This document shows, piece after piece, positions 1 through 64,000 of a DNA stretch of 64,000 nt. A program made the translations under genes and the position numbers. This DNA is from Macrostomum lignano (taxonomy: Eukaryota). Positions within the stretch are counted from its first letter, which is position 1; each line of letters begins with the position of its first letter. The stretch is from NCBI GenBank assembly GCA_002269645.1, contig NIVC01000647.1, forward strand, positions 186,001 to 250,000. Direction: 5' to 3'. The notes beneath the pieces are model-generated. The model did not search any database. It was not told the origin of the DNA and saw nothing but the letters and a program-made list of their open reading frames with translations.

Positions 1-31100: not shown

Positions 31101-32654
31101 TTCAGCTCTGATCCTCAATAAATCCCGAAAATATCCCAGTTCAGCTCTGATCCTCAATAAATCCCGAAAATATCCCAGTTCAGCTCTGATCCTCAATAAA
31201 TCCCGAAAATATCCCAGTTCAGCTGTGATCCTCAATAAATCTTGAAAATATCCCAGTTCAGCTCTGATCCTCAATAAATCTTGAAAATATCCCAGTTCAG
31301 CTCTGATCCTCAATAAATCCCGAAAATATCCCAGTTCAGCTCTGATCCTCAATAAATCCCGAAAATATCCCAGTTCAGCTCTGATCCTCAATAAATCCCG
31401 AAAATATCCCAGTTCAGCTCTGATCCTCAATAAATCCCGAAAATATCCCAGTTCAGCTCTGATCCTCAATAAATCCCGAAAATATCCCAGCTCAGCTCTG
31501 ATCCTCAATAAATCCCGAAAATATCCCAGCTCAGCTCTGATCCTCAATAAATCCCGAAAATATCCCAGTTCAGCTCTGATCCTCAATAAATCCCGAAAAT
31601 ATCGCAGTTCAGCTCTGATTCTCAATAAATCCCGAAAATATCCCAGTTCAGCTCTGATCCTCAATAAATCCCGAAAATATCGCAGTTCAGCTCTGATTCT
31701 CAATAAATCCCGAAAATATCGCAGTTCAGCTCTGATCCTCAATAAATCCCGAAAATATCGCAGTTCAGCTCTGATTCTCAATAAAGCCCGAAAATATCCC
31801 AGTTCAGCTCTGATCCTCAATAAATCTTGAAAATATCTCAGTTCAGCTCTGATCCTCAATAAATCCCGAAAATATCCCAGTTCAGCTCTGATCCTCAATA
31901 AATCCCGAAAATATCCCAGTTCAGCTCTGATCCTCAATAAATCCCGAAAATATCCCAGTTCAGCTCTGATCCTCAATAAATCCCGAAAATATCCCAGTTC
32001 AGCTCTGATCCTCAATAAATCCCGAAAATATCCCAGTTCAGCTCTGATCCTCAATAAATCCCGAAAATATCCCAGCTCTGCCGTAATCTCCGAAACTTCC
32101 TTAATATCCCAGCAATGCAGATTTTCCCATCTACTTAACTATCCAAATATGCATTACCCTCATATATTCCCAACTCAATCCAGATCCTCAAATTCTGAAT
32201 CACATCCCCCACTTGGCAGATCCGCATGGGCACAGTGCCAGACCGCGGCGGCCGAGCCTGGGAGCTGGAGCCGCCTCCGCCCGAGATGCCGGCTTTCAGA
32301 CAGCGCGAGGCCGGCGGCGGCGACCATCGCGGTGGCGGCCGCGGCGGCGGCGGAGGCGGTCGCGGAAGAGGCGGTGGAGGTCGCGGCGGCGACAGCGGCG
32401 GGGGTTGGGGAGGCGGTGGCGGCGGCTGGCAGCAGCAGCAGCAACAGCAGCAAGGATTTGTATTCATGCCAGACCAGCATTACCATCAGCAGCAGCAGTT
32501 CACTTTCCAGCCAAGTAGTCAATACGAGTTTCAGCCGCAGATGCATCAGGGCCAGCAGAATTATCAACAGACTGGATATCGAGGCGGCGGCGGTGGCCGC
32601 GGTGGCGGCGGCGGTCGCGGCGGTCGCGGCTATCGAGGCGGCGGCAGGCGATAA
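28111..32654 (+). CDS. FAM98: FAM98 family protein with C-terminal RGG/Gly-rich tail (tRNA ligase complex-associated), 464 aa
   Basis: Exons 28111-28654, 29282-29697, 32220-32654 (phases 1, 0). Motifs ELTGFLREYGCPY, LQFLATEVQAA, EYGTRRRLLLDRLDATISSFFWSDR, MGTVPDRGGR, PPEMPAF, RGG repeats. Confidence 0.93.
28742..29232. repeat. 23-bp minisatellite TTCTCGCTGTCCGATTCTACCCG and degenerate derivatives (FAM98 intron 1)
   Basis: Direct reading. Confidence 0.95.
29750..32080. repeat. 39-bp minisatellite, about 60 copies (FAM98 intron 2)
   Basis: Unit TCCTCAATAAATCCCGAAAATATCCCAGTTCAGCTCTGA; accounts for the RIRAELGYFRDLL antisense ORFs. Confidence 0.97.
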
Positions 32655-32787
32655 CTTATCTCTAAGAGAATATTAGAGTCAGTGACATTAAAAAGTGAGA
32701 ATCCAGAAACCAGTAATCAACTTTTCTCAGATCAAACCTCATGCCCACGGGCCCAGTGTGGGCGTTACGCTACCTGTCTGTCTACAC

Positions 32788-33267
32788 CAGGGGTCGGCAA
32801 ACTTTGGCCTGCTAAGCCTCTCTATCCGGCCCTCGGGTCCTTTGAAAATTCGCAATAGCAATCCGGCCTGCTCAGGGTTTGTGTCTTTTTTCTCCTTTTT
32901 CTCCACTCCCCTCCTGTCTCATCTCCCCCTCTCTCTCTCATCTCTTCTCCCCTCTCTTATCTCCTCTCTCATCTCCCTTTCTCCCCCTCTGTCCTCTCCC
33001 TCTCCTCTCTTCTCCACTCCCCTCTCCCTTCTCTCATCCCCCTTCTTTTCTCTCCCTTTCTTTCTCTCCTCTCACCTCTCCTCTCTCATCTTCTCTCCTC
33101 TCCTTTCTTATCTCCCCCCTCTCTCTCATCTCCCCTCTCCCCTCTCTCATCTCCTTTTTTTCCTCTCCCTTTCTCTCCCATCTCCTCTCCCTTCCTCTCT
33201 CCCCTCCTCTCCTCTCTGGCTCTCAGTCATGCGCAGATCCTACATCTGGCCCTTAAAGTTGTCTCTG
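32788..33267 (+). mobile_element. hAT-type MITE with internal CT-rich tract (right end degenerate)
   Basis: Left TIR CAGGGGTCGGCAAACTT; subterminal sequence shared with 38203-38657. Confidence 0.65.
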
Positions 33268-33772
33268 CAGTAGTTTGCACTACACCATCATCCAAATTCG
33301 AGAGAGAATCTGAAGAGAAAACTTGAGCCCAGTGATTTTCCTCTGTTTACTTTTTTCAATTAGCTGGCTACTGTCAGTTCATTCAGTAGCCAGGACTCTT
33401 CTACCTGTTTTACTAGCCAAGGTATGCTGAAGTGGCCCATCTGGGTATACTGTCTATCGTATCAGTGGTCTTTATTGGATTGCTCTGGTAGAGGGATAGA
33501 TGCTTATGTTTATTGAATGCCCCCAGTGCGTTTCAGCGATATTGATTTCACCTGCTTTGCTGATTTTCTTTCTTGATTATTTTCCTTTCAATTTGTTAGT
33601 TGCTTTTTTCAAAGAGTGCAGCCTTGCTTGCTGTCTCCCCAGCACAGGGATTAATTGTGTCTTGGTTGTACTTTTGCCGTGTTTTTGTTCTAGTTTTAAT
33701 TTAACTCAGCTTTGTATATTTTAGCTTAGTATACATTCTAGCAGGTGTATCTATTTATCAGGTCTACCGCCG

Positions 33773-33774
<2 letters not shown>

Positions 33775-33808
<34 letters not shown>

Positions 33809-33900
33809 CCTACCTGCCTGTACGTCTGTATCTACCTGTCTGTCTGTCTGTCTGACTGTCTGTCTGTGTGTCTGTCTGTCTGTCTGTCTGTCTGTCTTAG

Positions 33901-33995
<95 letters not shown>

Positions 33996-33996
33996 G

Positions 33997-34047
<51 letters not shown>

Positions 34048-34054
34048 GCCTGCC

Positions 34055-34097
<43 letters not shown>
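33775..34097. repeat. (GTCT)n microsatellite
   Basis: Direct reading. Confidence 0.95.
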
Positions 34098-34098
<1 letters not shown>

Positions 34099-34439
34099 CC
34101 TATTCCTTTACGTTGCCCCGTTACTATAAATTGACAATTTAACCTTGGCCTGCATTTGCCGGTTTATCAAATTGGTTATATGTAAAATCGAAAATGAAAA
34201 TACAACAGTTTGAATTATCAATTTGATATCAGTTAAAAACCGCTGTGCTTTTACTACGGTGTCTGTTTTTTGTGCCAAAAAATTGTTTTTAGTGCTCTTT
34301 TAAACTATTTTCTCCTTTTTCATTAGTGCCTACTCTCTAAGTTCTGTCGTTAGTAGTGCAACTTGCAAATGTCAGATTACGAATAAGACAGACCTAAAAA
34401 CAGAGAGCCACAGACAGCAGACAAATATGCAAAGCAGAA

Positions 34440-34448
34440 ACTGACAGG

Positions 34449-34502
<54 letters not shown>

Positions 34503-35108
34503 GGCAGAGACAGACAGGTAGACAGGTAGGCAGAGACAGACAGGCAGATAGACAGACAGAGACAGACAGAGTCTGACAGACACACAGGCAAGCAGGTAGA
34601 CAGACAGGCAAAGAAAGGTAGACAGGCAGGCAGAGACAGACAGGCAGATAGACAGACAGAGACAGACAGAGTCTGACAGACACACAGGCAAGCAGGTAGA
34701 CAGACGGCAAAGACAGGTAGACAGGCAGATAGACAGACAGACAGGTAGATACAGACGTACAGGCAGGTAGACAGACAGACAGACAGGTAGACAAACATAC
34801 AGGCAGGTAGGTAGACAGACAGACAGATAGACAGGCAGAGACAGGCAGGCAGATAGACAGACAGACAGGTAGGTAGACAGACAGAGACAGACAGACACAC
34901 AGGCAAGCAGGTAGACAGACAGACAGACAGGCAGGCAGGTAGGCAGAGACAGGTAGACAGGTAGACAGACGTACAGGCAGGCAGGTAGGTAGACAGACAG
35001 ACTGACAGGTAGACAGATAGGTAGACAGACATACAGGCAGGTGGGTAGACAGACATACAGGCAGGTGGGTAGACAGACAGACAGGTAGACAGACAAGCAG
35101 GCAAGCAA
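34440..35108. repeat. (AGAC/AGGC/AGGT)n complex microsatellite, inverted relative to 33775-34097
   Basis: Direct reading. Confidence 0.95.
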
Positions 35109-35170
35109 GGAAATATTCGATCTCTTACACAAAAATGCCATAAATTGCAGCCCGAATCCGGACCGCAGCC

Positions 35171-35359
35171 ATGCCAGCCTGGAGAGACGCGGGAATCAAC
35201 TACATCCGCTACTCGGCCCTGTGCGCCAAGGTGGTGCGCCACTGCCTCAAGCCAGAGCTGCAGCGCGAAGCCATGAAACGGGAAGGCAGCACTGTGAAAG
35301 CCTTCCTGTGGAAGGACGGCAAACCGTCTGAGGTTCCGAGGAAGGTCGTGCAGGCTTGA
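35171..35359 (+). CDS. ATP5F1E: Mitochondrial ATP synthase F1 subunit epsilon, 62 aa
   Basis: [29 protein letters not shown] matches the WRxAGlsYirYsxIcAxvvRxaLK epsilon signature; AATAAA overlaps the stop (35359-35364). Confidence 0.93.
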
Positions 35360-35861
35360 ATAAAGTTTGACAGCCATGGACTGGCGAGTTTAATTAGCCT
35401 TAGTGTTTAGCTACTAAACTATTATTTTGTTACTGTATGTAAAGCCTACTTGCTAGCTCTCTATACACAATGCTATTTACGCAGTCGTTAAGAATCCATT
35501 TGATTAAGAACGAGTTGTTTCGAACGGCACTTTTTCACTCCCACTCGTAACAGTCGCAATTCAGTTAAGAACGACCCAACAAATGTTCCTATATCTGTGC
35601 TACTGTAATTTGCTATCGAGCTAAATATATCAACACTATATAAACAAACTGTTTGGAAAATTAAACTATAATGACTAGTTGGTGACAAGTTCTCTGTAGA
35701 GTGCAACTTTTCTTTTATTGAAGCAGTTTTGTGTTTTCTTATCAGTATCAGATTATCTAAAGAGTTAAAGTTTGTCCCATTAGATAAGGCGCAATATTCC
35801 CATATTAATAGAAGATAATATAGCTTTTTGCAGCCCATTTGGGCTCACACGCATTGGAATT

Positions 35862-36551
35862 TTATCCAAGAAATGGAGCTTTTGTCTATGGTAGCAAGGC
35901 TGGCACCGCAGCGGTTAATTTCGTCTAACAGGCATCAATTTGGTTGTTTCACTGTACCAACACAAGAGATGACGTCAAAAATGCAATCTGCTCAACTATA
36001 ACAAAAGGAAAAAAGAGCATTCTAGTTTGACCAAAACTCCGCTTCGATCACGAGTCCATGGCGTTTGTTTGACATTCTGTCATATGGTACACGATTCTGG
36101 GGCTGATCGCAATGAAGCATTGTTTAGCAATTTGAAGATCATTATTTGTAGTTTTTATGCATTACAATTCATTGTTTGTTTGCCATTCAACCTAGAGAGA
36201 AGGGTTATGAATACTCGTACACTCTACCATAGACATCAAAGTTTTCTTCAAGTTTTTTTCACACCCCTGTCTGTCTGTAGAATCGTCAAACAGAAAAACA
36301 ATGCAAAGAATCAGCGGTCGCAGCACGTGACAACGATTTGTCCATGGCTCGCGCCTACCGGCGCTCGCCAGACAATCGTTGTCACGCACTGGGACCGCTG
36401 ATTATTTATCCATTGCTTCCGTTCTCACTGTTTGCGACAGTCATGTCTAAATTAGAATCTAGGAGTGAAACTACAGAGCCGCTATGGACCACATTAAATG
36501 CCGCTGTGCCAGCCTTGCTACCATAAACAAAAGCTACATTACTTTGGCTAA
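35862..36551. mobile_element. Inverted-repeat-bounded element (about 50-bp arms), MITE-like
   Basis: AGCTTTTGT(C/T)TATGGTAGCAAGGCTGGCAC at 35877 and reverse-complemented at about 36505-36535; no clear TSD. Confidence 0.55.
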
Positions 36552-36865
36552 TATTTGGCTTTGCTTGATTATTACGAGATTCAATCGCAGTTTGCAAGTG
36601 TTGGGCTTAGTTAATAACACTATTTTATGTTAGTTATTAACACTACTTGCAATAGTTTGTTTGTTGTATAATATGACCTGAATCTGTTTTTTATTGGCTC
36701 ATCGCTTGGATTTGTCTTCTATGGGCTAAACCGGTGTCAATTTTAAGTGTACCTCGTACTTGTCTTACAGTTGCATATTACTCATTCACCTTTGTTAATT
36801 AAGCGATCAAATATCTTTAAAAAGCTTGTCTTCTAAAAGCAAATAGCTGACCCTTGATTCCGCAG

Positions 36866-37459
36866 CTGCCCGTACGGTTAATTTTGCGCCTCTGCCCAGC
36901 GCAGCAGCAGCAGCGCCTTGTTGCCTGCAGTCGGTCCTTAGTTACCCTTGCTAAGCAACCGTCGCAGCGCGTCCGACATGACTGTCTGGTTCTCTCAGAA
37001 TCGCTGAAGCGGAGTCAGATTAGGTTCCGCCACCTGTGCACCGATGGCAAAGGCGGCGGCAGTCTTCCAGCTGCATTTGAGAGCGCCAACTTAGCTGACT
37101 CGACAGATATTGTTCAGGATGCCAAGCGTCAGATGGGCATCGTGTTCACCTGCAAAGTGTGCAGCACTCGGCAGGCGAGAAGTTTCTCGCGAGTAGCCTA
37201 CGATCGCGGAGTGGTGATTATTCGGTGTGACGGCTGTCAGAATTTGCACCTGATTGCAGATAATCTGCACTGGTTCGATCACGTCGGCGGCCGAAATGTG
37301 GAACAGATTCTGCGCGAACGCGGCGAAGAGGTGCGACGGCTCAGCGGCTGCTTGGATCTGCAGCTAGGAAACAAAATCGAAAGTGATAGTGGCGTCAAGT
37401 GTGAAACTGAAGCTGGAAGCGGAAGTGCAGGTTCAGATGGAAGCGGAAGCAGTGGTTAG
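36866..37459 (+). CDS. DNLZ: DNL-type zinc finger protein (Hep1/Zim17/Tim15), mitochondrial Hsp70 escort protein; start codon not genomically encoded at this exon
   Basis: zf-DNL domain FTCKVCSTRQARSFSRVAYDRGVVIIRCDGCQNLHLIADNLHWF...RNVEQILRERGE; Arg-rich presequence-like N-terminus; ORF opens after a phase-0 acceptor (CTGAC...CCGCAG| at 36865). Confidence 0.9.
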   Translation: MPVRLILRLCPAQQQQRLVACSRSLVTLAKQPSQRVRHDCLVLSESLKRSQIRFRHLCTDGKGGGSLPAAFESANLADSTDIVQDAKRQMGIVFTCKVCSTRQARSFSRVAYDRGVVIIRCDGCQNLHLIADNLHWFDHVGGRNVEQILRERGEEVRRLSGCLDLQLGNKIESDSGVKCETEAGSGSAGSDGSGSSG

Positions 37460-38202
37460 TTTTCCATGGGCTTCCTCTTGTCCCTGGCGACTCATTGTAA
37501 TTACAAAAAAATACTTAAGGAAATATTTTGCTGCCCTAAATTTTATTGCTCATTTGTTTAAATTTGAGGACGAAAAAATATATTTAGTATAAAGCCTGTT
37601 GCTTATGTGGAGAATTTTCTCTGGAATATCCTTTGTTTATTGTTAAATTTACTTATTTTAATTGGACGGAATGCTAAGTATCCGATGTAGACAATGTCTT
37701 CAACGCATGTAGGGAGTGGCGATGGAAACTGGATGCTGGAAGCTTGTGTGTGGAACGTAGACATTGTCGTAAAGGCCATGTCACAGTTGGGATACATGAG
37801 GTCGGTTTCTGTGGCAGGTACTTCTGCCATATAAATTGCTGTAGTTTTTCAGCAATTCTTCCCACAGGCTCCATGGCTTTTAGTCGTTGAAGAGATGCTG
37901 CAGCATACTGAAAAAGCCCTCCAATTCGTAGAAGCACAGTATCGAGCGCCACTCTTGGTACGAACCTCTTATTATCAACCAATTGGTCAGATGTTGAGGC
38001 CATTGGGCTCGGATTTCTTGTTCCATGCTCAAGAAGCCTCCACCATCCATTGCTACTTCTTCTTTGCTCCCTCCGGAACGACAAATTTAATTGTTTCTAC
38101 CAGTCATCGAAGTCTATGTTTGTTAATTGGATTGAATTGGTGCTTGCAAACTTACAAAATTTAGTTCTCTTAAAGAGTCAAAACTCAAACCTCGCCCTAG
38201 AA

Positions 38203-38358
38203 CAGGGGTCGGAGGGGTCGGAAAGCTCTGGCCCGCGGGCCACATGCGGCTCGCAAAGCCTCTATCCGGCCCTCGGGTCTTTTGAAAGTTCACAATAGCA
38301 ATCCAGCCCGCTCAATGTTTGTATCTCTTCTCAACGTAGCAGCGTCTACATGTAATCA

Positions 38359-38444
<86 letters not shown>

Positions 38445-38657
38445 CTTTCTCCTCTCGTCTCGTCTCGTCTCGTCTCATCTCCCCTCTCCTCTCTTCTCTG
38501 TCCTTTTCTCTCCTCTCTCCTTTCTCCTCTTCTCTCCACTCTTCTCTTATTTCTCCTAGCTCTCCTTTATTCTCTCTCCTCTCTCCCCTCATCCGGCCCG
38601 CAGTCATTCCCTAGGTTCTCTATCTGGCCCTGAGGTAAAAAAGTTTGCTGACCGCTG
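38203..38657 (+). mobile_element. hAT (Charlie-like) MITE containing (CT)n
   Basis: TIRs CAGGGGTCGG... / ...AAGTTTGCTGACCGCTG, 8-bp TSD CCCTAGAA (38195-38202, 38658-38665). Confidence 0.88.
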
Positions 38658-38810
38658 CCCTAGAAGCAGATAATGAGTGTTTGATTGGCCACAGACATAC
38701 TGCTTGGGCTACTGCCACTGCTTTGCGAAGGGAGCAATCAGCTTGAACTTTTCGATCTTATATTTTGACCCTATTTAATTGACATTTTAATCGTACGGCT
38801 GTGCCCGGTA

Positions 38811-39059
38811 ATGGCCCTGTTGATCGCAACGCTAGCTTTAGTCACGCTGTTCAGTCACTACCTCGAGCTGGATTACGGCGACCCGACTAAGCAGCAGTTC
38901 GTCGATGACATTCAAGGCGACACGAATCAGCCCTGCGAAGACGACGTTGACTGCTTTTTCCCCTACGAGATTTGCAACAGTTCCAAACGATGCTTCAGAC
39001 TATTCAAAATTCCTATTCTGTATAAGACTGCTTATGTTGGAATGTTTGGCAATCCGTAA
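38811..39059 (+). CDS. Candidate small secreted or membrane-anchored Cys-rich peptide (82 aa; possibly spliced at 39055)
   Basis: Hydrophobic N-terminus MALLIATLALVTLF, C-x5-C-x6-C-x5-C motif (CEDDVDCFFPYEICNSSKRC), GC3-rich codons against AT-rich flanks; no family recognised. Confidence 0.4.
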   Translation: MALLIATLALVTLFSHYLELDYGDPTKQQFVDDIQGDTNQPCEDDVDCFFPYEICNSSKRCFRLFKIPILYKTAYVGMFGNP

Positions 39060-40069
39060 GAATGTGCTACTAGTACTGCGAGATGTCCGATAAATAACTC
39101 AAACTAAATTCCGATGAGCATGTTGAATTATCATCAAATGGAGTTGTTGTTTGCTTATTTTTCAAGATGCGCTGTGAAGGATTTCTATGCGTAAGAGCGT
39201 TGCAGAATACCTTGAAAGGTTAGCATGCATCTCCATGATCCTAAAAATGGGTGCCTGCATCGTGCAGTTATGCAGTTATGTGTTCCTTGCCTTTGATCCC
39301 CCGTTTTCATGTTTAAGCTGTGCAGCATTCACAAACATCAGGTTCTCTGACAGCCCTGGACCAGATGAAGGTGCAGCGTTTATAATAGTCATTAGGTCTT
39401 GCATCCAGTGTTTATCCTGCCTTAAAAAGACTTAGATTCTATACTTTATCACTCTCTTTATACTTTATCATTCATATCCTTTTAGTATCCTTTTAGACAT
39501 ATCAGTGACTCTTCCGAAGACCCTTGACAACCAGCCCACAAAAAACCGTGGACACACTTAGCAGTACGAATAGGCGCGTGGGTAGCAACACCTCTTGTTG
39601 GCCTCTTGCTACTTTTAGTTCTATAAAAGGGTAGCTACAACTATATTCACAGACATCGAATAAAACAGTATCACCTTGAGTTCAGGTGGGTGTCATCTAT
39701 CGCAGCTTATTTCGGCTTTACCGAATGGGGAACAATGCTTTCCAATTCTATTAAAAGTGTAGGCTAATGGATATAAGCATAGATTTATATATGCACTCTA
39801 GCACATGTACGAGTATGTTAAATTTTATCAGTCTGCTAAAACTGTTCGAGGCTCAGTATTGGCCTTAAGGGCACAAGCCAGTGTCTGCCTTCTGAAGCTC
39901 TGCTTTCTGAGATATCATAAAGTACATGTGTAGTACCAACAAAGATAAGAAATTTCAGCAACTTACTTTTCAGCCAGCATATAAACCTAGAAAACTTTAA
40001 CCAAAAACATGAATTTCGTATCTAGACTAGAGAGTGTACCCCCGGAATTGAAACAGCTTATACAGCAGC

Positions 40070-41420
40070 ATGACGAGTCAAGAAAGGAGTCCAGGCTACA
40101 CTGGCGAACGGCACCCCGAGCTGTTCAAGGAGCGGCCGGCCAAAGGCAACAAGCCAGGCCAGCTGAGTCGGGCACAGCTGGACGAATTCTACACCCGAGG
40201 CTTCACCCTGGTGCGAGACTTCTTCGCCAAAGAGGAGCTGGACGCCCTGAAGGTTGACATTGTGGCGAAAGTCTCGGAGCTGGCAGACAAACTGTACAAT
40301 GCCAGCAAGATTAAAGGTGATTTGACTGGCGATGCTAAAATAATGATGGCGGTTGTGGTGGTATTGATGTTCCGTGACTGTCGGTATGATCAAAGGCAGT
40401 TGGTTTAAACCCTCTGTCGGTATGATCAAAGCAGTTAGTTTTCGAGATCAGCCGATATCAGCAACTCAGCAGGTTTACATTGTGTTAATCCTTGATTAGC
40501 TGTTTGAAAGAAACTCGTGTCGCTCTACCCACGTTAGACAAACACGAGGGCCTCGGATTCTACCACCGCCTTTGCGCCATCGAGCGCGACTTCCCCGGTG
40601 CCAACATAGTGCTGCTCAAAATGACGCCCAACCTGCCGCCCTCGTTCCGGGCCATTGCCGCCCACGAGCGAATGCTGAACCTCCTCGAGGACATCGTCGG
40701 CCCGAACATCTCCTTCAACCCGGTGTGGAACCTGCGCACCAAAACGCCAAACAACGCCGCCAGCACGGTGCCCTGGCATCAAGACAGCGGCTACTTCGAC
40801 GTGGAGTCCTACAACGCGCTCATCGTCACCGCCTGGGTGCCGCTGCTGGACGCCAACGAGCAGAACGGCACCCTGCAGATGGTGCCGGGCTGCCACCGGG
40901 ACGGCTACATCGCCAAGCACACCTGCTGCGCCGGGCCCACCTGGTACATTGACCTGGACGAGGACATCATCGAGAAGGAGTTTGGCGTGGACATGGCCAA
41001 GGACCCCGTAACTCTCGACGTGCCGTACGGCTCCTTCCTGCTGTTCAACAACTTCACGCCGCACCGGAGCCTCAACAACCGCTCGGACGTGGTGCGCTGG
41101 TCCATCGACTTCCGCTGGCAGCGCACGGGCACCCCGGCTGGGTTGTTCGGCCTCAAGCCCACCTGTGAGGTGCGCCGCGACGGGGAGCCGAACTTCCGGC
41201 CAGACTGGGTTCCAGCGAAGTTGCTGCTAGCTTCGACTCTGGGGACCGGAACAGAGCCCAGCTGGAGTCCATGGCCAGGGACGATAGCGCAGCCGACGAG
41301 TTCAGCATCCTCATGTCCGGTCCTTGGATGAAGAAATGGGAGATCGTCAACCACAACAAGCACACGGACGAGTTTGAGAAGAACTCAGAGGACTGGAAAC
41401 TCGAGATGCTGCATGGCTGA
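40070..41420 (+). CDS. Phytanoyl-CoA dioxygenase (PhyH)-domain 2OG-Fe(II) dioxygenase, with an apparent 1-nt frameshift near 41208
   Basis: Exons 40070-40316 and 40538-41420; LSxxQLDEFYTRGF, PWHQDSGY (HxD), TAWVPLLDANEQNGTLQMVPGCH, TPHRS (distal His), RWSIDFRW. The C-terminal ...GPWMKKWEIVNHNKHT lies in a shifted frame; one extra base gives 376 aa. Confidence 0.85.
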
Positions 41421-42332
41421 TGATAGATTTTTCAGACTATTTTTACTCGAGATTGAACTTTTATGTTAAGGCTCGAAAGCACAGAAAGACGAATTGTAAC
41501 GTTCGCTGAGAAAATATCAATATTTTCAATTCGGAGAGATATTTGAAACTGCAAAATTAACCACGTTTGACTTTTATTTTCTTTGAAGGATCACTCTACT
41601 ATGCCAGTGTGGCATGAAAATTCACAGCATAAAAATAAATACTATACAGAGCTTCCCTATTTGCGCCTTGCAGTTAGGTGGTATATGATCGAGTGTGTCA
41701 ACAAAATGTGAACAAGTTGTTTAGAAGTGCGTGTTGGCGCGAATGTAGTAGCACATGCAGGCATGGCCACATGAAAGCACTTTGCAGTTGCGGCCTCTTC
41801 AGGAACCACGTATCGAATTTCAAGCCTTTTGGGCGCAATTTTTCACTTGGTGGTCAATTGTCCAATAATCTGGTTTTTATTGTTGATAAATCGAGGTTTT
41901 ATCATACATATACCATCTATCAAGCAAAATGAGGATGGATCAGACATTTGACATGAGGATAAAATTGCAGCAGATCCAGATCGAATGTTGTCAAATCATG
42001 TTCTAACAATAATATTACAGTTGTGTATAGCGGACCAGTTTTCTATTTTGAAAACATGCTGCCAAATGAAAATTTTACACGTGGTAACCTGATAAACAAA
42101 TTGTATTAGCAAATATTTTAGCAAAAGAAAAAACTATCATTCTTGCAGTAAAACAAATGTAAAATTGTAGAAGAAAAATTATAATTAGTATAAAAGTGAG
42201 AAGTATTGCACAAAATAGTATGATTCGAATCTGATTTTCTACGTTGCCATTTTTTAAAATTTAATATCCCTTATCAGGCATCGATCACTCTTGCACATAG
42301 GATTTTGATATCCGAAATTCTTAATATTAAAT

Positions 42333-45300
42333 ATGAGAGTTTCCTTCTTTGCCATCGTTTTTTTGGTATGTATGCCTTTGGCACTATGCACCACTAAAAG
42401 AACTCTTGTGCTTCTAGAGAATCTTTCGTTCCGTGAATCTTTCTCTCAATATTTCAAGTTGCTCCGAGGTAAGCTTTTATTTTTGAAAGTATATCGACAA
42501 AGTTTAATCGAAATGAGTGTTAGATTTTTCTTTTTTGTCAGTCAAACATACTGATTATATCTTCTGAAGAGTTAGGCCTATGAGAACTAATGGAATGTTT
42601 TTACATGTAATTTTGCTTGCAGCCAAAATAGGCCTGTTAGGCATAATAATTGAAATTGGCTCTAAAATAAATCAACAGGCTTGCCTATCATGCCTATGAA
42701 GAAAAATTGAAGTTGAAGTTGAAGTTAGGCTCTGTTTATCCCAGGCATAAATAAATACTTTCAGTCAGTGGTGGATCTAGAGTTTCATTTGAGGGGGGGC
42801 AGTCAAGTTTGGGGCGCCAACATGAGTATAAGGGGATGGGGTGCCAATTTTGAAGCTAGGGGGGCGCAAAAAATGCATGTAGGGGGGGGCAAAAAATGGG
42901 GCACAAAAAGGCATTTAGAGGCAAAAAATCAAGTTTAGGAGGTGCAAATTTAGGTTTTTGGGGGGCACAATATATTTTGGGAGGGAGGCAGCCATCCCTA
43001 CCCCCCTAAATCTGCCATGTAATAATAGGTCACTTGTCATCTAATATAAGAAGTTGCCAAAGCACTTCTCTGGTCTAGGTAGAATCAGCATAAGAGAAAC
43101 TAATTGTCATACATTAGAAGTAGGCCTAGTCTTTTGTATTCTTTCGATTTCTTAGAGAAATCCTTTATTTTTAGATTTTTTAGAATATCTTTTTTATATT
43201 AATGGCAATTATAATTGGTTATATTAGATATATTCGATAATTATAACTCTTTTTTCTTAGAATATTAATTATAGAGTTGCATTAAAACAAATAGAACAAC
43301 GACTAGTCACATGATCAATGTCCAATAAAAATTTGGCATTATATAGCTTTGTGACAATAGTTGCTCTAATGCACTGAGGTATATGCCTCCTTAACAATCT
43401 AGCCTTCTTCAAACTAGTTTGTATTAGTGATACCAGTGTGTGACAAGGATTATCTAGTGAGTACCAATAAGTGTTTTGCCTATAAACCATTTTGGCCATG
43501 GACATTTTGCCTCCAAACCATTTTGCCCATAAAGGGTTTCAGTCATGGACTATTTCTAAACTTTACAGTTTTAAACTTTGTGTTTTGATTCTCAATTTTG
43601 GTGACAAATCTTATTATTTTAGTATTTCTAGCTTTACTTTGCTTGTAACTAAAACCTTTTCTCACCCTCTGATTGTTCAATTTGGCTTTAATTGCTGCAC
43701 TTTCAAAAGGAATGACTTTTTAAAAAAACTCAATAATTCACAATTGTAATAAACAATATTATAATACACACAATTGTTGTAGCAACAATTCAGATAATAT
43801 TTTATTACATTTTAAAACAAAAAATTAGCATGAAAAAAGAAAATAAAGACATATATGGCTGTATCTCTAAATTATATAATTACCATTTTAACCAAAATGC
43901 CTATAGCCAAACTGGTTTATGGATAAAACAGATTTTTTGCAAAATGGTCTAGGGGCAAAATATCCATGGCTAAAATGGTTTGGGTGGGAGTGAAACAACC
44001 AGAATTTGCCGCAACCACTGATTCTTTGCATTGTTTTTCTATTTGAGTATCCTACAAACAAAGCATTATTTGTAGTAATGTATTATTCTGTATAAAATGT
44101 GCAAACAAAAATTGTCAAATTGCTAAACAATGCTATAGTCTAAAACAACTTATAGTATTTTTTATATGCTATATTTTTATATTTATTTATAAAGACGTAA
44201 ACTATTTGTGTTCTACCACCAACTATTGATATAGTTATAGCTTGGAAAGCAGTTTTATAGGCATATTTGTAATTTTTATAGGTATACATTTTATCATATA
44301 GTTATAATACTATAGCCATATTCATAATTATAGCTAAATAAAAAATTCTTTGTTGATAATATTATTAAATAATTTTTCCATTCATTATTTTAATCTATTA
44401 TACTTTGTTGGCTTGTCATTGATCTATGCTGCTATAAAAATAGATTTGTTATAGTACCTATATACTTTGGGTGTCTGGATAATCATGCAACTTGGTAAAT
44501 AGCACAGAAACTAGTGATTCACTGATAGCAAAACTGCACCAGTCTGTAACATAGCATCCCCCAGTACCAATGACAGCGTGGCAGTATTCCAGAAGACTAT
44601 GACATTTGGCGGTGAAGGCATTTTTGTCTAGGCTCTTCACTCAGTGCAACGCAGTGGCCTCAACCTTGGAATGGTCAGCAATCTATCTGTGGCACAGGTT
44701 GTTCTTCATCAGCTAAATAGGAAGCAATTGCACAAGTTGAGGTCTGGACTATATGGACTTTGAAACAGTATTCAGATGCTAGTCTTTTCAAAGTAGTCCC
44801 ATACAGTCCTGCTTGCATGTAGTCGGGCATTGTCCCACTGCCACAGAACTTTGTTTAGGTGAATTAGCTTCAAACACAAGCAGCACCACAAATCAGGCTC
44901 AGTTTGTTTCATAAACTGGATGATGCAGATGCATTCACTATTAACTGTCTTGTGTGGGGCTGTGGCAGAGATGGAAAATTGCTTGTTCAGAGTGAATGCC
45001 ACAAGTAGCGTTGTTTTGCAAATGCTGACATCCGTAGGAGGATCTTGGAATTGCTTGTACCAACAGAAGATTGTTGCTTTGTTGGGTGCATCCTCCCCAT
45101 GCGCAGCAAGTTCTGGGTGACAGTCAGCAGTAATGATCTTCAGTTTAAAGTGAGTCAATGTGTAGAATTATAACTATCCATTGCTGCCAGCAAAGCTTAG
45201 AAAAAAATTATACACTGGGGTGGAGGCACTGGGGTGGAGGCTTACTCAAAAATTTATGCCAATGCTGCTTCTAATGCATGTCTATGGCTGAAATTGCATA

Positions 45301-48300
45301 GTCTGGCAGCTGATGTTTTGAACTGTTATATGTTGCAGCATGCTTGGGTGCAACCTAGGGATTCACCTGGCTGTTTCTATTGGCAACACACACATAAGTT
45401 GCTATTGGACAGAATAGTAGTCATGTGACAAACATGTGAATTGCATGTGACTGCTCTCAGCCAATAGTGACTTACATGTGTGTTGCCAATAGAAATGGCC
45501 AAGTGAATCCCTAGGTTGCGCATGTATGTGCTGCAGCAGCCATTTTGGATTCCAATTGCTTTTCGAGATATATCTTGAGTCACATGATTACCCAGATGCC
45601 CAAAGTATTTTACACTTTACTTATAGTTCAAAGTTTAAAAGCTATAGAAACCTATAATTGTAGTAGGGTACTTTCTTTAATAATAATATCCCCACTACTG
45701 TCACCAGCTGTTGTAGGGATTTTCTAACTCCTATTTTCTAGTTTCTCAAAGCTGCCACCAAAAGCTGTCAAATTTCTATATTCTCTTAGTTAATGTACTT
45801 TTGCATGTACTTTATTTATGGGTAGCGTGAATAGTTCTATTCTTATATTGGTAGCATCTATCTATCTATTGGTAGTGGTTGTACATTCACTGTACTCTTT
45901 GGCCTGAGTGGTCTAATGACACTGTCTATTCCTACTATCTCTCAGTCCTAGGCATTCCCGGGATCAGAGGGTCATAGCCTTATGCAGTTTTCCCTGCCCT
46001 GAGGCAACTTCTCTTGCCTTGAGGCGGCTTTATACACTCTATAGGGTTACTGCCCTGAGGCAATTCTTGCTCCTTAGTGGTTTTCTAATTCCCAATAAGG
46101 GGCTTAATACTCTAGAAAATGAATAAGTCAATTTGAACAACTGTTTTTAAAGATTTAGTAAAGACTTATTAAACTTTGCTTGCAATTAGAAGCTCACGGC
46201 GAGTTGCTTTGCTTGGCCTGCTCGTGGCTTCTATTTATACTAAGATTTCTCACCATTTAAAACAAAAACTAATTTGTGAGAATATTTTTTTAAATCACAA
46301 CAATTAAACAAAAATTAATGTTTTAGCATGAATTTGAAAAAATGGTTTTCCAAGAAACATAGTATGCAACATGAGTAATTTTACAACATTTATACAGTAT
46401 TATTAATGGCCCTTACTCATTATAAAAATTTAAGAATTAATCTTTGGACTAAAGTATGCAGCCTTTAGATGTGCCATGCAAGAGCAATAGCTAAGTTGTT
46501 GATTGTATGTCTGCCTATTGGAACAAGTATAATTAGTTATTGTTATTATTTGTTTTTGTTATTATTCCTACTGGCTTTATTTCAGTAAGTAGAAAAAGGC
46601 TTATTAGAATTTAATATAGACTTACTCATTTTAGAGAAAAAATCAACCTATTTAAGCTAAAAAACGATTCTTTCCTTGCATTGGTGCATTCATAACATTG
46701 AAACAAAAATTTCTAATATCATCCTTTTATTAAAGCCTTTATTATTTAAAAGATCTAGAAATAATCATTACACTTACATATTAGTTTATTTAACATTTCT
46801 AATTGTAGATAATGGCTTTGAGCTGTCATTCCGGACTGCTGATGACTCTACCCTTACTTTGACTAAATATGGCGAGTTTCTCTATGACAACTTGATCATC
46901 TTTGCCCCTTCTATTCGAGGTAATTTATTGTTTTGCACTCTGAAATTAGTCAATTTTATATTGTTTATGCAATTTTTCTCTGAATATCATTGTTAAAGTC
47001 TGAATATCATTGTCATCTAGAGGTCACCCAAGCTAGCAGATCTCATCTAGAGGTCACCCAAGCTAGCAGATCTCATCTAGAGGTCACCCAAGCTAGCAGA
47101 TCTCCTCTAGAGGTCACCCAAGCTAGCAGATCTCATCTAGAGGTCACCCAAGCTAGCAGATCTCATCTAGAGGTCACCCAAGCTAGCAGATCTCATCTAG
47201 AGGTCACCCAAGCTAGCAGATCTCATCTAGAGGTCACCCAAGCTAGCAGATCTCATCTAGAGGTCACCCAAGCTTGCAGATCTCATCTAGAGGTCACCCC
47301 AGACAGCAGCTCACCAACATGCTCCCACCACGCCCCACAATGGCAGAGTTCGGCGGCAAGCTGAACACTCCCGCCATCACCGACTTCGTTGACAACGGCG
47401 GCAACCTACTAGTGGCTGGCAGCTCCAGCATCGGCGAGGCCGTGCGCGAACTCGCGGCCGAATGCGGAGTCGAATACGACGAAGAGAAAACCGCCCTGAT
47501 CGACCATCTGCGCTACGACGCCAAGGACACTGGCCGGCACACTCTGGTCATCGCGGACAAGCGCAACCTGCTGGACGCTCCCATCATTATCGGGGACAAT
47601 GCCAAGGCCAGCTTAAAGCCGCTGCTCTATCGCGGAGTTGCCATGACAGCCGATTCCGCTAATCCCCTAGTGCTGCCTATTCTGCACGCCGACAGCACCG
47701 CCTACAGTTTCAATCCCGAGCGATCGATTGACGATTATCCCAATGCTGTTGGCCAGGCCGCTCTGCTCATTGCCGGCCTGCAGGCTCGCAACAATGCCCG
47801 GGCCGTTTTTGTTGGCTCGCTGGAATTCTTCTCCGACGAATTCTTCGGAGCTGCCGTGGAGCCCGCCGACGCCGCCGCTTCTGGTATTGCCACTTCCGAG
47901 GTTTGTAGTCCTGCCTTTTTTATGGGTCTACCTGACTGCCTGCCCTTTATCTAAGCTACCTAACTCAGATTTTCTCCCGTTGACCAGGCCCTCTCTACCT
48001 TCTGGATCCGCTCTCTACCTTCTGGATCCGCTCTCTACCTCCAGATCTGCTCTCTACCTCCAGATCTGCTCTCTACCTCCAGATCTGCTCTCTACCTTCT
48101 GAATCCGCTCTCTACCTTCTAGATCCGCTCTCTACCTTCTGAATCCGCTCTCTACCCTCTAGATCCACTTTCTACCTCCAGCTCCAGATCCGCTCTCTAC
48201 CCTCTAGATCCGCTCTCTACTCTCCAAATCCAGAAATCCTCTCTCTACCCCCAGATTCTCTTTCTACCCTCCAGATCCTCTCTCTACCTCCAGGTCTACT

Positions 48301-50100
48301 CTCTAACCTCCAGATCCGCTCTATTTTCTGGATCCGCTCTCTACCCTCTAGATCCGCTATATTTTCTGAATCCGCTCTCTACCCACTAGATTCGCTCTCT
48401 CCCCTCTACACTCCAGATGCTCTCCCCAACCCTCTCGAACTGCTCTCTCCAGATGCGTTCCCTTACTCCCGGATCCGCTCCAAACCTTGTAGATCCGCTC
48501 TCTACCATAGAAATAAACTCTTTCCCTGTCTAGATCCCCTCTTCCCTTACTCCCCATTTATATACCCACTCTCTAAGCCAACCTGTCTGTCTGTTAATCT
48601 GCTCCTCAAACTAGCTGTAAAAATCCTCAAACAATCGCATTTCGCAGGTGAGCGGCAACCGGGACCTGGCCCTGTCCCTGTCCCAGTGGGTGTTCAAACA
48701 GCGCGGCGTACTTCGCTTCCGTGACGTCAAGCACAGCCTGGCCGGTGAATCTGCCCCGCCAGAGTTTTACACCGTCAAGGATCGCGTGCAGTACTCCATC
48801 ACTATTGACATCTACAAGCCCGAGACCGGCCGTTGGGAGCCTTTCAAGGTGACTGCTTTGTTTTCCCATTTAATATGCGTGCTTCTCAGGGTAAGGGGGC
48901 GCTGCAGACTGAAGCTCTGAAGAACCGGAGGGTCTCGGGGCTTGTGGCAGCCTCACCTGAAGATCCGGATGGTCTCAAGGCTTGTGGCAGCCTCACCTGA
49001 AGAGTCAGAGGGTCTCAGGGCTTGTGGCAGCCTCACCTGAAGATCCGGATGGTCTCAGGGCTTGTGGCAGCCTCACCTGAAGATCCGGATGGTCTCAGGG
49101 CTTGTGGCAGCCTCACCTGAAGAGTCAGAGGGTCTCAGGGCTTGTGGCAGCCTCACCTGAAGAACCGGATGGTCTCAGGGCTTGTGGCAGCCTCACCTGA
49201 AGATCCGGATGGTCTCAGGGCTTGTGGCAGCCTCACCTGAAGATCCGGAGGGTCTCAAGGCTTGTGGCAGCCTCACCTGAAAATCCGGATGGTCTCAGGG
49301 CTTGTGGCAGCCTCACCTGAAGAGTCAGAGGGTCTCAGGGCTTGTGGCAGCCTCACCTGAAGAACCGGAGGGTCTCAGAGCTTGTGGCAGCCTCACCTGA
49401 AGAACCGGAGGGTCTCAGGGCTTGTGGCAGCCTCACCTGAAGAACCGGAGGGTCTCAGGGCTTGTGGCAGCCTCACCTGAAGAACCGGAGGGTCTCAGGG
49501 CTTGTGGCAGCCTCACCTGAAGAACCGGAGGGTCTCAGGGCTTGTGGCAGCCTCACCTGAAGAACCGGAGGGTCTCAGGGCTTGTGGCAGCCTCACCTGA
49601 AGAGTCGGAGGTTCTGAAGGATTGCGGCATGAAAATGCCCGAAGAAGCCTTGAAAAGCCCAGAAGCCCTGCTGTGTGTGAGAGTCTGAGAAAAGGTTGCG
49701 GTTCCCCAGTGTCAGCATAAACAGTATATTTAAACCCAATAGCAACTGTTTCAAACTGCAGGGCTCGGACGTGCAGCTAGAGTTCGTCCGCATCGACCCG
49801 TTCGTTCGCACCAATCTTCGCTCTGACGGTAAAGGCGCATTCCGAGCCGAGTTCCAACTGCCAGACGTGTACGGAGTCTACCAGTTCAAGGTGGACTACA
49901 CTAGGGTAGGCCTGACTGGACTGCACAGCTCTACGCTGGTGTCCGTGAGACCTCTGCGTCACACCCAGTACGACCGGTTCATTGTGGCCGCCTATCCCTA
50001 CTATGTATCCGCCTTCAGCATGATGGCTGGCCTGTTCCTGTTCTCGTTCGTGTTTCTCTACCATCGAGACGAAGCTGCCGAGCATAAGAAGAAGGAGTGA
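42333..50100 (+). CDS. DDOST: Oligosaccharyltransferase 48-kDa subunit (OST48/WBP1), 446 aa
   Basis: Exons 42333-42468, 46809-46919, 47347-47900, 48648-48848, 49762-50100 (1341 nt, phases consistent). Signal peptide, [70 protein letters not shown] segment and C-terminal KKKE. Confidence 0.96.
42766..43019. mobile_element. Decayed GC-rich MITE (CAGTGG..GATCTAG-type TIR) in DDOST intron 1
   Basis: CAGTGGTGGATCTAG versus reverse complement CATGGCAGATTTAG; internal GGGGCGC motifs. Confidence 0.5.
43484..43981. mobile_element. TIR-bounded element in DDOST intron 1
   Basis: About 30-bp IR AAACCATTTT(G/A)GCCATGGA(C/T)ATTTTGCC plus subterminal AAACCATTTT repeats. Confidence 0.6.
44541..45158 (-). 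mobile_element. Degraded, internally deleted mariner transposase relic
   Basis: HTH-like [38 protein letters not shown] (HDNARPH), PYSPDLN at 44736-44756, C-terminal GGCYV; stops and frameshifts present. Confidence 0.78.
47014..47297. repeat. 30-bp minisatellite TCTAGAGGTCACCCAAGCTAGCAGATCTCA (DDOST intron 2)
   Basis: Direct reading, about 9 copies. Confidence 0.95.
47985..48560. repeat. Degenerate about 19-bp CT-rich minisatellite GATCCGCTCTCTACCTTCT (DDOST intron 3)
   Basis: Direct reading. Confidence 0.85.
48916..49608. repeat. 40-bp minisatellite CTGAAGAACCGGAGGGTCTCAGGGCTTGTGGCAGCCTCAC (DDOST intron 4)
   Basis: Direct reading, about 17 copies. Confidence 0.96.
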
Positions 50101-50212
50101 CCGACTGGCTTCACTGTTTTCAATAGTTTATACACTGGTTATCGTATAGTTGAGAGTTTAGTTTGAATAATTTTTGGGGGCCTTGTTTTTGTTAATCTGT
50201 GCGAATCCCCAC

Positions 50213-50652
50213 ATTCCTGGGATAGAAATCCCCAGTTTCCCATAAATAGAAATCCCCAGTTCGCGGGAATAGAAATCCCCAATTCAGAGGAATAGAAAAC
50301 CCCAATTCAGAGGAATAGAAAACCCCAATTCACAGGAATAGAAAACCCCAATTCACAATAATAGAAATCCCCAGTTCACAATAATAGAAATCCCCAATTC
50401 ACAATAATAGAAATCCCCAACTCACAATAATAGAAATCCCCAATTCACAATAATAGAAATCCCCAACTCACAATAATAGAAATCCCCAATTCACAATAAT
50501 AGAAATCCCCAGTTCACGGGAATAGAAATCCCCAGTTCACGGGAATAGAAATCCCCAATTCACAATAATAGAAATCCCCAACTCACAATAATAGAAATCC
50601 CCAATTCACAATAATAGAAATCCCCAGTTCACGGGAATAGAAATCCCCAGAT
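50213..50652. repeat. 23-24-bp minisatellite AATAGAAATCCCCAATTCACAAT downstream of the DDOST stop
   Basis: Direct reading. Confidence 0.93.
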
Positions 50653-51448
50653 CCCATTGTGTATCCATGCATAGTTTTATAAATAAATTAACAAAACCAT
50701 TTTTTTCTAAATTAAATTTTCAATTCTTTTCTTATAACACATTAGAACGGATAAAGTACAGCAGTAATAAATTATTCTTTATGCATAGTCATTGCCAAAT
50801 TAGCCGTAGTAATATATCTACTATACCTGTGTCTCTTGCTTTTGTTTTCTTTTACTGTATTATTTAACCATTGTTCCTCTCTGATTCAGTGTCTACGAGT
50901 AATACGCAATTGACTACTGTCAGTAATCTGATATACCGTAAAGTGGTTCTCTGTTAGTGGTTAGTTTTATTATTAAATCAAATTTATAGTAAATTTAGGT
51001 AAATTAGTTCAGTACATTGTCTGCTTTTTATAAAGCTTTATTGCATATTTATAGTTACAGTTCGGTTCGGAACAAATTAAAAGTAACAAATTGGCAATAA
51101 CAATAAAATTAATGATACTTTGTTGTTTTTGTTTTAATAATAACATCTTTAAGCTAGGCAACTGTTGTTGTGGATTTGTCTTTGATTTATTGATTATTTT
51201 GCAATCCATAATGTCAACTGTACAGGTATTCGGCTCACTATATTCAGAAGCATTTAACGGGCGCACTGGCAAGCAGAATGTGAATTGAAAATAAACAAAG
51301 ATAGTTAAATAATTAAAGCGTTAAATGGATAATTATGAGATTTATGTCCATCCAGGTAACTGCAGACTATATGATTGACATTTTCAAAGGCAGTCCCCAG
51401 ACTATCAGCGAGTGTGTTAAAACCCCATTTGAGGCAATTTGCATTCTA

Positions 51449-52254
51449 CTGTGGCGTGCGTGTGGAACAACCTAAAACTTATGGAAACAAGTGTGCTGTG
51501 TGGCCATGTCGATGGTCGGGAGCTCAGCTCTTGCCCGCGGCATCGTCCACACGGGGACAGGGACGCCCACCAACGGGACAGGGGGCACCCACCAAGAGAC
51601 AGGGGGGCACGCATCAAGAGACAGGGGGCACGCATCAAGAGACAGGGGGCACGCATCAAGAGACAGGGGGGCACCCACCAAGAGACAAGGGGGCACCCAC
51701 CAAGAGACAAGGGGGCACCCACCAAGAGACAGGGGGGGCACCCACTAAGAGACAAGGGGGCACGCATCAAGAAACAAGGGGGCACCCACCAAGAGACAAG
51801 GGGGCACCCACCAAGAGACAGGGGGGGCACCCACTAAGAGACAGGGGGCACGCATCAAGAAACAAGGGGGCACCCACTAAGAGACAGGGGGCACGCATCA
51901 AGAAACAAGGGGGCACCCACCAAGAGACAAGGGGGCACCCACCAAGAGACAGGGGGGGCACCCACTAAGAGACAGGGGGCACGCATCAAGAAACAAGGGG
52001 GCACCCACCAAGAGACAAGGGGGCACCCACCAAGAGACAAGGGGGCACCCACCAAGAGACAAGGGGGCACCCACCAAGAGACAAGGGGGCACCCACCAAG
52101 AGACAAGGGGGCACCCACCAAGAGACAAGGGGGCACCCACCAAGAGACAAAAGGGGCACCCACCAAGAGACAAAAGGGGCACCCACCAAGAGACCACATA
52201 TTGGCGCCCCCAGGGTTGCGGCCCCTCCAATTAAAATTCCTACGTACGCCACTG
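51449..52254. mobile_element. MITE-like element with an internal 20-22-bp minisatellite (51560-52195)
   Basis: TIR-like CTGTGGCGTGCGTGTGGAA / CAGTGGCGTACGTAGGAA; internal GGGGGCACCCACCAAGAGACAA repeats, same family as 15227-15662. Confidence 0.6.
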
Positions 52255-52968
52255 CATGCATTATGCAAAAATTAGAACTCTGTACTTTGCTGGTGTCCGG
52301 CACCCATTATTATTTTGATATATTAAAGAGTTGAATTTTAAATCCGACTAGCATACGAGCCATGGGAAATTCAAAACGATGAATTGAGAAATTACCAATT
52401 CACCGCTTCGGGATCCGTTTTATAAGAGCAACATTGAGCTTTCAAATTAATTCCAGAAATTTTGAAGGACTGGATGGATGACATGAGATTGGCTGGTAGA
52501 TGAGCATTTGACGGCAATGAAATATTTGTGTCGGTGAGATTGACAACTTTATAAAGCATTTCGATCATACATTCCTTATCTATCCCGGCCCGTGTACTTT
52601 ATAAAATGTACGAAAATGTCTGCAAGCGATGCTGGTGCTTCTTGAAATGCACCGGCACATGTCCCTAGCTAGCTATAGCTTTTGTCATTCCGCAATGCGT
52701 TTTTTGGCTCGAGCTAGTCGAGTTTTACCATAGACATGCTTCTTAAGGCCATGCTATCTCAGCCTGGGACATGCAATCTCAGCCAATATAGATTTCAATT
52801 GCAAACAGATCTCAATGCTATCATTTCTGTAACGTGACATGAAATGGCAACAAACAGCAGATAGCAAACAGAGATGGGCTGGCTGAGTTTGGATGTCTCT
52901 AGGCTGAGATAGCATGACAAATACTATACTAGCTCTTACTGCCTGTGTTCTTGGTCCCGACTGCATCA

Positions 52969-53694
52969 TCACAGCGCCTGACATCCGCTGCTTGTATCCG
53001 TTCCTCCGCCGCCGGTTCTAGATGAGGGCGTTGGCGGTGGCGGTGGCTGCCGCAGTGCCGCAGCCGCGGTGACCCTCAGCAGGTGCCGCAGTCCGCGCCC
53101 TGTCCTCGCCGACGTCTCCACGTAGGCGACCGCGCCCACTCGCTCGGCAATCTCGGCGCCTCTGGCCGAGTCCAATGGGCGTCGGTGTTCACCCCGGCGC
53201 CGCAGCTTCAGCAGGGCGTCCGGGTTGGTGCGCTGGTCGGACATGGTGCCCACCAGCACCAGCGGGGCGCCGAGTTCGCGCGACGCATTCAGGAGCTCCG
53301 GCATCCAGACGGTCTCAAGCCGGTGCAGGCTGTCCGGTCGCATCACGGAGAAGCAGAGCCACAGAGCATCGGCCCCGCTGTACGAGCCCGCTCGGATGCG
53401 GTCGTGATTCTCCTGGCCGCTGGTGTCGACCAGGTGGATATCCACTGGTGGCCCGTCGACACTCAACAATCCGTCGGTCTCTCTGGGAGCCAGCGGCGGC
53501 ACCGGGATGACGAAATTGTCGCAGCAGACTGGCGAGGCGGTGGATTCCGCAGACTCGGCGGCAGCGATGCTTGGACCGTCTCTCAGGCTGATTAACAGCG
53601 ACGCCTTGCAGGAATCGACGTCTCCGAAAGCAACGCATTTCACACGAAGCGGCGGAGGCGGCGGCGGCGGAGGCAGCGGCTTGTCCTTGAACAT
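52969..53694 (-). CDS. Atypical Rho-family small GTPase, intronless, 241 aa
   Basis: KCVAFGDVDSCKASLL (G1, degenerate), VCCDNF (switch I-like), LVDTSGQENHDRIRAGSYSGAD (G3), LCFSV, WMPEL, PLVLVGTMSD (G4), AYVETSA (G5), CAAX-like CQAL, N-terminal poly-Pro. Confidence 0.85.
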   Translation of the reverse strand: MFKDKPLPPPPPPPPLRVKCVAFGDVDSCKASLLISLRDGPSIAAAESAESTASPVCCDNFVIPVPPLAPRETDGLLSVDGPPVDIHLVDTSGQENHDRIRAGSYSGADALWLCFSVMRPDSLHRLETVWMPELLNASRELGAPLVLVGTMSDQRTNPDALLKLRRRGEHRRPLDSARGAEIAERVGAVAYVETSARTGRGLRHLLRVTAAAALRQPPPPPTPSSRTGGGGTDTSSGCQAL

Positions 53695-54299
53695 TTTTGA
53701 ATAGTTTGCGTTTGCTGCACTGCGGCTAAACTATTCTGAAGATCCTGTAAATGTTCCTTATTGAATACTGTATAGGATTAGATTCTACTTCGATAAGGGA
53801 AGCCTATGAAAAAAACGCTCGAATGTTCGCGTGCGTCCAGTGGGGGGGGGCTGGAATTCGTTAAATAGCAGCTGGCTCGCTCTGGCTGGTCAGGCAGGGA
53901 AGTTAAGAGGTTACAGAAGAGGGGAAGCGGAACTAGAGAGAGAGAAGCTATAGATAGAGTGCTGTGCAATTCCAGCCCTTTCAACTCCGGTCTGTAGGGA
54001 ATTCGATGCTTCTGCTGGTGTGGGTGGTTGGCATTGTATTGGCGCAAAAAATCCATGAGGCAGCGCGCATAGCTGGACGATGTACGAATATGGGTGATTA
54101 ATTACGTATTCTGTACTGTTTTTAGGAGTTAAAAAATTATTGCTGTCAAAAACAGGCGGTTAGGCACTTATGGTGAAGACGATTTTTTTAGCCAGAAGTG
54201 AAGTGTCGCCACAAATACTCGTAACAGACAATTCATACATCAATAAAGAGCATCAGTGGCTGGAGCCACTGGCTGGATGGAGCTGATAAGTAGAAAATC

Positions 54300-54640
54300 G
54301 CTCCACGACAAAATTGCAAAAAATTGCGACTAGTGGGCTTGGGAAAGCAAGGCGCCGGTGAGGGTCGACTGACTGAAAAATCGATAACCCCTCACCCCTC
54401 ACTCCAAAATTGGGGCTGGTTGGGTTGGAAGGCGGGTCGCGGTGAGGGTCTGACTGAAAAATCGATAACCCCTCACCCCTCACCCCAAAATTGGGGCTGA
54501 TTGGGTTGGAAGGCGGGTCGCGGTGAGGGTCCGACTGAAAAATCGATAACCCCCTCACGGCCCTCACCCCAAAATTGCGGCTAGTGGAGTTGGAAAGCGA
54601 GGCGTAGTGAGTGTCCGACTGAAAAATCGATAACCCCACC
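54300..54640. repeat. 81-bp tandem repeat (about 3.5 copies) between the divergent Rho-like and 4TM genes
   Basis: Unit contains GACTGAAAAATCGATAACCCC. Confidence 0.88.
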
Positions 54641-54957
54641 CTTTTAGCCGTCACTCAACCATCCAGTCTAGTGACTCTACGATTGTTATAGTATGTGCAC
54701 ATTGTGCAGTGTAATGTATAACATGTTTCTGAATGAATCATCCCTAACTCGCAGAGTTCCAGTTAGACATGGCACGTGTACTTTAAGTAATTAATCAATC
54801 AAATGATATGAGGTCGCTCTGAGCCATAGACAACTTCGTCATTCTACGAGTCATTTCTGACTCTAAGTAAAGGTAGAGCGCAAAACTTACCCGTTAACAA
54901 AACTGGCTCTTCTTGAACATATGCAAGTTTAATTAAATTTCCTCTACATAGAAATTG

Positions 54958-56734
54958 ATGGACAGTCCAGCCAACCAGGAGATTCCGCTGCCGTACGTGT
55001 TCTTCACCAAGTCGAACATCCCTCATGACCCTTTGGACAGGGTTCCTGGCCTGCGCAAGGCCGATTCCTCGTCTTCGGGAGGCGGCGGCGGCGGCGGCAG
55101 CGGCAGCGGCGGAGGCAGCTCCGGTAGCGGCTCAGCAAGCGGTGGCCTCTTGGCGGCTGCTGGCACAGCCGGCGGAGCAGCGGCCGCCAACGCCGAAGAC
55201 CACCTGGCCTCTGGTGGACGTTCAGCCAGTGGTGGCAGCAGTGTCAACGGCGGCGGCGGGGCTGGCGTAGTAGGCGGAGGAGGCGGAGGCGCCGCACAAG
55301 ACGACGCGGATCAACAGTTGACAACCGGCGCTGGAGCGGCTGCTGGTGCGGCGACAGGGACGGCGGCGGCATCGACAGGTTCTGCTGCGCAGGCTGCGGC
55401 GGCAGCTGCCGCGGCCGGAGCTTCGGCCTCGTCGAAAGGCGAGAGGCCTCCGATTATGACGCCGGATGAGAGGGCGTGGAACGATCGATTGATCAATTCG
55501 TTCCAGACTCAGCGCTCTCTCATCGACGCGATTGTGCTGGCGCCCAGCGGTGTGGTCATCGGCACCCTCGGCCGTCGGGTGGAGGGACGCGTCAAGGACA
55601 TGGACCCGGGAGCATGGATCGGTGAGTGTTAGTGAGGCTGCATCGGAGGTCCTTGACTCGGGGATGCGGTGCGTACACGAGCGTTCCACAAGCTTGAAAG
55701 ATGTCAGCTTAGCACAAAATGGAGGCGGCGGTTTTCAATGAGAATTCGATGCAAATTATTTCTGCAAATTATTCACAAGTTGAACATGTTTTTACAAACA
55801 AAGTCAGCTATTACTGAACATATTTTCAAGAATCAATATAGAATTGTTAATAATTCAGAATAGGGATCCCCATAATTGAAGTCTGGGTAGATTAAATCAA
55901 TCCCCATGCAAAATCTCCCCACCCTAAAACCCCCAATTCCTCATGCCCTGTTTGTTGGCTTTAAACTACATGTACTCGGGTTGAAGCTAGATAAAAATGA
56001 GGCTTAAATTTGAGTTCAGCATCATAAAACTGCAACGACGACTAATATTTTTGACTTTCTAACCTTGAGGGCTGCATGGCCTTGAAGACTTATTTGCACT
56101 ATTATTGACCCGAGTTTTGCTTGTTTCTACAACCCCAAGGCTGCGTGTGCCTGCTGCTGATGCTGGCCAACCTCCTCATGATGCTGTGGGCCACATTCAA
56201 CGGATTTCTCTACTTCCGCGTCATCCGGCCTCTGGGCGGGAAATTCACCGCAGACTTTGTGAAATCCTACAAAGAGGACAACATTACTAGCATTGAGTAC
56301 AGCGTGACTACAGTGGTCTCTCTGTTCATCATACAGTCGCAAATCACTTTCTATTCTGACAAGACCGATCAGGGGTTTGTTGTCAGCCTGTTCAATAATT
56401 CAAATCTGCAGCGCAGCTGGGAGAGTCTGACTAACAATATTGTGTACATCTTGACTGAGCTGCTGCAGGGCCGCCAGACTCTGCACTCCGGTGAGATCTC
56501 AATGGTAAAACTTTAATAAGTTGGGCTAAAGGAGTCGGGAATTAGTTAGTCAGTTAGTCAGTCAGTGAGTTAGTTAGTTAGTTAGTTAGTCAGTTAGTCA
56601 GTCAGTCAGTGAGTCAGTTAGTCAGTTAGTCAGTCAGTTAGTTAGTAAGTTAGTTAGTTAGTTAGTTAGTTAGCTAGTTAGTTAGTTAGTTAGTTAGTCA
56701 GTTAGTCAGTCAGGCAGTTAGTTAGTTAGTTAGC

Positions 56735-56770
<36 letters not shown>

Positions 56771-57000
56771 CAGTCAGTCAGTCAGTCAGTCAGTTAGTTA
56801 GTTAGTTAGTTAGCTAGTTAGTTAGTTAGTTAGTCAGTTAGTCAGTTAGTGAGTCAGTTAGTTAGTAAGTTAGTTAGTTAATTAGTTAGTTAGTTAGCTA
56901 GTTAGTTAGTCAGTTAGTCAGTTAGTGAGTCAGTTAGTTAGTAAGTAAGTTAGTTAATTAGTTAGTTAGTTAGCTAGTTAGTTAGTTAGTTAGTTAGTTA

Positions 57001-57033
<33 letters not shown>

Positions 57034-57505
57034 CAGTTAGTCAGTCAGTCAGTAAGTAAGTTAGTTAGTTAGTCAGTTAGTCAGTCAGTCAGTCAGTCAG
57101 TTAGTTAGTCAGTTAGTCAGTTAGTCAGTCAGTTAGTTAGTAAGTAAGTAAGTTAGTTAGTTAGTTAGTTAGCTAGTTAGTTAGTTAGTTAGTCAGTTAG
57201 TCAGTCAGGCAGTTAGTTAGTTACTTAGCTAGTTAGTTATTTAGTTAGTTAGTTAGTTAGTTAGTCAGTCAGTCAGTCAGTCAGTCAGTCAGTCAGTTAG
57301 TTAGTTAGTTAGTTAGTTAGTCAGTTAGTCAGTCAGTCAGTAAGTAAGTTAGTTAGTTAGTCAGTTAGTCAGTCAGTCAGTGAGTCAGTTAGTCAGTTAG
57401 TCAGTCAGTTAGTTAGTAAGTTAGTTAGTTAGTTAGTTAGTTAGCTAGTTAGTTAGTTAGTTAGTTAGTCAGTTAGTCAGTCAGGCAGTTAGTTAGTTAG
57501 TTAGC

Positions 57506-57541
<36 letters not shown>

Positions 57542-57771
57542 CAGTCAGTCAGTCAGTCAGTCAGTTAGTTAGTTAGTTAGTTAGCTAGTTAGTTAGTTAG
57601 TTAGTCAGTTAGTCAGTTAGTGAGTCAGTTAGTTAGTAAGTTAGTTAGTTAATTAGTTAGTTAGTTAGCTAGTTAGTTAGTCAGTTAGTCAGTTAGTGAG
57701 TCAGTTAGTTAGTAAGTAAGTTAGTTAATTAGTTAGTTAGTTAGCTAGTTAGTTAGTTAGTTAGTTAGTTA

Positions 57772-57804
<33 letters not shown>

Positions 57805-58180
57805 CAGTTAGTCAGTCAGTCAGTAAGTAAGTTAGTTAGTTAGTCAGTTAGTCAGTCAGTCAGTCAGTCAGTTAGTTAGTCAGTTAGTCAGTTAGTCAGT
57901 CAGTTAGTTAGTAAGTAAGTAAGTTAGTTAGTTAGTTAGTTAGCTAGTTAGTTAGTTAGTTAGTCAGTTAGTCAGTCAGGCAGTTAGTTAGTTACTTAGC
58001 TAGTTAGTTATTTAGTTAGTTAGTTAGTTAGTTAGTCAGTCAGTCAGTCAGTCAGTCAGTCAGTCAGTCAGTCAGTTAGTTAGTTAGTTAGTTAGCTAGT
58101 TAGTTAGTTAGTTAGTCAGTTAGTCAGTTAGTGAGTCAGTTAGTTAGTAAGTAAGTTAGTTAATTAGTTAGTTAGTTAGC

Positions 58181-58214
<34 letters not shown>

Positions 58215-58384
58215 TTTAGTTAGTTAGTTAGTTAGTTAGTCAGTCAGTCAGTCAGTCAGTCAGTCAGTCAGTCAGTCAGTTAGTTAGTTAGTTAGTTAGC
58301 TAGTTAGTTAGTTAGTTAGTCAGTTAGTCAGTTAGTGAGTCAGTTAGTTAGTAAGTAAGTTAGTTAATTAGTTAGTTAGTTAGC

Positions 58385-58434
<50 letters not shown>

Positions 58435-58493
58435 GTTAGTTAGTTAGTCAGTTAGTCAGTCAGTCAGTCAGTCAGTCAGTCAGTCAGTCAGTC

Positions 58494-58568
<75 letters not shown>

Positions 58569-58577
58569 CAGTCAGTC

Positions 58578-58624
<47 letters not shown>

Positions 58625-58666
58625 CAGTTTGTTAGTTAGTTAGTTAGTTAGTTAGTTAGTCAGTTT

Positions 58667-58708
<42 letters not shown>

Positions 58709-58783
58709 CAGTTAGTTAGTTAGTTAGTTAGTTAGTCAGTCAGTCAGTTAGTTAGTTAATTAGTCAGTCAGTTAGTTAGTTAA

Positions 58784-58816
<33 letters not shown>

Positions 58817-58822
58817 CAGTTT

Positions 58823-58860
<38 letters not shown>

Positions 58861-60448
58861 CAGTTTGTTAGTTAGTTAGTTAGTTAGTTAGTTAGTCAGT
58901 CAGTCAGTGAGTCAGTTAGTTCGTTAGTTAGTTAGTTAGTTAGTCAGTCAGTCAGTTAGTTAGTTAGTCAGTCAGTGAGTCAGTTAGTTCGTTAGTTAGT
59001 TAGTTAGTTAGTGAGTCAGTCAGTTAGTCAGTCAGTCAGTCAGTGAGTCAGTTAGTTAGTTAGTCAGTTTGTTAGTTCATCTAAATCAGCTGACCTGCAG
59101 CTAGAGAGGGGCAAGAAGTCATTGTCATTTTGAGCGCACGGAAGTATTGATGCAGCAGTTTAAGATTCCAATCTTTCACGTTGCAGCCGATGGCCCGGGC
59201 TTCTACCTGGATAAAGGCCCCCGCATCGACACCGCCATGGTGCCGCACTGTTTTCAAGAATTCAACGCGCTGAGAGATGCCTGGTCCAGCGTCTATTACA
59301 GCTGCATCGTGTACGTGGTCGCCTCCATAGCCCAGCTGTACATCGCAGCAACTGAGGTTCTGTTCAAACGAATCGACGACTTTGCCGACGAAAGAGACCG
59401 GCGCCTGTCGCCGGAGCAGATGCGGGCCCGCATCACCATCGGTCTGGAGGGCGTGGCCGCTCTGCAGCGGGTCTGCTTCTTCTCCAAGCTGGTGCTGGTG
59501 ATGCAGGTTGGAGTGGGTCTTTGAATGGGGTTTATTCTGCAGGAGTGACTCACACAGGAATGATTCCCATAGGAGTGAATCACACAGGAGTGACTCAGAC
59601 AGGAATGACTCCCATAGGAGTGACTCACAGAGGAGTGACTCACAGAGGAGTGACTCACAGAGGAGTGACTCAAGTGACTCCCACAGGAATGACTCACACA
59701 GGAGTGACTCCCATAGGAGCGACTCACAGAAGAATGCCTCCCATAGGAGTGACTCCAATAGGAGTGACTCACACAGGAGTGACTCCCACAAAGAGTGATT
59801 CCGAAAGGAGTGATTCCCACAGAAGTGACTCACACAGGAGTGACTCACACACTAGTGACTCACATAGGAGTGACTCAAGTGACTCACACAGGAATGACTC
59901 ACACAGGAGTGACTCGCACAGGAGTGACTCGCACAGGAGTGACTCGCACAGGAGTGACTCGCACAGGAGTGACTCACACAGGAGTGACTCGCACAGAAGT
60001 GACTCACACAGGAGTGACTCGCACAGGAGTGACTCACACAGGAGTGACTCGCACAGGAGTGACTCACACAGGAGTGACTCGCACAGGAGTGACTCACACA
60101 GGTGTTTATCTCATTTTCAATATTTGGAAAGAGCAATATTTCATTACTAAAATCTCAACCCCTCATCAGGCTCTGGTGATCGTTCTGTTTCACAGACTCC
60201 TCATCGCCATAAAAAATGTGGAATACAACACCAGGCACATGGCCAATCAGCTGGAGAATGCCGGCCTGCCCACAACAGACGTGGATCTTTCATCGGATTT
60301 AGTGTACTTTAGCCTAATCTGCGCCACTATGCAGTGCCTTAACTTCTTCTGTTTTCACACTCTGGCTAGATATTATTCCAATATCGCTATCACCAAGGTG
60401 CCCAAGGTGAAGCTGGTGCCATCACAGGATGAGTCCTATGTCAGCTGA
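54958..60448 (+). CDS. Uncharacterised four-pass membrane protein, about 537 aa
   Basis: Exons 54958-55621, 56140-56490, 59187-59506, 60170-60448 (GT-AG, phases 1,1,0; 1614 nt). Gly/Ala-rich N-terminus, four hydrophobic segments, large first loop with NIT/NNS sequons. Confidence 0.75.
56542..59076. repeat. 2.5-kb (TTAG/TCAG)n microsatellite with higher-order duplications (4TM gene intron 2)
   Basis: Direct reading; 771-bp period visible (56590 vs 57361, 57000 vs 57771). Confidence 0.97.
59540..60102. repeat. 15-bp minisatellite GACTC(A/G)CACAGGAGT (4TM gene intron 3)
   Basis: Direct reading. Confidence 0.95.
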
Positions 60449-60591
60449 GCAGGGGCCTGACGGTTGTAATCAAAGCTGACTGCTTATTTTTAATGTTCCT
60501 TGCACTGATAAACACTGTTTAACCAGATCTTGTTAATGAATTCTCTGACGATTGTTTGTTGCAAACCTCGGGACTTCAGAGCCTGTTTCAT

Positions 60592-60890
60592 CTCTAATCT
60601 CTTCCCACCCTCTATCCCACCCCTTCTAATCTCTTCCCACCCTCTACTCCCACCTCATATAATCTCTTCCCACCCTCTATCTCACCCCCTCTAATCTCTT
60701 CCCACCCTCTATCTCACCCCCTCTAATCTCTTCCCACCCTCTATCTCACCCCCTCTAATCTCTTCTCACCCTCTATCTCACCCCCTCTAATCTCTTCCCA
60801 CCCTCTATCTCACCCCCTCTAATCTCTTCTCACCCTCCATCTCACCCCCTCTAATCTCTTCCCACCCTCTATCCCACGCCTCTAATCTCT
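60592..60890. repeat. 32-bp CT-rich minisatellite CTCTAATCTCTTCCCACCCTCTATCTCACCCC
   Basis: Direct reading. Confidence 0.93.
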
Positions 60891-61299
60891 CGTGTCTCTT
60901 AGACACAATTTGTATCCCATACTCTGTTACCTTAGCGGACAAATGTATAAAAAATAAACGTTATAAACAAAGTGAACTTCGGAGACGTTTTTGTTGATTA
61001 AAAGTATCAAGCTTAGTATGGGCTACAGAGGGTCATGCAAGCGAGCTTATATTTACAATTCCCGATTACAGTGCAGTGATAATTATTAATAATCAGAATA
61101 ATAAATTCATGAATTGCTTGTGCGCGCGAAAGCTTTATGGGATCGGATAGTTGAAGAGAAGCGACGCCGAACTCCAATCGAAACATCAATTCTAACTTGA
61201 ACAAGACAGCTGGTTCAGGAAGTTCGATAAAAACAAGTTTAAAAACTTGCCGGTGTACAAAATGGTAGAGCAGAAGTAGTGTGCTTAACATTGTGCTAC

Positions 61300-61460
61300 A
61301 GTGGGGGAGTGATTGTTCAGTAGCGGGTGTACATTGAGGGGAGTGACTGGTCAGTAGCGGGTGTACACTGAGGGGAGTGATTGGTTAGTAGCGGGTGTAC
61401 ACTGAGGGGAGTGATTGGTCAGTGGGGGTGTACACTGAGGGGAGTGGCTGGTCAGTAGTG
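61300..61460. repeat. 34-bp minisatellite GGGGAGTGACTGGTCAGTAGCGGGTGTACACTGA
   Basis: About 4 copies; shares GTGTACACTGAGGGG with 62835-63355. Confidence 0.85.
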
Positions 61461-61748
61461 GGTTCGGAAACTTCGCAATCGATAAGACCAGAAGTGATTA
61501 ATGTTTGGCAAAGGACAAATTTGAAAAAACCGTTGATATAAGATTTACATTTTTATAAAAATGGCAGCATAGCACAGGTGAGTGTAGCTTGCAAATGGCC
61601 CAGCAACAAACACAAATATAAATATAAGGCACACAAGTAATTTTACGTTAAACATATTTGCCCCGCAGTATTGGAAGCGCCAAGTACAGCGTGTATAAAA
61701 TATTGATTGTTTCAAAGTTCTAACACCCGTTGAGGGCATGAGTTTTCA

Positions 61749-63959
61749 TTAATACAGACCCAGCGCTTTCTTCATCTCCAGCCTCCGCCAGTCGTTCAGC
61801 CCGGCGAATTCGTGCCGGGTCATGCTGAACGCGCTGGCGAACTCTGCATCGTCTAGGTAGACCTCCAGACGGCCGGGGTCCACGCCTTCGGGTAGCGGGC
61901 GCTGCTGCAGCCGCTCCAGAGTGAAGCTCAGATTGTTAAGCCGCTCGTGCACCAACTGCAACTCCTGGGCCGGGTGGCGCGGCGCCCCGGTGCCCAGGTC
62001 CGGCTCCCAGCTGGGGAACAGGTGCCGAAATGCAAGCGGCTCGGAGCCGGCGAATACCAACAGCTGACGGTTGGCGGGGATTCCCAGCACTGGGAGAGGA
62101 ATTGGGTTTGTGTAGCTATTTTTAGAAACACTGCCAGAGGAGGGATACCCTAATGGGGTTTGTGTAGCTATTTTTAGAAACACTGCCGGAGGAGGGATAC
62201 CCTAATGGGGTTATCCTAATGGGGATACCCTAATGGGGTGTAGCTATTTTTAGAAACAATGTCAGAGGAGGGATACCCTAATCAGAGTTTGTGTAGCTAT
62301 TTTTAGAAACAATGTCAGAGGAGGGATACCTAATCGGGGTTTGTGTAGCTATTTTTAGAAACAATGTCAGAGGAGGGATACCCTAATCGGGGTTTGTGTA
62401 GCTATTTATAGAAACACCGTCGGGGAGGGATACCTTAGTCGGGGTTTCTGTGGCTATTTTTATAAACTTTTTCGAGGAGGGAATCTGGCAAGATATTTTC
62501 CAAGTATTTACAGTAACTCGTTTAAACTAGGGATTCCCAGCAACTTTTAGAAAACATGGGACTAACTTTTTCCATAATTAATGGCGGTAAACAGCACTGC
62601 GCGCTTTTCTGCTTCGAATCGAGTCAGCGATGAGCCGGCAACCCGGCTGCTGATGGCGGCCGCCGCAGCTTGGGCCTCCGCATCTGCGGCCGAAGTGGCG
62701 GCCGATGCTGCAGCAGCTGTCGCGGCCGCCGCCTCGCTGGGATTCCAGCCCTGCCACAGAAACAGCCGGCTGCCTGCGTCGAACAGCACGAAGGCTGAAG
62801 GAGGAGCGGAATGTGGGTTTGAATTAATGTACAGTGACTGGGGGGTTGAGCGAGTGTACACTGAGGGGTGGCTGGCACGGGGTTGAGCGAGTGTACACTG
62901 ACGGGGCTGGCGGGGGGTTGAGCGAGTGTACACTGAGGGGTGGCTGGCGGGGGTTGAGCGAGTGTACACTGAGGGGTGGCTGGCGGGGGGGTTGAGCAAG
63001 TGTACGCTGAGGGGTGGCTGGCGGGGGTTGAGCGAGTGTACACTGAGGGGTGGCTGGCGGGGGGGTTGAGCGAGTGTACACTGAGGGGTAGCTGGCGGGG
63101 GATTGAGCGAGTGTACACTGAGGGGTGGCTGGCAGGGGTTGAGCGAGTGTACACTGAGGGGTGGCTGGCAGGGGTTGAGCGAGTGTACACTGAGAGGTGG
63201 CTGGCAGGGGGTTGAGCGAGTGTACACTGAGGGGTTGCTGGCGGGTGTTGAGCGAGTGTACACTGAGGGGTGGCTGGCGGGTGTTGAGCGAGTGTACACT
63301 GAGGGGTGGCTGGCGGGTGTTGAGCGAGTGTACACTGAGGGGTGGCTGGCGGGTGTCTGCCTACCATTGGCTGGCTGTGGCAGCGCAAGCAGAGCAGACA
63401 GCTGGCAGGGGAACGGGCTGGGCCTATCGGGCTCGTGCCATGGATCGGACACCAGGCTGAACTGCAACTCCCCGCCGCCGCCGCCACCTCCGCCGCTGCT
63501 TCTAGCCGAGGACGCGAACTTATACACTCGAACAGGCGGCGGGTCATCCTTGTCTTTCACTTCGTCGTCTCCGTCCTGTTGAATGTCCAGCTGGGCGCCA
63601 GGTCTCCCAAGAGCGGCCAGGAACGCCCCGGACTCTCCCCCAGGCCGCTCCGTAGCCCAGCTGTCTGGCGGCACCGGCCGACCCTCGAAGCCCATCTCCA
63701 TTGGGGTGCCGGCCGCGAATTTCTCAGCCCGCTGCCTGGCTAGCTCTCGGTACCAGGAGGCGGTGGCTGAGCCAAGCCACAGGTGACCCCGGCCATCGGG
63801 CAGCAGCAGCAGGTAGCAGCCGCGAGGCCGCAGCGAGTCCGGACTGCGAGGCACCTCAACCAGCAGGCACTCCTCGAGGCGGTGGCCGCGGACTAGGAAT
63901 AGGCGACCGGCCGAGCTGCGGTCGGCGGAGCTGCCTTCAGAGTAGATGATGCAGCTGCC
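61749..63959 (-). CDS. SVIL: Supervillin-like (villin/gelsolin family), 3' part: gelsolin repeats plus villin headpiece
   Basis: Exons 63959-63365, 62794-62567, 62089-61749 (phases 0,1,1). RLFLVRG, SLRPRGCYLL, FDAGSRLFLWQGW, AGSEPLAFRHLFPSW, and headpiece LPEGVDPGRLEVYLDDAEF..F.M...F..L..WRR...KK..GLY. Gene continues beyond the window end. Confidence 0.85.
62100..62460. repeat. About 53-bp minisatellite (last SVIL intron)
   Basis: Unit GGGGTTTGTGTAGCTATTTTTAGAAACAATGTCAGAGGAGGGATACCCTAATC. Confidence 0.88.
62835..63355. repeat. 36-38-bp minisatellite TTGAGCGAGTGTACACTGAGGGGTGGCTGGCGGG (SVIL intron)
   Basis: Direct reading. Confidence 0.95.
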
Positions 63960-64000
63960 CTGGGTAAGTTGCGAGTACATTGGGGGTAGAGGTTTAGATT

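Follow-up and report, generated by a model that had tools for sequence, protein, structure and literature searches.

A DNLZ gene of Macrostomum lignano that probably takes its initiator AUG from the spliced leader

The window analyzed here is a 64,000-nt stretch of the Macrostomum lignano assembly Mlig_3_7 (GCA_002269645.1; contig NIVC01000647.1, positions 186,001 to 250,000 of the forward strand). It carries on its + strand a single-exon coding sequence of the DNLZ/Hep1 type, consisting of 197 genome-encoded codons and a TAG (36866-37459, stop at 37457-37459), whose translation from 36866 is an exact match to a public protein of 197 aa; Met1 is proposed to come from the spliced leader (SL). 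Residues 92-154 of the 197 match the Pfam zf-DNL zinc finger (PF05180) with 95.3 bits against a cutoff of 27 (E = 2.1e-27), placing the domain at 37139-37327 of the + strand, with CKVC at residue 97, CDGC at 122 and DNL at 133 in the numbering of the 198-aa product that includes Met1. The window protein also matches the solved core domain of yeast Tim15 (2E2Z chain A, E = 9.9e-15), and on these sequence grounds the gene name DNLZ, for the zf-DNL family of DNLZ/Hep1/Zim17/Tim15, is right. Proteins of this family reside in the mitochondrial matrix and keep mitochondrial Hsp70 soluble. Besides the three copies from M. lignano itself, our homology search matched just two proteins, both distant relatives. 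The window protein shares with DNLZ/Hep1/Zim17/Tim15 the zf-DNL domain, the two CxxC pairs, the DNL motif, the Tim15 similarity and an Arg/Leu/Ser-rich N-terminal extension, but differs from them in a start codon that appears not to be encoded in the gene, and its Gly/Ser-rich C-terminal tail has no counterpart in the two retrieved relatives.

Upstream, the DNLZ frame is closed by an in-frame TGA at 36848-36850 (+ strand), which is also present in both paralog loci, and from 36851 it is free of stops up to the terminal TAG. Overlapping the TGA is CTGAC (36847-36851, + strand), a candidate branch point judged by its letters, which lies 15 nt 5' of a splice acceptor and reads CTGAAC in the paralogs. 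The acceptor itself is a pyrimidine-rich tract followed by CAG (36851-36865, + strand, AG at 36864-36865), with the sequence CCCTTGATTCCGCAG and pyrimidines at 9 of the 12 bases before the CAG; it is the sole AG in phase 0, it makes the CTG at 36866 the first exon codon, and it is the proposed site of SL trans-splicing. The open DNLZ frame contains no in-frame ATG upstream of 37133-37135 (+ strand), which encodes residue 90 at the edge of the zf-DNL domain and would give a rival product of 108 aa that lacks the presequence, while three out-of-frame ATGs (36978, 37044 and 37119) precede it. Over 36851-37132 the remaining two frames hold five stops each, and the DNLZ frame was kept open in 3.9% of shuffles of this 282-nt segment, that is, across the 94 codons before the first ATG. 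Base composition switches at 36866: G+C is 34% over the preceding 300 nt and 57% over the N-terminal coding stretch. All that the first-pass annotation had read from the letters, namely the TGA closure, the CTGAC, the phase-0 acceptor at 36865 and the position of the first in-frame ATG, was borne out, and so was its statement that a start at 37133 would drop 89 residues. A whole-window Rfam scan and a tRNA scan gave no matches. The SL sequence was absent from the window when up to three mismatches were allowed, so the window holds no SL RNA gene.

The 89 codons before the ATG (36866-37132, + strand) encode an extension that resembles a mitochondrial presequence in its composition. Acidic residues are absent from its first 39 positions, the first 38 sum to a net charge of +7, and there is one TOM20-type VRLIL motif; an amphipathic-helix test by hydrophobic moment scored no better than shuffles. 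The earlier proposal that the N-terminus looks like a presequence thus stands for charge, the lack of acidic residues and VRLIL, and draws no support from the hydrophobic moment. A presequence is expected here because zf-DNL proteins act on mitochondrial Hsp70 in the matrix, and in the two distant relatives the N-terminus is extended to a similar length by sequence that is likewise presequence-like. One relative (P0002, 118 aa) looked like a truncated form, a reading that we discarded: it had been called from an internal TTG, and its contig holds a real upstream ATG and no SL. In that contig (L004 123-563, Logan SRR25867668) the upstream ATG opens a longer DNLZ-like protein whose presequence-like N-terminus begins with MLRSILSYRYALTILK. 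We infer that the N-terminus of the window protein directs mitochondrial import.

M. lignano uses a single 35-nt SL, CGGTCTCTTACTGCGAAGACTCAATTTATTGCATG, which ends in TTGCATG, and its top acceptor motif is YTNCAG; about 30% of its genes are trans-spliced (PMC8629364). AUG ends all flatworm SLs, and work on Macrostomum has pointed to the ATG of the SL as a start codon for translation. In the Mlig_3_7 annotation, transcript 5' ends were cut at peaks of SL-trimmed reads by the TBONE pipeline and ORFs were called by TransDecoder (PMC5730564). When we joined the published SL to 36866 computationally, the AUG fell at nt 33-35 and the product was MLPVR..., 198 aa, which reproduces the fusion proposed from the sequence alone and is supported by the annotated 5' end and by SL-tail bases in the paralogs. 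The GenBank DNLZ coding sequence is 5'-partial and its first base is exactly 36866, right after the acceptor AG. A 5'-partial ORF at this position implies that the transcript model begins within 2 nt of 36866, since any model long enough to take in the TGA at 36848 would have been given a Met start and left no 5'-partial ORF. All three DNLZ copies are annotated as 5'-partial, with L or V and no Met as their first residue. An exact look-up of the 198-aa M-LPVR product in a transcript-derived collection returned no record.

Two features of the acceptors count against joining of the SL at 36866. The window acceptor CCGCAG fits YTNCAG only in part, having C instead of T at -5, and 95 nt further upstream lies a stronger one, CTTGTCTTACAG (TTACAG; 36759-36770, + strand, AG at 36769-36770), which fits the motif, is identical in three of three copies and is a possible alternative SL site. 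An SL-AUG joined at TTACAG would open only a 21-codon out-of-frame uORF and would not reach the presequence, and no annotated 5' end was found at this acceptor. The suggestion that an unspliced or differently spliced form yields an untargeted protein is logical but finds no support: joining at TTACAG makes the uORF alone, and the annotation has no such 5' end.

About 1.5 kb upstream of DNLZ and in the same orientation lies ATP5E (ATP synthase epsilon; 35142-35359, + strand), an order kept in three of three copies. Its SL acceptor is AAATTGCAG (AG at 35149-35150), its exon runs from 35151, and its ATG and stop are at 35171 and 35357-35359; the 62-aa protein starts at this ATG, and the poly(A) signal (TGAATAAA) shares bases with its stop codon. 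The annotated ATP5E coding sequence is 5'-partial as well, beginning 2 nt after the perfect TTGCAG acceptor (35150|35151) with the real ATG 20 nt on. Since it too sits beside an acceptor, partial coding-sequence starts in the Mlig_3_7 annotation appear to mark SL sites. In three cases the annotated coding sequence starts 6 nt downstream of the exon start (DNLZ g3, L003 3995-4001; ATP5E g1, L002 2306; ATP5E g3, L003 2300). No splice signal was found at these shifted starts, and the shifts mean that annotation boundaries are not clean independent evidence at each locus. At ATP5E the SL-AUG falls outside the coding frame and begins a 42-codon uORF that overlaps the real start, so ribosomes must often bypass it.

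The published criterion for an M. lignano operon asks for a downstream gene that is SL trans-spliced and lies, after adjustment for repeats, no more than 1 kb from an upstream gene in the same orientation (PMC8629364). The raw ATP5E-DNLZ distance, which is not repeat-adjusted, is 1506 nt and includes a segment of about 290 nt with inverted repeats that is specific to the window copy. This segment (36114-36407) is found in the spacer of the window copy only and contains a 34-nt inverted repeat (36305-36338 and 36374-36407, 88% complementary), and hence looks like a small insertion of the foldback or MITE-like kind. Within 28105-47459 lies an unbroken run of six or more annotated genes, all on the + strand, encoding a 466-aa protein, ATP5E, DNLZ, an 82-aa protein, PhyH and OST48; the g1 copy of the 466-aa protein matches DUF2465, and five of these genes are found again, in this order, in one or both of the paralogous contigs, neither of which has a PhyH call. 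This run is possibly an operon-like arrangement. Over 29742-32075 a 39-nt unit is repeated in tandem about 60 times at 95% identity, with TCTTG and TCCCG variants that vary from one paralog contig to the other. Just upstream of ATP5E, tetranucleotide arrays of TGTC and of GACA run for long stretches in opposite orientation (33775-34098 and 34443-35103), and a (CT)n array is found at about 38360-38440.

Two further DNLZ copies lie on other M. lignano contigs and are listed at NCBI as 'hypothetical protein BOX15_Mlig020231g1, partial' and 'hypothetical protein BOX15_Mlig020231g3, partial'. A three-locus alignment revealed that the copies differ exactly at the junction, which reads TTCCGCAG|CTG (CCGCAG|CTG) in the window, TTCCGATG|CTG (CCGATG|CTG) in g1 (contig L002, NIVC01002631.1) and TTCCCATG|CTG (CCCATG|CTG) in g3 (contig L003). 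The differing bases are contiguous, with -2 as the last of them, in a block that reads ATG in g1 and CATG in g3, and each one equals the SL tail; the comparison covers the three M. lignano copies. The Mlig_3_7 assembly was polished by Pilon with STAR-mapped RNA-seq reads, and SL-bearing reads, whose SL tails mismatch the genome just 5' of the exon, could in this way overwrite the reference. The ATP5E acceptor serves as a control. It reads GAATTGCAG|CCC in the window and in the third contig (g3), and GAATGCATG|CCC in g1 (L002 2290-2300, equivalent to window 35142-35150), where TTGCAG has become TGCATG: four bases are changed, the last six match the SL tail, and no AG is left. As this ATG has no coding role and the splice site is destroyed, selection for a start codon cannot explain the overwrite.

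Such replacements are rare in the surrounding sequence. In the cleanly aligned parts of a 26-kb three-way alignment, multi-base ATG-for-AG replacements occur only at two annotated 5' ends, those of DNLZ and ATP5E, and outside tandem repeats mismatch blocks of at least 3 nt occur only at the same two junctions. Other columns with ATG against AG (42000, 46814 and elsewhere) were rejected as footprints, being single substitutions or lying in poorly aligned sequence. TGCATG is found 15 and 20 times on the two strands of the window against about 16 expected per strand, which is chance level, and an SL-tail 9-mer, TATTGCATG, on the minus strand at 21040 runs into a stop within three codons and was taken as a chance match and not as an SL trace. 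The paralog ATGs are thus probably artefacts of RNA-seq polishing, footprints of reads that ran ...CAUG|CUGCCC; that the SL-tail bases in the paralog contigs report SL-bearing reads is what we infer from this origin. Whether genuine or artefact, the paralog ATGs give the same N-terminus, M-LPVR, in either reading.

Conservation between the copies is uneven. A 110-nt block upstream of the DNLZ exon (36736-36845, + strand, -130 to -20) has 1 difference in 110 positions against g1 and 3 in 110 against g3 (97-99% identical), and the whole DNLZ coding sequence is 99% identical between copies, while the farther flanks are 6-16% diverged with many indels (about 13% farther upstream). The block could act as a promoter or outron element, or else mark a tract of gene conversion. 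Within the exon, an A at +40 distinguishes g1 and a G at +190 the window copy. Synonymous divergence in the coding sequence is far below the divergence of the flanks, which could reflect gene conversion or homogenisation by the RNA-seq polishing.

Taken together, we favor, at a probability of roughly 80%, a single-exon DNLZ gene in the window that is SL trans-spliced at 36866, uses the SL-AUG as its initiator and yields a 198-aa protein with a mitochondrial presequence. Our initial reading was another one, in which the paralog ATGs are genuine: g1 and g3 would encode their Met conventionally, and in the window ATG would have turned into CAG, followed either by rescue through the SL-AUG, as a start-codon swap between homeologs, or by decay of a start-less duplicate. 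It draws on the in-frame ATG that both g1 and g3 carry directly 5' of the CTG and behind the shared in-frame TGA, on a further difference of the window copy at -16 that produces the better branch-like motif CTGAC, and on the redundant gene copies that M. lignano holds after duplication (PMC5730564). We downgraded it to an unlikely explanation because of the RNA-seq polishing and of the ATP5E junction, where an equivalent 4-nt overwrite in g1 serves no coding role and destroys the splice site; against it stand also the contiguity of the junction block, whose changed bases agree with the SL tail throughout, the additional C at -4 in g3 included, and the g1 annotation, which is 5'-partial from just after the ATG as if the ATG had been trimmed together with the SL.

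Three further explanations dispense with the SL as the source of the start. Initiation at the genomic ATG 37133, with the upstream frame as an untranslated leader of a 108-aa zinc-finger protein, has in its favor that this is the sole in-frame genomic ATG and that relative P0002 has Met at the corresponding position. We consider it highly improbable, given that the 94-codon frame before it would rarely stay open by chance while the other frames are closed, that coding-like G+C begins at 36866, and that the zf-DNL family is matrix-located and the relatives have N-terminal extensions; moreover, ribosomes that leak past the SL-AUG on the DNLZ mRNA would meet the three out-of-frame AUGs first, which argues against 37133 as a productive start. 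An mRNA that is not trans-spliced could instead be read from a near-cognate codon, as TTG 36854 and CTG 36866 both lie in frame downstream of the TGA, but the context is poor at both (C at -3, no G at +4), the annotated transcript begins at 36866 with no upstream extension, and scanning ribosomes would be caught by the upstream ATGs at 36627, 36673 and 36721, making this the most far-fetched of the explanations weighed. Finally, the CAG at 36865 could be the cis-splice acceptor of an unannotated upstream exon that supplies the ATG, since the acceptor fits both kinds of splicing and flatworms share acceptors between cis- and trans-splicing. This too is very unlikely: the annotated models are 5'-partial and lack an upstream exon in three of three copies, the 1.5 kb upstream hold a single ATG|GT, ATGGTACAC at 36084, which makes a poor donor and is ATGGTTCAC in the paralogs, and the junction footprints match the SL tail and not an upstream exon.

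Under the favored SL-AUG reading, the 35-nt SL (...UUGCAUG) would be joined at the CAG acceptor 36865|36866, giving a mature mRNA that consists of the SL followed by CUGCCC..., and its terminal AUG would be in phase and act as the initiator codon. The context of this AUG, UGCAUGC, is weak and counts against efficient use, yet ribosomes would be expected to start there. In the predicted product, M-LPVRLILRL..., 198 aa, some 60-90 N-terminal residues would serve as the mitochondrial presequence, followed by the zf-DNL zinc finger, the putative escort module for mtHsp70.

Initiation at the SL-AUG has been known in flatworms since 2006, and DNLZ is a further case of this known mechanism. In Schistosoma mansoni 28% of trans-spliced mRNAs have the SL-AUG in frame, and for more than 40 cDNAs it is the required initiator (Cheng, Cohen, Ndegwa & Davis 2006, J Biol Chem, cited through PMC12582326 and PMC9851317). 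DNLZ resembles these mRNAs in an SL that ends in AUG, an acceptor in phase with an AUG-less frame and an SL-AUG that would form codon 1; it differs in that M. lignano is a free-living macrostomorph and that the case is built on an annotation boundary and SL-tail footprints instead of cDNA and reporter assays. With the slORFs collected by slORFfinder (PMC9851317), DNLZ shares a start codon that exists only on the mature trans-spliced mRNA, as well as the 5'-partial coding sequence that gene callers working on the genome return, but its SL-AUG would head the main conserved protein and not a new or alternative ORF.

Trypanosoma brucei isoleucyl-tRNA synthetase is dually targeted by alternative trans-splicing. 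That enzyme is a precedent for the choice of SL acceptor deciding the presence of a presequence, whereas DNLZ is without a documented alternative SL site, and its TTACAG acceptor would lead to the short uORF and at best to a truncated protein.

Both SL junctions that we checked indicate that the Mlig_3_7 reference appears to carry SL-tail bases over real acceptors via RNA-seq polishing, and the assembly may contain such overwrites at many SL junctions. If they are general, false genomic ATGs and lost AG acceptors would follow, start-codon calls, acceptor-motif statistics and paralog comparisons would be distorted, and trans-splicing would at the same time leave a usable footprint in the assembly. 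Should the paralog ATGs be real instead, one genome would make the same M-LPVR protein through a genomic ATG and through an SL-donated AUG, a snapshot of a start-codon handover in which every step would be viable via an AAG intermediate that keeps an acceptor and is one mutation away from ATG. With the SL as the donor of the start, the DNLZ protein would be readable only from the trans-spliced mRNA, and the mitochondrial presequence of what is annotated as a partial hypothetical protein would exist only after SL addition.
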